From Bacteroidota bacterium (GTDB lineage Bacteria; Bacteroidota; Ignavibacteria; UBA10030; UBA8401), in the NCBI GenBank assembly GCA_049578505.1, contig JBAUMC010000039.1, forward strand, positions 29,498 through 93,497: a DNA stretch of 64,000 nt, given 5' to 3'. This document shows, in pieces, positions 1 through 64,000 of this stretch (positions are counted from its first letter, which is position 1; each line of letters starts with the position of its first letter). Both the position numbers and the translations under genes were made by a program. The notes beneath the pieces were generated by a model. It did no database searches, was not told the origin of the DNA, and saw nothing but the letters and a program-made list of their open reading frames with translations.

Positions 1-1
1 T

Positions 2-715
2 GTTGCCGCTCACTACTTACAATGGAAAAAGGGAGGACGAGGGATTTTGCTCGGAGCTATTCCTGGAGTTCCTCCGGCATCGGTTGTGATCCTCGGCGCA
101 GGGACGGTCGGCAGGACAGCAGCCCGCGTGGCGGTAGGAATGGGCGCTTCAGTTACCCTTCTCGATAAAGATATTTCCCGGCTGCGGCAGGTCGAGGAAC
201 TTCTACAATGGAAGATTACCACTGCGACCGCTACGGATTACAACATTGCACGCTCAGTTCGTTATGCTGATGCCGTGATCGGCGCAGTATTGCTGAAGGG
301 TGAGAAGGCTCCGCATATCGTCACGGAAGAAATGGTGAAGGGAATGAAAACCGGCTCGGTGATAGTCGACGTATCCATCGATCAAGGTGGTTGTGTCGAA
401 ACCAGCCGTCCAACCACGCTCAGCGACCCCGTCTTTATCCGTCATGGTGTTGTTCATTACTGTGTGCCGAACATGACAGCGACTGTCGGCCGTACTGCCA
501 CGGCAGCGTTGACAAACGCGATTGTTCCTTATTTGCTCGAAATTGCAAACTCAGGCATCGAAAAATCGCTTCGGACAAACCCCGGGCTGGCGAAGGGTGT
601 GTGTACTTTTGGAGGCCATTGCACAAACGATGGAGTTGCAAGAATCTTTGATTTGCAACACGCAAACATATCGTCTCTTCTTTCAAGTCATCCCGAAACT
701 GAGTACGCCGTATGA
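2..715 (+). CDS. ald: Alanine dehydrogenase, C-terminal ~238 aa (5' end lies outside the window)
   Basis: Frame 2 is open from the window edge. The translation ...HYLQWKKGGRGILLGAIPGVPPASVVILGAGTVG... matches the NAD-binding and C-terminal catalytic region of AlaDH. The stop overlaps the next start (ATGA at 712-715). Confidence 0.85.
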   Translation, partial: VAAHYLQWKKGGRGILLGAIPGVPPASVVILGAGTVGRTAARVAVGMGASVTLLDKDISRLRQVEELLQWKITTATATDYNIARSVRYADAVIGAVLLKGEKAPHIVTEEMVKGMKTGSVIVDVSIDQGGCVETSRPTTLSDPVFIRHGVVHYCVPNMTATVGRTATAALTNAIVPYLLEIANSGIEKSLRTNPGLAKGVCTFGGHCTNDGVARIFDLQHANISSLLSSHPETEYAV

Positions 716-2025
716 ATTGGCTGGAACAGTATAAATCCAAAGTAGTATCGCTGCAAGAAGCCGTTTCCACGGTGAAGTCTGAAGACCGGGTATTTGTTAG
801 CGGAAACGCGGCGACTCCGCTTTTCTTGACGCGGGCATTGGCGGAGCGGAAGCAGGAGCTTCTTCATGTTGAACTTAATCATATACTCATTATCGGAGAC
901 GATCCTCTTTCAAAGCCGGACATGGAGAAACATTTCCGGCACAATTCTCTCTTTGTGGGCCCCGCTGACCGGGCGGCGATAGCCGATGGAAGCGCGGATT
1001 GTGTTTCGGTCCATCTTTCCGAGGTTCCAGCGTTGTTTACAAAAGGGATTATTCCACTAGACATTGCGCTCATTCATCTCTCTCCCCCCGATGAACACGG
1101 GTTTATGAGTCTCGGTGTAGAATGCGCTGCAACGAAGGCCGCAGTAGATAGCGCAAAAGTCGTCGTCGCCCAAGTAAATGATAAGATGCCCCGGACGCTT
1201 GGAGACGTATTCATTCATGTCTCGCATGTCGATAAAATTGTCGAATGCTCGGAGGAGCTTGAAACCCTTCCCCATGGAACGGGGTATTCCGATGTTGAGA
1301 TGAAAATCGGCGCGCACATCGCCACGTTGATCGAAGACGGCTCGACGCTGCAGCTGGGAATCGGCGGGATACCCGATGCCGTATTGTCGAACCTCGACGG
1401 GAAAAGCAATCTCGGCGTCCATACGGAGATGGTGTCGGACGGCGTTGTCAGGGCAATAGAAAAAGGAATTATTACAAACCAAAAGAAAACGCTCCATCCG
1501 GGAAAAGTAATTGCAACATTTGTCCTCGGTTCCAAACAGCTATACGAGTATGTTCATAACAACCCGTATTTTGAAATCCATCCGTGCGATTACACAAATA
1601 ATCCGTTCATTATTTCTCACAACGAAAACATGGTTGCCATCAATTCCGCTATTGAAGTGGACATTACCGGCCAGGTTTGCGCCGATTCGATCGGCCAGAC
1701 GATCTACAGCGGGTTTGGCGGCCAGGTCGATTTTATCCGCGGTGCGGCGATAGCAAAAGGAGGCAAGCCGATTATCGCCCTCCCGTCGACGGCGAGGAAT
1801 GGAACCGTATCGCGCATCGTTGCACAATTGTCTCCGGGCGCCGGCGTCGTTACGTCTCGCGCCGATGTTCATTATGTAGTTACGGAGTTCGGCATTGCAT
1901 CGCTGCACGGAAAAAATATGCGTCAGCGGGCCGATGCGTTAATCGCCATCGCCCATCCGCAGTTCCACGACGAGCTTGATAGCGCCCTTCGTTCGAAATT
2001 TAAAACTCATTATTCGCATTCGTAG
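712..2025 (+). CDS. Acetyl-CoA hydrolase/transferase family protein (4-hydroxybutyrate or succinyl-CoA:acetate CoA-transferase-like)
   Basis: A 437 aa ORF with the conserved N- and C-terminal CoA-transferase regions typical of the Cat1/AbfT family (for example GQVDFIRGAA, VTEFGIA). It is translationally coupled to ald. Confidence 0.8.
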   Translation: MNWLEQYKSKVVSLQEAVSTVKSEDRVFVSGNAATPLFLTRALAERKQELLHVELNHILIIGDDPLSKPDMEKHFRHNSLFVGPADRAAIADGSADCVSVHLSEVPALFTKGIIPLDIALIHLSPPDEHGFMSLGVECAATKAAVDSAKVVVAQVNDKMPRTLGDVFIHVSHVDKIVECSEELETLPHGTGYSDVEMKIGAHIATLIEDGSTLQLGIGGIPDAVLSNLDGKSNLGVHTEMVSDGVVRAIEKGIITNQKKTLHPGKVIATFVLGSKQLYEYVHNNPYFEIHPCDYTNNPFIISHNENMVAINSAIEVDITGQVCADSIGQTIYSGFGGQVDFIRGAAIAKGGKPIIALPSTARNGTVSRIVAQLSPGAGVVTSRADVHYVVTEFGIASLHGKNMRQRADALIAIAHPQFHDELDSALRSKFKTHYSHS

Positions 2026-2057
2026 CATTTTACCAACGACCATAAGGGGTTCAGACA

Positions 2058-2321
2058 ATGAATTGTGTGCAAGTTCCAAAAGAAAAACTTGACTGGATTG
2101 CTAAAGAGAGCAATCAGGTCTTTGTGCTGACCGTTGAAATGGAAAGGGTTCTCGACTGGTACCGCGACCATCCTCATTTCCCGCTGGATTTTGAGAAGGT
2201 GCGTGCAAAGGTGATGGAAGCGCACACGCGAATCGAGGGTATCGCCGCGATGATGAACGAAATTCGAATGCCGAAGGCGCCCCAAACGGTTGAAGACCCG
2301 GCAACGGACGTTTGGCTCTGA
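2058..2321 (+). CDS. Hypothetical protein (87 aa)
   Basis: Intact ORF with an AAGGGG Shine-Dalgarno 8 nt upstream. I recognise no domain. Confidence 0.45.
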   Translation: MNCVQVPKEKLDWIAKESNQVFVLTVEMERVLDWYRDHPHFPLDFEKVRAKVMEAHTRIEGIAAMMNEIRMPKAPQTVEDPATDVWL

Positions 2322-2570
2322 AGGTGCCCAAGAAATCGTATAATAATAACAGCACGCGCTGCCGTTTCCGTACCGCGTGATCCGTTTGAGAAGGACAGGA
2401 AACAGTTCACGTACAATTCAAGCATGATAATGAAAGCAAGGAACATTGAAATATAATTAGAGCAGGCGATAGCGATGAACAATGAGAATAAAAATTTCAA
2501 TTCATTCCCGCAGGGAATTTCTGAAAAGGATATTGACGATTGACTTTCATAACCTAAAAGGAGAACCATC

Positions 2571-2903
2571 ATGCTTGAAGAGTATTGGAATGCGGTGCAG
2601 CAGAAAGTGTGCGTGAAATGTATCGACGGCGATCGTCACGGGAACTGCCGCCTTTCCCCGCAGTTTGACTGCGGACTGAAAAAATATTTTTCCCGCGTTG
2701 TGCACGTCGTTCAGACGACGCACAGCGAGAACATCTTGGACTATTCTACGGCGTTGCGCCGGGAAGTCTGCTCGCATTGCCAGGAACAGACCTCCGACGG
2801 CCAGTGCTACGTACGGAATATGCTTGACTGCCCCCTCGACCGGTATTTTCCCCTGATCATCGGGACGATCAGCGAAATCCAGCAAGGGCAAATCACCCGT
2901 TAA
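2571..2903 (+). CDS. Cysteine-rich hypothetical protein (110 aa, 8 Cys: CxxC...C...C / CxxC...C...C)
   Basis: Strong RBS (AAAGGAG 7 nt upstream). The two Cys clusters suggest a metal- or Fe-S-binding small protein. Confidence 0.5.
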   Translation: MLEEYWNAVQQKVCVKCIDGDRHGNCRLSPQFDCGLKKYFSRVVHVVQTTHSENILDYSTALRREVCSHCQEQTSDGQCYVRNMLDCPLDRYFPLIIGTISEIQQGQITR

Positions 2904-3180
2904 GTCTGTTTGGTGATCGGAAAGCCGCGGGTTGTAGTGACCTCGGCGTTGGAGTGAAAACCCTCCTTCCGTCGATAATTTTCCGCTGTTGCCGTAGCCG
3001 GTCCGGCTTAAACCGGCGTTGCCTCTCTATTTTTCATCGCTGTATCCCCCTTCTCCAGATGTGACGCAGTTATCTTGTGTCTCGTGGGAAAAAACCGTAC
3101 CATTGCATGAAATCGTAAGGCTGCCAAGGAAAGGAAGCAGGCTCGATCTTACAAGATGAAACTTTCTAGGAGAAGGTAAA

Positions 3181-3708
3181 ATGATTAAAAGTATCTGGAA
3201 GAAATTATTTTATTGGATCAACAAGTATCCAATCGTTTTTTCCGTGCTGGGAATTTATGCCTATTATCTTTTTACCACATTGAATTTCTTTAGAAAGTCT
3301 GCAGTCGCACACATGTCGATATTCGATTTTGTCCTTCAATATGATTCTCTCATCTGGATGTGGCTTGTGGTCTACGTCGTTTCTCGCGCCCAAACCATGA
3401 AGCAGAAATACGAAACGGACGAGTCGAACAAAAGACAAATACTCTCCGAAGTTGAAAAATCGTCGGTTGCCTCGATAGTGCTGCACAATGTAATTCGCCT
3501 TCTTCAGGATACGATTAATAACCCTCTCGCTATCATAGGTTCTACCATAGATGAGATACGCAAGCAAAATTCTTCCAACCCATCCCTCAGCCGGCAATTC
3601 GATCAAATCGAAGCGTCGCTCCATCGCATACACAATGCAATAAAGGACGTCGAAGTGTACGAATCGACGGCGCTCTTGGAGCAGTTGCATAAGCAAGTCA
3701 GTCCGTAA
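3181..3708 (+). CDS. Membrane protein with a HisKA/DHp-like H-box but no HATPase domain
   Basis: RBS AGGAGAAGG. Two N-terminal hydrophobic helices are followed by a coiled-coil and the motif SIVLHNVIRLLQDTINNPLAII, which resembles a histidine-kinase H-box. The protein ends about 50 aa later, without N/G1/G2 boxes. Confidence 0.55.
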   Translation: MIKSIWKKLFYWINKYPIVFSVLGIYAYYLFTTLNFFRKSAVAHMSIFDFVLQYDSLIWMWLVVYVVSRAQTMKQKYETDESNKRQILSEVEKSSVASIVLHNVIRLLQDTINNPLAIIGSTIDEIRKQNSSNPSLSRQFDQIEASLHRIHNAIKDVEVYESTALLEQLHKQVSP

Positions 3709-3800
3709 AGCGTGAATACCTGAGGTCGATGAATTTAAGCATCCTTCCGGGTCCGACGCCATGAGCCATTTGTCGTTGAAATCGGCGGAATAATATCAAT

Positions 3801-4247
3801 ATGAACGAAGAATCTGCTCGCAATCTTGACCAACATATGCCAGTCCCAAAACAAGAACCGGACAAAATATCCGGCAAAAAAGAAGTGATCATGCTTGTTG
3901 AAGACGAGAAGATGCTGCTGGAATTGCTGAAGTCGGTTCTCGAGGATGATGGATTTCCTGTCGTTACGGCTGCCGATGGAGAGGAAGCAATCGAAATATT
4001 TCGCGAGAAAAAAAATGAGATTGGCCTCGTGCTGACGGATATGGGATTGCCGAAACTCGGTGGGTGGGAAATGTTTCAAAAGCTTCGCGTAATCGATCCA
4101 ACAGTCAAAGTAATTCTTGCGAGTGGTTTTGTTGATCAGGAAATGAGGGTCGACGTGATGAAAAAAGGAGCAAAGGATTTTGTTCAGAAGCCGTACGTTC
4201 CTAATATGATTATAAAAAGGATACACGAAGTGCTCGACTCCGATTAG
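3801..4247 (+). CDS. Single-domain response regulator receiver (CheY-like) with a ~30 aa N-terminal extension
   Basis: Receiver motifs IMLVEDE...VLTDMGLP...KVILASGF...DFVQKPY are present. The start codon is uncertain (candidates at 3801, 3837 and 3891), and no strong SD precedes any of them. Confidence 0.8.
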   Translation: MNEESARNLDQHMPVPKQEPDKISGKKEVIMLVEDEKMLLELLKSVLEDDGFPVVTAADGEEAIEIFREKKNEIGLVLTDMGLPKLGGWEMFQKLRVIDPTVKVILASGFVDQEMRVDVMKKGAKDFVQKPYVPNMIIKRIHEVLDSD

Positions 4248-4406
4248 GGCAAAAACTCTCCACCGGGATTATCACCCAAAGAATTCTTTCTTGCTGACGG
4301 CTAAATCACCTCCGCAGTTTTCGCTTCCCAGTTTTGAGAATCACTTCAAATCCATTTCCACAATTGGTAATTTTCTTTTTTGACTCACTTCTTTCTTTCG
4401 CTTTTA

Positions 4407-4440
4407 CGTGCTAAAAAGTAGCACGGTATTTGTATTTTTT
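4407..4440 (+). terminator. Perfect 7-bp palindrome CGTGCTA-AAAAG-TAGCACG followed by a T-rich tract; either an intrinsic terminator of the upstream REC gene or an operator in front of PFOR
   Basis: Inverted repeat read directly from the sequence. The tail is gtatttgtatttttt. It lies 58 nt upstream of the nifJ start. Confidence 0.35.
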
Positions 4441-4497
4441 GCAGCAGAACAACATCAATTTTTGGATATCTCACACTGCACCAAAGGATAATAAAAA

Positions 4498-7400
4498 ATG
4501 GCCAGCAACGATCTTTCAGAGAAAAAAAGGGCAATGGTAACGATTGATGGAAACGAAGCGGCGGCGTTTGTAGCTCACAAAACAAACGAAGTGATCGCGA
4601 TCTATCCAATCACACCCTCATCCGGAATGGGCGAATGGTGCGACCAGTGGTCCTCCGAAGGGAAGAAAAATATTTGGGGAACAATTCCGCTCGTCGCGGA
4701 GCTGCAAAGTGAGGGCGGAGCCTCGGGCGCTGTGCACGGTGCATTGCAGACCGGATCGATGACGACGACCTTCACCGCGTCTCAAGGATTGTTGCTGATG
4801 ATTCCGAACATGTATAAGATTGCGGGTGAATTAACGCCGACGGTGTTCCATGTTTCGGCGCGTTCGCTTGCGACACAAGCGCTTTCCATTTTCGGCGATC
4901 ATAGCGATGTGATGTCGGTGCGTTCGACTGGATTTGCGATGCTTGCTTCAAATTCGGTTCAAGAGGTGATGGATTTCGCGCTGATTGCCCAAGCTGCAAC
5001 GTTGGAATCACGACTGCCGTTCCTTCATTTCTTCGATGGTTTCAGAACCTCCGCCGAGGTAATGAAGATTGAACAATTGACTGTCGATGACATCCGCGCA
5101 ATGGTGAAGGACGAATTGGTGTTTTCGCATCGTCAACGAGCGCTCACACCAGAGAAACCGGTTCTCCGGGGAACCGCTCAGAATCCAGATACGTATTTCC
5201 AATCTCGTGAAACGGTGAACCCGTTCTATGCCGCGTGCCCGGAAATAGTCCAAAAAACTATGGACAAATTTGCAAAGATAGTCGGGCGTCAGTACCATCT
5301 TTTCGATTATTTTGGGGCACCCGATGCCGAAAGAATAATCATCGTAATGGGTTCAGGTGCAGAGGTAATCCACGAAACCGTTGAGGCATTGATGGACAAG
5401 AAGGAGAAAGTCGGTGTGCTTAAAGTGCACCTGTTCCGCCCCTTCTCTGTCAAGCATTTCGCCGTCGCTCTTCCGAAGTCGGTGAAATCAATCGCAGTTC
5501 TCGACAGGACGAAAGAACCGGGTGCGGCGGGTGAACCGCTGTATCAAGATATTGTCACGGCAATTGGTGAAGCGATGACAGAAGGCTTTTCACCTTTAGC
5601 TTCTTATCCTCGCATTATTGGCGGACGGTACGGATTATCGTCAAAAGAATTTACGCCGGCAATGGTGAAAGGGGTCTACGATGAACTTAAAAAATCAAAG
5701 CCCAAAAACCATTTCACGATAGGCATCAACGACGACGTCAGTCATACCAGCCTCGAATACGATGCTACCTTTACGACGGAAAAAGACGATGTTGTGCGGG
5801 CGATGTTTTATGGCCTCGGTGCGGATGGAACGGTTGGTGCGAATAAAAATTCCATTAAAATTATCGGTGAAGACACCTCGAACTATGCTCAAGGATACTT
5901 CGTCTACGATTCAAAAAAATCGGGAACAACAACTGTGTCCCATCTTCGTTTTGGCCCCCGTCCAATTCGCTCTTCCTACCTGATCGACAAAGCGAACTTC
6001 GTCGGATGTCATCAATGGTTGTTTCTGGAGAAATACAACGTCCTCCGCGATTTGGTCGAAGGCGGAACCTTCTTGTTGAACAGCCAATACCCCGCTGATG
6101 AGGTATGGAGCAAACTCCCGAGAATTACACAGGAAGAAATCATCAGAAAGAAATTGAATTTTTATGTCATCGACGGTTATGCGGTGGCTGCGAAGACGGG
6201 AATGGGAGGAAGAGTTAATACGATCATGCAGACATGCTTCTTCGCGATTTCCGGTGTTCTGCCAAAAGACGAAGCGATTGCAGCTATCAAGAAGTCTATT
6301 AAGAAGACGTACGGAAAGAAGGGGGAAGATATCGTAAAGATGAATTTCGAAGCTGTTGACCAAACGCTCGTCAATCTTTTCAAAGTGAAAGTGCCGGCAA
6401 AAGTTGACAGCGTATTAGAGCTGCCGCCGGTTGTTTCGGACAAGGCCCCCGATTTTGTGAAAAACGTTCTTGCAAAAATCATTGCAGGGTTCGGCGATGA
6501 ACTCCCTGTCAGTGCTATGCCGATTGACGGGACGTTCCCGACCGGCACTGCAACTTGGGAGAAAAGAAATATTGCCCTTGAAATTCCGGCATGGGATGAA
6601 AAAATCTGTATCCAGTGCGGAAAGTGTGCGCTCGTTTGCCCTCACGCGACGATTCGCATAAAAGTCTTCGACAAGAAACTTCTTGCCGGCGCCCCTTCAA
6701 CGTTCAAGAGCACAGAGTACCGCGGCAAAGAGTACGAGGGAATGCAATACTCGATCCAGGTCGCACCGGAAGATTGCACCGGCTGCGGGTTATGCTTCGA
6801 AGTCTGCCCGGTAAAGAACAAAGCCGAAACCCGGCTCAAGGCTCTTAACATGGTACCTCAGCCCCCGATTCGCGAGCAGGAACGTGCGAATTGGGATTTC
6901 TTCCTTACGCTGCCGGAAGTCGACCGCAACACTGCGAAAGTCGACACAATCAAAGGTTCGCAATTTCTCCAGCCGTTGTTTGAATTCTCCGGCGCCTGTT
7001 CGGGTTGCGGTGAAACTCCCTACATCAAATTGGTAACACAGTTATTCGGCGACAGAACCGTTGTGGCAAATGCGACCGGCTGTTCTTCGATTTACGGCGG
7101 GAACCTTCCGACCACACCATGGACAAAAAATTCCGATGGACGCGGGCCCGCGTGGTCGAATTCGCTCTTTGAAGACAATGCGGAGTTCGGCCTCGGCTTC
7201 CGTCTTTCGATTGATAAGCATAAAGAATTCGCGTCGGAATTATTGAAAAAACTCTCGCCGACAATCGGTGAAGAGATAACGAACGCAATTCTTAATGCAG
7301 ACCAATCGGACGAAGTGAAAATATATGAGCAGCGCCGCCGGGTCGAAATCCTCAAAGACAAACTGAAGGACATTCAGTCAACCGATGCAAAGCACCTCCT

Positions 7401-8100
7401 TTCTCTTGCCGACTATTTGATCAAGAAAAGTGTCTGGATTATGGGAGGCGATGGATGGGCATACGATATCGGCTTTGGAGGGTTGGACCATGTGATCGCG
7501 TCGGGACGTAACGTCAATATTCTCGTGCTGGACACAGAAGTCTATTCCAACACAGGCGGACAGATGTCAAAATCGACGCCGCGAGGTGCGGTTGCAAAAT
7601 TTGCAGCAGGCGGAAAGCCTCTTGCGAAAAAAGATTTGGCCTTGATTGCAATGACGTACGGTAATGTGTACGTCGCGCGCGTCGCGATGGGTGCTAACGA
7701 TCTGCACACGGTGAAGGCATTTCTCGAAGCTGAAGCATACAATGGCCCGTCACTTATCGTTGCGTACGCCCATTGCATCGCTCACGGGATCAACATGAAA
7801 CTCGGCCTTGAGAGCCAGAAGGCGGCAGTGGAATCGGCTCATTGGCCTCTTTTCCGTTACAATCCTGACCTCGCCAAACAGGGACAGAACCCGTTCAAGC
7901 TCGACTCGAAAGCGCCGAAACTAAAATTCGAGGAATACGCGTACAAGGAAATTCGCTACAAGATGCTCACGAAGAGTGCACCCGAGGAAGCAAAGCGGTT
8001 GATGAAGCTCGCTCAGGAAGACGTCACTTCGAAATGGCATTATTATGAGCAGCTTGCATCGATGAAGTTTGACGGCGCGAACGGCGGGCATAACAAATAG
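4498..8100 (+). CDS. nifJ: Pyruvate:ferredoxin (flavodoxin) oxidoreductase, single-polypeptide PFOR
   Basis: A 1200 aa ORF. It has the N-terminal pyruvate-flavodoxin OR domain, two 4Fe-4S ferredoxin motifs (CIQCGKCALVCP, CTGCGLCFEVCP) and a C-terminal TPP-binding domain (GDGWAYDIGFGG). Confidence 0.95.
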   Translation: MASNDLSEKKRAMVTIDGNEAAAFVAHKTNEVIAIYPITPSSGMGEWCDQWSSEGKKNIWGTIPLVAELQSEGGASGAVHGALQTGSMTTTFTASQGLLLMIPNMYKIAGELTPTVFHVSARSLATQALSIFGDHSDVMSVRSTGFAMLASNSVQEVMDFALIAQAATLESRLPFLHFFDGFRTSAEVMKIEQLTVDDIRAMVKDELVFSHRQRALTPEKPVLRGTAQNPDTYFQSRETVNPFYAACPEIVQKTMDKFAKIVGRQYHLFDYFGAPDAERIIIVMGSGAEVIHETVEALMDKKEKVGVLKVHLFRPFSVKHFAVALPKSVKSIAVLDRTKEPGAAGEPLYQDIVTAIGEAMTEGFSPLASYPRIIGGRYGLSSKEFTPAMVKGVYDELKKSKPKNHFTIGINDDVSHTSLEYDATFTTEKDDVVRAMFYGLGADGTVGANKNSIKIIGEDTSNYAQGYFVYDSKKSGTTTVSHLRFGPRPIRSSYLIDKANFVGCHQWLFLEKYNVLRDLVEGGTFLLNSQYPADEVWSKLPRITQEEIIRKKLNFYVIDGYAVAAKTGMGGRVNTIMQTCFFAISGVLPKDEAIAAIKKSIKKTYGKKGEDIVKMNFEAVDQTLVNLFKVKVPAKVDSVLELPPVVSDKAPDFVKNVLAKIIAGFGDELPVSAMPIDGTFPTGTATWEKRNIALEIPAWDEKICIQCGKCALVCPHATIRIKVFDKKLLAGAPSTFKSTEYRGKEYEGMQYSIQVAPEDCTGCGLCFEVCPVKNKAETRLKALNMVPQPPIREQERANWDFFLTLPEVDRNTAKVDTIKGSQFLQPLFEFSGACSGCGETPYIKLVTQLFGDRTVVANATGCSSIYGGNLPTTPWTKNSDGRGPAWSNSLFEDNAEFGLGFRLSIDKHKEFASELLKKLSPTIGEEITNAILNADQSDEVKIYEQRRRVEILKDKLKDIQSTDAKHLLSLADYLIKKSVWIMGGDGWAYDIGFGGLDHVIASGRNVNILVLDTEVYSNTGGQMSKSTPRGAVAKFAAGGKPLAKKDLALIAMTYGNVYVARVAMGANDLHTVKAFLEAEAYNGPSLIVAYAHCIAHGINMKLGLESQKAAVESAHWPLFRYNPDLAKQGQNPFKLDSKAPKLKFEEYAYKEIRYKMLTKSAPEEAKRLMKLAQEDVTSKWHYYEQLASMKFDGANGGHNK

Positions 8101-8153
8101 GAAGAACTATAATTACTGGCTTACTTTCATGAAATAGCAATCGCGAGGAATCA

Positions 8154-9143
8154 ATGGATCTCTCCACGACATATCTCGGTCTCAAATTAAAAAATCCGGT
8201 CGTGCCGTCGGCATCACCGATGTCCCGCACGGTTGCCGGCATCAAAGCAATGGAAGATTACGGCGCTTCCGCTGTCGTCCTCTATTCTCTTTTTGAAGAG
8301 CAAATCCGGCATGAAACGAGTGAGCTCGACCATTTCCTCTCGTACGGAACAGAAAGCTATGCCGAGGCGATTTCATATTTTCCGAAAAAAGAAGACTATT
8401 TTCTCGGTCCGGAAGAATACTTGAAGCATATTCAGGATGTCAAGCGTTCCGTCGATATCCCGGTTATCGCAAGCTTGAACGGCTCGACAGTGGGCGGTTG
8501 GACAGATTATGCCAAGAAGATTCAGGATGCAGGGGCTGACGCACTTGAACTGAATATTTATCACGTTCCAACAGACCCGGATAAAACGGGAGGTTATGTT
8601 GAACAACTGTATCTCGAAATTCTTCAGGCCGTGAAAGCGAAAGTGTCGATTCCCGTCGCGGTGAAGCTTTCACCGTTTTTTAGCTCGATGGCGAACATGG
8701 CGAAACGCCTCGACGAACGCGGCGCGAATGGGCTGGTGCTGTTTAACCGTTTCTACCAGCCGGATATCAACCTCGATGACCTCGAAGTTGAGCCGAGTGT
8801 GGTGTTGAGCAGTTCTGATTCGTCCAGATTGCCCCTTCGATGGATCGCTATTCTCTACAAGACAATCAAAGCCGACCTTGCCGCAACAACAGGTATTCAT
8901 ACCGGAGAGGACGTCATCAAAATGACGATGGCTGGCGCGAACGTAACCATGGTCTGCTCGTCGCTGTTGCGAAACGGCCCAAAACGGATCGGCGAGATTC
9001 TTACCGGTGTCCAAAAATGGATGATCGAACGAGAATACGAATCTCTCGACCAAATGCGCGGCAGCATGAGCCACAAATCTGTTGCTAACCCTTCTGCATT
9101 AGAACGGGCGAATTACATGAAAGCGTTGAACAGCTACATGTAA
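8154..9143 (+). CDS. Dihydroorotate dehydrogenase-family (DHOD/DHPD-like TIM-barrel flavoprotein) protein, commonly associated with PFOR
   Basis: A 329 aa ORF. The N-terminus [15 protein letters not shown] and overall length are typical of the class-1 DHOD-like family. It lies 54 nt downstream of nifJ. Confidence 0.7.
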
Positions 9144-9310
9144 AGTCTTGAAGGCGGCCGCTGTTATTGCTGGGCGACCGCTTCGTGATAAAATCACTCC
9201 TTCTTCTCAATCTCGACTCTTCTTGAAGATGTATGACGACTTGTCCGAGAGATAACCACGTCCCATAAAATGTGGTGAGCCAAATCGGGAAGGTGTCCGT
9301 CATCTATTTG

Positions 9311-10479
<1,169 letters not shown>

Positions 10480-10502
10480 TACAAACAGCGTCTACTAACC
10501 AA

Positions 10503-10544
10503 GGGCTGAAGCTCGTAGCGCGAGTTCAGCCCTTTTGTTTCTTG
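10503..10544 (+). terminator. Rho-independent terminator after gap
   Basis: An 8-bp GC-rich stem (GGGCTGAA/TTCAGCCC) with a 14-nt loop is followed by TTTTGTTTCTTG. Confidence 0.7.
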
Positions 10545-10621
10545 TCTTAATCCAAAAGGAACCGTTTTCCTATGCTGGAATCGTTTCCTTCTTATTACTA
10601 ACACTATAACCAACGACGACA

Positions 10622-11821
10622 ATGAATAAGCTGACTATCAATGATATCGATGTTCGCGGCAAGCGTGTTCTCGTGCGGGTAGACTTCAATGTACCGCTTG
10701 ACGAAAAACAAAACATTACAGACGGTACACGTATCGTCGAATCTCTTCCGACTATAAAAAAAATTCTCTCTTCCGGAGGTAAAGCGATTCTGATGAGTCA
10801 TCTCGGGCGTCCGAAGGGAAAACCGAAACCGGAGTTCAGTCTGAAGCCGGTGGCGGCCAGATTAGAGAAACTCTTGGGCAAGAAAGTCTACTTTGCATCT
10901 GATTGCATCGGTCAGCCCGCTGAATCTGCCGCGGCGGCTTTAAAGGAAGGCGAATGCCTTCTTCTGGAAAACTTGCGGTACCATAACGAAGAAGAGGCTA
11001 ACGATCCGGCCTTTGCCAAGTCCCTTGCCAAACTCGGCGACCTATATGTCAACGACGCCTTCGGCAGCGCCCATCGCGCCCATGCTTCGACGGAAGGCGT
11101 CACAAAATTTATCTCCGTTTCAGTTGCTGGATTATTGATGGAGAAGGAATTGAGGTATCTGGGCGCCGCTGTCGATAACCCTGTTCGCCCGTTTACAGCC
11201 ATTCTCGGCGGTGCTAAAATTTCAGGAAAGATCGACGTGATTCAAAATCTTTTATCCAAAGTCGATACGTTGATCATCGGCGGCGGAATGGCGTACACCT
11301 TCTACAAAGCACAAGGACTCGAAATTGGGAAGTCGCTCCTCGAAGCGGATAAGGTTGAACTGGCAGGACAAATTTTGGCCGCCGTTCAAAATAAAACTGT
11401 GAAATTCCTTTTGCCGGTAGATTGCGTTGTCGCAAGCGATTTCAAGAACGATGCAGAACGCAAAATTGTTACGAAGGATAAAATCCCTGCAACCTGGCAG
11501 GCCCTCGATATCGGCCCCGCGAGCGTTGAGCTCTTTTCAAGTGAGGTGAAAAAATCGAAGACCGTTGTCTGGAACGGTCCGATGGGCGTTTTCGAGTTTC
11601 CGAATTTTGCGGTCGGAACCAATGCCGTTGCGCGCGCGTTAGTAGAAGCGACGAAGAACGGGACGACTACGATTGTCGGAGGAGGGGATTCGGCTGCGGC
11701 TATCACACAGGCAGGAATGGCAAAAAGTGTAACGCATGTTTCTACGGGAGGCGGCGCCTCCCTAGAGTTTCTGGAAGGGAAGGTACTTCCCGGTGTCGCT
11801 GCGTTGACAGATAAGAAATAA
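10622..11821 (+). CDS. pgk: Phosphoglycerate kinase
   Basis: A 399 aa ORF. It carries the N-terminal RVDFNVP motif and the hinge/ATP-binding motifs typical of PGK. Confidence 0.95.
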
Positions 11822-11952
11822 TGGCTGTGCAACGGCTCATTAGCTCTCCGATTGCTTAAGGCAATCGAAGAGCTAAGCGCAGACCCTCCACGAAAATTTG
11901 CCTCTCAGGTTTCGGTCGTTTATATTGTAAAAGGAGTATAACAGAAGAAGCG

Positions 11953-12858
11953 ATGGCATATAATCGAAATCAATACAATAATTATTACCGCCCGAGTCTT
12001 TTCGGAGGGTTCAGTTTTTTCCCGCCTGTGATTAAGACTTTGCTTCTCTCTAACATCGGCGTCTTCCTTGTTATGCTATTTCTGGGGAATTTTCATGTTG
12101 GAGATTATTCCCTCTCGCTTGTGATGAACGAGTGGTTTGCGCTCTTCCCGATTGGGCAGGGTTTTCAAGTATGGCAGCTCTTCACCTACCTCTTCATGCA
12201 CGCAGGGTTAAGCCACCTCTTCTTCAACATGCTCGCGCTCTGGATGTTCGGGATGGAGTTGGAGAACACATGGGGGTCGCGAAAATTCCTGACATATTAT
12301 TTGGTATGCGGTATTGGGGCGGGATTATCGAACATCCTTATCGCCCCTCTGTTCACTTCAGTAGGGCCGACGATTGGTGCGTCGGGAGCGATTTACGGTG
12401 TACTGCTTGCCTTTGGATTGATGTTTCCCGATCGGTTGATTTTCATTTACTTCTTCATCCCGCTAAAAGCAAAGTACTTTGTTGTTCTGTATATGGTGAT
12501 TGAATTTGTCTCTGTCAGCAACACTGACGGTATTGCCCACTTCGCCCATTTGGGGGGCGCGGTTGTTGGTTTCATTTACCTCCTTGCCGATGGGTTCCGT
12601 TTTTCATGGCCGCAGAACTCGGTCCGGTCGCGGAATGTCTTCTCCGGATGGACAGCTCCTCGACGCCCGGCCGATAGCTATGAAAATGTCACCGAAGCCC
12701 AGGTCTATGATATCAACGAGCATCAGCGGAAGGAAGAGGCGCAGGTGACCCAGCAGCGTATTGACGATATACTTGACAAGATCAGTAAAGCGGGATACCA
12801 GAGCTTGAGCGATGAAGAAAAAAAGATGCTGTTCGAAGCAAGCAAAAAACTAAATTAA
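11953..12858 (+). CDS. Rhomboid-family intramembrane serine protease
   Basis: Multiple TM helices are present. The catalytic motifs GASGAIYG (Ser) and AHLGG (His) occur with rhomboid spacing. The C-terminal tail is soluble. Confidence 0.85.
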   Translation: MAYNRNQYNNYYRPSLFGGFSFFPPVIKTLLLSNIGVFLVMLFLGNFHVGDYSLSLVMNEWFALFPIGQGFQVWQLFTYLFMHAGLSHLFFNMLALWMFGMELENTWGSRKFLTYYLVCGIGAGLSNILIAPLFTSVGPTIGASGAIYGVLLAFGLMFPDRLIFIYFFIPLKAKYFVVLYMVIEFVSVSNTDGIAHFAHLGGAVVGFIYLLADGFRFSWPQNSVRSRNVFSGWTAPRRPADSYENVTEAQVYDINEHQRKEEAQVTQQRIDDILDKISKAGYQSLSDEEKKMLFEASKKLN

Positions 12859-12874
12859 TTGTTCTAAATTTCCT

Positions 12875-14005
12875 ATGGAAACACTTTTACCCATTCTTGA
12901 ACAACCGCAAGCTGAAGAGGCGCCGCATACTCATTACAAGGTCGGCGTGAGGCGGAAGACGCGTCAAGTCAATATCGGCGGAGTAAAGGTAGGAGGAGGA
13001 GCGCCGATTTCCGTTCAGACAATGACGAAGACGAAAACGGACGATGTAGCCGCGACGGTCGCACAGATAAAAGCCGCTGCGGAAGAAGGCTGCGATATAG
13101 TTCGCGTGACAGTGAATGATAAGGAGGCCGCGGAAGCGATGGCAGAGATTGTCCGGCAATCGCCTGTCCCGATAGTCGCAGATATTCATTTCAATCACGT
13201 CTTTGCATTGAAGGCGATCCAGGCAAATGTCGCGAAAGTTCGGATCAACCCGGGCAATATCGGTTCGAAGGACCGAATCCGGGAAGTATTGACGGCGGCG
13301 AAGGATAAGGGTATCCCCATTCGCATCGGTGTGAACTCGGGTTCACTCGAAGAAGATATTCTCGAAAAGCACGGTTACCCTACGGCGGAAGCTTTGTATG
13401 AAAGTGCCATGCGGCATGTCGGAATTTGTGACGAGTTTGATTTTCACGATGTCATCATTTCGGTAAAATCGACAGACGTGCGGCTCATGATCGAGGCATA
13501 CCGATTGGTCGCGGCACGCACGGATATTCCATTGCATCTTGGGGTGACCGAAGCGGGGCTCACCCGAGTCGGTACGATTAAGTCTTCAGTCGGCATCGGC
13601 ACGCTGCTGGCAGAAGGCATCGGCGATACGATCCGTGTTTCATTGACGGACGACCCGGTGAAAGAAGTTGAAGTCGGGAAGGAGATTCTTTGTTCGCTCG
13701 GCCTTGCATCACGGAACATCGAATTGATCGCCTGTCCGACTTGCGGCAGAATTGAAGTCGACCTCTTCAGCATTATGGCACAATTGGAAGAGAGGCTTCA
13801 GGGGATCAAAAAGCCCGTAAAAATCGCGGTGCTCGGATGCGTTGTGAATGGACCCGGCGAGGCAAGCGAAGCAGACATCGGTATCGCAGCCGGCAAAGGA
13901 GTTGCAATCCTGTATCGGAAAGGGGAGATGATCAAGCGAGTGAAAGAGAGCGAGATTGTCGATACGATCGTCGAGGAAGTTGCGAACTTTAAACCGAAAG
14001 TCTAG
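12875..14005 (+). CDS. ispG: 4-hydroxy-3-methylbut-2-en-1-yl diphosphate synthase (GcpE)
   Basis: A 376 aa ORF. It has the IspG TIM-barrel and C-terminal 4Fe-4S domain motifs (PISVQTMT, CPTCGR). Confidence 0.95.
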   Translation: METLLPILEQPQAEEAPHTHYKVGVRRKTRQVNIGGVKVGGGAPISVQTMTKTKTDDVAATVAQIKAAAEEGCDIVRVTVNDKEAAEAMAEIVRQSPVPIVADIHFNHVFALKAIQANVAKVRINPGNIGSKDRIREVLTAAKDKGIPIRIGVNSGSLEEDILEKHGYPTAEALYESAMRHVGICDEFDFHDVIISVKSTDVRLMIEAYRLVAARTDIPLHLGVTEAGLTRVGTIKSSVGIGTLLAEGIGDTIRVSLTDDPVKEVEVGKEILCSLGLASRNIELIACPTCGRIEVDLFSIMAQLEERLQGIKKPVKIAVLGCVVNGPGEASEADIGIAAGKGVAILYRKGEMIKRVKESEIVDTIVEEVANFKPKV

Positions 14006-14102
14006 GGAATACCCTTACTCAATTGAAGCAAATTGTTTTTCCTTGTCGAAGGTAGTTTTATTGCGCGATCGATGAGCAGCCAAAGGGGAAAAATTCTTCA
14101 AT

Positions 14103-14663
14103 TCAAGGCCTTAATTTAATAAATCGTCTGCCAACCACCCTGTCTGCAGCGGCCAACGCTCCGATTGTCAATGCTATAATAAAGACTGTTTTCCAGAATT
14201 GAACGTCACCAGTAGCTTCGAGTGCTCGTGTTATCGTGGACGATCGCTGGACGAATGTCTCTAATCCTTTCTCATACATTTCGGATACAGGAGCAACGAA
14301 TTGCGTTATTGAGTGAGAAGTCTTCTCGTATTGGTCGTTCGTGCTCGACACTTGGGAAATGGCGAATCCTATAATTGCGAGCACTATGAGCATCGCAACT
14401 AAACTCCCCAATTTGCTGAGAAACCGAAGAGCCAGCGAATCGCGTGAAGGCGTACTAAGATTAATCATGACCGATGCGGCTAAACTTGCCGGAGCCTTAA
14501 CCAGAGTCTCACCCTTCACGATCCGTCCCATCGAATGTTCCAACTCAACTATCCGGCGGCAGGGAGCGCAAACGGTAAGATGCGCTGCGATCTTGCCGGT
14601 TTCCGCTTTGCCAAGCCGACCGTCTATGAACTCAAAAAGCTCTGGTGATGTCGGGTGGATCAT
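14103..14663 (-). CDS. Zinc-finger anti-sigma factor (membrane-spanning), partner of the adjacent ECF sigma
   Basis: The HxxxCxxC ZAS motif (AAHLTVCAPC) is followed by a single TM helix. A 4-nt overlap with the upstream sigma gene is a typical sigma/anti-sigma arrangement. Confidence 0.7.
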   Translation of the reverse strand: MIHPTSPELFEFIDGRLGKAETGKIAAHLTVCAPCRRIVELEHSMGRIVKGETLVKAPASLAASVMINLSTPSRDSLALRFLSKLGSLVAMLIVLAIIGFAISQVSSTNDQYEKTSHSITQFVAPVSEMYEKGLETFVQRSSTITRALEATGDVQFWKTVFIIALTIGALAAADRVVGRRFIKLRP

Positions 14664-15244
14664 TGTGCAATCTCCTTGATACCGGTTCGTCGAAGGATTC
14701 CCTCGCGCAACATGATGCGTGCTCGGAATAAACGTGCCTTCACAGTTCCCAGCGGCGATCCGACGATTGTAACGATTTCTTCGTAGCTTAAATCGTCGAG
14801 GTAAAACATTGTTGTGATTCCGCTGTACAGCGGCGGGAGTTCATTTATTGACTCTAATACATGCTGCCTGAATTCTTCCCCCTCGACAAGCGAATCCGGA
14901 ATCTCACTGAGATCCGGAATTTCGTCCCGCCACTCTCCCTCATGTTCGTCTGATGAAATCGATTCTAACGGCACTCCGCGCTTCGATAGAACGGTCGAAC
15001 AAACGTTGAATAAAATTCTGTACAGCCATGTCGAAAATCGTGACCTTTTCTCGAACTGTCCAAGTGCATTGAAGGCCCTCACGAATGCATCCTGGACGGC
15101 TTCTTCCGCCTCTTCCCGGTTTCGAAGCATTCGGATGGCAAGCGTCATTGCCTTGTCCTGATGTCGTTCTACAAGTTCTGCAAATGAGCGGGTGTTTCCG
15201 CCAAGAACTCGGCTAATGATCTCATGGTCTGACAGCGATTCCAT
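14660..15244 (-). CDS. RNA polymerase ECF-type sigma-70 factor
   Basis: Sigma-70 region 2 (AEEAVQDAFVRAF...FSTWLYRI) and region 4 (LDDLSYEEIVTIVGSPLGTVKARLFRAR) are both present. Confidence 0.85.
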   Translation of the reverse strand: MESLSDHEIISRVLGGNTRSFAELVERHQDKAMTLAIRMLRNREEAEEAVQDAFVRAFNALGQFEKRSRFSTWLYRILFNVCSTVLSKRGVPLESISSDEHEGEWRDEIPDLSEIPDSLVEGEEFRQHVLESINELPPLYSGITTMFYLDDLSYEEIVTIVGSPLGTVKARLFRARIMLREGILRRTGIKEIAQ

Positions 15245-15400
15245 TAATTCTGCATAAGGGTGTGTACCTTCTTAGACTTCAAGAACGAGTTCAGGGTTGC
15301 GTAAAAAATATCTTTTCAACCCGCAACCTTCATCATCAATTTCAAGTCAAAGATAGTAAAGAGGCAATTGAACGTCAATCAACTTCTCAAGGAGGATGCT

Positions 15401-15748
15401 ATGGTCGATATATTGGTTCCTATCACGATGTTCGTAGGTGCTGCAGTAGTTCTTTGGAAATTTTTTGATTCCAGGCACATCGAGAGGAAAGCTATAATCG
15501 ACAAAGGACTGAATCCATCCGACTATATGGAACTGTACAAACACCAATCCTTAGCTACACATCCGCTTTCTAGCTTGAAATGGGGTTTGTTGGCAATATT
15601 TGCAGGATTGGGTACTCTCACTGCTGCTGTTTTAAACAGTTGGTATCATTATGAGGGGGCGATCTTTCCGGGTGTGATTCTTGTATTTGGCGGGGCAGGA
15701 CTGGTTTTGTTTTATGCAATTGCGTCGAAGAAAACAAAAGAGCTCTGA
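15401..15748 (+). CDS. Small membrane protein (3 predicted TM helices), function unknown
   Basis: GGAGG lies 6 nt upstream of the ATG at 15401. The longer ORF-track start at 15368 lacks an SD. The gene is divergent from the ECF sigma operon. Confidence 0.5.
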   Translation: MVDILVPITMFVGAAVVLWKFFDSRHIERKAIIDKGLNPSDYMELYKHQSLATHPLSSLKWGLLAIFAGLGTLTAAVLNSWYHYEGAIFPGVILVFGGAGLVLFYAIASKKTKEL

Positions 15749-15901
15749 TCAATCGCCTGCGTTTTCAAAAAAATATTTCTCACGCGGAATCGGAAAAGAA
15801 CATACATCGACTTCGCGTGAGAAACCTCTTTTATTTGACCCCATTTTCCTCTATATTTCTTGTGTAGGAGTTCTTCACAATTTCACACAAGGAATAGAAT
15901 T

Positions 15902-16696
15902 TTGTCCGCTCAGTTAAACATCCTTTTCATCGGTGACATCGTCGGAAAGCCCGGACTGGAGATGACGTCAACGATTCTCAAGAGCCTTCTCGAAAAGCAC
16001 CGCATCGATATGTGTATCGCCAACGGTGAAAACCTCACGGACGGCAAAGGCCTTTCGGAAGAAGATGCAAAAAAGCTCTTCGACCTGGGAGTTCATGTTA
16101 TCACCTCCGGAAATCATGTGTGGGATCGCTGGGATTCCCGCAAGGTGCTTGGAGGAAACAGAAATATTCTGCGTCCCCTGAACTACCCACGTGAAAACGC
16201 TGGGAACGGTTTTGTGATTTATGAACTTGAAGGAAAGGGGAAGGTCGGAGTTCTTAACGTCCAAGGAAGGACGTACATGCAGCCTCTGGACGACCCGTTT
16301 AAGGTTGTCGACTGGGCGCTTGGGAAAATCAACGAGGTGACGAAGGTTTCGATTCTCGATTTTCACGCCGAAGCGACCGCAGAAAAGATCGCTATGGGAT
16401 GGTACGTTGACGGCCGGGTCAGTGCCGTCGTCGGGACTCATACCCACACTCCGACTGCCGATGCGAAGATTCTTCCGCGGAGTACTGCTTTTATTACCGA
16501 TGTCGGCATGTCCGGGCCGTATGATTCGGTAATTGGGATGAACAAGGAGCAAGCCATTCATCGTTTCCTCAAACAAACGCCTCATAAATATGAGACGGCG
16601 ACAAATGACGTTCATCTTTGCGCTGTCGTAATCGAGGTTGAAGTTGAGACCGGTAAAGCCTTGCGGATAGAGCAAATTATCTTCCCCAAATTTTGA
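15902..16696 (+). CDS. YmdB-family metallophosphoesterase (2',3'-cyclic-nucleotide phosphodiesterase-like, TIGR00282)
   Basis: ILFIGDIVGKPG...GENLTDGKGL...ITSGNHVWD are diagnostic of YmdB. The proposed TTG start at 15902 follows AAGGAA by 7 nt and gives the canonical N-terminus. The ORF-track start at 15860 is probably too long. Confidence 0.8.
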   Translation: MSAQLNILFIGDIVGKPGLEMTSTILKSLLEKHRIDMCIANGENLTDGKGLSEEDAKKLFDLGVHVITSGNHVWDRWDSRKVLGGNRNILRPLNYPRENAGNGFVIYELEGKGKVGVLNVQGRTYMQPLDDPFKVVDWALGKINEVTKVSILDFHAEATAEKIAMGWYVDGRVSAVVGTHTHTPTADAKILPRSTAFITDVGMSGPYDSVIGMNKEQAIHRFLKQTPHKYETATNDVHLCAVVIEVEVETGKALRIEQIIFPKF

Positions 16697-16752
16697 AAAT
16701 TGCCAAAGGGGCGGTTTAAAGTACAAGGCAAATGCTCATTGTACTTGATGCC

Positions 16753-16840
16753 GGCTCAGTTTGAGAAAAAATTGTAATGCCCACATTCCGAAGGACTCCT
16801 TCGGAGGATGCCTTTGGCACGGGGGAATGACAAATTGACC
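16753..16840. repeat. Copy 1 of a three-copy intergenic repeat family (GGCTCARTTTGAGAAA...ATGCCCAC...CCGAAGG-hairpin-GGGAATGRCAAATTG)
   Basis: Direct comparison with the copies at 28694-28822 and 32603-32678. The conserved ends are partially reverse-complementary (CAATTTG / CAAATTG), and the central hairpin is CCGAAGGA-c-TCCTTCGG. Confidence 0.6.
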
Positions 16841-16895
16841 CAATACCTATTATTTCTCACGCCCCGGTATCGTGCTTTATAACTAAACGCTCACT

Positions 16896-17792
16896 ATGTC
16901 AGCACTGATCATTGACGGAAAGAAAATAGCCGAAGAGATTCGAGGCGAGGTGAAGGATTCTGCATTGCGATTGAAAACCCGAACGGGGATCGCACCCGGG
17001 CTTGCGTTCATTCTTGTCGGCGAGAATCCGGCATCGCAATCGTACGTGAAGAGTAAAGGGAAAGCGTGCGAGGAATTAGGATTCTATTCTGTCACGGAGA
17101 AATTACCCGAATCAATTTCGGAAGCTGAAGTACTTTCCATGATTGAGGCATTCAACAGCGACATGAAAATACACGGCATCCTCGTCCAGCTCCCTCTCCC
17201 CAAACATATCAACGAACAAAAAATTATTGAAGCGATCTCGCCTGAAAAAGACGTTGATGGATTTCATCCTATCAGCGCCGGCAGAATGATGATCGGCGCT
17301 GAGACATTTCACCCCTGCACACCCGCCGGTATCTTGGAACTCTTAAAGCGGAGCAAAATTAATCCGTCCGGGAAGCACGTAGTCGTCGCCGGACGCAGCA
17401 ACATTGTCGGCAAGCCGGTTGCAAATATGCTTATGCAGAAAAAAGAATGGTGCAACGCGATCGTGACCGTTGCGCACACTGGCGCCCCCGACCTCGGATA
17501 TTATACACGCCAGGCCGACATCCTGATTGTCGCGATCGGAAAACCCCGGGCCATCACCGCATCGATGGTCAAACCGGGTGGGGTTGTGATTGATGTCGGT
17601 ATCAATCGCGTCGAAGATCGTTCGACAAAAACAGGCTACAGCCTTGTTGGGGATGTCGATTTTGATTCGGTGAAGGAAACCGCAGGTACGATTACTCCTG
17701 TTCCGGGGGGCGTAGGGCCGATGACCATTGCCATGTTGATGGTGAACACTCTGAAATCGGCTGAACGATTCCAGAACGCAATGAAGCGTTGA
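16896..17792 (+). CDS. folD: Bifunctional methylenetetrahydrofolate dehydrogenase / methenyl-THF cyclohydrolase
   Basis: A 298 aa ORF with canonical FolD motifs (YVKSKGKACEE, GRSNIVGKP, PVPGGVGPMT). Confidence 0.95.
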   Translation: MSALIIDGKKIAEEIRGEVKDSALRLKTRTGIAPGLAFILVGENPASQSYVKSKGKACEELGFYSVTEKLPESISEAEVLSMIEAFNSDMKIHGILVQLPLPKHINEQKIIEAISPEKDVDGFHPISAGRMMIGAETFHPCTPAGILELLKRSKINPSGKHVVVAGRSNIVGKPVANMLMQKKEWCNAIVTVAHTGAPDLGYYTRQADILIVAIGKPRAITASMVKPGGVVIDVGINRVEDRSTKTGYSLVGDVDFDSVKETAGTITPVPGGVGPMTIAMLMVNTLKSAERFQNAMKR

Positions 17793-17837
17793 AACCTTTG
17801 TGCCCAGGATGCGTCCATTTATTTAGATCATTGCCCT

Positions 17838-19688
17838 ATGAAAGTTTTATTTCTCCTCACATTCCTCGTTGTTCCTTTTTCCCACGCGCCGGCTCAAACT
17901 CAGGACGAACAAAATAAATTTCGCTTAGCGCAGAGCTTTGAACAAGCGGGGGAGTACGACCGCGCAAGCCAATTATATGGAGAACTGGTTCGATCCGACT
18001 CGGTGAACTTCGCTTATTTCACCGGCCTTCGCCGGTGCTACGAACAACTGAAAAACTATGACGCAGCGATTGCCATAACCCTCCGCTGGCTGAATCAAAA
18101 GCCGCAGGACATCGACAACATGGCAGCATTGGGTGCGCTTTTTTACAAGGCCGGGAACGAAGCGCGCGCTGATTCTATGTGGAACGTAGCGCTCTCTGTC
18201 GCTCCCAAAAGCGTTACGAACTACAGCATCGTGAGTATGGTCCAATCGGATAACCGCTTGTTCGATAAGTCGATTGCGACGTATGTTCGGGGAAGGAAGG
18301 AAATCGGCGAGCCGGCATTATTTGCCGGAGAACTGGCAATGCTCTACTCCTTGATGATGGATTATGCTGATGCAACACGTGAATACATAACAATACTCTC
18401 CTTAAATGACCGCGATATTGACCTCGTTGAGTCTCGGCTGGCAGGCTTCACTGCAAAAGAAGAAGGGCTTGCCGCAGCGACAAAAACATTTGAGGAAGCC
18501 ATTGCGAAGGAGTCAAAAAGTATCGCGTTCCATCGCTTGTTGCTCTGGCTCTATATGGAAGGGAAGCGGTTTGACAAAGCGTTTGATGTGGCCAAAGAAA
18601 TAGACGAGTCGACCCACTCGTTCGGCGCCGAAATGGAGTCATTTGCCGATCTGGTCTTTAAGGAAAAAGCGTACGACGTTGCAGCCAAAGCGTACCGATA
18701 CTCAATTGAAAACTATCCCATGATGCCTAGACTGCCGGAGGCAAAATTTGGTTATGCGCGTGCCTTGGAAGAGATGGGCGCCACCGTAGACACGTTGAAT
18801 GCTCTGCATTCGTCGAGCAGCGGTTTCCTCTCGGAGTCGCAGCCGGGTTATCACGGGGTAATGGAATTGTATCTTTCGCTGTCAAAAGAATATCCCCGCT
18901 CTGAGATCAGCGTGCAGGCATTGTACCGTGCCGGTCTCATGCAGTACAAATATTATTTTGACCTGAACGGAGCAGTGCAAATTTTTGACTCTCTTCTTAC
19001 GCTTTCGTTTGCCCGGCAAATGGAGCCTGCGATTCTGGAGACGACCGGCGAGATTAATGTCGTGCAAGGGAAACTGGATAAGGCCGCTTACAGGTATTCG
19101 GAAATTTTATCGTCGGAGAATGCACTTCCCGAGGAGAAAACCCGGGCACGATTTCACTTGGCGGAAATTCAGTACTTCCAATGCAATTTCGACAGTGCGT
19201 CGAAAATTCTTGACGGGATAGCGCAGGCTCTTGCGGACGACGAATCGAACGACGCACTCCTCCTTCTACATTTCATCAGGGAAAATCGATCGGGATATGT
19301 TGATGCGCTGAAGGAATATTCGCGAGCATCTTTGCTGGAACGCCAAAAGAAATTTTCGGAGGCAATTCCGGTGCTGGCTTCCATCGTCCAGGCTTTTCCC
19401 GACGCTCCTCTCGCCGATAACGCCCTTATCAAAAAGGCGAAACTTTCTACTGCTATCGGCCAAAACAGTGATGCTCTTTCATCATATCAAAAATTGCTGA
19501 ACGATTATCCGAAAAGCATCCTTCGCGACAAAGCGCAGTTCGGCATTGGCGATGTGTATCAATTTCAATTGAAGGAGAAAGAAAAAGCGATTCAAGCGTA
19601 TGAAGAGCTTCTGGCGTTCTATCCTAATTCGCTGTTGGTCGAACAAGCCCGGAAAAGAATCCGTGAACTGCGGGGTGATGTTCTGTAG
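17838..19688 (+). CDS. Secreted tetratricopeptide-repeat protein
   Basis: A signal peptide (MKVLFLLTFLVVPFSHAPAQ) is followed by multiple TPR-like repeats across 616 aa. Confidence 0.8.
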   Translation: MKVLFLLTFLVVPFSHAPAQTQDEQNKFRLAQSFEQAGEYDRASQLYGELVRSDSVNFAYFTGLRRCYEQLKNYDAAIAITLRWLNQKPQDIDNMAALGALFYKAGNEARADSMWNVALSVAPKSVTNYSIVSMVQSDNRLFDKSIATYVRGRKEIGEPALFAGELAMLYSLMMDYADATREYITILSLNDRDIDLVESRLAGFTAKEEGLAAATKTFEEAIAKESKSIAFHRLLLWLYMEGKRFDKAFDVAKEIDESTHSFGAEMESFADLVFKEKAYDVAAKAYRYSIENYPMMPRLPEAKFGYARALEEMGATVDTLNALHSSSSGFLSESQPGYHGVMELYLSLSKEYPRSEISVQALYRAGLMQYKYYFDLNGAVQIFDSLLTLSFARQMEPAILETTGEINVVQGKLDKAAYRYSEILSSENALPEEKTRARFHLAEIQYFQCNFDSASKILDGIAQALADDESNDALLLLHFIRENRSGYVDALKEYSRASLLERQKKFSEAIPVLASIVQAFPDAPLADNALIKKAKLSTAIGQNSDALSSYQKLLNDYPKSILRDKAQFGIGDVYQFQLKEKEKAIQAYEELLAFYPNSLLVEQARKRIRELRGDVL

Positions 19689-19752
19689 GGACTTGACTTG
19701 AATCTTTCGGCTATGTATCTTCACCTATGAAGCTATTTTGGAGGTTGAAGCC

Positions 19753-20433
19753 ATGAAGTCAATTATTTGTATCTGTTTCTTGACCGCAACCACGGCAGCG
19801 TTTGCACAAGGCTCGTATCCCCTTGGTGATGACCAAGTTCGTTCGGAAATGTCGGTGAGTGAACTCCATTCATCCCAAATGAACGACCGTGCCGATTTCG
19901 GAATCACAACAGGATTTGCCGGATTTAAGATTGACGATATTGCCCGCGAAGGCGTCAACGTTGATCTTCATGCCCTGCTTTCAAGGATATCCCCACTGCG
20001 TATCGAGTTTAACGCCGGCGTCATTTTTTACAGTTCCGCTTACTCACCGATCGGTCAATTTTCCCAGTATTCTCAATACGGCTACCAATCGGACATTTAT
20101 TATGCCAATGAATATTCACAGCCTCGATCCGGTATCAACTTCGGTCTCGGCTATATCGGGAGCGACGTTCTTTACTATTTTTCTGATGGTAAAATACGCC
20201 CGTATGTTGCCGCCGGAGTCGACGCAGTTACCTGGCAAATGAGCGAAGGTTTGGCGGGAACGCTCGCCCCCTCCGCACGCGCTGGAATCGAAATTGCGAT
20301 GAATTCTTCGTTCACCGGATTTGTAGAGGCGCGTTACATGTACGGGTTCCCGAACCTGTTGAATCAATATTCGTCTTCGCTTTACTATGTTACCGACATT
20401 GCCTTCGGCATGTCGTTTGCGCCAAATTTGTAA
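19753..20433 (+). CDS. Outer-membrane beta-barrel protein (OMP_b-brl/porin-like)
   Basis: A signal peptide ends in AFAQG. Alternating hydrophobic beta-strand patterns and a C-terminal aromatic-rich strand are present. GGAGG precedes the ATG at 19753. Confidence 0.6.
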   Translation: MKSIICICFLTATTAAFAQGSYPLGDDQVRSEMSVSELHSSQMNDRADFGITTGFAGFKIDDIAREGVNVDLHALLSRISPLRIEFNAGVIFYSSAYSPIGQFSQYSQYGYQSDIYYANEYSQPRSGINFGLGYIGSDVLYYFSDGKIRPYVAAGVDAVTWQMSEGLAGTLAPSARAGIEIAMNSSFTGFVEARYMYGFPNLLNQYSSSLYYVTDIAFGMSFAPNL

Positions 20434-20664
20434 CTCTGAGAGCGCACCCCTTTCCCTCCTGTCGCCTTTTCAGAAGAAGATTGTTCTTGTGTAATCAACT
20501 CATTGTTTCCTTCCCACCGGTTGGTGATATCGATAAGCCGGTTGACGTTCGCTCTTCCAGAAGTGATTATACTATCACGATCAAAAATTTGTTACAATTA
20601 TGTTCGTTCATAGTGAAGAATATCGGAAGAAATTTTTGATGAAAGAAAATAAATTTGTGTCACG

Positions 20665-21039
20665 ATGAGCATCGATCTGGGAAGTCTTCGTAAACATTGC
20701 CTGCGGAAAGGTGGAAAAATCAGCGAAGAATTTCCTTTCGATGAGTATACGCTTGTGTTCAAAGTGAAGGGGAAGATTTTTATTCTTATCAGCACAGACG
20801 CTCATCCTCTCTCCGTAAACTTAAAGTGCGATCCGGAGCGCGCTATTGAACTTCGGGAACGGTACATCGCTGTCGTACCAGGTTACCATATGAACAAAAA
20901 ACATTGGATAACTGTGAGCCTCGACGGAACAGTATCGTCGCGGGAAGTTTTCGAAATGATAGACCATTCGTACGATCTGGTGGCGAAAACCGCAGCGTCC
21001 GGAGGCCGAAAGAGGCCTTATAAGAAGAAATCCCGGTAA
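20665..21039 (+). CDS. MmcQ/YjbR-family protein
   Basis: The family-typical motif HMNKKHWITV and overall ~120 aa architecture are present. Confidence 0.7.
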   Translation: MSIDLGSLRKHCLRKGGKISEEFPFDEYTLVFKVKGKIFILISTDAHPLSVNLKCDPERAIELRERYIAVVPGYHMNKKHWITVSLDGTVSSREVFEMIDHSYDLVAKTAASGGRKRPYKKKSR

Positions 21040-21057
21040 ACCTTTCTTCTCAATCCT

Positions 21058-22503
21058 ATGAGCCGCACCCTTATCTATACTTGCCTAATTCTATCGTTGG
21101 TGGAATTTTCTCCGGCAGCGTTCACGCAAGATTTGAAATATCTCGTGTATGACCAAGATGAAATTCCCGGCTCTGTATACAAACAGAGAAGGGAAAGGTT
21201 TATGGGAGAAATCGGGACAGACGCGGTTTCGATTTTCTTTTCTGCGTCGGAAAAGAATCGAAACGGCGATGACGATTACCCATTCCGGCAAGACGACAAT
21301 TTCTATTATCTTACCGGGTTCAATGAGCCGAATGCCATTTTGGTGATGATCCCGAGAGGAACTTTGCTTCGCAGCGATCAGGATTCGACGAAGACCGATA
21401 CGGTTCGCGAAATTCTTTTTGTCCAACCTCGTGATGTGAGGAGCGAACGTTGGACTGGAAGACGTTTTGGCCCCGCAGGTGCAATGTCGCTGCTCGGTGT
21501 TCAACGAGCGTTCACAAACGAAAAATTTAAGAAGATGTTTCCGTCGATTGTTTACACGAGCGGAGTAAAAGTTCTCTATGTCCCTCCCATTCCGGACGGG
21601 GGCGGTGAACTCGCGGAACTGCTGCAGCCTGTTGGTGAATATCTTTATCGGTTGAGGTCGGGCAATTCGCTCGTTGAACTCCGTGACCCGGGATCGATCG
21701 TGAGGAAATACCGTGCGGTGAAGTCTCCGGAAGAAATTGCCCTGATGGTCAAAGCCGCTCACATCAGCGCGGTTGCCCATATGCAGGCGATGATGTCATG
21801 CAAGCCGGGGATGGCAGAATACCAATTGCAGGCAGTCTACGAATACGTCTTTCGCAAACTGGGCTCTGAGTTCAATGCGTACTCCTGCATCGTCGGATCC
21901 GCTGAAAATTCGGTCATCCTGCATTACGAAAGCAATCGTAGGCCTATCAATAACGGAGATATTGTTCTTGCCGACTGCGGCGCTGAATATCACGGCTATG
22001 CGAGCGACGTGACGCGGACATATCCTGCCAATGGAAAATTCAGCGAACCGCAAAGAAAAATTTACCAGCTTGTCCTGGATGCGCAAAATGCATGCATCGC
22101 GATGATGAAACCAGGAGCGGTGTGGAGGGACGTGAGTGCAAAAGCCGATTCGGTTCTGATAGAGGGATTGTTTGCTCTCGGTATCGTCAAAGAAAAGAAC
22201 CAGAGCGAACTGAGACGGTTTTTTCCTCACGGCCTCGGACATGCGGTAGGGCTGGACGTTCACGACGTAAGTTCGAACGTGATGATGACGGGAGTCGTTT
22301 ACACGCTTGAACCCGGTATATATATCCCCGAGAACGCCGAAGGCGTCGATCCAAAATTTTTCAACATCGGCGTGCGCATCGAAGACGATATTCTTATTAC
22401 ACAGGAAGGGCACACGATTCTCTCCGGTGAGGCGCCAAGAGAAATCGATGAAATTGAATCATTGATGAAGAAAAAAGGAATTGGGGACATCCCGATCGAA
22501 TAA
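21058..22503 (+). CDS. pepP: Xaa-Pro aminopeptidase (M24B, aminopeptidase P) with signal peptide
   Basis: It has an AMP_N-like N-domain and the C-terminal pita-bread metal ligands (DCGAEYHGYASDVTRT, HGLGHAVGLDVHD, EPGIY). Confidence 0.85.
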   Translation: MSRTLIYTCLILSLVEFSPAAFTQDLKYLVYDQDEIPGSVYKQRRERFMGEIGTDAVSIFFSASEKNRNGDDDYPFRQDDNFYYLTGFNEPNAILVMIPRGTLLRSDQDSTKTDTVREILFVQPRDVRSERWTGRRFGPAGAMSLLGVQRAFTNEKFKKMFPSIVYTSGVKVLYVPPIPDGGGELAELLQPVGEYLYRLRSGNSLVELRDPGSIVRKYRAVKSPEEIALMVKAAHISAVAHMQAMMSCKPGMAEYQLQAVYEYVFRKLGSEFNAYSCIVGSAENSVILHYESNRRPINNGDIVLADCGAEYHGYASDVTRTYPANGKFSEPQRKIYQLVLDAQNACIAMMKPGAVWRDVSAKADSVLIEGLFALGIVKEKNQSELRRFFPHGLGHAVGLDVHDVSSNVMMTGVVYTLEPGIYIPENAEGVDPKFFNIGVRIEDDILITQEGHTILSGEAPREIDEIESLMKKKGIGDIPIE

Positions 22504-22657
22504 CGGGGGTGAGCCAATATTCCTTGATATTACTGCCGAAATACTAATCCCCCTGTTCTCTAGTCCCCTCCTTCCCAGTGCTCCTCGGTTTCTCCGCCCG
22601 TGAACATTACAATAATTTTCTTTGTTCTTCGTCTTAGAATATAAATGAGGAGATGGT

Positions 22658-23227
22658 TTGACAGAGGCTCTTACAGTTTCAAAAGATGCTGCTGCGGCGC
22701 TTGACCGGACAGTTCGGTCGGAACGCAAACGCTTATTGGATTTCATCCGCAAGCGGGTGCGCAACCAATCGGACGCTGAAGATATTCTGCAGGATGTCTT
22801 CTTTCAATTGGCGACGAGCTACAGCGTAACGGAACCGATTGAGAAAATGACGGCCTGGCTTTTCACAGTGGCTCGGAACAAAATAATCGACTGGTACCGG
22901 AAGCGGCGTCCCGGTTCTCTTCCGGCTGCAGACGACGATCCGTCCTCGCCGCTGAATCTCGAAGAGATTTTGTTCGACCCGCGTCAAAATCCCGACCGGG
23001 TCTATGCACGGTCGTTAGTCTGGACCGAATTAGCCGATGCGCTGGATGAACTTCCGGATGAACAGCGCGAAGTTTTTGTGATGCACGAATTAGAAGGAAG
23101 AAGTTTTAGAGAAATCGCAGAAATAACGGGTGAGCCGATCAACACGCTCCTCTCACGTAAAAGGTACGCGGTGCTGTTCCTGCGAGAACAGCTTCAAGAA
23201 TTATACGAAGAAACAGATAACTTATAG
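22658..23227 (+). CDS. RNA polymerase ECF-type sigma-70 factor (TTG start)
   Basis: Region 2 (DAEDILQDVFFQL...WLFTVARNKIIDWYR) and region 4 (REVFVMHELEGRSFREIAEITGEPINTLLSRKRYA) are present. GAGGAG lies 5 nt before the TTG at 22658. Confidence 0.85.
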   Translation: MTEALTVSKDAAAALDRTVRSERKRLLDFIRKRVRNQSDAEDILQDVFFQLATSYSVTEPIEKMTAWLFTVARNKIIDWYRKRRPGSLPAADDDPSSPLNLEEILFDPRQNPDRVYARSLVWTELADALDELPDEQREVFVMHELEGRSFREIAEITGEPINTLLSRKRYAVLFLREQLQELYEETDNL

Positions 23228-23239
23228 GAGAAACCTATC

Positions 23240-23602
23240 ATGAAAGCTTGGTGGATGTTGAGAGTTGTAAAATTTGTAGCGGTGATGATCATTGGATTGC
23301 TAGTCTTTGGCGCCGTCGTCATGGAGTTGTGGAACGTGCTCGTTCCCGATATTTTCCATGGACCGGCTGTAACGTTCTGGCAGGCGCTTGGATTGCTTGT
23401 GCTGTCGCATATCCTCCTCCGAGGCTGGGGACCGTGGCGGCATGGGAACGGATGGCATCGAGACCGCTGGAAACATCGTTTCGAAGAAAAGCTGTCGGCA
23501 ATGTCTCCCGAGGAACGCGATAAATTCAAAGAGGAATGGCGTAGGCGATGCGGCTGGTCGGCCGACGATGTGCACACCGCAAAAGAGCAGCCGAAAGCCT
23601 GA
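23240..23602 (+). CDS. Small membrane protein immediately downstream of the ECF sigma (candidate anti-sigma or regulator)
   Basis: RBS TAGGAGA. Two TM helices are followed by a charged Trp/Arg-rich cytoplasmic tail. Confidence 0.5.
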   Translation: MKAWWMLRVVKFVAVMIIGLLVFGAVVMELWNVLVPDIFHGPAVTFWQALGLLVLSHILLRGWGPWRHGNGWHRDRWKHRFEEKLSAMSPEERDKFKEEWRRRCGWSADDVHTAKEQPKA

Positions 23603-23610
23603 GGTTTGCG

Positions 23611-23967
23611 GTGAAGCATATCGTTGGTGCGAAGGAAAAGATTCATCTAACGGTGGCGGCATGGGAAGGAGTTGCTTCTCAGCCCCACCGTTTTGGCGGA
23701 ATCGAGTTTCGGCTTGGAAAGCGGGAATTCGGCCACCTTCACGGAGATTCTTTGCTTGATATTCCCTTTCCACTGAAAGTTCGGAATGAACTGGTTGCTT
23801 CCGGCCGGGTCGCTCCTCATCACATTCTCCCTGAGAGTGGCTGGGTAAGTTTTTATATCAAAGAGGAGCAAGATGTCGATGAAGCGATCAGATTGCTGGA
23901 TCTTTCTTATGAGCTGACAAAGAAGAAGCTGGGTAAAGAGAAATTCAAAAATATAGGGAGTTTTTAA
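23611..23967 (+). CDS. Hypothetical protein (~118 aa)
   Basis: Open frame continuing after the previous gene. The GTG start at 23611 is tentative, and the ORF track shows an overlapping ATG at 23548. No confident domain assignment. Confidence 0.4.
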   Translation: MKHIVGAKEKIHLTVAAWEGVASQPHRFGGIEFRLGKREFGHLHGDSLLDIPFPLKVRNELVASGRVAPHHILPESGWVSFYIKEEQDVDEAIRLLDLSYELTKKKLGKEKFKNIGSF

Positions 23968-23979
23968 AAGGAGATTGGT

Positions 23980-25041
23980 ATGATGCAGATATTTCCACTT
24001 TCCACAACTAGTTTCGGTCGTACAAATGCTCCATCGGACCGAACTCCACAGAGTGATGACGGTGAGCTGCTGGATGCATATTCAGCAACAGTGACGGCGG
24101 TCGTCGAAAACGTTTCCCCCTCCGTTGTGAAGATCGATGTCAGTCACCACTCGATCCGCCGACGGGGTTTCGGTCAACGCAGGCAAGAAGAGAATGAGAA
24201 CTCTCGTCCCGTTACAGGGAGCGGTTCGGGTGTGATATTTACACCAGACGGATTTGTTCTTACCAACAGTCACGTCATTCATGATGCTGCTTCCATCAAT
24301 GTAATTCTTGCAGACGGCAGGGAGCTGAAAGCTGAACTCATCGGAGAAGATCCATTTACCGATTTGGCGGTCGTCCGTGTAAGCGGCCAGGATTTACCCG
24401 TCGCTAAACTCGGCGACTCCCAGGCGATTCGTATCGGACAATTGGTTATTGCTTTGGGGAATCCCTTCGGATTTCAAGCCACGGTTACCGCGGGGGTGGT
24501 AAGTGCGCTGGGACGTTCGTTACGGGTTGGCGGAGGACGGTTGATCGATAACGTTATTCAAACGGATGCGGCGCTGAACCCCGGCAACTCCGGCGGACCG
24601 CTTGTCAATTCCCGATCGGAAGTTATCGGGATCAATACTGCTGTGATTCCCTGGGCGCAGGGAATTTGTTTTTCAATCCCCGTCAACACGGCAAAGAATA
24701 TTGCCGGTCAATTGATGAAGGAAGGAAGAGTGACGCGCTCATTTATCGGCATCGCAGGACAGGTGCTTGATATTTCTCGAGCCGCCATCCGAACACATTC
24801 TTTAACCGGTACGCGGGGTGTAATGGTCGCACATGTAGAACGAGGGGGCTCGGCGGAACATGCGGGTTTGCTGGTAGGGGATGTGATCGTTGAAATGGAC
24901 GGCCATCGCGTTGAGAGTATCGATGACCTCCATCGGATGCTGACAAAAGAGATGATTGGCAAAGAGGCAAGGTTGATGGTTTTGCGTTTGGAAAGAAAAC
25001 TTTTTGTCAACATCGTTCCAAGAGAGCTGAAACCTTCCTGA
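23980..25041 (+). CDS. HtrA/DegP-family trypsin-like serine protease with C-terminal PDZ domain
   Basis: The catalytic triad context (TNSHVI, D, GNSGGPLV) and a PDZ region (GIAGQVLDIS...GDVIVEMDG) are present. No obvious signal peptide. Confidence 0.85.
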   Translation: MMQIFPLSTTSFGRTNAPSDRTPQSDDGELLDAYSATVTAVVENVSPSVVKIDVSHHSIRRRGFGQRRQEENENSRPVTGSGSGVIFTPDGFVLTNSHVIHDAASINVILADGRELKAELIGEDPFTDLAVVRVSGQDLPVAKLGDSQAIRIGQLVIALGNPFGFQATVTAGVVSALGRSLRVGGGRLIDNVIQTDAALNPGNSGGPLVNSRSEVIGINTAVIPWAQGICFSIPVNTAKNIAGQLMKEGRVTRSFIGIAGQVLDISRAAIRTHSLTGTRGVMVAHVERGGSAEHAGLLVGDVIVEMDGHRVESIDDLHRMLTKEMIGKEARLMVLRLERKLFVNIVPRELKPS

Positions 25042-25053
25042 ACGCTCTGCGAC

Positions 25054-25620
25054 CTACTGGGCAGCCCCTGCGGGCAGGCGTTTTTGTAAGAGGTCAATCG
25101 CATTCCGTGGGGATGAAGCGACGGCAATATACTTTGTGCACGATTCTTTTCCTTCGAACGTCAGTTCCCGGTTAAGTGTATCGATGACCCCGTTCCAGAA
25201 ATTACCGAGAACGATGACAGGCCGTTCTTCAATGACACCTTTGTTCATGAATTCCCAGATGCTCGCCAACTCCAGGAGCGTTCCTGTCCCGCCTTTCAAC
25301 ACAACGTAGCCATCGGCAAGCGAAATCAAATCCATAAGTCTATCCGTTAAAGATTTGACAACAACCCTCTTTTCGATCCATCGGTTTGGATCAACGCTGA
25401 AAAATTCACTCACCACGCCGATGGTTTTTCCGCCGGACTCTTTTGCACCGCGCGCAGACGCTTCCATTGTTCCGCCATAGCCGCCGTTACAAACCACATA
25501 GCCCGCCGTAGCCAGCTCCCGCCCCAGGTTCCGCGCTTCCTCGTAAAACTCTTCCCCCTCAACAGGCCGTGAGCTGCCAAAAACCGTAATAATAGGTTTC
25601 GGTGTCTTTTTATCGTTCAT
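25054..25620 (-). CDS. LOG-family protein (TIGR00730; cytokinin riboside 5'-monophosphate phosphoribohydrolase-like)
   Basis: GGYGGTMEA and the PGGTGTLLEL motif are characteristic of the LOG/YvdD family. Confidence 0.8.
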   Translation of the reverse strand: MNDKKTPKPIITVFGSSRPVEGEEFYEEARNLGRELATAGYVVCNGGYGGTMEASARGAKESGGKTIGVVSEFFSVDPNRWIEKRVVVKSLTDRLMDLISLADGYVVLKGGTGTLLELASIWEFMNKGVIEERPVIVLGNFWNGVIDTLNRELTFEGKESCTKYIAVASSPRNAIDLLQKRLPAGAAQ

Positions 25621-25692
25621 GATTGTAATTATCCACGAAGAGGACGAAGGGACAGGAATGATTTTTTAATACTTTCGCGTTCCTCACGGAAA

Positions 25693-27792
25693 TTAATTCC
25701 AGAATTCCCACGACACCCCGAAACGAACGTTCCGGTCATACATCGGATAAAACGGCGTCAACATATATTGATTGCCCGAGAGATTTTCCCAAATAAGATG
25801 GAGATAAGCGTCGCCGAGTTTCCCGATGACGAAAAAATCAGCGGTGCCGCTGGGGCCGAACGATTGGAGCAAAGTGTACGGGACAAACAATTCGGACTCA
25901 TTCAACGGAGCCATGCCGCTTTGCTTGGATGTGTACCTGCCGCGGAAGCCGATCTTGAGCTCGAGGTTTCCGTTCACCAGGAGGTTCTTGTAATAGATAG
26001 ATCCGTCAAGATACAACTCTGGAAGAAGCTGAAGCTTTTCGTCGATATGATAGTAATCGGGCTGCTTGAGGTATGTTGCATTCCCTTCCGCGTAGAAATG
26101 GTTGTATGAAATCTTCAACGATACATCGACGCCATTATAGATATTGAGAGCGGGTTGTAAAAACTCAAGAGTATAGTTTGGAGGGGAAGTCCCGAATTCG
26201 GAGGTTGTGTCAACGAGAATCGGGTTCTTAATTTCTCTATGGGTTAGTGAAATTGTACCGGAGAGAAAATCAGAAATCGCAAACCGTGTTCCGACCTGGA
26301 TGAGCATATGCTGTTCATTTTTCAACCATAAGCGCGGGGTTGGCAAATGGGTAGAGTCGCTGGACCAGTAAAGTTCCTGCAGAGTCGGAGTACGCTGTGA
26401 AACAGACAACCCTCCGAACAACGATAACGACGATGTGAGTGGAACTTGAGCGTCGGCCCCCGCCCCAGGAAGGTTTTGGCTGCGGTAATAATCGTCTCTC
26501 CCGAAGACAGCGAACGTTAACGGCGATAATACGAGAATCTCTTCTTTTGCGCTGGCGCTTAATTTGTTCTCTTTGCGTCCGCCGACTTCAGGACTTGATT
26601 CGACCTGAATCTCTTCTGCCTCTGCGGTAAGACTAAAATTCTGTGCGGCGCTTTCTATCTCATGCCGCAAAAGAAGGCCTGCATTTGAGTTCCGATTATC
26701 CGAATGTGTAAGGACACCGTTAAACGGCAATCCATCGGTATATTCCCGCACTTCGTCGCGATATTCCCTTAATTGATTGGAATAATAGGCCGTCAGCGTC
26801 GTGACTTGCATTGTATCGTCGGTTAGATGACCGGCGGCGGTAAGGTCAAGATGGTGATTAAATAATTTCTCGTATGCTTCGTTGTTCGAAACGGTGGCAA
26901 CTTGTTCGTTGAAATATTCGCCGGAGAGAGTTTGAAGGTAATCGACGCCGCCGTTCAATCCTGTGTTCGCTTGCTCGTACAAATGAGAGAGAACAATGTT
27001 GAACGAATTCGAGATGTCATACCGGAGCTTTGTTCTGAACGACCACGCGTCGTAGTCGGAGTTGATGAAACGTCCACGATAATCCTGGTCGATCTGATCG
27101 AATCCGAGGGCATGCCGCTCGAGCCCAAACATGAAATTAAACCTGGAGAAAATGTTCTGACTGAACATCGCATCGGTCTGCGCGTAGTCGTCGACACCCT
27201 GGCTGTAACGGAGGCATGAGTAGGGTTTGTTCGTGTAGAAACTTTTCGTGACAATATTGATCGCGCCGCCTGTCGAATTCATTCCATAAAACATGGCGCG
27301 CGGTCCAGTGATGAACTCAATTCTCTCGATATAATCTGTTGGAAATAGTATCATATCGTAAGTTCCGGTAATGGGATCGGCTTGACTTCTCCCGTCGACA
27401 AGAAAAGCAATACCGCGCTCGTCAACTCCGCCGATGGTCAATTCGTTATGCTGTCCGGGACTTCCCATGTCGCGGATATACATGCCGGGTTTTGTCCAAA
27501 GTAAATCTCCTATGTAGCGGTATTCAATCCACGGAATTTGTGAACCGAGAATTACTGCGCTTGAATCTCCGTACGGTTCCAGCGCGCCGATAAGCGGTAT
27601 CGGTTTAATTCGAACGAGCGAATCTTTGGTCATTTCTGAAGGAGGTATCAAGGCGGAAACTGTATCTCTTCCTACAGGCGTAACCGTTTTTACAGTATCA
27701 TGTGTGAAGGAATATTGAGAAGCATAACACTGCGTAAAAAGGAGGGCAAGAGAGAATACGATAAATATACAGGCTCGTGGTGTGCCGGGCAT
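25693..27792 (-). CDS. TonB-dependent outer-membrane receptor
   Basis: It has a signal peptide, an N-terminal plug (ERIEFITGPRAMFYGMNSTGGAINIVTK), a long beta-barrel and a C-terminal aromatic residue (...WEFWN). Confidence 0.85.
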   Translation of the reverse strand: MPGTPRACIFIVFSLALLFTQCYASQYSFTHDTVKTVTPVGRDTVSALIPPSEMTKDSLVRIKPIPLIGALEPYGDSSAVILGSQIPWIEYRYIGDLLWTKPGMYIRDMGSPGQHNELTIGGVDERGIAFLVDGRSQADPITGTYDMILFPTDYIERIEFITGPRAMFYGMNSTGGAINIVTKSFYTNKPYSCLRYSQGVDDYAQTDAMFSQNIFSRFNFMFGLERHALGFDQIDQDYRGRFINSDYDAWSFRTKLRYDISNSFNIVLSHLYEQANTGLNGGVDYLQTLSGEYFNEQVATVSNNEAYEKLFNHHLDLTAAGHLTDDTMQVTTLTAYYSNQLREYRDEVREYTDGLPFNGVLTHSDNRNSNAGLLLRHEIESAAQNFSLTAEAEEIQVESSPEVGGRKENKLSASAKEEILVLSPLTFAVFGRDDYYRSQNLPGAGADAQVPLTSSLSLFGGLSVSQRTPTLQELYWSSDSTHLPTPRLWLKNEQHMLIQVGTRFAISDFLSGTISLTHREIKNPILVDTTSEFGTSPPNYTLEFLQPALNIYNGVDVSLKISYNHFYAEGNATYLKQPDYYHIDEKLQLLPELYLDGSIYYKNLLVNGNLELKIGFRGRYTSKQSGMAPLNESELFVPYTLLQSFGPSGTADFFVIGKLGDAYLHLIWENLSGNQYMLTPFYPMYDRNVRFGVSWEFWN

Positions 27793-28646
27793 CAGAGTAA
27801 TGGCATAAAATTGGGCGGTGTAACGGAAACGAAGTAATCGAGACTAAAGAAATTCTCCGCTTGCCGAGCATCAGTTTCATTGTTGAACAGTCCGAAAACC
27901 GAAGAGCCGCTTCCTGACAGTAGGGCGAATGCCGCTCCGTGCGAAAGGAGCTCTTGCTTTAAGCGGGCAATTTCCGGATAGGCGTTAAAGACCACATCCT
28001 CAAAATCATTTTCCATAAGAGAAGAAATGTTAGCTACCGTACACGTCGCACCGTCATAGAACTTGGCTTGCCGGACTGTGGGCTGCCTGCGTTTTGATAA
28101 TTCGCCGTACGCCCACGCGGTTGAAAGGTGTATGGTTGGAGTAACGACGAGAACAAAATATGGCAGTGAGAGTCTCACAAAGCTCAAACGCTCTCCCCGC
28201 CCTTCGGCATACGCACTCCGGTTGTGAAGAAAAAATGGAACATCGGACCCGATATTCAAGGCGACGTTTGCCAGGGTAGAAGGATCGATCGGAGTTTTCC
28301 ACAATGAAGAGAGTGACACGAGCACCGAGGCAGCATCGCTGCTTCCGCCACCCAGGCCCGAACCGATCGGGATGTTTTTCTTAATGCCTATTGCGGCACC
28401 CTGTATAGTACCAAGTTCATTTCTGAGAAGGTCAACGGCTTTCCAACACAAATTGTTTTCGTTTATTGGCAGCGCTTGGTTGTCACACGAAATTGAAATT
28501 GCAGAATTCGACGGCTCAACGGTCAGTTCATCAAAAAGGTTGATACGGTGAAAAATGGTTTCGATATCATGGAATCCGTCTTCTCTCTTTCTCAGAACAC
28601 GAAGCCCCAAATTTATTTTAGCGTACGCCTTGAGAAGCATGGTCAA
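27792..28646 (-). CDS. ispE: 4-diphosphocytidyl-2-C-methyl-D-erythritol kinase
   Basis: The GHMP kinase motif PIGSGLGGGSSDAA and the N-terminal KINLGLRV are present. Its stop overlaps the start of the downstream TonB receptor by 1 nt. Confidence 0.9.
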   Translation of the reverse strand: MTMLLKAYAKINLGLRVLRKREDGFHDIETIFHRINLFDELTVEPSNSAISISCDNQALPINENNLCWKAVDLLRNELGTIQGAAIGIKKNIPIGSGLGGGSSDAASVLVSLSSLWKTPIDPSTLANVALNIGSDVPFFLHNRSAYAEGRGERLSFVRLSLPYFVLVVTPTIHLSTAWAYGELSKRRQPTVRQAKFYDGATCTVANISSLMENDFEDVVFNAYPEIARLKQELLSHGAAFALLSGSGSSVFGLFNNETDARQAENFFSLDYFVSVTPPNFMPLL

Positions 28647-28693
28647 AGATACGAGGAGATTGGCGAAGTTTCAAGATGCGCGCCGCGTTAGTA

Positions 28694-28822
28694 GTGGCTC
28701 AATTTGAGAAACAAATTGTCATGCCCACGTGCCGAAGGCATCCCCTTGGGAAAAGTGGGCATCCATTGTGCCGCAAAAGCAGCGGATGTTTGGATTCCCG
28801 CTTTCGCGGGAATGACAAATTG
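28694..28822. repeat. Copy 2 (longest, ~129 bp) of the intergenic repeat family
   Basis: It shares the GTGGCTCAATTTGAGAAAcAAATTGtCATGCCCAC...CGCGGGAATGACAAATTG ends with the other copies. Its central segment is expanded. Confidence 0.6.
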
Positions 28823-28927
28823 CGCCCGCGCCGCCGCTTGCCATGAATAAATTGAGACTGAAGACGAAAGTCGCTATATTTCCGTTACTATGCCGCAATC
28901 ACTTGTTCAACAATAGTATTTATAGTT

Positions 28928-29362
28928 ATGCAAAAACGGGAAGCAATTATTCGGCACGTTCAAAATCTTACCTTTATCGGGAAAGCGGGTTCTAATCATT
29001 GGACCACAATGGATTCCTCGCACGGAGAAAGTTCAGCCGCTGCCACATCTCCGATGGAACTCATTCTCCTTGCTCTCGGAGGATGTACGGGAAGCGACGT
29101 GGCCATTATTCTGGAGAAAAAAAGAGCGCGTGTTTCCAAGTTCGAAATGAAGATCACCGGCGAACGTGCCGCAGAGGACCCGAAGGTGTATACCTCGATC
29201 CACATCACTTATATTTTCGAAGGGTTCAACCTCAGAGAGAAAGATATTGTCCACGCCATTGAACTTTCGATGACCAAGTACTGTTCGGTGAGCGCAATGC
29301 TCAAAAAATCTGTGGCGCTGACGTATTCGTATTCGATTGTCGGATCGGGTGGTGCGGCTTGA
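28928..29362 (+). CDS. OsmC/Ohr-family peroxiredoxin-like protein
   Basis: The OsmC fold signature with the two conserved Cys is present (LALGGCTG..., ...KYCSVS). Confidence 0.85.
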   Translation: MQKREAIIRHVQNLTFIGKAGSNHWTTMDSSHGESSAAATSPMELILLALGGCTGSDVAIILEKKRARVSKFEMKITGERAAEDPKVYTSIHITYIFEGFNLREKDIVHAIELSMTKYCSVSAMLKKSVALTYSYSIVGSGGAA

Positions 29363-29365
29363 TGA

Positions 29366-30010
29366 CTAGGCTGGTAAATTAATGTCTCGTAGCTTGATGA
29401 TTTCCTTTTCGATGCCCCGGATGTTAGTGTCAAGCTCTTGTATAACAGCTCGGTCGCTTGCGTTCAGTTTTTGTCTGGATATAATATCCGCACTGATCTT
29501 AATCGCTGCGAGGGGATTGTTAAATTCGTGGCAAATAGTAACCACGAGCTCTTTGATCGCCTCGCTTCGTTTTTGGCCGAGGAGTTTATTTTTTTCCACT
29601 TGTGCAATTTGTTTTTTCAGTTGAACTCGGTTCAAAACGTTCAACAGAGTCCGCGGGAGGACCGATTCGACAATTTCTTCCTTCACGAGAAAATCCTCGA
29701 CCCCCAGCTTCATTGCCTCCACGGCGAGCTGAAAGTCCTTCCCCGAAGCGATGAAGACGAGAGGAACATCGATTTTCAAACTTCTGATCTCTTTAGCGAG
29801 TTCTAAAGCAGTCATCTCGCTCAAATAATAATCGACGAGAACAACCGCGATAGTCAGATCGGTCTTGAGCCTTTCGATACCGCCGGCGCCGGTCTTTTCC
29901 CACGTTATTTTAAAATCGCTTCCTTGAAATTTCTTGAGTTGAGACTGCGCGGTTTTTGCGTATGAAATATCGTTGTCTATGAGTAATACGTGAATAAGAG
30001 GCTCGTTCAT
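29366..30010 (-). CDS. Receiver (REC) domain fused to a HisKA/DHp domain, lacking a HATPase_c domain
   Basis: The start at 30010 has AAGGGA 6 nt upstream. REC motifs (VLLIDND...VVLVDYYL...) are followed by the H-box ICHEFNNPLAAI, and the protein ends about 45 aa later. Confidence 0.75.
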   Translation of the reverse strand: MNEPLIHVLLIDNDISYAKTAQSQLKKFQGSDFKITWEKTGAGGIERLKTDLTIAVVLVDYYLSEMTALELAKEIRSLKIDVPLVFIASGKDFQLAVEAMKLGVEDFLVKEEIVESVLPRTLLNVLNRVQLKKQIAQVEKNKLLGQKRSEAIKELVVTICHEFNNPLAAIKISADIISRQKLNASDRAVIQELDTNIRGIEKEIIKLRDINLPA

Positions 30011-30162
30011 TCTATCCCTTGCACTAAATTTTATTGGATAAAGTAGCACAACTTTTTGTTTTAATCAACCGAACCGCGACTTTTTCAAATTTCTTGTTGA
30101 TTTTAATCCGCCGATTGTCTATAATTTACAGCCGAAAAAAGCGAATATCATGAGGAATTCCA

Positions 30163-30534
30163 ATGGCAGAAAAAAATAGCATTCTTGTTGTGGACGATGA
30201 AGATGCTTTGCGAACCGTATTAAGCAGTGAACTTGAGAGTGAGGGCTATGTAGTGGCGACCGCCGGAGATGGCGATGAAGCAATATCCGTTTTGCAGGGG
30301 AAATCGTTTGATTTAGTACTGCTCGATATTAAAATGCCGCGCGTCGACGGTTTTGAGGTCCTGCGGTTTATCAAAGAACGTTACCCAGCCACGAAGGTGA
30401 TAATGCTGACGGGTTTTGCCGACTTAAAAAATGCAATTGAGTCGAAGAAGTTGGGGGCAGAAGATTTCGTCAGCAAGCCGTACGATTTAGTCGATCTCTT
30501 AACGACGATCGAAAGAGTTCTTACCAGCGAATAA
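30163..30534 (+). CDS. Single-domain response regulator (CheY-like)
   Basis: ILVVDDE...LVLLDIKMP...KVIMLTGF...DFVSKPY. The protein is 123 aa. Confidence 0.85.
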   Translation: MAEKNSILVVDDEDALRTVLSSELESEGYVVATAGDGDEAISVLQGKSFDLVLLDIKMPRVDGFEVLRFIKERYPATKVIMLTGFADLKNAIESKKLGAEDFVSKPYDLVDLLTTIERVLTSE

Positions 30535-30576
30535 TTCCTGCCATTCCCTGCTTTTACCTTTCTCACGGGCATTGTC

Positions 30577-31956
30577 ATGGCTCGCACCTACAATATCCTT
30601 ATAGTCGACGATGAAGAGAGCGTCGTATTTCTTCTCAAGGAAGAGCTCTCGGAATTAGAGAAGTACGACGTTACAGTTGCATACGACGGCGCTGAAGCAA
30701 TCAACATTCTTCAGGGCCACCCTTTCGATGTTGTTCTTCTCGATGTGAAAATGCCTCGCGTCAGCGGGATCGAAGTCCTGAAGTACATTCGGGAACAGCA
30801 CCCGACTACGATTGTCCTTATGCTTACGAATTTTGCCGACGTCAAGACAGCAATCGAAACGATGAAGCTTGGCGCGTACGATTTTGTCAGTAAACCGTAT
30901 GAGCGGGAAGAATTGCTTGCAACGATTGACCGCGCACTCGAACTGCGCCGCCTTACGATCGACAATAAGCTCATGGAGTACGAGCTCAACCGCCAGGGGT
31001 TGGCTCGTGAGTTTATCGGGAAAAGTCCTGCAGTCCAATCCCTCATCAGCACGGCAAAAAAAATTGCCGATAGTACTGCAATCGTTCAGATTCAAGGTCC
31101 GAGCGGTACAGGTAAAGAGCTGATAGCCCATCTTATCCACACATCAAGCCCGAGAAAGAACCGCCCTTTTGTGATTGTGAACTGCGCTTCCATTCCCGAC
31201 GCTCTGCTGGAAAGCGAACTGTTCGGCCACGAGAAAGGAGCGTTCACGAACGCGTACGCGATGAAACAGGGTCTGGTCGAAGTTGCAAACGGAGGGACTC
31301 TCTTTTTGGATGAAGTCGGCGACATCAGCCCGATGATTCAGCCCAAGCTGCTCAGATTTCTCGAGACAGGGGAGTTCCGGCGGGTAGGGGGAACAAATGC
31401 GATGAAAGTCGACGTGCGTATCGTTTCCGCAACGAACAAGGATTTGCAAAAAGAGGTTGAGGCCGGCAGATTCAGAGAAGACTTATTGTATCGATTGAAT
31501 GTTGTGACCATTCGTATCCCCCCCCTGAAAGACCGCAAAGAAGATATCCCCCTTCTCATTGAGAATTTTTTGGGGAAAAAAATAAAGGGAAAAGCTCAGA
31601 AACGCCTGAGCGACGAAGCGGTGCAGGTATTGATGCGGTACGATTGGCCCGGCAACGTCCGCGAGATGGAACATGTCATCGAAGGAGCCGTCATTCTATC
31701 GCATGACGAAGTCATCACGGCAAAAGATCTGACACTGACCGCATCCTCGGGAATGCAAAATTTGAGCCCCGTTCCCATGCCGCAGAAAGAGGGTGAAGTA
31801 TTATCACTTGAGACAATGGAAAAAATGCAGATCGAACTCGTGCTGCAAAAGAATAATTACAACCGTTCAAAAACCGCCCAGTTGCTCGGCATCACTCCTA
31901 AGACGTTATATCTCAAAATTAAACGGTACGGTATAACTACCCCCACCAAAGACTAA
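30577..31956 (+). CDS. Sigma-54-dependent response regulator (NtrC/AtoC family: REC + AAA+ sigma54-activator + Fis-type HTH)
   Basis: It has REC, Walker A GPSGTGKE, the GAFTNA motif, ESELFGHEKGAFT and a C-terminal HTH (RSKTAQLLGITPKTLYLKIKRYGI). Confidence 0.9.
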   Translation: MARTYNILIVDDEESVVFLLKEELSELEKYDVTVAYDGAEAINILQGHPFDVVLLDVKMPRVSGIEVLKYIREQHPTTIVLMLTNFADVKTAIETMKLGAYDFVSKPYEREELLATIDRALELRRLTIDNKLMEYELNRQGLAREFIGKSPAVQSLISTAKKIADSTAIVQIQGPSGTGKELIAHLIHTSSPRKNRPFVIVNCASIPDALLESELFGHEKGAFTNAYAMKQGLVEVANGGTLFLDEVGDISPMIQPKLLRFLETGEFRRVGGTNAMKVDVRIVSATNKDLQKEVEAGRFREDLLYRLNVVTIRIPPLKDRKEDIPLLIENFLGKKIKGKAQKRLSDEAVQVLMRYDWPGNVREMEHVIEGAVILSHDEVITAKDLTLTASSGMQNLSPVPMPQKEGEVLSLETMEKMQIELVLQKNNYNRSKTAQLLGITPKTLYLKIKRYGITTPTKD

Positions 31957-32056
31957 TCCTTCACAGAATTTTTTTCCCTTACCCTGCAACTTTTTCCCTC
32001 TTTTTCCGAATACTATACAGAGCCGAAATCACCAATATTGTAATGAGGAGGGTAGT

Positions 32057-32479
32057 ATGAAGAAGGGAATGATTGCACGAGGCCTGATGGCCGTTGCGGC
32101 GGCAGCTGTTATTGGGTTCACTTCCGCTGCAGCATCAGAGCCGGGAGTTTCGAGGTATGGCGATGTTGACTGGAAAAAAGCAGAGGCAAACTATGTCGCC
32201 GCTTTAAAATCGGATAATATGGGCGTTAAGCAAAGTGCGGCAAGCTATGTAGCTGAGTACAAACTTAAAGGAGCTGTGGATCCTCTCATTCAAATCCTGA
32301 AGTTTGACAAAGTAGAAAGTGCAAGGATGTCAGCGGCGTTGGCGCTTGTCACTTTAAACGATGCGCGTGGCAGAGCTGCAGTTGAAGAGGCTACTTTGTA
32401 TGACGGAAGCGACAAAGTGGTTAGATTCTGCGAGTCATTGCTGAACGCTTCGCCGAACAAGTTCAGCGCAATGGAATAA
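32057..32479 (+). CDS. Secreted HEAT/armadillo-like repeat protein (hypothetical)
   Basis: Signal peptide and RBS GAGGAGGG. A short helical-repeat pattern is present. Confidence 0.5.
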   Translation: MKKGMIARGLMAVAAAAVIGFTSAAASEPGVSRYGDVDWKKAEANYVAALKSDNMGVKQSAASYVAEYKLKGAVDPLIQILKFDKVESARMSAALALVTLNDARGRAAVEEATLYDGSDKVVRFCESLLNASPNKFSAME

Positions 32480-32508
32480 AAGAAGTTCCTTGGATTCTCC
32501 CCCCTAAA

Positions 32509-32562
32509 GCCAGAGCATTACTCAATTGTTGTATGAGTAGCGCTCTGGCCCTCTCATTTTTG
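32509..32562 (+). terminator. Rho-independent terminator (nested hairpin plus T-tract)
   Basis: An outer stem (GCCAGAGC/GCTCTGGC) and an inner stem (TACTCA/TGAGTA) are followed by CCTCTCATTTTTG. Confidence 0.6.
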
Positions 32563-32602
32563 TAAATTCAATTCCACGTAGTAGTCCTGCCTTATCCATG
32601 CA

Positions 32603-32678
32603 GTGGCTCAATTTGAGAAAAAAATTGCCATGCCCACATTCCGAAGGGATCCCTCCGGTACGCGGGAATGGCAAATTG
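32603..32678. repeat. Copy 3 (shortest, ~76 bp) of the intergenic repeat family
   Basis: GTGGCTCAATTTGAGAAAAAAATTGCCATGCCCACATTCCGAAGGGATCCCTCCGG...CGCGGGAATGGCAAATTG. Confidence 0.6.
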
Positions 32679-32703
32679 AGTCAGCATCCTCACTCAACTT
32701 TGA

Positions 32704-32732
32704 TTGACTTTCGTCCATTTTTTCGGTAATTT
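32704..32732 (+). promoter_or_regulatory. Sigma70-like promoter TTGACT-17 nt-TAATTT upstream of the glutaryl-CoA dehydrogenase-like gene
   Basis: The architecture is the same as the gap promoter (TTGACT / 17 nt / TAAaTT). It lies about 60 nt before the ATG at 32795. Confidence 0.4.
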
Positions 32733-32794
32733 TTGAAAAATTTTCACTTGGTAAGCCTCTCTTTCGCAATGTTCCCCCTCGAAAGGAATGATCG

Positions 32795-33964
32795 ATGTTG
32801 AAGTCTCAAGGGGTCGATTATTATGCCATCGATTCTCAATTGAACGATGAAGAAATACTCGTCCGCAACACAGTTCGAGAATTTGTCGATGATAACGTTT
32901 TGCCGATTATTGAGAAGCATAATCGTGAAGGAACGTTTCCGCACCAACTTGTGAAACAAATGGCCGGACTCGGTCTTTTCGGTGCCACGCTTCCTGCGAA
33001 ATATGGGTGTGCTGAATTGAATAACGTTGCGTATGGGTTGATGATGCAGGAGTTGGAAAGGGGTGACAGCGGCGTTCGGAGTTTTGCGTCGGTTCAAAGT
33101 GCGTTGGTCATGTATCCTATTCATGTTTTCGGCTCCGAAGAACAAAAAGATTGCTGGCTGCCGAAATTGGCCAAAGGGGAAAAGATCGGATGCTTTGGAT
33201 TGACGGAGCCGGATTACGGGTCCAATCCCGGCGGAATGATTACCCGCGCGGAAAAAAGGGGGGAAGGTTTTGTTCTCAACGGAGCAAAAATGTGGATCAC
33301 AAACGGAACGATCGCAGATGTTGCCGTCGTGTGGGCAAAACTGGACGGCGAGATTAAAGGGTTCCTTGTTGAAAAAGGAACAAAGGGCTTTGAGGCTCCG
33401 GAAATGCATGGTAAACATTCTCTTCGCGCATCGGTCACGTCCGAACTTGTTTTTCAGGATTGTTTTATTCCGGAGCAAAATCTCTTACCGAAATCGGGCG
33501 GGTTGAAGTCTCCGTTAATGTGCCTGAGTCAGGCGCGGTACGGCATCGCGTGGGGGGCTCTCGGTGCCGCAACAGCCTGTTACGATGCAGCGCTTCACTA
33601 TTCATTATCCCGCGTGCAATTTGACAAGCCGATCGCTTCCTTTCAGATGACGCAGGAAAAACTTGTATACATGCTCACTGAAATCACGAAAGGACAATTG
33701 CTTTGTCTTCAGCTAGCGAGGTTGAAGGACCAGAACAGGGCGACGTTTGCGCAGATATCCATGGCGAAGCGGAACAACGTTTACCACGCCCTGGAAATCG
33801 CAAGAACGGCGCGGGAAATTTTAGGGGCAAACGGAATACTCGACGAATATCCGGTGATGCGCCATGCCGCAAACCTTGAATCGGTGAAAACGTACGAAGG
33901 AACGCATGAGATGCATACGCTCATTATCGGCGAAGATATAACGGGTATTGCGGCATTTAATTGA
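32795..33964 (+). CDS. Acyl-CoA dehydrogenase, glutaryl-CoA dehydrogenase-like
   Basis: ACAD N-, middle and C-domains are present (GCFGLTEPDYGSNPGGM, MWITNG, YEGTHEMHTLIIG). The length and motifs fit the GCDH subfamily. Confidence 0.85.
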   Translation: MLKSQGVDYYAIDSQLNDEEILVRNTVREFVDDNVLPIIEKHNREGTFPHQLVKQMAGLGLFGATLPAKYGCAELNNVAYGLMMQELERGDSGVRSFASVQSALVMYPIHVFGSEEQKDCWLPKLAKGEKIGCFGLTEPDYGSNPGGMITRAEKRGEGFVLNGAKMWITNGTIADVAVVWAKLDGEIKGFLVEKGTKGFEAPEMHGKHSLRASVTSELVFQDCFIPEQNLLPKSGGLKSPLMCLSQARYGIAWGALGAATACYDAALHYSLSRVQFDKPIASFQMTQEKLVYMLTEITKGQLLCLQLARLKDQNRATFAQISMAKRNNVYHALEIARTAREILGANGILDEYPVMRHAANLESVKTYEGTHEMHTLIIGEDITGIAAFN

Positions 33965-33998
33965 ACCGTGAAAGATACCGATCTCAACCCTTTTTGCT

Positions 33999-34034
33999 CG
34001 AAGGATGCACTGCGCATCCTTCGTTGTTTATATC
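33999..34034 (+). terminator. Rho-independent terminator after the ACAD gene
   Basis: A perfect 10-bp stem (CGAAGGATGC/GCATCCTTCG) with a 5-nt loop is followed by TTGTTTATATC. Confidence 0.7.
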
Positions 34035-34042
34035 AGCTCTGA

Positions 34043-35524
<1,482 letters not shown>

Positions 35525-35534
35525 CCCCATTCTG

Positions 35535-36614
35535 TTGATGTTCGACTACAAAGAAAGAATCCGTCTGCTGCGTGATGTATTGGAGAGAAAGCATTGTGAT
35601 GCATTTATTACTTCGTTCATTCCGCATCTTCGCTATCTTACCGGATTCTCCGGATCGAACGGTCTATGCATTGTTACTCATGCCAAAGTATTTTTTCTTA
35701 CCGACTTTCGCTACAAGGAGCAAATCCGGAATGAAGTCGCTTGTTCCCGATCGTTTATAACCAGCGGTGAACTCGTTGAAAAGGCGTCAGAGGAAAAGCT
35801 CCTTGGCGGATGCAAGCGCGTAGGAGTAGAACAGGACTATCTCCAGATTGCACAGCATAGGGGCCTGAAAAGAAATTTTCATGCGGTTCGATTCGTCCCG
35901 ACGTCTGAACTCGTTGAGTCGCTCGCATCCGTAAAAAGAGGGGCGGAAATTCTCCTTATCGCAAAGGCAGTGGCCATCACCGATTCCGTATTTGAAGAAC
36001 TATTAAAGATTGTAAGAGCCGGAATATCCGAGCTCGATGTTTCCGCAGAGATTTCTTACCTCCATAAGAAGCATGGGGCAGAAAACGACTCTTTCGAGCC
36101 GATTGTCGTGAGCGGCCCGCGGGGTTCGCTTCCGCATGGCAGACCGTCTTCTAAGAAAGTAAAAAAAGGTGAATTGGTAACACTCGACCTCGGATGTTTC
36201 TATAAAGGATATTGCAGCGATTTGACGCGAACAGTGGCCGTCGGAAAACCTTCAGATGAAGCGCGGAAAGTGTATGGCATCGTTCTCCAGGCTCAGCAAA
36301 GAGCGATCGACTCTGCGCGTAGCGGCGTTAAAGCGAAAAACATAGACGGCGTGGCTCGCGGCTTTATAAGCAGCAAAGGATACGGAAAATATTTCGGACA
36401 CGGGCTGGGGCACGGCATCGGTTTACAAATCCATGAATTTCCGCGTATCTCGGCCCGAAGTATGCACACCCTCCAAAGCGGCAATGTTGTTACCGTTGAA
36501 CCGGGAATCTATCTTCCTCAAAAATTCGGTATTCGAATCGAAGACGACATAGTGATCCGGGACGGAACGTGCGACGTTTTGACCAGGGCGTCAAAAGCAT
36601 TAATCGTTGTTTAA
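35535..36614 (+). CDS. M24-family Xaa-Pro dipeptidase/aminopeptidase (creatinase N-domain + pita-bread fold)
   Basis: The metal ligands are HGLGHGIGLQIHE and EPGIY, and the characteristic N-terminal domain is present. Confidence 0.85.
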   Translation: MMFDYKERIRLLRDVLERKHCDAFITSFIPHLRYLTGFSGSNGLCIVTHAKVFFLTDFRYKEQIRNEVACSRSFITSGELVEKASEEKLLGGCKRVGVEQDYLQIAQHRGLKRNFHAVRFVPTSELVESLASVKRGAEILLIAKAVAITDSVFEELLKIVRAGISELDVSAEISYLHKKHGAENDSFEPIVVSGPRGSLPHGRPSSKKVKKGELVTLDLGCFYKGYCSDLTRTVAVGKPSDEARKVYGIVLQAQQRAIDSARSGVKAKNIDGVARGFISSKGYGKYFGHGLGHGIGLQIHEFPRISARSMHTLQSGNVVTVEPGIYLPQKFGIRIEDDIVIRDGTCDVLTRASKALIVV

Positions 36615-36676
36615 ACGCCGGAGAAAAAGTCTACGACCGTACCGTTTCTAAGTTTTGTTTGACTTCACAATTAACA

Positions 36677-37939
36677 ATGCGTAAAGTTCTCGTAATTGCT
36701 TATTATTTTCCCCCCATGGGGTTAAGCGGCGTGCAGCGCACGCTGAAGCTGGTAAAATACTTCCCCAAATTTCAATGGATGCCGACCGTTCTTACGGTGA
36801 CCTCGACGGGGTATTTTGCCAAGGACGAATCGCTTTTAAAAGAGATTGTCCCCCTCGGCATCGAAGTTGTCCGGACAAATTCCTTCGACCCGAACCGCCT
36901 CTTCCGGAAACAGGAGGTTGTGAAAATGCCCGCGGAGCGGACGCGAAAGATTCTCAGCCGCGCCAGCGATTCGATTTTTATCCCCGATAATAAGATTGGA
37001 TGGAAAGGGCCTGCTCTAAAAAAAGCAACGGAGCTTCTTGGGAAGGAAAAGTTCGATGCCATCTTCGCTACCGCCCCCCCGCAAACCGACTTTCTCATCG
37101 GCAAGGCGCTTAAGCAAAATTTCCATATTCCATTGATGATCGACTACCGCGATTCGTGGCTCGATTATCCTTTCAAGTTTTACCCGACGCCGCTTCATAA
37201 ATATGCGAATTACAGGATGGAAAAAGGCGTCCTCCACGTCGCCGATGCAATCATTGTTGCCAGCCGGCGGACAAAAGAGCTCCTCCTCCGACGGTACAAA
37301 TTTCTCACGTATAACGACGTGCAAATCATCTCGCAAGGTTTTGACCCGGAGGATATGACATTGGCCGCGTCGGTCAAATTGCCGCGGATCGAGAAAATGC
37401 GCATCACCTACTCCGGGTTGTTTTACGAAGACCGCACGCCCGAGTATTTTCTCGAGGCACTCCATCTCGTCTACAAGAACAACGCAAAGCTACGTGGAAG
37501 GATCGAAGCCTGTTTTATCGGTGCTTTCCGCGATGAGCATCAAAAAATCATCAGCCGGCTCGGCCTTCAAAACTCGGTCAACATTCTCGGCTATCTTGAC
37601 CATACGGAGTGCGTGCGCTACCTGCTGGCTTCGGATGTGTTGTGGATGATGATGGGAGACGATAAGAGTTCGCCGGGAAAAATATTTGAATACATTGGCG
37701 CCAAGAAAAAAATTCTCGCTTGCTTACCTCAGGGGATGATGCGCTCGGTTATCGAAGAAGCCGGCGGAATCTGCGTTGAACCGCGCGATGTTGCGAAAAT
37801 TGCGGATGCAATAGTGTCGTTGTATGAACAGTATGAACGCCGCCAACTTCGCGGTCCCCGCCCCGAAATTGTCGATAAATACAATCGTATAACATTAGCC
37901 GGCGAAGTGGCAAAGACTTTGTCCGCATTAACGGACTGA
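36677..37939 (+). CDS. Glycosyltransferase (GT4/GT1-like)
   Basis: The start MRKVLVIAYYFPP is typical. The C-terminal half has a GT1-like sugar-donor-binding region. The ORF-track start at 36569 overlaps the upstream gene and is unlikely. Confidence 0.75.
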   Translation: MRKVLVIAYYFPPMGLSGVQRTLKLVKYFPKFQWMPTVLTVTSTGYFAKDESLLKEIVPLGIEVVRTNSFDPNRLFRKQEVVKMPAERTRKILSRASDSIFIPDNKIGWKGPALKKATELLGKEKFDAIFATAPPQTDFLIGKALKQNFHIPLMIDYRDSWLDYPFKFYPTPLHKYANYRMEKGVLHVADAIIVASRRTKELLLRRYKFLTYNDVQIISQGFDPEDMTLAASVKLPRIEKMRITYSGLFYEDRTPEYFLEALHLVYKNNAKLRGRIEACFIGAFRDEHQKIISRLGLQNSVNILGYLDHTECVRYLLASDVLWMMMGDDKSSPGKIFEYIGAKKKILACLPQGMMRSVIEEAGGICVEPRDVAKIADAIVSLYEQYERRQLRGPRPEIVDKYNRITLAGEVAKTLSALTD

Positions 37940-37942
37940 AAA

Positions 37943-39226
37943 ATGAATATTCTCATAATAGGTTCCGGCGGGCGCGAACACGCACTCGTCTGGAAACTGC
38001 GGCAAAGTCCGAAAGTGCAGGAGATCTTTTGCGCTCCGGGAAATGCCGGAATTGGCGCTCTGGCCGAATTAGTGCAGGTCAATGTCGATGACATCGACGG
38101 GTTGTTCCGGTTCGCTAAAAGGAAAAAGATCGATCTCACCGTCGTCGGCCCCGAAATTCCGTTGGTGAAAGGCATTGTCGACCTGTTTGAAAAGAACGGC
38201 ATGCGCATCTTCGGTCCGACCAAACACGCTTCCCAGCTTGAAGGGAGTAAGGTTTTTGCAAAAAATTTCATGAGCAAGTACCGCATTCCTACGGCCTCTT
38301 ATAGAACATTCGGCCGCTCTGAATATTCAGCGGCTCAACAGTTCATTATGGAGCATCCTGTCCCGGTCGTCCTGAAGGCAGACGGATTGGCGGGCGGAAA
38401 AGGGGCTGTGGTATGTCAATCTAGGGGCGACGCGTTCAATACACTGCGTGATTGTTTTGAAAAGAATATTTTTGGCGACTCGGGAAATAATGTCGTTGTG
38501 GAAGAGTTTATGAAGGGAGAGGAAGCATCGGTGTTCGTATTCACCGATGGGACAGACTACAAAATGCTTCAGCCGGCCCAGGATCATAAACAGATCCTCG
38601 ACGGAGATAAGGGAAAAAATACAGGAGGGATGGGAGCATATGCGCCTGCACCGATCGCCACGAACGCCTTGTTGAAGCGGGTCGAAAAAGAAATTATTAA
38701 GCCGACGTTAGATGGAATGCGCTCCGACGGGAAACCGTACAAAGGGTGTCTTTACGTTGGTTTAATGATCACTGCGGAGGGACCGAAAGTGGTTGAGTTC
38801 AACTGCAGGCTGGGGGACCCTGAAGCGCAAGTAGTACTTCCCTTGCTGGAAACGGATTTGCTTGATTTACTCTATGCCTGCTCTGCCGGAACTCTGCGGA
38901 CCGTCGGAGTACGCCATCATAGTGCATCCGCGGTATGCGTGGTCATCGCCTCGCGCGGCTATCCTGACTCGTACGAAACAGGAAAGCCGATTACGGGTCT
39001 TGACTCTGTCCAAGCGGAAAGCGGGGTTATTGTTTTTCACGCGGGGACAAAAAATGTAAGCGGCAAGATTGTTTCTGCTGGGGGACGCGTCCTGGGAGTA
39101 ACAGCGATCGGCTACGGAGACGATCTTGAAGGGACAATTAATACGGCCTACGCCGCCGTGAAGAGAATTTCCTTCGACGGCGCTTATTATCGGAGCGACA
39201 TCGGACGAAAGGCGTTGAAGCATTAG
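37943..39226 (+). CDS. purD: Phosphoribosylamine--glycine ligase
   Basis: MNILIIGSGGREHAL and the ATP-grasp motifs are present across 427 aa. Confidence 0.95.
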   Translation: MNILIIGSGGREHALVWKLRQSPKVQEIFCAPGNAGIGALAELVQVNVDDIDGLFRFAKRKKIDLTVVGPEIPLVKGIVDLFEKNGMRIFGPTKHASQLEGSKVFAKNFMSKYRIPTASYRTFGRSEYSAAQQFIMEHPVPVVLKADGLAGGKGAVVCQSRGDAFNTLRDCFEKNIFGDSGNNVVVEEFMKGEEASVFVFTDGTDYKMLQPAQDHKQILDGDKGKNTGGMGAYAPAPIATNALLKRVEKEIIKPTLDGMRSDGKPYKGCLYVGLMITAEGPKVVEFNCRLGDPEAQVVLPLLETDLLDLLYACSAGTLRTVGVRHHSASAVCVVIASRGYPDSYETGKPITGLDSVQAESGVIVFHAGTKNVSGKIVSAGGRVLGVTAIGYGDDLEGTINTAYAAVKRISFDGAYYRSDIGRKALKH

Positions 39227-39266
39227 CATCGTGAATCATCACACAAACATAATCTGAAAGCTAACA

Positions 39267-40199
39267 ATGAATATCCTCGTGACGGGCGGGGCAGGATTTA
39301 TCGGCTCCAATATTGTCGATGCGTATGTTCAAGCCGGACATACAGTTGTTATTGTCGATGATCTTTCAACAGGCAGCCTCAACAATGTAAACCCGAAAGC
39401 GCAATTCCACAACATCGACATTCGGGATCCGGCTGTTGACACAGTGTTGAAAGCGATCCCTATTGATGTTATCAATCATCATGCCGCCCAAATGGACGTA
39501 AGGAAATCGGTCGCCGATCCGAAATTTGACGCCTCGGTGAATATTCTCGGCATGCTAAATCTCTTTGAGCTTGGATTACGTCATGGGGTGAAGAAAATCA
39601 TCTTTTCATCGACCGGCGGGGCAATTTACGGCGAACAGGATTTTTTTCCCGCAGACGAAAAACATCCGCTCCGCCCGTTGTCGCCGTACGGTATTACCAA
39701 GCTTGCGACGGAAAAATATCTCTTTTATTATCAGGCGGTGCACGGAATTCAACATGTCATCCTTCGTTACGCAAATATTTATGGTCCGAGACAAAATCCG
39801 CATGGCGAAGCCGGTGTGGTAGCCATCTTCGCCGATAAAATGCTGAGGGGCGAACAGCCCGTGATCAACGGAGATGGTAAACAGACGCGCGATTATGTCT
39901 ATGTAAGCGACGTTGTGCAGGCCAACGTACTCGCATTGTCTTTTCCTTCTTCGGATATCTTTAATATCGGGACAGGCAAGGAGAACGATGTAAACACGCT
40001 CTTCCGGTTTATAAAGAAATTCAGCGGCGCAACATGCGAAGAAAAGCACGGCCCGGGTAAAATGGGGGAACAGCTTCGAAGCGTGATCGACCATACGAAA
40101 GCGAAAACAATTCTCGGATGGGAGCCAACTGTTTCGCTGGAAGAAGGTTTAAGAAGAACTGTAGAGTTTTTCAGAGGGAAGTTAAAAGAGAAAAGATAA
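39267..40199 (+). CDS. NAD-dependent epimerase/dehydratase (SDR family, UDP-sugar 4-epimerase-like)
   Basis: The Rossmann motif VTGGAGFIGSN and the catalytic YxxxK (YGITKLATEKY) are present. Confidence 0.85.
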   Translation: MNILVTGGAGFIGSNIVDAYVQAGHTVVIVDDLSTGSLNNVNPKAQFHNIDIRDPAVDTVLKAIPIDVINHHAAQMDVRKSVADPKFDASVNILGMLNLFELGLRHGVKKIIFSSTGGAIYGEQDFFPADEKHPLRPLSPYGITKLATEKYLFYYQAVHGIQHVILRYANIYGPRQNPHGEAGVVAIFADKMLRGEQPVINGDGKQTRDYVYVSDVVQANVLALSFPSSDIFNIGTGKENDVNTLFRFIKKFSGATCEEKHGPGKMGEQLRSVIDHTKAKTILGWEPTVSLEEGLRRTVEFFRGKLKEKR

Positions 40200-40231
40200 A
40201 AAATGGTTTAATTGATTACTGTAGATCCGGT

Positions 40232-41173
40232 ATGGATTATTCTTTTTCGTTAGAGCCTCTTCTGCGCGGCGACAGGAGGACAGTCGCACGGGCAATTTCC
40301 TCCATTGAGAACGCCGACGGCAGTGCCGACGGAGTCCTTTCTTCGATTTATCCATACACGGGCAAAGCATACCGCATCGGCATCACCGGCCCGCCGGGGG
40401 CGGGAAAAAGCACGCTTACGAACAAACTCGCCCAATGGTACCGCCAGCAAAATTTGCGGGTCGGTATTCTTGCAGTCGATCCCACAAGTCCCTTCACCGG
40501 CGGCGCGCTGCTCGGTGACCGCATCCGGATGACCGATGTGGAACTTGACCAAGGAGTGTTCATCCGCAGCATGGCATCGCGGGGAAGCCTCGGCGGCCTG
40601 AGCAAGAAAACGCGGGAGGCTGCGGATGTCCTCGATGCAAGCGGTGCCGAAATTATCCTCCTTGAAACTGTGGGAGTGGGACAGTCCGAGCTTGATATAG
40701 CAGGGGCCGCCGATACTACCGTGGTGGTCCTTGTTCCCGAATCGGGGGACGGCATTCAGGCAATGAAGGCTGGTTTGATGGAAATTGCCGACTTTTTTGT
40801 CCTCAATAAAGCGGACAGGCCGGGCGCAGAACAAGCAGTAATGTCGATAAAGATGATCCTTGGATTCCGGCCTCATGACGAAACCACGTGGCTCCCAGAT
40901 GTGTTAAAAGCTATAGCGAGCGAAGGAAAAGGAGTCAATGAAATCGGAGTTATGATAGCGAGGCACCGTTCTCATCTTGAAGGGAGCGGCAGACTGCTTG
41001 TGCGCCGAACAGAGCGGATGAAAAGCCGAATCGAGGAAATAGTCCAGGACCAATTGAAAGTTGAATTCTGGAACGCCGAGCGAACGCAAAAGCTTTTGGA
41101 CGAGTTAAATGCCGTCATGGAACTTCGGAAAACGCCGTATCAAGTAGCGAAAGAATTGATCAAAACAGTGTAG
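40232..41173 (+). CDS. meaB: MeaB/ArgK-family G3E GTPase (methylmalonyl-CoA mutase-type chaperone)
   Basis: It has the P-loop GITGPPGAGKST, a switch region and LNKAD. The start is set at the first ATG after the upstream stop; the ORF-track start at 40118 overlaps the epimerase. Confidence 0.8.
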   Translation: MDYSFSLEPLLRGDRRTVARAISSIENADGSADGVLSSIYPYTGKAYRIGITGPPGAGKSTLTNKLAQWYRQQNLRVGILAVDPTSPFTGGALLGDRIRMTDVELDQGVFIRSMASRGSLGGLSKKTREAADVLDASGAEIILLETVGVGQSELDIAGAADTTVVVLVPESGDGIQAMKAGLMEIADFFVLNKADRPGAEQAVMSIKMILGFRPHDETTWLPDVLKAIASEGKGVNEIGVMIARHRSHLEGSGRLLVRRTERMKSRIEEIVQDQLKVEFWNAERTQKLLDELNAVMELRKTPYQVAKELIKTV

Positions 41174-41227
41174 AACAAGTCATCAAATTGTCCTGCAACA
41201 ACTCACCAAACATGTGAGGAGAATTCT

Positions 41228-42397
41228 ATGGAAGAAGCAGGGTTCGACGTCCGACCGACGGAGAGCATGCTCATGGTGCAACAACTCGCCCGCGATTTTG
41301 CGGAAAAGGAGCTTCGCCCCGTCGTGATGAAGTACGACGAGAAGCAGGAATTTCCATTCGACATTGCCTCAAAACTCGGCGAGCTCGGTTTTCTCGGCGC
41401 GACGTTTCCGGAAGAATTTAACGGTGCAGGGCTTTCTCCTCTCGATTTCACGGTACTCGTAGAAGAAATTTCCAAAGTCGATCCTTCCATCGGGCTTAGC
41501 GTGTGCGCCCATAATGGATTGTGCGCATCGCATATTTTTCTTTTCGGCGATGAAACGCAAAAGAAAAAATATCTTCCCGATTTATGCTCCGGGAAAAAGC
41601 TCGGCGGTTGGGGTTTGACCGAATCGTCATCTGGTAGCGACGCCGGCGGAATGAGGACGACTGCAATCAAGTCGGAGGGCGCATGGATTATCAACGGCAC
41701 GAAGACGTTTATTACTCACGGTTCTGTCGGGCAAACATTTGTTGTGCTCGCCGTAACCGATCAATCGAAACCGCACTGCATATCGGCGTTTATTCTCGAA
41801 AAAGGGATGCCAGGTTTTTCCACGGGTAAAAAAGAAAACAAGCTTGGAATGCGGGCGAGCGATACCGCCTCGTTAATTTTTGACAACGTTCACGTTTCAT
41901 CGGAGAACCTTATCGGCATCGAGGGGGAGGGATTCAAACAGGCACTTCAGGTCCTTGATGGAGGGCGAATCGGTATCGCCGCGCTGTCGGTCGGCCTTGC
42001 CCAAGGGGCGCTCGATGCGAGCGTGAAATATGCAAAAGAGCGGCGTCAATTCGGAAAACCGTTGAGCGATTTTCAGGCAATTCAGTTTAAGTTAGCGGAT
42101 ATGGCATTGGAGGTGGAAGCCGCTCGCCTGTTGACGCGCAAAGCGGCGTTCTTGAAAATGCAGGGAGAAAATTTTACTCTCGCAGCCGCTCAGGCAAAAT
42201 ACTTCGCAAGCGAGGTTGCAACGAGGGCCGCAAACGAAGCGGTCCAGATTCACGGCGGGTACGGATTTATCAAAGACTTTCCGGTCGAGAAATTTTATCG
42301 CGATGTCAAGCTTCTCACCATCGGCGAGGGGACATCTGAAGTGCAGAAGATGGTGATCGCACGAAACCTTCTGCGTGATTCCTCGGACTCTCGTTAA
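41228..42397 (+). CDS. Acyl-CoA dehydrogenase (isovaleryl/short-branched-chain-CoA dehydrogenase-like)
   Basis: It has the ACAD three-domain architecture ([17 protein letters not shown] and the C-terminal catalytic Glu region [15 protein letters not shown]). RBS GAGGAG. Confidence 0.85.
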
Positions 42398-42467
42398 TTC
42401 AGCGCAGATGACGGATTGTTTTTGGAAATGGGGGATGGGAAAGAACAAATTATCACGGTACTAACAG

Positions 42468-44123
42468 ATGTCGACGATCGGAACTGAAATACGGCGCGAC
42501 GATTCATTCAAAAAGAATGAAGAAGCTTCGCGAGCTCTGGCGCGATCGCATTCATCAAAGGCATCAAGCGTTCGGTTGGGAGGAGGCGATGATGCTATTG
42601 CTAAGCACCATAAGCGTAATAAGTTAACGGCCCGCGAGCGAATAGAGAAGTTAGTCGATCCGGCGAGCAAATTTTTAGAAGTCGGATTATTCGCGGCGTA
42701 TGAAATGTACGAAGGTTATGGTGGCGCACCTTCCGCGGGAGTTGTGTGCGGGGTTGGCATTGTTCAGGGAAGGGAGGTAGTTATTGTTGCCAACGATGCA
42801 ACCGTTAAAGCCGGTGCCTGGTTTCCGATGACGTGCAAAAAAAACCTTCGCGCACAGGAAATTTCCATTGAGAACCGCCTTCCGATTATCTACCTTGTCG
42901 ATTCCGCAGGAGTATTTCTTCCGTTGCAATCGGAAATTTTTCCAGATAAAGAACACTTCGGCAGAATATTCCGCAACAACGCCGTTATGTCTTCGATGGG
43001 GATCACGCAAATCGCGGCGATCATGGGACCGTGCGTAGCAGGGGGCGCGTATCTTCCCATCATGAGCGATGAGGCACTAATTGTCGACAAAACAGGGAGC
43101 GTGTTTCTTGCCGGCTCACATTTGGTGAAAGCAGCTATCGGTGAGGAAATTGATAACGAGTCGCTTGGAGGTGCCAGCGTTCAATGTGAAATCAGCGGCG
43201 TAACTGACCATAAAATGAAGAGCGAGGATGATTGTCTAAAGAAAATACGGAGCATTATCGGGAAGCTCGGCCATTCACCGAAAGCAGGGTTTGATCGTGC
43301 CAAACCCTCCTCCCCAAAATTCGACGAGAAAGAAATTTATGGCCTTATTCCATCCGAACGGACAAAACCGTACGATATGTACGAAATTCTGTCGCGTATT
43401 ATCGATGAGAGCGAATTGGACGAGTACAAATCGGGCTACGGAAAATCGATCATCACCGGCTATGCACGCGTAGACGGATGGGCCGTCGGCATTGTCGCGA
43501 ACCAACGGTCGATTGTAAAAACAGCAAAAGGTGAAATGCAAGTTGGGGGGGTCATTTATAGCGACAGCGCAGACAAGGCTGCCCGGTTCATTATGAATTG
43601 TAACCAAAAAAAAATTCCGCTCGTGTTCTTTCAGGATGTTACCGGTTTCATGGTTGGGAGCCGTGCCGAGCAGGGGGGTATCATTAAAGACGGCGCGAAG
43701 ATGGTCAACGCCGTTGCCAACTCCGTCGTACCGAAATTTACGTTTATAGTCGGGAACAGCTACGGTGCCGGTAATTATGCAATGTGCGGCAAGGCGTACG
43801 ACCCAAGGCTGATCTTCGCATGGCATTCCGCACAGATTGCCGTAATGGGAGGCAAGCAATCGAGCGAAACCCTCCTTGCGATAAAGGTACAGGCGATGGA
43901 AAAGGGGGGCGCTCACATTTCGGCCGAACAACAACAAACGCTATTGAAAGATATCCAAGCCCGCTATGAAAAGGAACTCGACCCCCTTTTTGCCGCATCA
44001 CGTCTGTGGGTTGACGATGTTGTAGGCCCGCTGGAAACTCGCCCGATTATTTCCCGCGGCATTGCGATGGCGGCGAATAACCCGAACATTCCGCAGTTCA
44101 ACCCCGGCGTCATACAGGCATAA
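42468..44123 (+). CDS. Acyl-CoA carboxylase carboxyltransferase subunit (methylcrotonyl-CoA carboxylase beta-like)
   Basis: A 551 aa ORF with N- and C-terminal crotonase-fold CT domains (IVANDATVKAGAW, GNSYGAGNYAMCG). The length and N-terminal extension fit the MCC-beta/GcdA type. Confidence 0.85.
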   Translation: MSTIGTEIRRDDSFKKNEEASRALARSHSSKASSVRLGGGDDAIAKHHKRNKLTARERIEKLVDPASKFLEVGLFAAYEMYEGYGGAPSAGVVCGVGIVQGREVVIVANDATVKAGAWFPMTCKKNLRAQEISIENRLPIIYLVDSAGVFLPLQSEIFPDKEHFGRIFRNNAVMSSMGITQIAAIMGPCVAGGAYLPIMSDEALIVDKTGSVFLAGSHLVKAAIGEEIDNESLGGASVQCEISGVTDHKMKSEDDCLKKIRSIIGKLGHSPKAGFDRAKPSSPKFDEKEIYGLIPSERTKPYDMYEILSRIIDESELDEYKSGYGKSIITGYARVDGWAVGIVANQRSIVKTAKGEMQVGGVIYSDSADKAARFIMNCNQKKIPLVFFQDVTGFMVGSRAEQGGIIKDGAKMVNAVANSVVPKFTFIVGNSYGAGNYAMCGKAYDPRLIFAWHSAQIAVMGGKQSSETLLAIKVQAMEKGGAHISAEQQQTLLKDIQARYEKELDPLFAASRLWVDDVVGPLETRPIISRGIAMAANNPNIPQFNPGVIQA

Positions 44124-44125
44124 CT

Positions 44126-44878
44126 ATGCACCGCGCCGCCCTGTGTGGCTTTTTTGTTGTTCAAGCTATTTTTCTTGGATCGCTTTCGATAGCACAAATT
44201 CGCATCGATTCTTCTGATCATCGCCCCTTCGATCCTGCACATTTCGACCCAGCCGATACTCTTTGCGATTGGGATTACTCGACCGAAGATTCATCGTTGA
44301 TTAGCTTCCAGTATTTTCTTCCAGCAGTTTTCAGAGATGAGAGTACGCTCAAGCGCTACATCCGCGATCCCCGATTCCAGCAATTGCGCCGAACGTGCAG
44401 CGACACATTGGCCGTCGATGCCATCTTTGCGCGCGCCTTCGACATTGCCGATGGGACGATGAGCCACGCGCTGTTGATAGCCACCCTTGCTACGTTTGAT
44501 CATTTTCGTTTGGGCATCAAAATTCCACTGGTTGGAGCAATTTATCTGCCGCTGACTATTGTCGAATCGCGCAGAGGGTTTACTGAGCGGTATTCACGGT
44601 TGCCGAGGCATGTCCTGCCGGACATTGAGGGGTTGCGGAAAAGAGACAGAGACAAACTGCAGCATTTTTTTGGCTCGGCATACCTCACATACATTTTCAG
44701 TTCGAAGACGATAGCAAACTATTTCGGGGATTTTATAGAATGGGGCGAGCCGCCGTTTATTGTTGGCGGTGATTATGATGAACGGGATAAATTCGCTAAC
44801 CATCTTGGCCAGGAATTCGGAATGAGGTTGCTTGACGGCGAAGAAGTCATGCCATCCGACGTGTTGTGGCGGAAATAA
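44126..44878 (+). CDS. Hypothetical secreted protein (250 aa)
   Basis: It has a signal-peptide-like N-terminus and starts 3 nt after the carboxyltransferase stop. No recognisable domain. Confidence 0.5.
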   Translation: MHRAALCGFFVVQAIFLGSLSIAQIRIDSSDHRPFDPAHFDPADTLCDWDYSTEDSSLISFQYFLPAVFRDESTLKRYIRDPRFQQLRRTCSDTLAVDAIFARAFDIADGTMSHALLIATLATFDHFRLGIKIPLVGAIYLPLTIVESRRGFTERYSRLPRHVLPDIEGLRKRDRDKLQHFFGSAYLTYIFSSKTIANYFGDFIEWGEPPFIVGGDYDERDKFANHLGQEFGMRLLDGEEVMPSDVLWRK

Positions 44879-44952
44879 AAGACTGAGGTGACCTCTTGCG
44901 GTTCTTGTTGAGCCTTTGTGAGAAGTCTATAAGCCGCATCCCTTCAACTGAT

Positions 44953-45600
44953 TTACCTCACTATTTTAAAATTAAAATTCGGGCTCTGGAAAGCTCCCAT
45001 CAAACGAATCCATATCGGCAGCAGCATTTCAGTTCCCCGCGCGGTCGTAATATCGCCGATATCGATGACGCTCTTCCAGCCAAACCAATTCTTTAAGATG
45101 TCCGTGACTTTCGCTTTTGCGTCGGCGTCATTTCCGCTGATAAAAGCATCATGATTCCCCGGAACAAGCGAAGGGTTAACCATGATGTTGCAATTCATCG
45201 TGTTCAAAGTCTTAACGACTTTCACGGCGGGATAGGTTCGCTGAATCTGTTCTCCCAGTGAATCCGAGTTGCAAACGGTAAGAGTGGGGGGCATCCCTTT
45301 GGAGAAGTCAAGTGGATTAGAGATGTCGATTAAAATTTTAGCATTCATGTTCACGGCACCTGCAAGTTTCAGTGCCTCCAATGCAGCCATCCCTGATGTG
45401 CAATTAAAAAGAATCTCTCCATACGATGCTGCATCGGCAAATGTTCCCTGCGAAGCTGTGGCCCCGCCTGTTTTTACCCAATCGGCTGCTTTCTCGTTGT
45501 TGGCGGTGCGTGAACCCATTTTTACGCTATGACCAAGCTGCACCAATTTTGTGCCGATTGCTTTTCCGACTACTCCCGTTCCTAAAATACCGATTTTCAT
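44953..45600 (-). CDS. NADP oxidoreductase, coenzyme F420-dependent family (NADPH-dependent reductase-like Rossmann protein)
   Basis: The N-terminal motif MKIGILGTGVVGKAIG and ~215 aa length are typical of the Npd/F420-dependent NADP reductase family. Confidence 0.7.
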   Translation of the reverse strand: MKIGILGTGVVGKAIGTKLVQLGHSVKMGSRTANNEKAADWVKTGGATASQGTFADAASYGEILFNCTSGMAALEALKLAGAVNMNAKILIDISNPLDFSKGMPPTLTVCNSDSLGEQIQRTYPAVKVVKTLNTMNCNIMVNPSLVPGNHDAFISGNDADAKAKVTDILKNWFGWKSVIDIGDITTARGTEMLLPIWIRLMGAFQSPNFNFKIVR

Positions 45601-45732
45601 GGATACTCCTGTGGGCTAATAGTGAGTATAATATAAGTTGATTGTTCTGGTTTTTGGATTGGATACTTTGCTAACGCCGTGAACGGCTTCGCAGTTCCCG
45701 GAAGACAAGTTTTCCCCTTACCGAGAAAACTG

Positions 45733-46575
45733 TCATTTGAGGACTATCCATTTTGTATCGATCGTATAAGCAGCGAAATAACCAAGAGAGCCATTGCTGA
45801 TATTAGTAGTGGGGTTCGCTGGGGAGAGGGAGGTCGGGGCCCGGTCGGAGATAAGGATGTCGTTGAGTGTGTTGAAGTAATCGTACGCCGCTTTGTCGAT
45901 CGAATACAGTGATATGGTAATTGTGTCACCGGCAACGACCAGCCTGCCTGCTCTGATTCTTTCCATCATTTCATTCCCGTTTGTCAACTTATCGGTGTAT
46001 AGGCGGTATCGCCGCCCGTCAATCGAATCGGTGGGGATAACCACGCTCGAAGTTGCATTTATTCGATAGTAGTTTCCCGGTTCGGGGGGGTCTTTGAACG
46101 AGACGTAAATGTCGTATCCAGGTCCTTCCCCGCGGGATGCATTCCTGACTAACGCATACAATGAATCTATAAAAACTTTTTTGGGCATTGAAGATGTTGC
46201 ATTATATTGTTTGCCTTCCGAGTTCACGAACATTGTATATGTGCTGCCGGCAACTCCGAGAAGTGTTGATGACAAATATGTCCCGCTGGCCGCCTCCTTT
46301 AATGTATCTATCTGGCCAAAATTATCTGTTACGATGATGACGGCGTTGGAGACAGGGGGGAAATGGAGAGACGGGGCAAAGTAGTCACCCGACATGCTCA
46401 ACTTCACTGAGTAAGGACCCGGTTGGTCGGTCACGATTCCTTCAATCACAAGTCGCGGATTGGCATTGTTCAGGTCTATCGAAACAACTTTCTGACACCC
46501 GATGAAAAAAATCGGTGCGAGTGTTATAGGGAGCAGAATTCTTTTTGAAACCGCATACAGCATATTGATCCTCAT
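45733..46575 (-). CDS. DUF4249-family lipoprotein (partner of CarboxypepD_reg-type TonB receptors)
   Basis: The lipobox is ...IFFIGCQ. It lies directly downstream of the TonB receptor gene, and the RBS AGGATGGAG overlaps the receptor stop. Confidence 0.7.
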   Translation of the reverse strand: MRINMLYAVSKRILLPITLAPIFFIGCQKVVSIDLNNANPRLVIEGIVTDQPGPYSVKLSMSGDYFAPSLHFPPVSNAVIIVTDNFGQIDTLKEAASGTYLSSTLLGVAGSTYTMFVNSEGKQYNATSSMPKKVFIDSLYALVRNASRGEGPGYDIYVSFKDPPEPGNYYRINATSSVVIPTDSIDGRRYRLYTDKLTNGNEMMERIRAGRLVVAGDTITISLYSIDKAAYDYFNTLNDILISDRAPTSLSPANPTTNISNGSLGYFAAYTIDTKWIVLK

Positions 46576-46590
46576 GGAAACAGCTCCATC

Positions 46591-48915
46591 CTAAAAATTA
46601 AAGTTGTACGTTGCAGACGGAATGATCGGAAAAAAGGTAGTTTGCAACGCTTCAGTTTGACTAGGATTGTTAGGATTCTGAATGAAATTGATGGAATAGG
46701 CATTCCACCTATCGTATGCGTTGTAGATCGAAAAATTCAGGTTTGAATGTGGTCCTAAAGTCCAGGTTGCCGATAAGTCGAGGCGGCTATAGGGGGGCAT
46801 GCGGTAACCGTTTCGTTCGGTGTACAGTGGAATAAGTCGACTGTCGACCCAATAATTTCCGCTCGGAAATGTGACGGCATTGCCCGTATAATAGACCCAT
46901 GTGGCCGAAAAAGTCCACTGAGCGGAGTAGTTGTATATTCCAACAATAGAAATATCATGAGTACGATCTTGCGTAGCGGGGTAAGGTTGTCCGTTGTTGA
47001 TCGCTGGAAATTGCTGCTGAGTTCTGGCTAAAGTGTACGATATCCATCCGCTAAACTGGCCGTAGTTTTTACGGATGAGAAATTCCGCTCCATAGCTCCA
47101 TCCTCTGCCATAGCGCAGGAGAGCTTCAACATTTGGATTAAGCTGCAGGTCTGCTCCGTTGGCATAATCGATCAGGTTCTGCATGTCCTTGTAATATATT
47201 TCCAACGAAGTCTCGTATTTGTTATCATCGAAATTTCTAAAGTATCCCACGGACGTTTGGTCCGCATATTGCGGCTTCACATTATTGCTGCTCGGGACCC
47301 ATAGATCGCTTGGGTTGGATGTGACTGAGTTCGAAAGCAGGTGAAGGTATTGTGTCGTTCGAGCATACGAAGCCTTGATGGAACTCGTTTCGTCAATGCT
47401 AAGGTTTGCGGCGATCCGGGGCTCCGGACTAGTATACGTTTTGATGACATCGCCCGACCCGTACGTTGCTGTATCGGTAACATTGCCGTTGTTATCGTAC
47501 GAATAGATGTGCGCAGGACCGATAAGAGTGAAGGTAGAGAATCTCAGACCATAGTTAAGCTTGAGACCGGTGAGGACGTCGACTTCATCGGACACGTACG
47601 CCGCGTTTTCCGATGCGTACCTGTTCTCGATGCTGAAGGAATTGAACGAACCTATCGAAGTTGCAGTGACGCTTCCAGGCAGGAACGTGTGATAAATCGA
47701 ACTGATGCCAAACTTGAGCGAGTTGTGAGATGATATGAAGTATTGAAGGTCGGTTTTGAAGTCGTAATCCCTTATGCCGGATGTGATGTTGAATTGTGCG
47801 GTTCCCGATGTCACGTTGTTGGTGTATTCGTAGTCGCTGTAGATCAGCGATGTATTCGAAAAGAGATTGTCGGCAAAAATGTGGTTCCACCGCAGAGTGC
47901 CTGTCGTATTCCCCCAATTGAATCCGAAAACATTCGGATAGTTGAAATTGTCTCTTCCAAAGTACCCGGAGATGAATATTTTGTCTTGTTGCCCCAGAGA
48001 GTAATTTGCTTTCGCATTGAGGTCGTAGAAGTAAAGACTTGCGCGGTTGATCGATGTGTCGCTTGAGAGACGAAGAAAGAGGTCGGCGTAGGTCCTTCTC
48101 GCCGAGATGATGAATGAGCCTTCGTCCTTTACGATTGGTCCGTCAATTGTGAGGCGCGACGCGAGGAGCCCGATGCCGCCCGTTCCTTCAAACTCTTTAT
48201 CGTTCCCGTCGTTCGTTCGAATATCCAAAACGGAGGAGAGGCGGCCGCCGTATTCGGCAGGCATGCCCCCGGTAATAACTTTGACATCTTTGACGGCGTC
48301 GGAGTTGAAAACCGACAGAAAGCCGAGTAAATGCGAAGAATTGTACACTGTCGCTTCATCCAACACAATTAGGTTTTGGTCAACACCCCCGCCTCGCGCA
48401 TAAAAGCCCGTTCCCCCTTCCCCTGCGCCTTCTATTCCGGGAAGCAATTGAATTGTTTTCAGGATATCCCTTTCGCCAAGCAGTACTGGAATCGATTTAA
48501 CTTCGCGCACTTCCAGATTGTTGGAGCCCATTTCCGTGGACGTGACGTTTTTATCCGACCGGTCGGCGGTTACCACCACCTCTCCAACTTTGACGAGATC
48601 CGGCGCAAGGGGAAAGTTTATTATCCGATCTTTGTCAAGCGTCACCGTGTCAATCATTGTGTGGAAGCCTACAAATTGGACCACGAGGGTGTATTTTCCC
48701 TGCGGTATCGTAAGCGAGTAAAAACCATATGCGTTAGAGGAGGCGCCAACGGTTTTCAGCTCTTTGACAAGTATCGAAGCACCAATAAGTGCCTCCCCGG
48801 TTTCGGCGTTCTTGATCGTTCCGCTAAAGGTACGGTTGGTTTGCGCAGCCAAAGTATTCGATGTGCAAATGGAAAGGAAGGAAGCGAGGAAGAGTGGAAC
48901 AAGTAATGATTTCAT
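46591..48915 (-). CDS. TonB-dependent receptor with N-terminal carboxypeptidase-regulatory-like domain
   Basis: It has a signal peptide (start chosen at MKSLLVPLFLASFLS), a CarbopepD_reg region (SGTIKNAETGEALIGASILVKE...GFYSL), a plug and a large barrel. The ORF-track start at 49008 gives a 31-aa non-signal extension. Confidence 0.85.
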   Translation of the reverse strand: MKSLLVPLFLASFLSICTSNTLAAQTNRTFSGTIKNAETGEALIGASILVKELKTVGASSNAYGFYSLTIPQGKYTLVVQFVGFHTMIDTVTLDKDRIINFPLAPDLVKVGEVVVTADRSDKNVTSTEMGSNNLEVREVKSIPVLLGERDILKTIQLLPGIEGAGEGGTGFYARGGGVDQNLIVLDEATVYNSSHLLGFLSVFNSDAVKDVKVITGGMPAEYGGRLSSVLDIRTNDGNDKEFEGTGGIGLLASRLTIDGPIVKDEGSFIISARRTYADLFLRLSSDTSINRASLYFYDLNAKANYSLGQQDKIFISGYFGRDNFNYPNVFGFNWGNTTGTLRWNHIFADNLFSNTSLIYSDYEYTNNVTSGTAQFNITSGIRDYDFKTDLQYFISSHNSLKFGISSIYHTFLPGSVTATSIGSFNSFSIENRYASENAAYVSDEVDVLTGLKLNYGLRFSTFTLIGPAHIYSYDNNGNVTDTATYGSGDVIKTYTSPEPRIAANLSIDETSSIKASYARTTQYLHLLSNSVTSNPSDLWVPSSNNVKPQYADQTSVGYFRNFDDNKYETSLEIYYKDMQNLIDYANGADLQLNPNVEALLRYGRGWSYGAEFLIRKNYGQFSGWISYTLARTQQQFPAINNGQPYPATQDRTHDISIVGIYNYSAQWTFSATWVYYTGNAVTFPSGNYWVDSRLIPLYTERNGYRMPPYSRLDLSATWTLGPHSNLNFSIYNAYDRWNAYSINFIQNPNNPSQTEALQTTFFPIIPSATYNFNF

Positions 48916-49528
48916 AGTAGCATACAACGTCCGTTTATACAACGTAGTTCCGTCCTCGAAATTGTTACAAAGTTTCTGCTTCATTTCAAAAGCGTGGAGC
49001 TGCTCCACCTATTTACTTTCTGTGAACCATATCTCAATCTAGGAATTGCCGAACGCAAAGCTAATGCCGGTAGTAGAAATTTTCCTCTCGGAACAGTCCT
49101 GAACTGTCTGTGACGCTGTATAGAGAATAGACCACAGGGGGATAAATAGGTCTAAGGGCACAAAGTCCTCGCTGAATAGGTCCATCCTAAAAATTATTGT
49201 ATCAATTCAGCCTGACTTTACGGCTCCTTAAGTTGTAATGCAGAAAAGAGGTTTTTATGAGCGTATGGATCTCAACTCACAGGGATCTTCTCGCTGATCA
49301 AGCCAGGACCCCGCTCAAGGCTTTCGGTTTCAAAAGGTCCTGTTTGTTAGACAGCAGGAGTGGATCAGTTATTCCATTGTAAGGCAATAAATTCATGGAT
49401 CAAACAATCTCCACTTTAGCATTTGCGCTTTGCGATTCCTCTCAAGCCTCGTTCTTATTGAATATTCCTCAGGCATGTGCGAAGAAGGAGGTTCGAAGGA
49501 CACGTTCCGAGACGGGGTCAATGCCACC

Positions 49529-51223
49529 TCAATTTGTATAGAGATAGCGCTTGATTTTTTGCGTCGGAGTTTTCTCGAATGGCTCCGTTTGTTCGATCAC
49601 CTTGCCAATGCGGGAGAATGACGAAACCTGCTCGTTGACCTGTTTCCGCACATCTTCCAAAAGGAGAGTAATATGGTCTTGGACCTCCGTTTCGCTAAGA
49701 TGTTTTTCCGAGAATTCGATGTCGAGCTTTTCGTAGTCTAGGTGGATTCTCACCGCCAGAGAGTCTTGATCTTGAAAAACAAGAGATTCAAGCACGACGT
49801 CGGAGCGGTTCACAATAGATTCGATCGCCTCTGGATAAATATTTTCCCCGCTGGGTCCTACGATCACATTTTTTATACGGCCTTTAATGTAGAGATAATT
49901 ATCAGAGTCGATGAAACCGAGGTCTCCAGTTTTGAGCCAACCGTCAGGTGAGAGCGCCTCCCCCGTCCGGTCAGGGTCATTGTAATACCCTTGCATGACC
50001 GTATCGCCCCGTACTAGTATTTCGCCTTCACCGGTTTTTGGATCGGCGTGATCAATTTTAATTTCAACCCCCGGAATAGGCGGGCCAGTGGATCGGAATC
50101 TCGTACGCTTAGCATTTGTTCCGGCAATGAGCGGAGACGTTTCCGTCAGCCCGTAGCCGACGGCGTAGGGAAAACCTGCTTCCCGCAGAAACTTTTCCAC
50201 CTCGGAAGATAACGCAGCGCCGCCGATGCAAAACATTTTCAGATTGCCCCCGAAAATTGCCTGCAATTTCTTCCCTGCCATTTTATTGATGCGTTTCCGT
50301 AAAAGAGGGAACCTGTACATTAACCTGATCAGTTTCTTCTTGGCGATTTCGGGGGCAATACGCGATTTGTACATCTTTTCGATAATGAGGGGGACAGAAA
50401 GTATGATCGTCGGTTTTACTGCGGCGAGCGCAGGGAGCATAATTGCAGCTGTCGGCGGCTTCCGCAGATAGTAGACCGCCGCACCTCTCATGATTGGCAA
50501 TATCAGGCCTAACGTACATTCGTAGACATGCGCAAGGGGCAGAATTGAGAGCATTCGGTCTTCGTCTATGACGTCGACGATCTCCGTCGTTGAAATCGCA
50601 TCCGAGACCAAATTTTTGTGCGAGAGCATTACTCCTTTTGAATGGCCTGTCGTCCCCGACGTATAGACAATCGATGCGAGGCTCTCTTCTTCAATTTGGA
50701 TCGGGAGGATTCCCGCGATTCGCAGCACAATGGATTTGATCTTCTTAAGTTCTTTGCTCCCATCTGCAAGGAGTTTTTTTAGCCGCGCTTTTGAAGTGTC
50801 GGCGCCGATGATCGAAAAATCATCAAGCAGTACTACCGCTGTAAAATCGTTAAGGTCAAAGTCTTCGATCTTATGGAAAAAACGTTCGGAGACAAATACC
50901 GCTTTGCTCTCCGAATGGCGGAGGATGTGATGAACTTCCGAAGCGTGGAAGTCCGGAAGAATCGGAACTGCAACGGCCCCCATCGTTGTCACGGCGAAAA
51001 ATGCGATTCCCCAATTCGGACTATTTTCACCGACGATGGCAACCCTGTCGCCCTCTGCGACCCCTTGATCCTGCAGAAATGCAGAGAGGCGATCTACCTG
51101 ATTTTTAAGCTCGGAATAGTTGATCGGATTGCCGTCCGCGTACGACAGAGCTGTACGCTGAGGGTAAAATTGAGTGCTTCGTTTGAGCACCGCTTGCAGA
51201 GTTTGACGTTCAAGCTGCCACAA
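49529..51223 (-). CDS. fadD: Long-chain-fatty-acid--CoA ligase (AMP-dependent synthetase)
   Basis: The AMP-binding motif IVYTSGTTGHSKGVMLSH and the Gly-rich and C-terminal lid motifs are present. Confidence 0.9.
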   Translation of the reverse strand: MWQLERQTLQAVLKRSTQFYPQRTALSYADGNPINYSELKNQVDRLSAFLQDQGVAEGDRVAIVGENSPNWGIAFFAVTTMGAVAVPILPDFHASEVHHILRHSESKAVFVSERFFHKIEDFDLNDFTAVVLLDDFSIIGADTSKARLKKLLADGSKELKKIKSIVLRIAGILPIQIEEESLASIVYTSGTTGHSKGVMLSHKNLVSDAISTTEIVDVIDEDRMLSILPLAHVYECTLGLILPIMRGAAVYYLRKPPTAAIMLPALAAVKPTIILSVPLIIEKMYKSRIAPEIAKKKLIRLMYRFPLLRKRINKMAGKKLQAIFGGNLKMFCIGGAALSSEVEKFLREAGFPYAVGYGLTETSPLIAGTNAKRTRFRSTGPPIPGVEIKIDHADPKTGEGEILVRGDTVMQGYYNDPDRTGEALSPDGWLKTGDLGFIDSDNYLYIKGRIKNVIVGPSGENIYPEAIESIVNRSDVVLESLVFQDQDSLAVRIHLDYEKLDIEFSEKHLSETEVQDHITLLLEDVRKQVNEQVSSFSRIGKVIEQTEPFEKTPTQKIKRYLYTN

Positions 51224-51234
51224 TTTCTTTTTCC

Positions 51235-51996
51235 TTATTTGCGTTCAGACGTGATGGAAAATGTTGAATCTGTTCGTGTTCGAAAAACCTCATACATGAC
51301 TAATGCCCCCGCGACCGACGCGTTAAGCGAATCGAAGGACCCAGCCATTGGAATCTTGACGAGAAAATCGCATTTCTCTTTCACCAGCCGCCTGATACCT
51401 TTGCCTTCGTTTCCGATGACGAGCGCAATCGGCATGGAATAATCGACTTCGGCAATCGTCTTCTGCGCGTTAGCGTCGGTGCCGACAATCCAGACCCCTT
51501 TTTCTTTAAGCTCTTCGATTGTGGCGACGATGTTTGTTACTTTTGCGATAGGGAAATGAGCGCTGGCGCCGGCGGAGGTCTTGGCAACTGTTTCGTTTAT
51601 TGGCGCGGCGTTGTGTTTTGGGATGATCCCACCGTGTGCGCCGAAACAGACCGCAGTCCGAATAAGGGCCCCGAGGTTATGCGGGTCTTCGATCTCGTCG
51701 AAGAGAAGAATGAACGCTTTCTCATTTTTTGCAGAAGGGATTGAAAGGATTTCGTCGACATCGGCGTATTCTTTGACTCCAACAACTGCGACGACCCCTT
51801 GCGAGGATGCAGTTCGTGAGAGTTTCTCGATAAGGTGTTTGTCGGCGTCTGCGCAGAGAATATTTTTTTGCCGTGCGAGGCTTCGGATCATATCAATCGG
51901 CTCGCCGTGGGTTCCACGGAGGATGTAGATTTTTTCGATCGGCATGCCGGCGTTCAATGCTTCAATTACCGGCTTCCGTCCTACAACGACGTTCAT
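51235..51996 (-). CDS. rlmB: 23S rRNA (guanosine-2'-O)-methyltransferase, SpoU/TrmH family
   Basis: The SpoU methylase motifs are HNLGALIRTA and VIGNEGKGI, and an N-terminal substrate-binding domain is present. Confidence 0.85.
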   Translation of the reverse strand: MNVVVGRKPVIEALNAGMPIEKIYILRGTHGEPIDMIRSLARQKNILCADADKHLIEKLSRTASSQGVVAVVGVKEYADVDEILSIPSAKNEKAFILLFDEIEDPHNLGALIRTAVCFGAHGGIIPKHNAAPINETVAKTSAGASAHFPIAKVTNIVATIEELKEKGVWIVGTDANAQKTIAEVDYSMPIALVIGNEGKGIRRLVKEKCDFLVKIPMAGSFDSLNASVAGALVMYEVFRTRTDSTFSITSERK

Positions 51997-52181
51997 TCCG
52001 CTTTCCGGGGCTCCTTGTTTTTCTTAAGTGATTTCTCAATCCCCCAACCCGCTAAAAAAATGACAAGGCCGATGATCAGCAGGTACAGTTCCAGCCACAT
52101 GCTTCCATTGATGCCGTCGACCAGCCCAATCATCACGGAGGCAATCCCCAGGGCTTCGAGTGTTTTGGCGAGTATTTTCAT
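51993..52181 (-). CDS. Small membrane protein (62 aa), tentative
   Basis: Two hydrophobic helices. It overlaps the rlmB start by 4 nt, which is an operon-like arrangement. Confidence 0.35.
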   Translation of the reverse strand: MKILAKTLEALGIASVMIGLVDGINGSMWLELYLLIIGLVIFLAGWGIEKSLKKNKEPRKAE

Positions 52182-52247
52182 CGTAGCATCTTTGCAGCTT
52201 CTGCCGACCCGAAGGGTTCCCTCGGAAAGGCATCACTTCGGGAGCGG

Positions 52248-52493
52248 TTAAGAATCTTTCTTGTTCAAAAATTTCAGCAATTGCAGCTCCGAGACCCGGT
52301 ACTGAAACGCAAATACCCCGTCGATCAATATCACAGGTATGCGTTCATAGTACTCTTCAAATTCCCGGCTCTCCTGAACGATCTTTTTTTCTTTCAAATC
52401 AAACGCGACTTTTTTTTGCGCTTGCAAGAGCACATTTCTCGCTTCATCGCACAAATGACATTCGTTTTTTGAGATGAGCGTTACGGTTTTCAT
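52248..52493 (-). CDS. Glutaredoxin-like thioredoxin-fold protein (CxxC)
   Basis: An 81 aa ORF with a CHLC redox motif near the N-terminus and a 4-nt overlap with lgt. Confidence 0.6.
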   Translation of the reverse strand: MKTVTLISKNECHLCDEARNVLLQAQKKVAFDLKEKKIVQESREFEEYYERIPVILIDGVFAFQYRVSELQLLKFLNKKDS

Positions 52494-53311
52494 CGCGAGG
52501 GTTCTTTCCCCTCTGGCGGGATCATCCTAAGTCCATAAACGCCGAAAAGGATGAGAGGTATAGAAATCAGTTGGGCCTCCGAAAGGCCGAAGAGTATTCT
52601 GGGGTTGAGGCGGAGAAATTCTATCGCAAACCGTTCAGAACCTGCCGCGATAAGGTACCACATGAACATCCGCCCGGTCCCGACAATTTTTGTCCGATAT
52701 TTCCAGAGCACGGCGAACAGAATTGTGCAGATAATGAATTCATAGATGGGTGTTGGCTGGCAGAGCGTGTTATCCGGAACAACCCCGTTTGGAAATTTTG
52801 AAGTTATTTCAGAAAAACCCTTAAAGGCTAGCGACGGGGGATACGTGCCGTTGGAATAATCCGTTCCCCACGGAAGCGTCGTCGGGAATCCATAATCTCC
52901 GTCGCCGGAAAGATGGCAGCCGATACGCGCGATCCCGTATGCCCAGAGTAAACCCGGAGCTGTTGCGTCCGCGATGGTAAGGAACTTCACTTTCTTCTTT
53001 TTTGCGAAGAGGTATATCAGCCATGCTGCAAGGAGAAAACCGCCGTACCACGTAAGGCCGCCGGGAGAGAACGTCATTCCGACCGGGTCAGCAATAAAGA
53101 AGTTCCAGCTTTCGATGAGGTATAATATTTTTGAACCAGCAACACCGCCGAATAGCGCAATGATGGTAATGGTGCTGCCGAGTTCCGGGTCTATTTTTTT
53201 CCTCTTCAGTTCGCTCGTCAGTATGAGACTGGCAATGATGAACGAGGTGCCAAGCATCAAGCCAAAGCTGTACACCGGAAAGCCGAAAATTTCGAAGAGT
53301 TTCGGATGCAT
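52490..53311 (-). CDS. lgt: Prolipoprotein diacylglyceryl transferase
   Basis: Multi-TM protein with the Lgt signature region (YGIARIGCHLSGDGDYG). Confidence 0.9.
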   Translation of the reverse strand: MHPKLFEIFGFPVYSFGLMLGTSFIIASLILTSELKRKKIDPELGSTITIIALFGGVAGSKILYLIESWNFFIADPVGMTFSPGGLTWYGGFLLAAWLIYLFAKKKKVKFLTIADATAPGLLWAYGIARIGCHLSGDGDYGFPTTLPWGTDYSNGTYPPSLAFKGFSEITSKFPNGVVPDNTLCQPTPIYEFIICTILFAVLWKYRTKIVGTGRMFMWYLIAAGSERFAIEFLRLNPRILFGLSEAQLISIPLILFGVYGLRMIPPEGKEPSR

Positions 53312-53799
53312 TACAATTTCTTTCTTAGTGGAGAACGCTCCGGCAACCGTTTTATGTCCGGTTTGTGTTTTGGAATTTCCATTTCTTTCGGGCGTTGTTC
53401 TTCAAACTCTGCATCCGTAGTGTAGACTGACACAAACGGTGTCCCGGTAATGCTCTGAACAGCAATTGAAGTAGGAGAAATTTTAATTCTAAATTCGTTC
53501 GTTTCTCCGTCGATTTTCTTCAGGATGAAGGTTTGCGTTCCCTTGAGGTCAAAATAGACTTTTTTAAATTGCGCTCCCCCGAAAGAAGGCATGAGCAATT
53601 CGGGAGCCCTCAATCCGTGCAGCGACCAGGTCAGCCGCTTCTCTTCGCGCGTTTCTTCAACGACAACCTCATAACTGAAATTGCTGAACTGCTTCACCGT
53701 CTCGATCAAAAATAAGATTCCAGCCTTCTTCAGCGTCTCATCGTACGAAGGCTGAATAAGCATTCTGTACTCGCCACCTTTATGTTTCTTCTTTGCCAT
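53311..53799 (-). CDS. Hypothetical protein (162 aa)
   Basis: Intact ORF packed between hisS and lgt with 1-nt overlaps on both sides. Confidence 0.5.
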   Translation of the reverse strand: MAKKKHKGGEYRMLIQPSYDETLKKAGILFLIETVKQFSNFSYEVVVEETREEKRLTWSLHGLRAPELLMPSFGGAQFKKVYFDLKGTQTFILKKIDGETNEFRIKISPTSIAVQSITGTPFVSVYTTDAEFEEQRPKEMEIPKHKPDIKRLPERSPLRKKL

Positions 53800-55076
53800 T
53801 ATGATCCCGTCCTGGAAAATTCCGCGGCAATTTCTTTCAACACAACTTCTTTCCGTTCCCCCGTGCGCATGTTTTTAAGACCGGCCTTTCCGGAATTAAG
53901 CTCCTGCTGGCCGACGACGAGAACGAAGGTAGCCTGCTGCCGGTCGGCGTCTCGCATCTGCGCTTTCAGGCTCCGTCGAAGAAAATCCGATTCGACCGCA
54001 ACCCCTTTTGCCCGGAGCTCCATCGTTGTGGAGATAACCCATTGGCGTGATGCCTCGTCCGCCGCCGCAATAAACAACTCTGGATTCACCTCTGCAGTTT
54101 CTGTGGACCCGGTTTTTTCCAGAACCATCATGAGCCGTTCGATGCCTGCTGCGAATCCCACACCGGGTGTTGGTTTGCCGCCGAGTTCCTGGGTAAGCAA
54201 ATCGTACCGGCCGCCTCCAGCGAGGGCATCCTGTGAACCGAGAGCCGTGCTCGTCAGTTCGAAGGCAGTTTTCGTATAGTAATCCAGCCCGCGCACCAAT
54301 CTTCCATCCACACTGAAAGGAATATGAAAGGCCTCAAGATATTTTTTCACGCTATCGAAATGGTCGGCACATTCTGCGCAGAGGTAGTCGCTGATCATTG
54401 GCATCGCTGCGGTAAGCTTCCGGTCGTTCTCCTCCTTTGAATCTAGAACGCGCATCGGATTATTCTCAATGCGGCGTTGACTGTCGGGAGAGAGCTGCGC
54501 CGCGATCTTCCGGAGTTCGGTTTGCAGGACTTCCCGATAATGAGGGCGGCACTTTTCACATCCCACCGAGTTTAGCTTCAGGGAATATTCTGTCAATGAG
54601 AGTTCTTGGTAAATGCAGATCGTCATGGCGATGATCTCAGCATCCACCTCCGGTTGCTGCGAGCCGATCGCCTCGGCGCCAAATTGATGAAACTGTCTCA
54701 GCCGTCCCGCTTGCGGTCGTTCCTGTCGGAACATCGGGCCGATGTAATATACCTTGACGAGCGGTTGCGCTTCACCGAGATTATTCTGGATATATGCACG
54801 AATAACCGAGGCGGTTCCTTCAGGCCTCAATGTGATACTGTCGTCGCTCCGGTCGGTGAAGGTATACATTTCCTTTCCTACAATATCGGTCAATTCTCCG
54901 ATACTTCGCGCAAAGAGTGCGGTTTGCTCGAATACGGGCGTTCGAATTTCTTTATAGTTGAAACGATGGAAGACTCTGCGCATCACGGATTCAACGTGTT
55001 GCCAGCGCACAGCTTCGCCGGGTAGTATATCTTTGGTGCCCCGAATCGATTTGAATGTCACTGTAGTTCTCGCCAT
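53799..55076 (-). CDS. hisS: Histidine--tRNA ligase
   Basis: Class II aaRS motifs are present, with the N-terminus IRGTKDILP, and a C-terminal anticodon-binding domain. Start chosen at MARTTVTFKSIRGT. Confidence 0.9.
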   Translation of the reverse strand: MARTTVTFKSIRGTKDILPGEAVRWQHVESVMRRVFHRFNYKEIRTPVFEQTALFARSIGELTDIVGKEMYTFTDRSDDSITLRPEGTASVIRAYIQNNLGEAQPLVKVYYIGPMFRQERPQAGRLRQFHQFGAEAIGSQQPEVDAEIIAMTICIYQELSLTEYSLKLNSVGCEKCRPHYREVLQTELRKIAAQLSPDSQRRIENNPMRVLDSKEENDRKLTAAMPMISDYLCAECADHFDSVKKYLEAFHIPFSVDGRLVRGLDYYTKTAFELTSTALGSQDALAGGGRYDLLTQELGGKPTPGVGFAAGIERLMMVLEKTGSTETAEVNPELFIAAADEASRQWVISTTMELRAKGVAVESDFLRRSLKAQMRDADRQQATFVLVVGQQELNSGKAGLKNMRTGERKEVVLKEIAAEFSRTGS

Positions 55077-55241
55077 TGTAATGAACCGCCGCATGCACCC
55101 GCGAAGCAAAGAGAATCGCCTCGATGTGACGCCGTACTGCTTGTCGATAGTTTACGATAAGTGAAAAAGAATCTGGCGCAGGGATGAATGGCGGTCAACT
55201 GATGTGTGGCTGGAGTATTGATAGTAGTTTACTCAACGGGA

Positions 55242-55712
55242 TCAGTTATCGAAGTACGTTGCTTCCTCCGTCCGAAAGATTTCGAGAACGTCTTTCGGGC
55301 TAGCGGCCGACAATAATTTTTTTCGAAACTCTTCCTTGTTCATCAGCCTTGAGATACGGCTCAACAATTTGATATGCGGTCCGACCATGCTGTCTTTGCC
55401 GACAAGGAGGAAAATCAGGCGAACGGGTTGTTCATCCAGCGATTGGTAATCGATCGGTGCAGCGGTGACGGCAAATGCGGCGACGATATCGGAAACCGCA
55501 TCGGTCTTTCCATGGGGAATTGCAAATCCGTTGCCGACGCCGGTGGACATGATCTTCTCCCGGTCAAAAATTGCTTCTCGTACTTTTTCTTTGTCGAGTA
55601 CTTTTTTTGAAGAGGCGACGATGTCGATCATCCGCGAAATGACTTCATCTTTGGAGTTCCCCGCTAGCTGCGTCCTGACCGACGATTCATCGAGAATGTC
55701 GCTGATTTTCAT
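55242..55712 (-). CDS. ptsN: PTS EIIA(Ntr)-type nitrogen regulatory protein
   Basis: PTS_EIIA_2 fold with the phosphorylatable His context GNGFAIPHGK. Confidence 0.8.
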   Translation of the reverse strand: MKISDILDESSVRTQLAGNSKDEVISRMIDIVASSKKVLDKEKVREAIFDREKIMSTGVGNGFAIPHGKTDAVSDIVAAFAVTAAPIDYQSLDEQPVRLIFLLVGKDSMVGPHIKLLSRISRLMNKEEFRKKLLSAASPKDVLEIFRTEEATYFDN

Positions 55713-55857
55713 GTTCGAAACAGTCTCCTAATCCATAAAACGTGCTTGCTAATATACGGTTTTGAGGTTGAAATGTAAAGCGGCGAATGCCGATTCGAGG
55801 TGGGAGGAAGAAAATCAAACTGCATTTCAATCTCAGCGATAGGATGTTCGTGCAGCA

Positions 55858-58374
55858 TCATGACTCGCTCAAGTCCCTCCACATCAGAATTTTTTCCTCA
55901 TAGGCATTCAAGAGAGACAACGCGGTATCTTTCAAAGTCGATTCAGCGCTGATATGGAACAAGGGCTCGGCGGTGTCCGGCCGCATCAGTACTGATGTCG
56001 ATGCCGCATCATTCTCGAAGATTATTTTGATCCCGTCGACAAGAATGCGGTTCATCCCTTCGGTTTCATGCATCATGTGGCGCATCACTTTCCCCTTGCG
56101 CTCCCATGGGCAGTAGACGCTCCGTTTCATGAGATGTAGGGCCGGCACTTCTTTCTCCAAAGTTCCGAATCGCTTTCCTGCAAGGGCCATCATTTCCAGA
56201 ATTTTTGCAACGCTGTACATGCCGTCACTTGCAAAGAGAAAGTCGGGGAAAATGAACCCTCCTTTTGTTCCTCCGATAAACTGCACATCTTTTGACGTTG
56301 AAGCTTCCATCAATGAGAGATGGCTGTCCCTTGTTTTGATGACCTCAATCCCCTTGCCTTCAGCCATCAAATCGATTTCAGCCGACGCGGTGATAGGCAC
56401 TGCTATTTTCTTTGCCCCGGGATTCACGCTGAGATACAGCGACGTTATCAACGTCAACAACCTGTCATTTTCGATGAAGTTTCCGTTTTCATCCACAACG
56501 AAAACTTTTTCTGCTCCTGCATCGATCAAAAAGCCGACGTCGTATCCGAGCGAGGTGACAATGTGCGAGAGCTGTTTCACCGCCGCATCGAATTCGACTT
56601 TGTCGCGGGTCAATTTTTTGGGGTCGAGATAGGCGTTTAGAGCAAGGGCCTGACATTGGAGGGAGCCTAGAATATTCGGGAAAATTGTCGATGCGACGCC
56701 GTTGGAATAATCGATAACCAGTTTGAACCTTGCCTGCGAGACCGCGGACGTGTTGATCGTGGAAAGGAATTTTTCAACGTAACTTTCCTGTGCCCTCTCG
56801 GGGAAGCTGATGCCACCGACGCTTTTATAGCTTGCGCGCGGAAAATCCTCGCCGAAGAAGAGCCGTTCAACCGCCTTGGTTTTGTTCGACGGCAAATCTT
56901 TTCCATTATGGTCGAAGAAAATAATGTCCGTGAGATTTTTGTCGAAAGGGGATTTTCGCACATGGATTCCGCCTGCGTTTTTTTCGCCGCGAAGCTCGTG
57001 CCGAAGGATCGGAATTGATGTCGCGCGCAAGTCGTTGGTTTGGACTCCCGCAGACATCAACCCGCACATGAAAGCGCGATTGATCATCCGGGAGACGTTG
57101 TCGGAGTCACGGCTCGTAAGGACGGCTTTCCCTTTTCCGACAAACGCCCCGAAGGCCGTGCCGAGTTTTGCTCCGAATTCCGGGTTCATTTCAATATTGG
57201 AAAGACCGGTAATGCGCGAGTCGCTGAACAATTCCCGCAGCCATTTATCTTCCCACACGAGGCTTCGTGTGAGAATCGCCCCGTCCTCGACGACTTTCCC
57301 CGGCCAAAGCTTAATGTTCGAAGCAAGCCTGCTTTCTTTTCCAATAACACACATGTCACCGAGGAAGACGTTGTCATCAATCCGGGCAGACTCGCCGATC
57401 TCTGATTTTTTCCCGAGGACGCAAGAGGAAAGCTCCGCGTGTCGTCCTATCTTGCTTTTTGCCCAGATAATTGAATCGCGGATCACCGCTCCTCCTTCGA
57501 TCACGCAGTCATCCCCGAGGACGGACCTTATTATTTTTACGTCTGCGTCAATCATGCAATTTTTGCCAATCAACACCGTTCCCTGTAAGTTTTCCGGCGA
57601 CGTGAGAATTGTAGACTTCTCGCCGACATAACAGTTCCCTTTTTTTTCTCCTTCAAAGTCGAGCTGCACCTGACCGTCCAATGCATCAAGATGGGCTTCC
57701 TGGTATTCGTTGAGATTTCCGACGTCGCGCCAATAGCCGTCCGATATATAACCGTACAATCCCGCGTCCTGTTCAAGCAGTATCGGAAAAAGATTTTTGC
57801 TGAAATCAAAATCCTGCTGAAAAGGAACACGGTCAAGCACTTCGGGCTCCAGGATGTAAATGCCGGTGTTGATTGTGTCGCTGAAGACTTCTCCCCATGA
57901 GGGTTTCTCCAGAAAGCGGGTGATTTTTCCTTCGGGGTTGGTGATGACGACGCCGAATTGTAACGGATTTTTTGCGTGCGTGAGCACAAGTGTTGCTTTC
58001 GCCCTCTTCTTTTCGTGGAATGCTATCGCCTTGGAAAGGTCGAAGTCTGTTAGCACGTCGCCGCTGATGACGATGAAACGTTCATCAAGAAAATCTGCTG
58101 CGTTGCGGACACTTCCGGCCGTACCGTAGTCTGCTTCTGCCTGCCGATATTGCATTCTGATGCCGAATGACGACCCATCGCCAAAAAACGACGTTATGCT
58201 TTCCGGTTGGTAAAAGAGAGTCGACACAATATCCTTTATGCCGTATCTCTTTAACAAGCTGACGATGTGCTGCATCATCGGCTTGTTCATCATCGGTACC
58301 ATCGGTTTTGGGATGTTGCACGTAAGAGGGCGGAGCCTCGTCCCGAATCCGCCGGACATGATTACTGCTTTCAT
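55858..58374 (-). CDS. Bifunctional sugar-phosphate nucleotidyltransferase (GDP-mannose pyrophosphorylase-like) fused to a phosphomannomutase/phosphoglucomutase domain
   Basis: The N-terminus AVIMSGGFGTRLRPLT is an NTP_transferase motif. It is followed by left-handed beta-helix repeats, and the C-terminal ~450 aa carry alpha-D-phosphohexomutase domains. Start chosen at the Met giving the canonical N-terminus. Confidence 0.8.
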   Translation of the reverse strand: MKAVIMSGGFGTRLRPLTCNIPKPMVPMMNKPMMQHIVSLLKRYGIKDIVSTLFYQPESITSFFGDGSSFGIRMQYRQAEADYGTAGSVRNAADFLDERFIVISGDVLTDFDLSKAIAFHEKKRAKATLVLTHAKNPLQFGVVITNPEGKITRFLEKPSWGEVFSDTINTGIYILEPEVLDRVPFQQDFDFSKNLFPILLEQDAGLYGYISDGYWRDVGNLNEYQEAHLDALDGQVQLDFEGEKKGNCYVGEKSTILTSPENLQGTVLIGKNCMIDADVKIIRSVLGDDCVIEGGAVIRDSIIWAKSKIGRHAELSSCVLGKKSEIGESARIDDNVFLGDMCVIGKESRLASNIKLWPGKVVEDGAILTRSLVWEDKWLRELFSDSRITGLSNIEMNPEFGAKLGTAFGAFVGKGKAVLTSRDSDNVSRMINRAFMCGLMSAGVQTNDLRATSIPILRHELRGEKNAGGIHVRKSPFDKNLTDIIFFDHNGKDLPSNKTKAVERLFFGEDFPRASYKSVGGISFPERAQESYVEKFLSTINTSAVSQARFKLVIDYSNGVASTIFPNILGSLQCQALALNAYLDPKKLTRDKVEFDAAVKQLSHIVTSLGYDVGFLIDAGAEKVFVVDENGNFIENDRLLTLITSLYLSVNPGAKKIAVPITASAEIDLMAEGKGIEVIKTRDSHLSLMEASTSKDVQFIGGTKGGFIFPDFLFASDGMYSVAKILEMMALAGKRFGTLEKEVPALHLMKRSVYCPWERKGKVMRHMMHETEGMNRILVDGIKIIFENDAASTSVLMRPDTAEPLFHISAESTLKDTALSLLNAYEEKILMWRDLSES

Positions 58375-58950
58375 AGGAGAGAAATTTTTAGTGAAAAGAG
58401 GGAGCCAACGCTTACACAAAATAGTACTAAAAAAAAACTTGGCCTTCAACCGGATACTGGTGCATTTTGCATTACTTGGCGTCCTTCGCGTCCTTGGCGG
58501 TTAAAAGAAAAACCGCAAAGGACGCCAAGGGGCGCGGCGAACTCTTTGAAGGAATGCAGATAGTCTACCTCGCATTCGAAATGCATCACCACCTTCAACC
58601 GCGAAGGGACCTATAATTCTTAACGGGGACCTGATAGTTGGGTGTACCGTCTGAAATATTCTGTAAAAATGATTGTTTCGCGGCGAACGACAATTGGTTC
58701 TGCTTGAATTAAGTTAGCTCATAAAAGGAGGGGCGCTTCCGTCAAGTGGGCGACGTTACATTTTACCGATAGTTCGGTAGAAGCTAGACATCTTGGTCGG
58801 AATGTGAAACATTTGGTATAGTATCTTGGCTAGGTCTCCGCCATCTGCATAAACCGAGACACCGCTTTTAGGCTATTTATCTTGACTTTCGTGCCGGAAT
58901 TGGATAAATTTATACACTTTACGCGATTTCTGTAAACCTTAGGACTCAGA

Positions 58951-60921
58951 ATGCCGGAAAACAAGCGGGGAATCGCCTTTCAGAGCGTCTTTTCTAAGAT
59001 TTCACTTCAGGAAGGCGTCGTTGCTGGCATAGGAGTCCTTCTGTTTTTTTTAGGATTGTGGTCGGCCGCGATTCTGACGAAGCTCTTCTGCTTTATCATC
59101 ACGGGGATTGCGGCGTACTATGTACTCGATTCATTGCGCGGGAGAAGACATCCACCATCGGACAATGACTCTTCGATTCCTGCTGACTCGGAAAGTGATG
59201 ATGTAGAAAATTTTCGGACAGACAGAGCTGAGACAGGCGAAGAAGCCGTTGACGAGCAATTCGACAGAAGAAAGAGCGACATCTTTTCTGAGCATGCCAT
59301 AGCAGAAAACAGAGCGGAACTCGAAGATAAAGAAATCCGATTTGAGGAACCGGCCCAACGGGCCCACGATGCTATTGTTTACTCTCCCTCGGACTTCGTT
59401 GACGATGAGCAGGCCTTGATAGAAGGAGGCCGACAGGAACCGAGGAGTGAATTTAATTTCCTCCTGCAAAAAACCTTATCGGTAATCAAAGAGGTTGTAT
59501 TTGCCAATTCTGTCTCGTTCTTCTGGGTGAACCAGGAATCGCAGCAACTTATTCTCGAAGCCAAATTCACGGACAGCCAGGTATTCTCAACTTCGAGGAA
59601 ATTGCCTATCGGCAGCGACATTGTCAGCCAGATTGCGTTGTCCGGGAAGCCGGAGATTATGGGTCAGATTGCTGCCAATGCGGAGAGGGACATTGTTCCG
59701 TATTACGCCAGTTTGGAGGAAATAAAATCGTTTATCGGCGTTCCGGTGTTCTATCCAAGTCGGGAGGGCGAACGGCTGCCAGTTGCAGTTCTTGCGATTG
59801 ACAGTAAAGCAGATGATGCATATGGTCCGGAAACCGTTGATCTGCTTGCGAAATTTACAAAAATGCTCTCGGCAGTTCTAAAAAGTTCGACAGAGAAATA
59901 TGATCTCTTGAACGAGAGCGGAGTCTTGAAGACTGAAATGCGGTTTCGTGCTAAAGCTTTCGGCGAATCCGAGATCGCAAACATCGGGAACGCATTGGCA
60001 GAAGAAGTATCTACGCTTGTGCCGTGGGATGCTCTTGTGCTGATCCTGTTTGATGGAGCTCAGAAGCAGTGGGTGGTGGCAAACGTCAGGACGAGGCACA
60101 ACCATCGCTATGTCGTTGCGAAGCAACTTCTTGATTTTCATTCAAGCGTAGCTGGCAAAGCGATCAAGAATAATGCAGTCCAGGACATCGATGATTTATC
60201 GAAAACATCCGAACCGAGATTTTTGGTAAACGAGTCGTCGCTTGGGATGGCTCGGGTCGGCTCGTTCGTAGCAATTCCGATCGCTTCGACTAACAAGTGC
60301 TATGGTGCGCTGACTCTTGAATGTCGGGAAAAAAATTCGTACGGCTCGAAGGAAATTTCCTCGGTATCGCAATTAACGTCGATTGCAGGAATAGCTTTTG
60401 AGCTTCGCGAAGCGAACGATATCATAAAGGAATTTGTCGTCGTTGATGAAAGCACAGGGACGACATCAAAGAAATATTTCCTGCAGCGGCTTTCGGAAGA
60501 ATGGCAGCGGGCAGACGACGATGGCTCGGATGTTTCGTTATTGCTGTTTGCGATTTCGTCGCTCAACGATATAGTTGCTCGTTACGGCAGGGCTGGCAGC
60601 GAGGCGGCCGTTGCAAGAATCGCCTCGATCCTTCGTTCCAGCGTGCGCCCGTACGATGTCATCGGCCGGTTCGACCACGCGATATTTGCTGTTGTGCTGG
60701 TGAAGACGACATCCAACGACGCATATTTGTGGGCGGAGAAACTCCGGTCGGCGATCGCCAGTACCGTTGTATCATTCGAACAAAAAACATTTTCCGTGAC
60801 CGTGACCGTCGGAATCTGCGGTGCAGCCGAAGGGATGGATTCAAATGAATGTGTCTCGAATACGGTTCAGGTTTTGGAAAAGGCAAAAGAAGCCGGTGGA
60901 AATATCGTGAGAGTGTTTTAG
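58951..60921 (+). CDS. Membrane-anchored sensor with tandem GAF domains and a degenerate GGDEF domain
   Basis: Two TM helices are followed by an acidic linker and GAF-like regions. The C-terminal GGDEF fold has RFDHAIF in place of the RYGG(D/E)EF active-site motif. Confidence 0.8.
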   Translation: MPENKRGIAFQSVFSKISLQEGVVAGIGVLLFFLGLWSAAILTKLFCFIITGIAAYYVLDSLRGRRHPPSDNDSSIPADSESDDVENFRTDRAETGEEAVDEQFDRRKSDIFSEHAIAENRAELEDKEIRFEEPAQRAHDAIVYSPSDFVDDEQALIEGGRQEPRSEFNFLLQKTLSVIKEVVFANSVSFFWVNQESQQLILEAKFTDSQVFSTSRKLPIGSDIVSQIALSGKPEIMGQIAANAERDIVPYYASLEEIKSFIGVPVFYPSREGERLPVAVLAIDSKADDAYGPETVDLLAKFTKMLSAVLKSSTEKYDLLNESGVLKTEMRFRAKAFGESEIANIGNALAEEVSTLVPWDALVLILFDGAQKQWVVANVRTRHNHRYVVAKQLLDFHSSVAGKAIKNNAVQDIDDLSKTSEPRFLVNESSLGMARVGSFVAIPIASTNKCYGALTLECREKNSYGSKEISSVSQLTSIAGIAFELREANDIIKEFVVVDESTGTTSKKYFLQRLSEEWQRADDDGSDVSLLLFAISSLNDIVARYGRAGSEAAVARIASILRSSVRPYDVIGRFDHAIFAVVLVKTTSNDAYLWAEKLRSAIASTVVSFEQKTFSVTVTVGICGAAEGMDSNECVSNTVQVLEKAKEAGGNIVRVF

Positions 60922-60974
60922 AGGATTTGTAAGAAAAGAAAGAAGTCAATAATCTATTCAATAGTGAGGAGACA

Positions 60975-61169
60975 ATGGCAAAGCAACAAGATTTCGCCGA
61001 GAAAGTAAAAAAAGCAGGTGCAGAAAAAGGGACGAAATGCCCCAAGTGCGGGGCATTAAAAGTCCCGACTGCGTACATCCACTCGGTGAAAACGGAGATT
61101 GGATCGTATCGCTTCAATCGTTCTCTCGTTCAGGTTTGTAAATGTAACGAAAAAGAAGTCTACGCATAA
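60975..61169 (+). CDS. Small zinc-ribbon protein (CxxC...CxC)
   Basis: RBS GAGGAGA. It has four Cys in two pairs. Its stop abuts the deoB start. Confidence 0.5.
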   Translation: MAKQQDFAEKVKKAGAEKGTKCPKCGALKVPTAYIHSVKTEIGSYRFNRSLVQVCKCNEKEVYA

Positions 61170-62354
61170 TTGAGTGCGCCCGGCAAAATCGTTTTCATCG
61201 TTCTCGACAGTATCGGCATCGGTGAAGCGCCTGATGCCGCAGCCTATGGAGATTCAGGCTCGAATACGCTTGGCAATACGGCGAAAGCTGTGGGCGGGTT
61301 ATCCCTTCCCAATTTACAGAAGCTAGGGTTGGGGAACATCGGACCGATTGAGGGCGTCTCACCAGCGGTAAAACCCGAAGGGTGTTTTGGCAAAATGGAG
61401 GAAGTTTCTCGCGGGAAGGACAGCACAACCGGGCACTGGGAAATCGCCGGGATTATTACGAAGGAAGATTCTCCATACTATCCGAAGGGATTTCCCCGAG
61501 ATGTGATCGAGAAATTCATCTCTGCGACCAAAATGCAGGGCGTTCTGGGAAACAGACCTGCCTCCGGAACGCAAATCATAGAAGAACTTGGCGATGAACA
61601 CGTGCGCACCGGTTTCCCGATTGTATACACTTCGGGGGATTCTGTTTTTCAAATCGCGGCGCACGAAGAGGTCATTCCGTTAAGGGAATTGTACAGAATC
61701 TGTCGGGTTACCCGGGACGAAGTGATGGTGGGGAAGCATGCCGTAGGCCGGGTAATTGCACGACCCTTTATCGGACAGAGTGGCAAGTACACTCGGACCG
61801 CGAACCGAAGAGATTTTTCGCTGCAGGCTCCCGGTACGACTGTCCTCGACCTCTTATTCAGGATAAATATCCCGACTGTTTCGATCGGAAAAATCGACGA
61901 TTTGTTTTCCGGAAGAGGATTGAAAGACAAGATCCACACGCGATCGAATTCGGAAGGAATCGAAGAGATTATCAGGCAATCAACCGCAATGAAGCAAGGC
62001 TTCATCATGACGAACCTCGTCGATTTCGATATGCTCTACGGTCACCGGCAGGATGCGAAGGGAATGGCAGCAGCCATTGAATATTTCGACAAACAACTTC
62101 CAAGGATTGTTGAAACGATCCATGGGGATAATATTCTCATGATTACCGCTGACCACGGCAACGATCCGACCGACAAAAGTACTGACCACTCGCGAGAATA
62201 TGTTCCGGTTCTCACCTACTCAGAGATCGGACATAGGGGGGTGGACCTCGGTGTCCGGAAGACGTTTGCCGATGCGGGAAAAACCGTTGCGGAGTATTTC
62301 GGCGTCGACGATCCAGTGCTGGCTGGAACAAGTTTTCTCAACTTAATCCGTTGA
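61170..62354 (+). CDS. deoB: Phosphopentomutase
   Basis: Metalloenzyme-superfamily motifs (IVLDSIGIGE, TADHGNDPT) are present. The apparent TTG start falls immediately after the upstream stop. Confidence 0.9.
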   Translation: MSAPGKIVFIVLDSIGIGEAPDAAAYGDSGSNTLGNTAKAVGGLSLPNLQKLGLGNIGPIEGVSPAVKPEGCFGKMEEVSRGKDSTTGHWEIAGIITKEDSPYYPKGFPRDVIEKFISATKMQGVLGNRPASGTQIIEELGDEHVRTGFPIVYTSGDSVFQIAAHEEVIPLRELYRICRVTRDEVMVGKHAVGRVIARPFIGQSGKYTRTANRRDFSLQAPGTTVLDLLFRINIPTVSIGKIDDLFSGRGLKDKIHTRSNSEGIEEIIRQSTAMKQGFIMTNLVDFDMLYGHRQDAKGMAAAIEYFDKQLPRIVETIHGDNILMITADHGNDPTDKSTDHSREYVPVLTYSEIGHRGVDLGVRKTFADAGKTVAEYFGVDDPVLAGTSFLNLIR

Positions 62355-62361
62355 AGGTGAA

Positions 62362-62664
62362 ATGGAAAAAGCGAAACACAGCGTCGAGTTCGAATCAGAG
62401 GTTGACAAGGATGGAAAAGTTCAGTTTTCTCGTGCTGTCGGCGGTGAACTCTCTCTCCCGCGCGGGTCAAAGGTCACGGTTCGGATCGTCGGGGGCGTGC
62501 TTTCAAAAGGCTTGACGGCGCGCAATGTCTCGGATGAAGAGATCGAACGAATCGGCAGGATTCAGTTTGAAGACCGTGAACATGTCGTGAGGTTCTTATT
62601 GACCGAGGGGAAACTCTCGAACAACCGCTCCATGAGAAAACGTCTCAAAGGCCTTACAGCGTGA
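62362..62664 (+). CDS. Putative antitoxin (AbrB/MazE-like swapped-hairpin N-terminus), partner of the downstream PIN protein
   Basis: A 100 aa ORF. The N-terminal DKDGKVQFSRAVGGELSLPRGSKVTVRIV resembles SpoVT/AbrB. A 4-nt overlap with the PIN gene is typical of TA pairs. Confidence 0.55.
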   Translation: MEKAKHSVEFESEVDKDGKVQFSRAVGGELSLPRGSKVTVRIVGGVLSKGLTARNVSDEEIERIGRIQFEDREHVVRFLLTEGKLSNNRSMRKRLKGLTA

Positions 62665-63092
62665 ATGATCAAAAAATTGTTATCGACACCGACGTGCTTC
62701 TTGACCACCTCGTCCATCGCGACGGTCCTTCTTTTTTACGGAGAGCGATGAACGTCTTCTTTTGCTACACGACCGCATTTAACGCAATCGAGGCATTTTC
62801 CTTTGCCCGGTCTGACGAGGAAATTCAAGCCGTCGACGACGCAATGAGCGCAATGAAAGTTCTCGGTCTCAACGCAAAGAGTGCAAAAGTTGTCGGAAGC
62901 ATTTTTTCGAAAATCGATTCAACCAAGAAAAGAGATTTGGCAGTCTTGATCGCTGGTGTCTGCCGAGAAAGCAAACTGCCGATCGTAACGATGAATCCTC
63001 AACGATTTTCCGGCATCAAGCAATTGCGGGTCATCACGGCAGTAAAGTTAGCTCGGTACTTGTCACCGACGGAAATCATTGCCATCAAATAA
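62661..63092 (+). CDS. PIN-domain (VapC-like) ribonuclease toxin (GTG start)
   Basis: N-terminal IVIDTDVLLDHL and further acidic residues with PIN spacing are present. Confidence 0.75.
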   Translation: MNDQKIVIDTDVLLDHLVHRDGPSFLRRAMNVFFCYTTAFNAIEAFSFARSDEEIQAVDDAMSAMKVLGLNAKSAKVVGSIFSKIDSTKKRDLAVLIAGVCRESKLPIVTMNPQRFSGIKQLRVITAVKLARYLSPTEIIAIK

Positions 63093-63110
63093 TTCTCAGG
63101 ACAGTTCGTC

Positions 63111-63383
63111 ATGATACTTGGAAAAGTTATCGGCACGGTTTGGGCAACCCGGAAAGATGAAGCCCTGGTGGGAGCCTCGCTTCAGATTGTTCGCCACATC
63201 GACCTCGACTATAAACTGAAGGAGGCGTTTGTTGTGGCTGTTGATACCGTGCAGGCGGGGGTGGGGGATATCGTTCTGGTTGCCACCGGTAGCTCGGCGC
63301 GGCAAACGAGTGTGACCAAGAATAAGCCGGTGGATGCCGTTATTATGGCGGTTGTTGACAAACTCGATGTGACGGAAAAGTAG
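63111..63383 (+). CDS. EutN/CcmL/PduN-family bacterial microcompartment vertex (BMC-P) protein
   Basis: A 90 aa ORF. MILGKVIGTVWATRKDEAL...AVDTVQAGVGDIVLVATGSSARQ...KPVDAVIMAVVDKL aligns closely with E. coli EutN (AIDNIGAGTGEWVLLVSGSSARQ...SPVDLCVIGIVDEV). Confidence 0.85.
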   Translation: MILGKVIGTVWATRKDEALVGASLQIVRHIDLDYKLKEAFVVAVDTVQAGVGDIVLVATGSSARQTSVTKNKPVDAVIMAVVDKLDVTEK

Positions 63384-63550
63384 AAATTTGGACAATTACT
63401 CTGTGGAACTCCGTGAAACTAAGTGGTTCTTTGTGTAACAAAGCACTATTCCACAGAGAAACACGGGGAGGCACAGAGGTTCACAAAGGCAGATCGGCGA
63501 TAACCATTTCGGCCGCGCTTCAGAAGAACTTTTTATCAGGATAACTCGTA

Positions 63551-63820
63551 ATGTTCTTAGGGAAGGTCATTGGGACAATCTGGGCAACACGGAAGGATGA
63601 ACATCTGAAGAGCTTTAAACTTCAGTGTATTCAACCCATCTCAGCGAAACGGGAGGATTTCGGCCCTCCGATCGTTGCCGTCGATACGGTGGGAGCGGGG
63701 GCGGGGGAAACGGTGTTCTATATTACGGCGGCCGAAGCGGTGATTCCTCTTCCGGTTGATATGGCTCCTGTCGATGCCAGCATTGTGGGTATCGTCGACA
63801 GGATTGACCTTCAGAAATAG
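63551..63820 (+). CDS. Divergent EutN/CcmL-family BMC-P paralog
   Basis: The N-terminus MFLGKVIGTIWATRKDEHL and the VAVDTVGAGAGE and PVDASIVGIVDRI blocks are retained. The GSSAR loop is replaced by ITAAEAVIP. It also shows nucleotide-level similarity to the upstream paralog. Confidence 0.7.
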   Translation: MFLGKVIGTIWATRKDEHLKSFKLQCIQPISAKREDFGPPIVAVDTVGAGAGETVFYITAAEAVIPLPVDMAPVDASIVGIVDRIDLQK

Positions 63821-63846
63821 TTATTGAAAAATGAGGTGAAGTAAGA

Positions 63847-64000
63847 ATGGTTAAGATTACAAAACAGTATACAAATCGCGAAAGTCAATCGCTCGACAAG
63901 TACCTTCAGGAGATCGGCAAGGTCGATTTGCTCACTCCCGAACAGGAGATCGACCTCGCGCAGCGCATCAAGAAAGGCGACCAGAAATCCCTTGAAAAAC
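63847..64000 (+). CDS. rpoD: RNA polymerase primary sigma factor, N-terminal 51 aa (3' end lies outside the window)
   Basis: The translation [51 protein letters not shown] matches sigma-70 regions 1.2-2.1. The RBS is GAGGTGA. Confidence 0.8.

Follow-up and report, generated by a model that had tools for sequence, protein, structure and literature searches.

The window, that is, the whole 64-kb stretch of DNA that was analysed, carries three copies of a short repeat recognised by sequence reading and alignment, all of them on the plus strand and intergenic, while the gene content scanned consisted of housekeeping genes. The extents of the putative MITE copies are as follows, with the right terminal inverted repeat (TIR) given as its reverse complement:

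16747..16847, + strand: copy 1, 101 bp, short form; left TIR GATGCCGGCTCAGTTTG, right TIR GGTATTGGGTCAATTTG
28690..28832, + strand: copy 2, 143 bp, long form with three internal hairpins; left TIR AGTAGTGGCTCAATTTG, right TIR GGCGCGGGCGCAATTTG
32599..32688, + strand: copy 3, 90 bp, short form; left TIR TGCAGTGGCTCAATTTG, right TIR GATGCTGACTCAATTTG

Copy 1 is flanked by the genes of YmdB (+) and FolD (+), copy 2 by those of an IspE-like kinase (-) and OsmC (+) and copy 3 by a HEAT-repeat gene (+) and an acyl-CoA dehydrogenase (ACAD) gene (+), so that the first-pass annotation was right in describing the repeats as intergenic, between co-directional or divergent genes. With a length of 90–143 bp, and lying between annotated genes, the copies have no coding capacity; the only long ORF touching the copy 1 area (15968-16726, minus strand) overlaps YmdB and gave no Pfam match. 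According to the alignment, the three copies have 52 nt in common on the 5' side and 18 nt on the 3' side, separated by a variable middle. The presence of three copies at these positions was confirmed by the 5' 23-mer, which at up to 3 mismatches was found in the window only at the three copy sites, with 0 matches expected from 100 shuffles. The 3' and the central 18-mers had zero-mismatch matches in the window at the same three sites only; with the exception of a stray one at 26333, the extra matches that appeared at 3 mismatches fell within the opposite arms of the elements, on the minus strand. The 3' end is thus approximately an internal segment of the 5' side in reverse complement, and the elements contain an internal inverted repeat. 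An nhmmer profile built from four copies detected no further copies in the 64-kb window.

The boundaries of the repeats needed correction. The initially proposed positions were correct, but the true elements are 4–10 bp longer at each end, and copy 1 starts with GCCGGCTCAG and not, as had been given, with GTGGCTCA, with an additional 1-nt deletion in the A-run. The comparison of all ends resulted in a TIR of 17 bp with the consensus GGTAGTGGCTCAATTTG, reaching six bases beyond the GGCTCA recognised earlier; derived from 30 ends, the consensus reads GGTAGTGGCTCA(A/G/T)TTTG. The motifs CAATTTG and CAAATTG, previously taken for the termini, are present but belong to the inner part of this TIR, and the window copies have, in addition, a subterminal inverted repeat (TTGTCATGCCC.. 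/ ..GGGAATGACAA). The string GTAGTAGT, described as preceding two of the copies, is at copy 2 partly the terminus of the element itself (AGTAGTGG...), while at copy 3 it lies some 20 bp outside. The two arms of the TIR match in 11 of 17 positions in the window copies and in 14–17 of 17 in three elements from other contigs (L001, L015a and L008a). Among all loci compared, L008a alone was retrieved as a pair with GTAGTG at either end, because most of the right ends have diverged.

Immediately outside the TIRs, the window copies are flanked by decayed 8-bp target-site duplications (TSDs), listed here without strand:

16739..16746: copy 1, left TSD, TTGTACTT, 5/8 identical to the right one
16848..16855: copy 1, right TSD, TATTATTT
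28682..28689: copy 2, left TSD, GCCGCGTT, 6/8, or 7/8 with one indel
28833..28840: copy 2, right TSD, GCCGCTTG
32591..32598: copy 3, left TSD, CTTATCCA, 5/8
32689..32696: copy 3, right TSD, CTCACTCA

Taken alone, the window copies, with a TIR match of 11/17 and imperfect TSDs, are weak evidence. The duplications were much better preserved in other members, being 8/8 in L015a (CAGGCCTG / CAGGCCTG) and 7/8 in L001 (CTCCGTCT / CTTCGTCT). Over the 15 elements of the family and superfamily, the 8-nt flanks outside the TIRs were perfect (8/8) in 10, with a mean of 6.9/8 over the first 13, as against a mean of 2.1/8 in a control, where the left flanks were paired with the right flanks of other elements and only 1.3% of the pairs reached at least 5/8. 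Two earlier readings, of the copy 2 duplication as CGCGCCGC and of a 30-bp palindrome in L015 as a long TIR, were replaced when the 17-bp TIR register had been fixed; the TSD of L015a is itself palindromic, and the inverted repeat therefore appears 25–30 bp long.

The FolD encoded in the window shares 100% identity with a protein of an NCBI MAG (MGA7160317.1). The nearest relatives of the window genome are MAGs of uncultured Bacteroidota, which carry the labels "uncultured Bacteroidetes" or "Chitinophagaceae" and one of which is a 4.2-Mb chromosome (OY970334.1), and the gene order around all three copy sites is identical in them. Copy 1 is absent from the YmdB-FolD spacer in L008, L089, L097 and L011; this spacer measures 200 bp in the window and 101–107 bp in L008, L089-L099 and L011. 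The alignment placed the extra DNA of the window between ...TACTT and CTCACG..., and the relatives have at this site a single, unduplicated target (...TACTT|CTCACG). Copy 2 is absent from the IspE-OsmC spacer in six relatives (L009-L013 and L015), where the spacer is 129–135 bp long compared to 281 bp in the window, the difference being exactly the element. It sits between two blocks conserved in all genomes compared, which hold outward promoter-like sites:

28674-28646, - strand: promoter-like site flanking copy 2
28852-28880, + strand: promoter-like site flanking copy 2

The same six relatives lack copy 3 in the aligned HEAT-ACAD spacer, and, as with copy 2, the spacers without the element are shorter by its length. 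Fifteen bp separate the end of copy 3 from a downstream promoter-like box which is invariant in all relatives (six genomes). A box of the type TTGACTTTCG..(N)..GGTAAWTTT is found upstream of three genes in the window, at 32704-32733 (the invariant one next to copy 3), 9311-9340 and 58882-58911.

The reverse situation was found for L015a, a 140-bp family member with a 17/17 TIR match, which occupies a spacer between two response-regulator genes that is empty (112–113 bp) in the window and in five relatives. One further true copy was present on an unrelated metagenome contig, L001, the only one among seven stretches retrieved by a metagenome scan with the 5' 22-mer, the others being chance matches in coding DNA; a scan of genome contigs with the same 22-mer gave no matches. 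The presence or absence at orthologous sites, together with the copies elsewhere, indicates that the sequence is mobile and is not a conserved regulatory feature of particular genes.

The same termini also bound otherwise unrelated short elements, both in the relatives and in the window itself, where a fourth MITE, of a different family, is placed within a 500-bp spacer between the genes of a bifunctional sugar-nucleotide enzyme (-) and a GAF-GGDEF protein (+). The short elements of this superfamily and their remains are:

58453..58593 of the window, + strand: fourth MITE, different family, 141 bp; TIR GATACTGGTGCATTTTG / GGTGGTGATGCATTTCG
58445-58452 and 58594-58601 of the window: its TSD, perfect 8-bp TTCAACCG
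L008a, 4434-4578: 145 bp, TIR 16/17, TSD 6/8
L008b, 4596-5086: 491 bp bounded by TIRs, TSD AGCCATTT 8/8, without obvious gene
L089 and L012: 215 bp, TSD CAGATTTT 8/8
L013, 6006-6164: 159 bp, TSD ATGTTTCG 8/8, in the HEAT-ACAD spacer
L015b: 122 bp, TSD AAATTTCT 8/8
L015, 5931-5947, opposite orientation: solo TIR GGTAGTGGCTCAGTTTG in the HEAT-ACAD spacer
L012, ~4300-4316: fragment GGTAGTGTACGG in the HEAT-ACAD spacer

L008a and L008b both lie in the spacer between the PGK and rhomboid genes, which has 720 bp in the 4.2-Mb relative and 131 bp in the window. On L015, two different MITEs (8434-8555 and 8579-8718) lie only 23 bp apart, both with perfect TSDs (AAATTTCT and CAGGCCTG). Four of the seven genomes (the window, L013, L015 and L012), among them three of the six relatives lacking copy 3, have superfamily sequence in the HEAT-ACAD spacer, which looks like an insertion hot spot. 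The string GTAGTAGT about 20 bp to the left of copy 3 (32578-32598) may be a remnant of another end. The copy number amounts to 3 per 64 kb in the window and to 0–2 per 20 kb in the relatives.

Larger elements with these ends were found in viral contigs scanned with two TIR variants. The hits were mostly chance singletons, and four loci had the 16-mer as an inverted pair; as the TIR had been preselected by the scan, the independent facts are limited to the pairing in inverted orientation, the TSDs and the transposase. The four loci are:

L149, 265-3108: 2844 bp, 22-bp TIR, TSD CGCAGCGG 8/8
L116, 7263-10337: 3075 bp, 26-bp TIR, TSD GGCGAAGG 8/8
L178: 2416 bp, TSD only 4/8
L176: 486-bp MITE, TSD 8/8

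L149, L116 and L178 have identical TIRs, and each of these three large elements encodes one protein of 277–296 aa. Against the Pfam family DDE_Tnp_IS1 (PF03400) the three proteins scored 28.6–34.8 bits, i.e. above the gathering cut-off of 24.1, while their best NCBIfam match, also to the IS1 family, reached 52–56 bits vs a cut-off of 100. The BLASTP alignment with E. coli InsB was confined to the C-terminal motif ER.NL..R....R..R....FSK (E=2e-6). More than 8000 homologues were found, with the JGI name "IS1 family transposase", and homologues adjoin the TIR in L137, L150 and L167 as well; in L150, an end matching that of L001 in 19 of 19 positions has an adjacent transposase. The transposase of the full-length elements is encoded by a single ORF without frameshift, the stop codon of which falls inside the right TIR. 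A blastn comparison of the MITE interiors with the autonomous elements detected no similarity beyond the 17–19 nt of the TIR, and a likeness confined to the TIR is usual between a MITE and its partner. No transposase gene was detected by tblastn and gene scans in the 64-kb window or in approximately 0.3 Mb of related loci, and the literature search with the TIR strings or "ISMhu11" gave nothing relevant.

Two of the large elements carry passengers. The L116 transposon, which has four further ORFs besides the transposase, interrupts one repeat of a CRISPR array on an IMG/VR contig; the array flanks it at 7075-7272 and 10335-11505, has a 37-nt repeat (GTTGCAATACCCAGCTCACGGGCGAAGGRAGTGAGAC) with 19 copies in the stretch examined, and adjoins a 578-aa ORF with a Cas12f1-like TNB domain. 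L149 carries an N6/N4 DNA methylase gene (333 aa) and a 203-aa ORF without Pfam match, which may represent a mobile restriction-modification pair.

Among the rival readings, a REP-like nature had been offered by the first-pass annotation. A REP/REPIN element, a palindromic unit spread by a RAYT (an IS200/IS605-like tyrosine transposase) through a GTAG head and a single-stranded DNA hairpin, is suggested by the GTAG in many of the ends (GGTAGTGG...), the imperfect palindromes, the REPIN-like size and the strictly intergenic location. However, REP/REPIN elements and their Y1 transposases (IS200/IS605, RAYTs) are not known to duplicate the target; the 8-bp duplications flanking 15 elements led to the rejection of the GTAG head idea, the same termini bound transposons coding for a DDE enzyme of the IS1 type and not for Y1, and neither a RAYT nor any other transposase occurs among the window genes scanned, leaving this reading with hardly any probability. 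Small structured RNAs or attenuators were another early suggestion; the corresponding reading is a family of such RNAs, or of cis-regulatory leaders of attenuator or riboswitch type, conserved for RNA structure. In its favor, the fold of the long form (copy 2, L001 and L015a) has three hairpins, one of them with a GAAA loop, in addition to an outer stem, and in the consensus fold of five copies, a single long stem made of TIR positions 7–15 and the subterminal repeat, both partners have changed in a compensatory way in two base pairs (G-C instead of A-T in L015a, C-G instead of T-A in copy 3). The short forms, however, lack the three hairpins, and each of them has a different central stem around the common CCGAAGG. 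The central hairpin described as variable is built differently from copy to copy, and the conserved pairing is limited to the TIR and the subterminal repeat. The better-folding strand also differs from copy to copy, the element comes and goes among close relatives beside unrelated genes, and in L001 it faces the 3' end of the nearest gene-like ORF rather than standing upstream of a co-oriented one. Rfam 15 gave no matches at the gathering score for the whole window and, at E<=1, none for 28600-32800 and one spurious snoRNA match (E=0.21) for 16650-16950. These results speak against the RNA or attenuator proposal, which we regard as very unlikely; the palindromy is the look of a transposase-bound pair of ends and does not require an RNA.

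The inner palindrome could also have been adopted by the host after insertion. Copies immobilised by the loss of the outer recognition bases would then retain TIR positions 7–17 and the TTGTCAT.CCC/GGG.ATGACAA repeat under selection, with a role such as that of an insulator or a terminator between adjacent transcription units, of a site bound by a protein or of a structured 5' leader for the gene downstream. The uneven decay of the TIR points in this direction: in the window copies, 9–15 of 36 positions are changed in the outer six bases and only 3 of 66 in the inner eleven, and the subterminal repeat is kept along with the latter. The outer six bases are located at:

16747-16752: copy 1, left
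16842-16847: copy 1, right
28690-28695: copy 2, left
28827-28832: copy 2, right
32599-32604: copy 3, left
32683-32688: copy 3, right

Moreover, all three copies have one orientation, each upstream of a plus-strand gene, the double change in copy 3 is compensatory and preserves the stem, and copies 2 and 3 fold well beyond their shuffles (z -3.5 to -5.4, on both strands). Copy 1, on the other hand, folds no better than its shuffles (z -1.5); three copies fall on the same strand by chance in 1 case of 4, the downstream genes are unrelated, and none of the three sites has the element in the relatives. A transposase that needs to bind the two ends would likewise lead to matching changes in the arms, and copies with damaged termini could simply be those that are no longer excisable. 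A simple scan of the elements found no terminator and no promoter except for a weak minus-strand match (9/12) overlapping the left end of copy 1. Two candidates were rejected individually: a minus-strand intrinsic terminator made of the copy 3 hairpin and a U-run, since the flanking genes are on the other strand and the scan finds no terminator, and a sigma-54 promoter (TGGCAC) in copy 1, since a -12 element is missing and TGGCAC does not occur in copies 2 and 3. The difference between the outer and the inner TIR could reflect either selection on the inner palindrome or survivorship of immobilised copies, in which those with mutated cleavage-proximal bases would no longer have moved or been excised and hence persist. 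The better preservation of the inner palindrome and the shared orientation are not predicted by a purely neutral fossil model. Overall, adoption by the host seems improbable, albeit less so than the REP and RNA readings; if true, such copies might serve the host as an insulator or leader at the DNA or RNA level.

The three repeats are best explained as old, non-coding MITEs with IS1-type ends and 8-bp TSDs, to which we assign a probability of roughly 0.88. The first-pass proposal of a MITE-like mobile element is upheld by the TIRs, the 8-bp TSDs, the orthologous sites found empty and the autonomous elements bearing the same TIR, and its "novel" holds only at the family level: the family itself is previously undescribed, but this kind of element is well known. 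According to this explanation, the element would depend for its movement on a transposase supplied from elsewhere, which binds the two ends and, on insertion, generates the 8-bp duplication of the target. Since a widespread clade of IS1-family transposons has these ends, the mobilising enzyme is most probably a DDE transposase of the IS1 family. Mobilisation in trans by such an enzyme in the host and the lack of a host function are what we infer from the sequences. The insertion points would be the few neutral bases between the terminators and promoters of housekeeping genes, and the insertions would have taken place in the own lineage of the window genome, after its split from the sampled relatives. 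The TIRs of the window copies are the most decayed ones (11/17), which marks them as old insertions, and with the later decay of the outermost TIR bases and of the TSDs the copies are probably immobile now.

The main value lies in annotation, where such repeats should be labelled as MITEs and the labels of riboswitch or sRNA candidates or of REPs should be avoided. The repeats show that several MITE families with GGTAGTG termini in common have invaded an uncultured lineage of Bacteroidota from soil or wetland, the apparent drivers being a very abundant and little-studied clade of single-ORF IS1-family transposons able to carry passenger genes. The filled and empty sites could be used as strain or lineage markers in metagenomes. 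The repeats themselves are an ordinary kind of selfish DNA and open no long-standing question.

The signature GGnnnTG has been reported for the ends of IS1/IS6 elements (PMC6807381), and an ISAba3-like element of the IS1 family has the TIR GGTGGTGTTTCAAAAAG (GGTGGTG...) and an 8-bp TSD (PMC6382973). The ends of the window family (GGTAGTG..) resemble both the latter and those of IS1 (GGTAATG../GGTGATG..) and share the TSD length of 8 bp; the ends of E. coli IS1, read directly as GGTAATGACTCCAACTT / GGTGATGCTGCCAACTT, match our consensus in 11/17 and 8/17 positions (IRR 11/17). Since IS6 has the same signature, GGnnnTG with an 8-bp TSD, the ends and the TSD alone do not single out IS1. The location of the transposase stop inside the right TIR is another feature that the full-length elements have in common with IS1, where it concerns InsB. 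In contrast to IS1, the window elements are without any gene and their interior is unrelated to that of the full-length elements, while the partner transposases are distant from the E. coli enzyme, with alignment restricted to the C-terminal motif, scores below the NCBIfam cut-off and one ORF without a frameshift.

The elements are similar to MITEAba12 of Acinetobacter (PMC6382973) and the Correia elements of Neisseria in being 90–150 bp long, non-coding and intergenic, with TIRs and TSDs, in their variable presence between related genomes and in the decay of the TSDs in older copies. They differ from them in the sequence family, the inferred parent IS and the low copy number, and an outward promoter or terminator was not detected in the window elements. 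Like REP/REPINs, they are short, imperfectly palindromic and intergenic, and one of the ends has a GTAG-like motif; however, REPINs depend on a Y1 enzyme and have no TSD, whereas the window elements are flanked by 8-bp TSDs and have their termini in common with DDE transposons.

Follow-up and report, generated by a model that had tools for sequence, protein, structure and literature searches.

The divergent gene cluster at positions 29366 to 31956 of the window (the whole stretch of DNA that was analysed, 64,000 nucleotides in length) encodes a signalling protein, here called REC-DHp, in which a long helix links a receiver (REC) domain to a HisKA-type DHp hairpin, and which lacks a CA (ATPase) domain. 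Our preferred reading, to which we assign a probability of roughly 40%, is that REC-DHp is dedicated to the NtrC1-type sigma-54 activator encoded next to it and, in Ignavibacteria, also to the neighbouring stand-alone receiver. It would be a receiver-gated, ATP-independent DHp protein that dephosphorylates, or takes phosphate back from, the activator and this receiver paralogue, following the design of the LvrB-type Rec-HK minus the ATPase domain. The protein and its parts are encoded as follows:

29366..30010, reverse strand: REC-DHp, 214 aa (open reading frame, Pfam Response_reg and HisKA, homologues, AF2 model)
29678..29989, reverse strand: N-terminal receiver domain, residues 8-111 (Pfam, residue census of 189 family members)
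29387..29662, reverse strand: alpha5/alphaS helix running into the DHp hairpin, residues 117-208 (AF2 helices, profile matches, H-box census)

The open reading frame spans 29366-30049, and an ATG at 30010, with the SD-like sequence AAGGGA 5 nt on its 5' side, gives the 214-residue product. Pfam matches Response_reg to residues 8-111 (E 5.6e-11) and HisKA to residues 153-202, the latter at 25.8 bits, slightly below the gathering score of 26.9. The HisKA assignment is backed by the precomputed PF00512 matches that most of the listed homologues bear, and by a PDB search in which a profile of the C-terminal part matches the DHp domains of KinB and LvrB. In an AlphaFold (AF2) monomer model (pLDDT 85.9), a REC fold is followed by a single helix of 45 residues (117-161); the chain then kinks at the H-box, continues as helices 166-178 and 184-208, and ends 6 residues past DHp helix 2, with no domain after the hairpin. 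The H-box, ICHEFNNPLAAI, contains C160-H161-E162-F-N164-N165-P166, within which HEFNNP (residues 161-166) fits the HisKA pattern H-E/D-x-x-T/N-P, which belongs to hairpin helix 1. In type (HE[IF]NNPL) the H-box resembles KinB and LvrB-class HisKA domains. The codon of H161 lies at 29528-29530 and that of D60 at 29831-29833. The receiver quintet retains D12, D60 and K110, with N13 for the usual D and A88 for the usual T or S.

The first-pass annotation had described a receiver fused to an H-box but ending before any ATPase domain, and this architecture is upheld by Pfam, which matches HisKA and finds no HATPase_c in the protein, by the AF2 model and by a CA-domain search. A hidden or frameshifted HATPase_c, the observation that would have spoken against that description, is absent: an HMM trained on 94 CA domains gave zero matches in the six-frame translation of the whole 64-kb window, and the stop codon of REC-DHp lies 3 nt from that of the convergent OsmC gene (28928-29362). 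With its histidine and DHp but no CA, REC-DHp has an architecture that would exclude autokinase activity. The same HMM and a motif screen detect no kinase anywhere in the window, in agreement with the earlier suggestion that the sensing kinase is encoded elsewhere. When all open reading frames of 80 loci were clustered, no kinase appeared among the conserved neighbours either, and the conserved flanks comprised housekeeping genes only (IMPDH, acyl-CoA dehydrogenase, Nif3, a Zn-ribbon protein, RNase H and RecJ).

Judged by its conservation, REC-DHp is a real and widely conserved signalling gene, neither a chance open reading frame nor a truncation. A search at E<=0.001 returned 1084 homologues; of the 120 listed, nearly all are about 214-254 aa long, and the family was found in 219 species genomes. 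All 189 distinct family sequences examined share C160, H161, E162, N164, N165 and P166, and DHp helix 1 is invariant too. The receiver is less uniform. Position 60 is D in 180 of the 189 members and lost in 9; at position 13, 142 members have D and 38 have N, and at position 88, 142 have T and 40 have A. The family consensus of the quintet is canonical, and the combination of N13 and A88 is an atypical feature found in the clade of the window's protein. Since the H-box is invariant while D60, D13 and T88 vary, the DHp chemistry appears to be the constrained part of the protein.

Across a short intergenic region, REC-DHp faces a stand-alone receiver and a sigma-54 enhancer-binding protein (EBP):

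30011..30162: divergent intergenic region, 152 bp, with two back-to-back sigma-70-type promoter-like sites
30068-30063 and 30045-30040, reverse strand: promoter-like site for REC-DHp, TTGATT-17-TACTTT (read by eye)
30097-30125, forward strand: promoter-like site for the REC-EBP operon, TTGATT-17-TATAAT (scan)
30163..30534, forward strand: stand-alone receiver, 123 aa (Pfam E 2.5e-33)
30577..31956, forward strand: NtrC1-type sigma-54 EBP, REC-Sigma54_activat-HTH_8, 459 aa (Pfam E 2.3e-68)

The stand-alone receiver is 56% identical to the receiver of the activator, of which, by this comparison, it is a paralogue. It is also the most conserved member of the trio, with a median identity of 77.5% against 51% for REC-DHp and 63% for the EBP in the same genomes, and its helix 1 is much better conserved than that of the activator's receiver. 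Its best family matches are the AtoC and NtrC receivers. The FATGUY motif of intermediary receivers (PMC9981736) is replaced by LTGFAD, as in NtrC1 and DctD, and has no diagnostic value here. When the stand-alone receiver was used as the query for outgroup loci in which a full kinase could replace REC-DHp, the matches listed were all at least 81% identical. The EBP contains the REC, AAA+ Sigma54_activat and HTH_8 domains of the NtrC family, and its best PDB matches are Aquifex NtrC1 (4l4u, 1ny5) and NtrC4 (3dzd). Its loop reads GAFTNA, a variant of GAFTGA that recurs in 44 of 58 orthologues. None of the three proteins reached the cutoff of a family-level NCBIfam model.

Both promoter-like blocks are conserved in an alignment of 12 close loci, and AAAATCAAC is present in 54 of 73 intergenic regions. 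A search for nearby sigma-54 promoters, proposed in the first-pass annotation as a route to the activator's targets, turned up none near the module. The 30011-30162 region has no -24/-12 element, and matches to TGGCAC-N5-TTGCW with up to 2 mismatches numbered 24 in the window against 25 expected, none of them intergenic near the module. No conserved -24/-12 element adjoins the module across 80 loci. Distant loci share a recurrent sigma-54 match 3.3-3.6 kb downstream, in a region absent from the window; it may not be a promoter.

Of 129 Ignavibacteria-type loci, 125 (L124 included) retain the divergent trio of REC-DHp, stand-alone receiver and EBP, down to 36% REC-DHp identity, and the adjacency of REC-DHp to the activator is broken in four (L058, L063, L081 and L155). 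On its own this synteny is weak evidence, because housekeeping genes such as IMPDH, acyl-CoA dehydrogenase and Nif3 are conserved there as well. The functional link between REC-DHp and the activator that had been proposed from the window is strongly reinforced by a broader observation, namely that a CA-less REC-HisKA gene adjoins a REC-sigma-54 activator in four different arrangements, spanning Ignavibacteria, Kryptonia and a Bacteroidota MAG. In Kryptonium (L161, L162 and L173) the two genes lie on the same strand with a 4-nt overlap; in L167 they share a strand after ftsZ; and in L165, L166 and L170 the REC-HisKA and activator genes diverge, the activator there having a hybrid kinase and an HPt of its own. 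The Kryptonia and Bacteroidota versions lack the stand-alone receiver. The gene that follows REC-DHp also differs by lineage, being OsmC in the window and Nif3 elsewhere.

The best solved match over the receiver, helix and DHp is LvrB of Leptospira (PDB 8vc9, 9qqw), the prototype receiver-controlled kinase with a Rec-DHp-CA architecture (PMC13269768); phmmer aligns residues 51-185 of REC-DHp to 47-185 of LvrB. Both proteins have an N-terminal receiver from which a long continuous alphaS helix runs into a HisKA DHp, both place the phospho-histidine at residue 161 within an H-box of the form HE-I/F-NNPL, and both show K-(7 or 8 residues)-P after beta5 in place of the usual KP. They differ in that LvrB has a CA domain and autophosphorylates, whereas REC-DHp stops after DHp helix 2; the CA release that follows receiver phosphorylation in Rec-HK therefore has no counterpart in REC-DHp. 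The target of LvrB is a REC-anti-sigma factor, whereas the neighbour of REC-DHp is a sigma-54 activator. In LvrB the receiver, which carries D56, lies more than 50 A from H161 (PMC13269768). Given this distance and the single helix 117-161 in our model, the receiver of REC-DHp itself is best regarded as a regulatory input, apparently too far from H161 to serve as a phosphodonor or relay station.

From its almost constant place beside one kind of sigma-54 activator, REC-DHp probably removes or passes on the phosphate of that activator. The protein would dimerise via its DHp hairpin, and the phosphorylated receivers of the activator and of the small REC would dock on DHp helix 1. There H161, with N165 of the HisKA H-E-x-x-N motif, would take the phosphoryl group from the aspartate through water-mediated phosphatase chemistry, through reverse transfer to H161, or both. 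A phosphoryl group on H161 would then be lost or, in the presumed direction of flow, handed to the small REC as a sink. Phosphorylation of the protein's own N-terminal receiver may switch this activity on or off through the long alphaS helix, while the receivers would be charged by an ATP-dependent sensor kinase encoded elsewhere or by a small-molecule phosphodonor. The presence of N13 and A88 in the receiver of the window's clade makes gating by phosphorylation uncertain here.

Isolated DHp domains offer a precedent for this chemistry. EnvZ domain A, a CA-less DHp, keeps phosphatase activity toward its cognate regulator in vitro, and an HK853 construct without CA does so according to work cited in PMC7005713. 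These constructs are laboratory truncations, whereas REC-DHp is a natural, conserved protein. H-E-x-x-N is the phosphatase motif of HisKA kinases, with the histidine as general base (PMC7005713). Because the CA domain and ADP stimulate the phosphatase activity of these kinases (PMC7005713), a DHp that lacks CA may show little activity of this kind. The lineage in which the activator has its own hybrid kinase and HPt bears directly on the choice of mechanism. Such a locus already encodes a complete His-Asp-His-Asp relay with no need of a second phosphotransferase, so its REC-DHp is most simply a regulator or phosphatase and weight shifts towards gated dephosphorylation or back-transfer. The REC-HisKA of this lineage shares only 29% identity with the window protein and may differ from it in function.

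The H-box motif fits forward phosphotransfer equally well, and the multi-step relay feeding the activator that was first proposed for this locus accordingly stands as a possibility, though not as the preferred one, given that lineage. In a relay of the Spo0F-Spo0B-Spo0A type, phosphate would pass from an unlinked kinase to the stand-alone REC, to H161 and on to the receiver of the activator, with the N-terminal REC as a gate. We consider this rather improbable, although it is the main alternative. The conserved cluster comprises one histidine and three receivers with no kinase, H161 and E162 are invariant, and the 56% identity of the small REC and the activator's receiver means that both could use one docking site. 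The small REC is as extremely conserved as hub receivers are, and elsewhere a CA-less REC-HisKA is fused directly to a second REC (REC-HisKA-REC-GGDEF and REC-HisKA-REC). Against this, the absence of the stand-alone REC from Kryptonia and Bacteroidota means that the intermediate donor is no conserved part of the module, and conservation of helix 1 is far lower in the activator's receiver than in the small REC, while DHp helix 1 is invariant. Nor do the proteins named as models for this architecture match it closely. Spo0B of Bacillus and ChpT of Caulobacter form a dimeric DHp-like four-helix bundle with a phosphorylatable histidine that shuttles phosphate between receivers; each ends in a pseudo-ATPase (pseudo-CA) domain and lacks a receiver. 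They share with REC-DHp a histidine-bearing DHp and the lack of ATP-dependent autophosphorylation, but they cannot be called DHp-only proteins, REC-DHp has no domain after its hairpin, and neither Spo0B nor ChpT chains were among the PDB profile matches to the DHp part at E<=5.

HPt proteins provide another comparison. In LuxU-LuxO and ShkA-ShpA-TacA, HPt-based relays lead to sigma-54 activators, so that, as proposed for REC-DHp, a kinase-less histidine protein stands upstream of a REC-sigma-54 activator. The HPt is monomeric and has no phosphatase motif, whereas REC-DHp carries its histidine in a putatively dimeric HisKA DHp with H-E-x-x-N and, as we propose, under receiver control. An HPt relay and REC-DHp coexist in L165 and L170.

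It is also conceivable, if unlikely, that REC-DHp is one subunit of a split or heterodimeric kinase, its DHp pairing either with a full kinase, for instance a paralogue of the Rec-HK type, or with an ATPase on another protein, so that H161 would be phosphorylated in trans from ATP and serve as phosphodonor for the activator. The best-described role of E at H+1 is as general base for autophosphorylation (PMC7005713), and E162 is as invariant as H161, which also weighs against the preferred reading. Furthermore, the L169 gene, which is CA-less, is divergent from a full REC-HisKA-HATPase_c kinase, and the L161 gene, with its 4-nt overlap with the activator gene, sits where a cognate kinase gene would be expected. 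However, a CA domain is absent both from the window and from the conserved neighbours, and the loci kept from the genome scan, apparently one per genome, yielded no further gene of this H-box pattern. DHp heterodimers are, moreover, rare.

Quite unlikely, in our estimation, is a non-catalytic adaptor under receiver control, whose hairpin would only dimerise and bind the activator's receiver, as an anti- or co-activator with no phosphoryl chemistry. Dimerisation and protein-protein interaction have been suggested for such response regulators (PMC5847659), and a sister family (P0141, P0157, P0158, P0161, P0173, P0221, P0260 and P0270) keeps the REC-helix-hairpin with the histidine replaced by D, K, N, S or A. 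An invariant C-H-E-x-N-N-P in 189 of 189 sequences, a level above that of the receiver's phospho-Asp, is hard to explain without catalysis. Finally, a truncated pseudogene or assembly artefact of a REC-HisKA-HATPase_c kinase can be rejected: CA is indeed present in the closest homologues from outside the family (P0203, P0449-P0456), but the length is conserved through nearly all of the 120 listed among 1084 homologues and across 219 genomes, the downstream genes differ between lineages (OsmC, Nif3), and no CA remnant exists in any frame.

The architecture itself has been catalogued. Proteins labelled 'HisKA, no HATPase' or 'possible incomplete histidine kinase', together with REC-(PAS/GAF)-HisKA regulators, are recorded by P2CS and by Galperin et al. 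2018 (PMC5847659), where a phosphoacceptor or phosphatase role was proposed for HisKA proteins without HATPase and none had been studied. The class thus appears to be catalogued but never examined experimentally, and our literature search found neither a characterised REC-HisKA protein without CA nor a study of two-component signalling in Ignavibacteria. Like the catalogued proteins, REC-DHp has a conserved histidine in HisKA and no ATPase. The published examples are archaeal and mostly carry PAS or GAF domains, whereas the present family is bacterial (FCB group) and consists of REC and DHp only; its recurrent sigma-54 activator partner is not described there.

In the usual picture of two-component signalling a kinase is paired with a regulator, and HPt, Spo0B and ChpT are the only histidine components that are not kinases. 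We tentatively suggest that CA-less REC-DHp proteins might form a distinct and widespread class, an ATP-independent, receiver-gated phosphoryl 'valve' acting as phosphatase or reversible histidine shuttle and dedicated to NtrC1-type activators in Ignavibacteria, Kryptonia and some Bacteroidota, with the duplicated REC as sink or donor in Ignavibacteria. If true, this would give the activator a second signal-controlled input, independent of the sensor kinase. The family offers a clean test case, being minimal, with a strict catalytic motif and a recurrent sigma-54 partner, and its solved relative LvrB supplies a mechanism of receiver control. Deciding between gated phosphatase, reversible shuttle and relay would settle the role of natural CA-less DHp proteins, and would show how sigma-54 activators of the FCB group integrate two signals.

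REC-DHp is encoded on the minus strand, back to back with a short operon on the plus strand, and the elements of this module are as follows.

29366-30049, minus strand: REC-DHp open reading frame, with an ATG at 30010 giving a 214-aa product
Residues 8-111 of REC-DHp, minus strand: receiver domain (Pfam, E 5.6e-11)
Residues 153-202 of REC-DHp, minus strand: HisKA domain (Pfam, 25.8 bits, just under the gathering score of 26.9)
152-bp gap between the REC-DHp and small receiver genes: divergent intergenic region with two back-to-back sigma-70-type promoter-like sites
30097-30125, plus strand: promoter-like TTGATT-17-TATAAT facing the REC-activator operon, found by scan
Same gap, minus strand: promoter-like TTGATT-17-TACTTT facing REC-DHp, our own reading
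30163-30534, plus strand: stand-alone small receiver, 123 aa (Pfam)
30577-31956, plus strand: REC-Sigma54_activat-HTH_8 activator, 459 aa (Pfam)
32057-32479, plus strand: HEAT-repeat protein, 140 aa, with an apparent signal peptide, between the activator and acyl-CoA dehydrogenase genes

An AAGGGA motif can be read 5 nt upstream of the REC-DHp ATG. Pfam detects no HATPase_c in the protein, and an HMM of 94 CA (ATPase) domains run against the six-frame translation finds no CA domain, and hence no kinase, anywhere in the 64-kb window; the window encodes no RpoN-box protein either. The REC-DHp stop codon lies 3 nt from that of the convergent OsmC gene. The first-pass annotation had described a 214-aa receiver-HisKA protein with no ATPase domain, none hidden downstream, and a stand-alone receiver and sigma-54 activator across a divergent gap, and this observation is confirmed in every particular. 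An AlphaFold model based on 28 members of the family (mean pLDDT 85.9) has a five-stranded REC fold, a single unbroken helix (117-161) with a kink at the H-box, and further helices at 166-178 and 184-208. These are predicted to be an alpha5/alphaS helix leading into a DHp hairpin, after which the protein stops.

REC-DHp is a genuine family, not the product of truncation. Among 5.8 billion proteins searched, 1084 homologues reach E<=0.001; of the best 120, nearly all are 214-254 aa long and annotated simply as 'response regulator'. A pattern scan restricted to one genome per species identified 219 carriers, essentially all of them Ignavibacteria-type MAGs filed as Bacteroidota, Ignavibacteriota or Chlorobi. 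Residues C160, H161, E162, N164, N165 and P166 are without variation in 189/189 distinct sequences, while the receiver's D60 is substituted in 9 of these, position 13 (the second acidic residue) is N in 38 and position 88 (the T/S position) is A in 40, the window protein included in both latter cases. The histidine box, which never varies, is therefore the constrained part of the protein. The invariant C160 (codon 29531-29533) directly precedes the phospho-His, a position held by S, A or T in most HisKA kinases, and a redox or inter-subunit role for it is conceivable.

The only solved protein aligning over the receiver, linker helix and H-box of REC-DHp is LvrB of Leptospira. A profile of the C-terminal part matched the DHp domains of KinB and LvrB best and neither Spo0B nor ChpT, and the likeness to the latter two proposed at first pass was not borne out by sequence. 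Among receiver-controlled kinases (Rec-DHp-CA), LvrB is the prototype: D56 phosphorylation causes its alphaS helices to form a coiled-coil, and the signal thereby reaches the H161 kinase core, >50 A away (PMC13269768). The phospho-Asp corresponds to D60 in REC-DHp, the histidine is H161 in both, and in both the same extra residues separate the beta5 lysine from the next proline, whereas only LvrB has a CA domain. The most fitting description of REC-DHp is an LvrB-type Rec-HK without its ATPase domain. Homology to LvrB, together with the 45-residue helix that separates REC from the His in our model, leads us to infer that REC-DHp's own receiver is too distant from H161 for a relay station and acts instead as a regulatory input.

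Beyond the family, three kinds of nearest relative emerged when 1.8 billion cluster representatives were searched with a profile: full REC-HisKA-HATPase_c kinases, likewise CA-less REC-HisKA-REC-GGDEF and REC-HisKA-REC proteins, and a sister set of about 224 aa that has lost the His. The second kind (P0150, P0190, P0197, P0212 and P0252; about 550 aa, with one REC-HisKA-REC of 384 aa) has a conserved TAHELNQPL H-box and no HATPase_c (Pfam for P0150, P0190 and P0252; P0197 and P0212 read by eye), and may represent His-Asp modules joined in one chain with no kinase domain. Members of the sister family (P0141, P0157, P0158, P0161, P0173, P0221, P0260 and P0270; loci L163 and L172) are REC-helix-hairpin proteins of about 224-228 aa with D, K, N, S or A at the His position and a conserved C-terminal tail ...KEDKTVKYIKDIKMIDLS; two lie directly downstream of a 1872-aa PAS/GAF multi-sensor protein.

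The divergent order of REC-DHp and REC plus activator is found in 125 of the 129 Ignavibacteria-type loci (genomes and metagenomic contigs) with enough upstream sequence, including L124 with its 781-nt gap, and persists where REC-DHp shares just 36-43% identity with the window protein; L058, L063, L081 and L155 break it. This synteny alone is weak evidence for partnership, since the housekeeping genes to either side are syntenic too. More distant CA-less REC-HisKA proteins, retrieved using the homologue P0140, provide a stronger argument. In Candidatus Kryptonium (L161, L162, L173) the gene overlaps by 4 nt the REC-sigma-54 activator gene that comes next on the same strand. In another Kryptoniota genome (L167) it comes after ftsZ, with the activator 94 nt further on, and in a Bacteroidota-type lineage (L165, L166, L170) it diverges from an activator that has a hybrid kinase and an HPt as its own neighbours. 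The Kryptonia activators are 56-58% identical to that of the window and share an unusual GAFT(N/D)A loop, and the REC-DHp proteins beside them have only 33-37% identity with that of the window. Adjacency has thus outlived several rearrangements and deep divergence, and the partner common to the arrangements is the activator.

The activator's best solved relatives are Aquifex NtrC1 and NtrC4. Its sigma-54 contact loop (about residues 221-226) reads GAFTNA instead of GAFTGA, as in 44/58 orthologues (GAFTGA in only 2/58); Kryptonia orthologues have GAFTDA. At locus L168, a 664-aa GAF-GGDEF protein replaces REC and activator as REC-DHp's divergent neighbour. A protein of similar size (about 670 aa) occupies this position in L058 and L063, beside small genes resembling window 62362-63092.

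The small receiver is 56% identical to the activator's receiver and is a duplicate specific to Ignavibacteria. Across the same distant genomes its median identity is 77.5%, against 51% for REC-DHp, 63% for the activator, 74% for IMPDH and 79% for acyl-CoA dehydrogenase. Its conservation equals that of central metabolic enzymes, with 100% identity in L001, L002 and L004. Helix 1 hardly varies, nor does the alpha4-beta5-alpha5 face; this face closely resembles that of the activator's receiver, with which the small receiver could heterodimerise.

Lacking a CA domain, REC-DHp is itself unable to charge its His from ATP. Three reactions are still open to such a HisKA DHp: it could dephosphorylate a docked receiver by way of water, take phosphate back from Asp~P onto its His, or pass phosphate forward to another receiver. 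The invariant H-E-F-N-N-P would suit phosphatase chemistry and phosphotransfer equally well. The phosphatase reaction of HisKA kinases relies on the T/N at H+4 to activate the water and on the His as general base, and an HK853 construct without CA retains phosphatase activity in vitro, although the activity is stimulated by CA plus ADP (PMC7005713). We propose, with a probability of roughly 0.4, that REC-DHp is a receiver-gated phosphatase or back-transfer device that would drain or redistribute the activator's phosphate, the duplicated small receiver of Ignavibacteria being a natural phosphate sink, or else donor. It is the one function to fit all four arrangements.

The forward relay proposed at first pass, resembling Spo0F-Spo0B-Spo0A, is a serious but less probable competitor: fused REC-HisKA-REC proteins exist and the small receiver is conserved like a hub, but the Kryptonia versions have no intermediate receiver as phosphate donor and the Bacteroidota-version activator is already served by its own complete hybrid kinase-HPt relay, which tips the balance towards gated phosphatase or back-transfer. 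It is unlikely that REC-DHp belongs, as a subunit phosphorylated in trans, to a split or heterodimeric kinase, an idea that draws on one lineage (L169, GCA_043803945.1) where the CA-less gene is divergent from a full 367-aa REC-HisKA-HATPase_c kinase. Slightly less likely still is a purely structural adaptor, of which the His-less sister family illustrates the possibility but against which H-box invariance in the window's family argues. A pseudogene or artefact is excluded by the 1084 homologues, the invariant H-box and the blank six-frame CA search.

Both promoter-like sites are kept in close relatives, the -35 block in 54/73 intergenic regions. The first-pass annotation had also called for a search for sigma-54 promoters near the module; our scan found no -24/-12 element in the divergent region or elsewhere nearby, none conserved beside the module in related loci, and window matches at chance level. 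The scan did pick up a recurrent sequence, TGGGCCGCGGATTGCT, with close variants in L031, L034, L046, L049, L051, L052, L054, L057, L060-L063, L068 and L080, on the minus strand, about 3.2-3.7 kb downstream from where REC-DHp starts (6.4 kb in the case of L051). Its position is conserved in many of these loci, and that region is absent beside the window's REC-DHp gene. The 140-aa HEAT-repeat protein, which matches no NCBIfam model, occurs in 12 loci, all of the window's close clade. Elsewhere, the window encodes a second possible kinase-less pair and a GGDEF protein.

3181-3708, plus strand: 175-aa ORF with a weak HisKA-like hairpin (Pfam E 0.0056) and a hydrophobic N-terminus that reads as one or two membrane helices
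3801-4247, plus strand: stand-alone receiver, 148 aa (Response_reg E 9e-26), immediately after the 175-aa ORF
58951-60921, plus strand: GGDEF protein, 656 aa, with a hydrophobic N-terminus

In the 175-aa ORF, DTINNPLAIIGS aligns with HEFNNPLAAIKIS, so an Asp occupies the His position.

P2CS lists 'HisKA, no HATPase' as an architecture class, and Galperin et al. (2018), writing on archaea, considered a phosphatase or phosphoacceptor role possible and noted that no such regulator had been studied (PMC5847659). Our searches of full texts turned up neither a characterised REC-HisKA protein from bacteria that lacks CA nor any account of this REC-DHp/activator module. L169 would offer a natural setting for testing DHp heterodimerisation. 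What is new in REC-DHp is that the Rec-HK design occurs in nature without its CA domain and with a sigma-54 activator as defined partner: a module worth an experiment, yet no categorical surprise.
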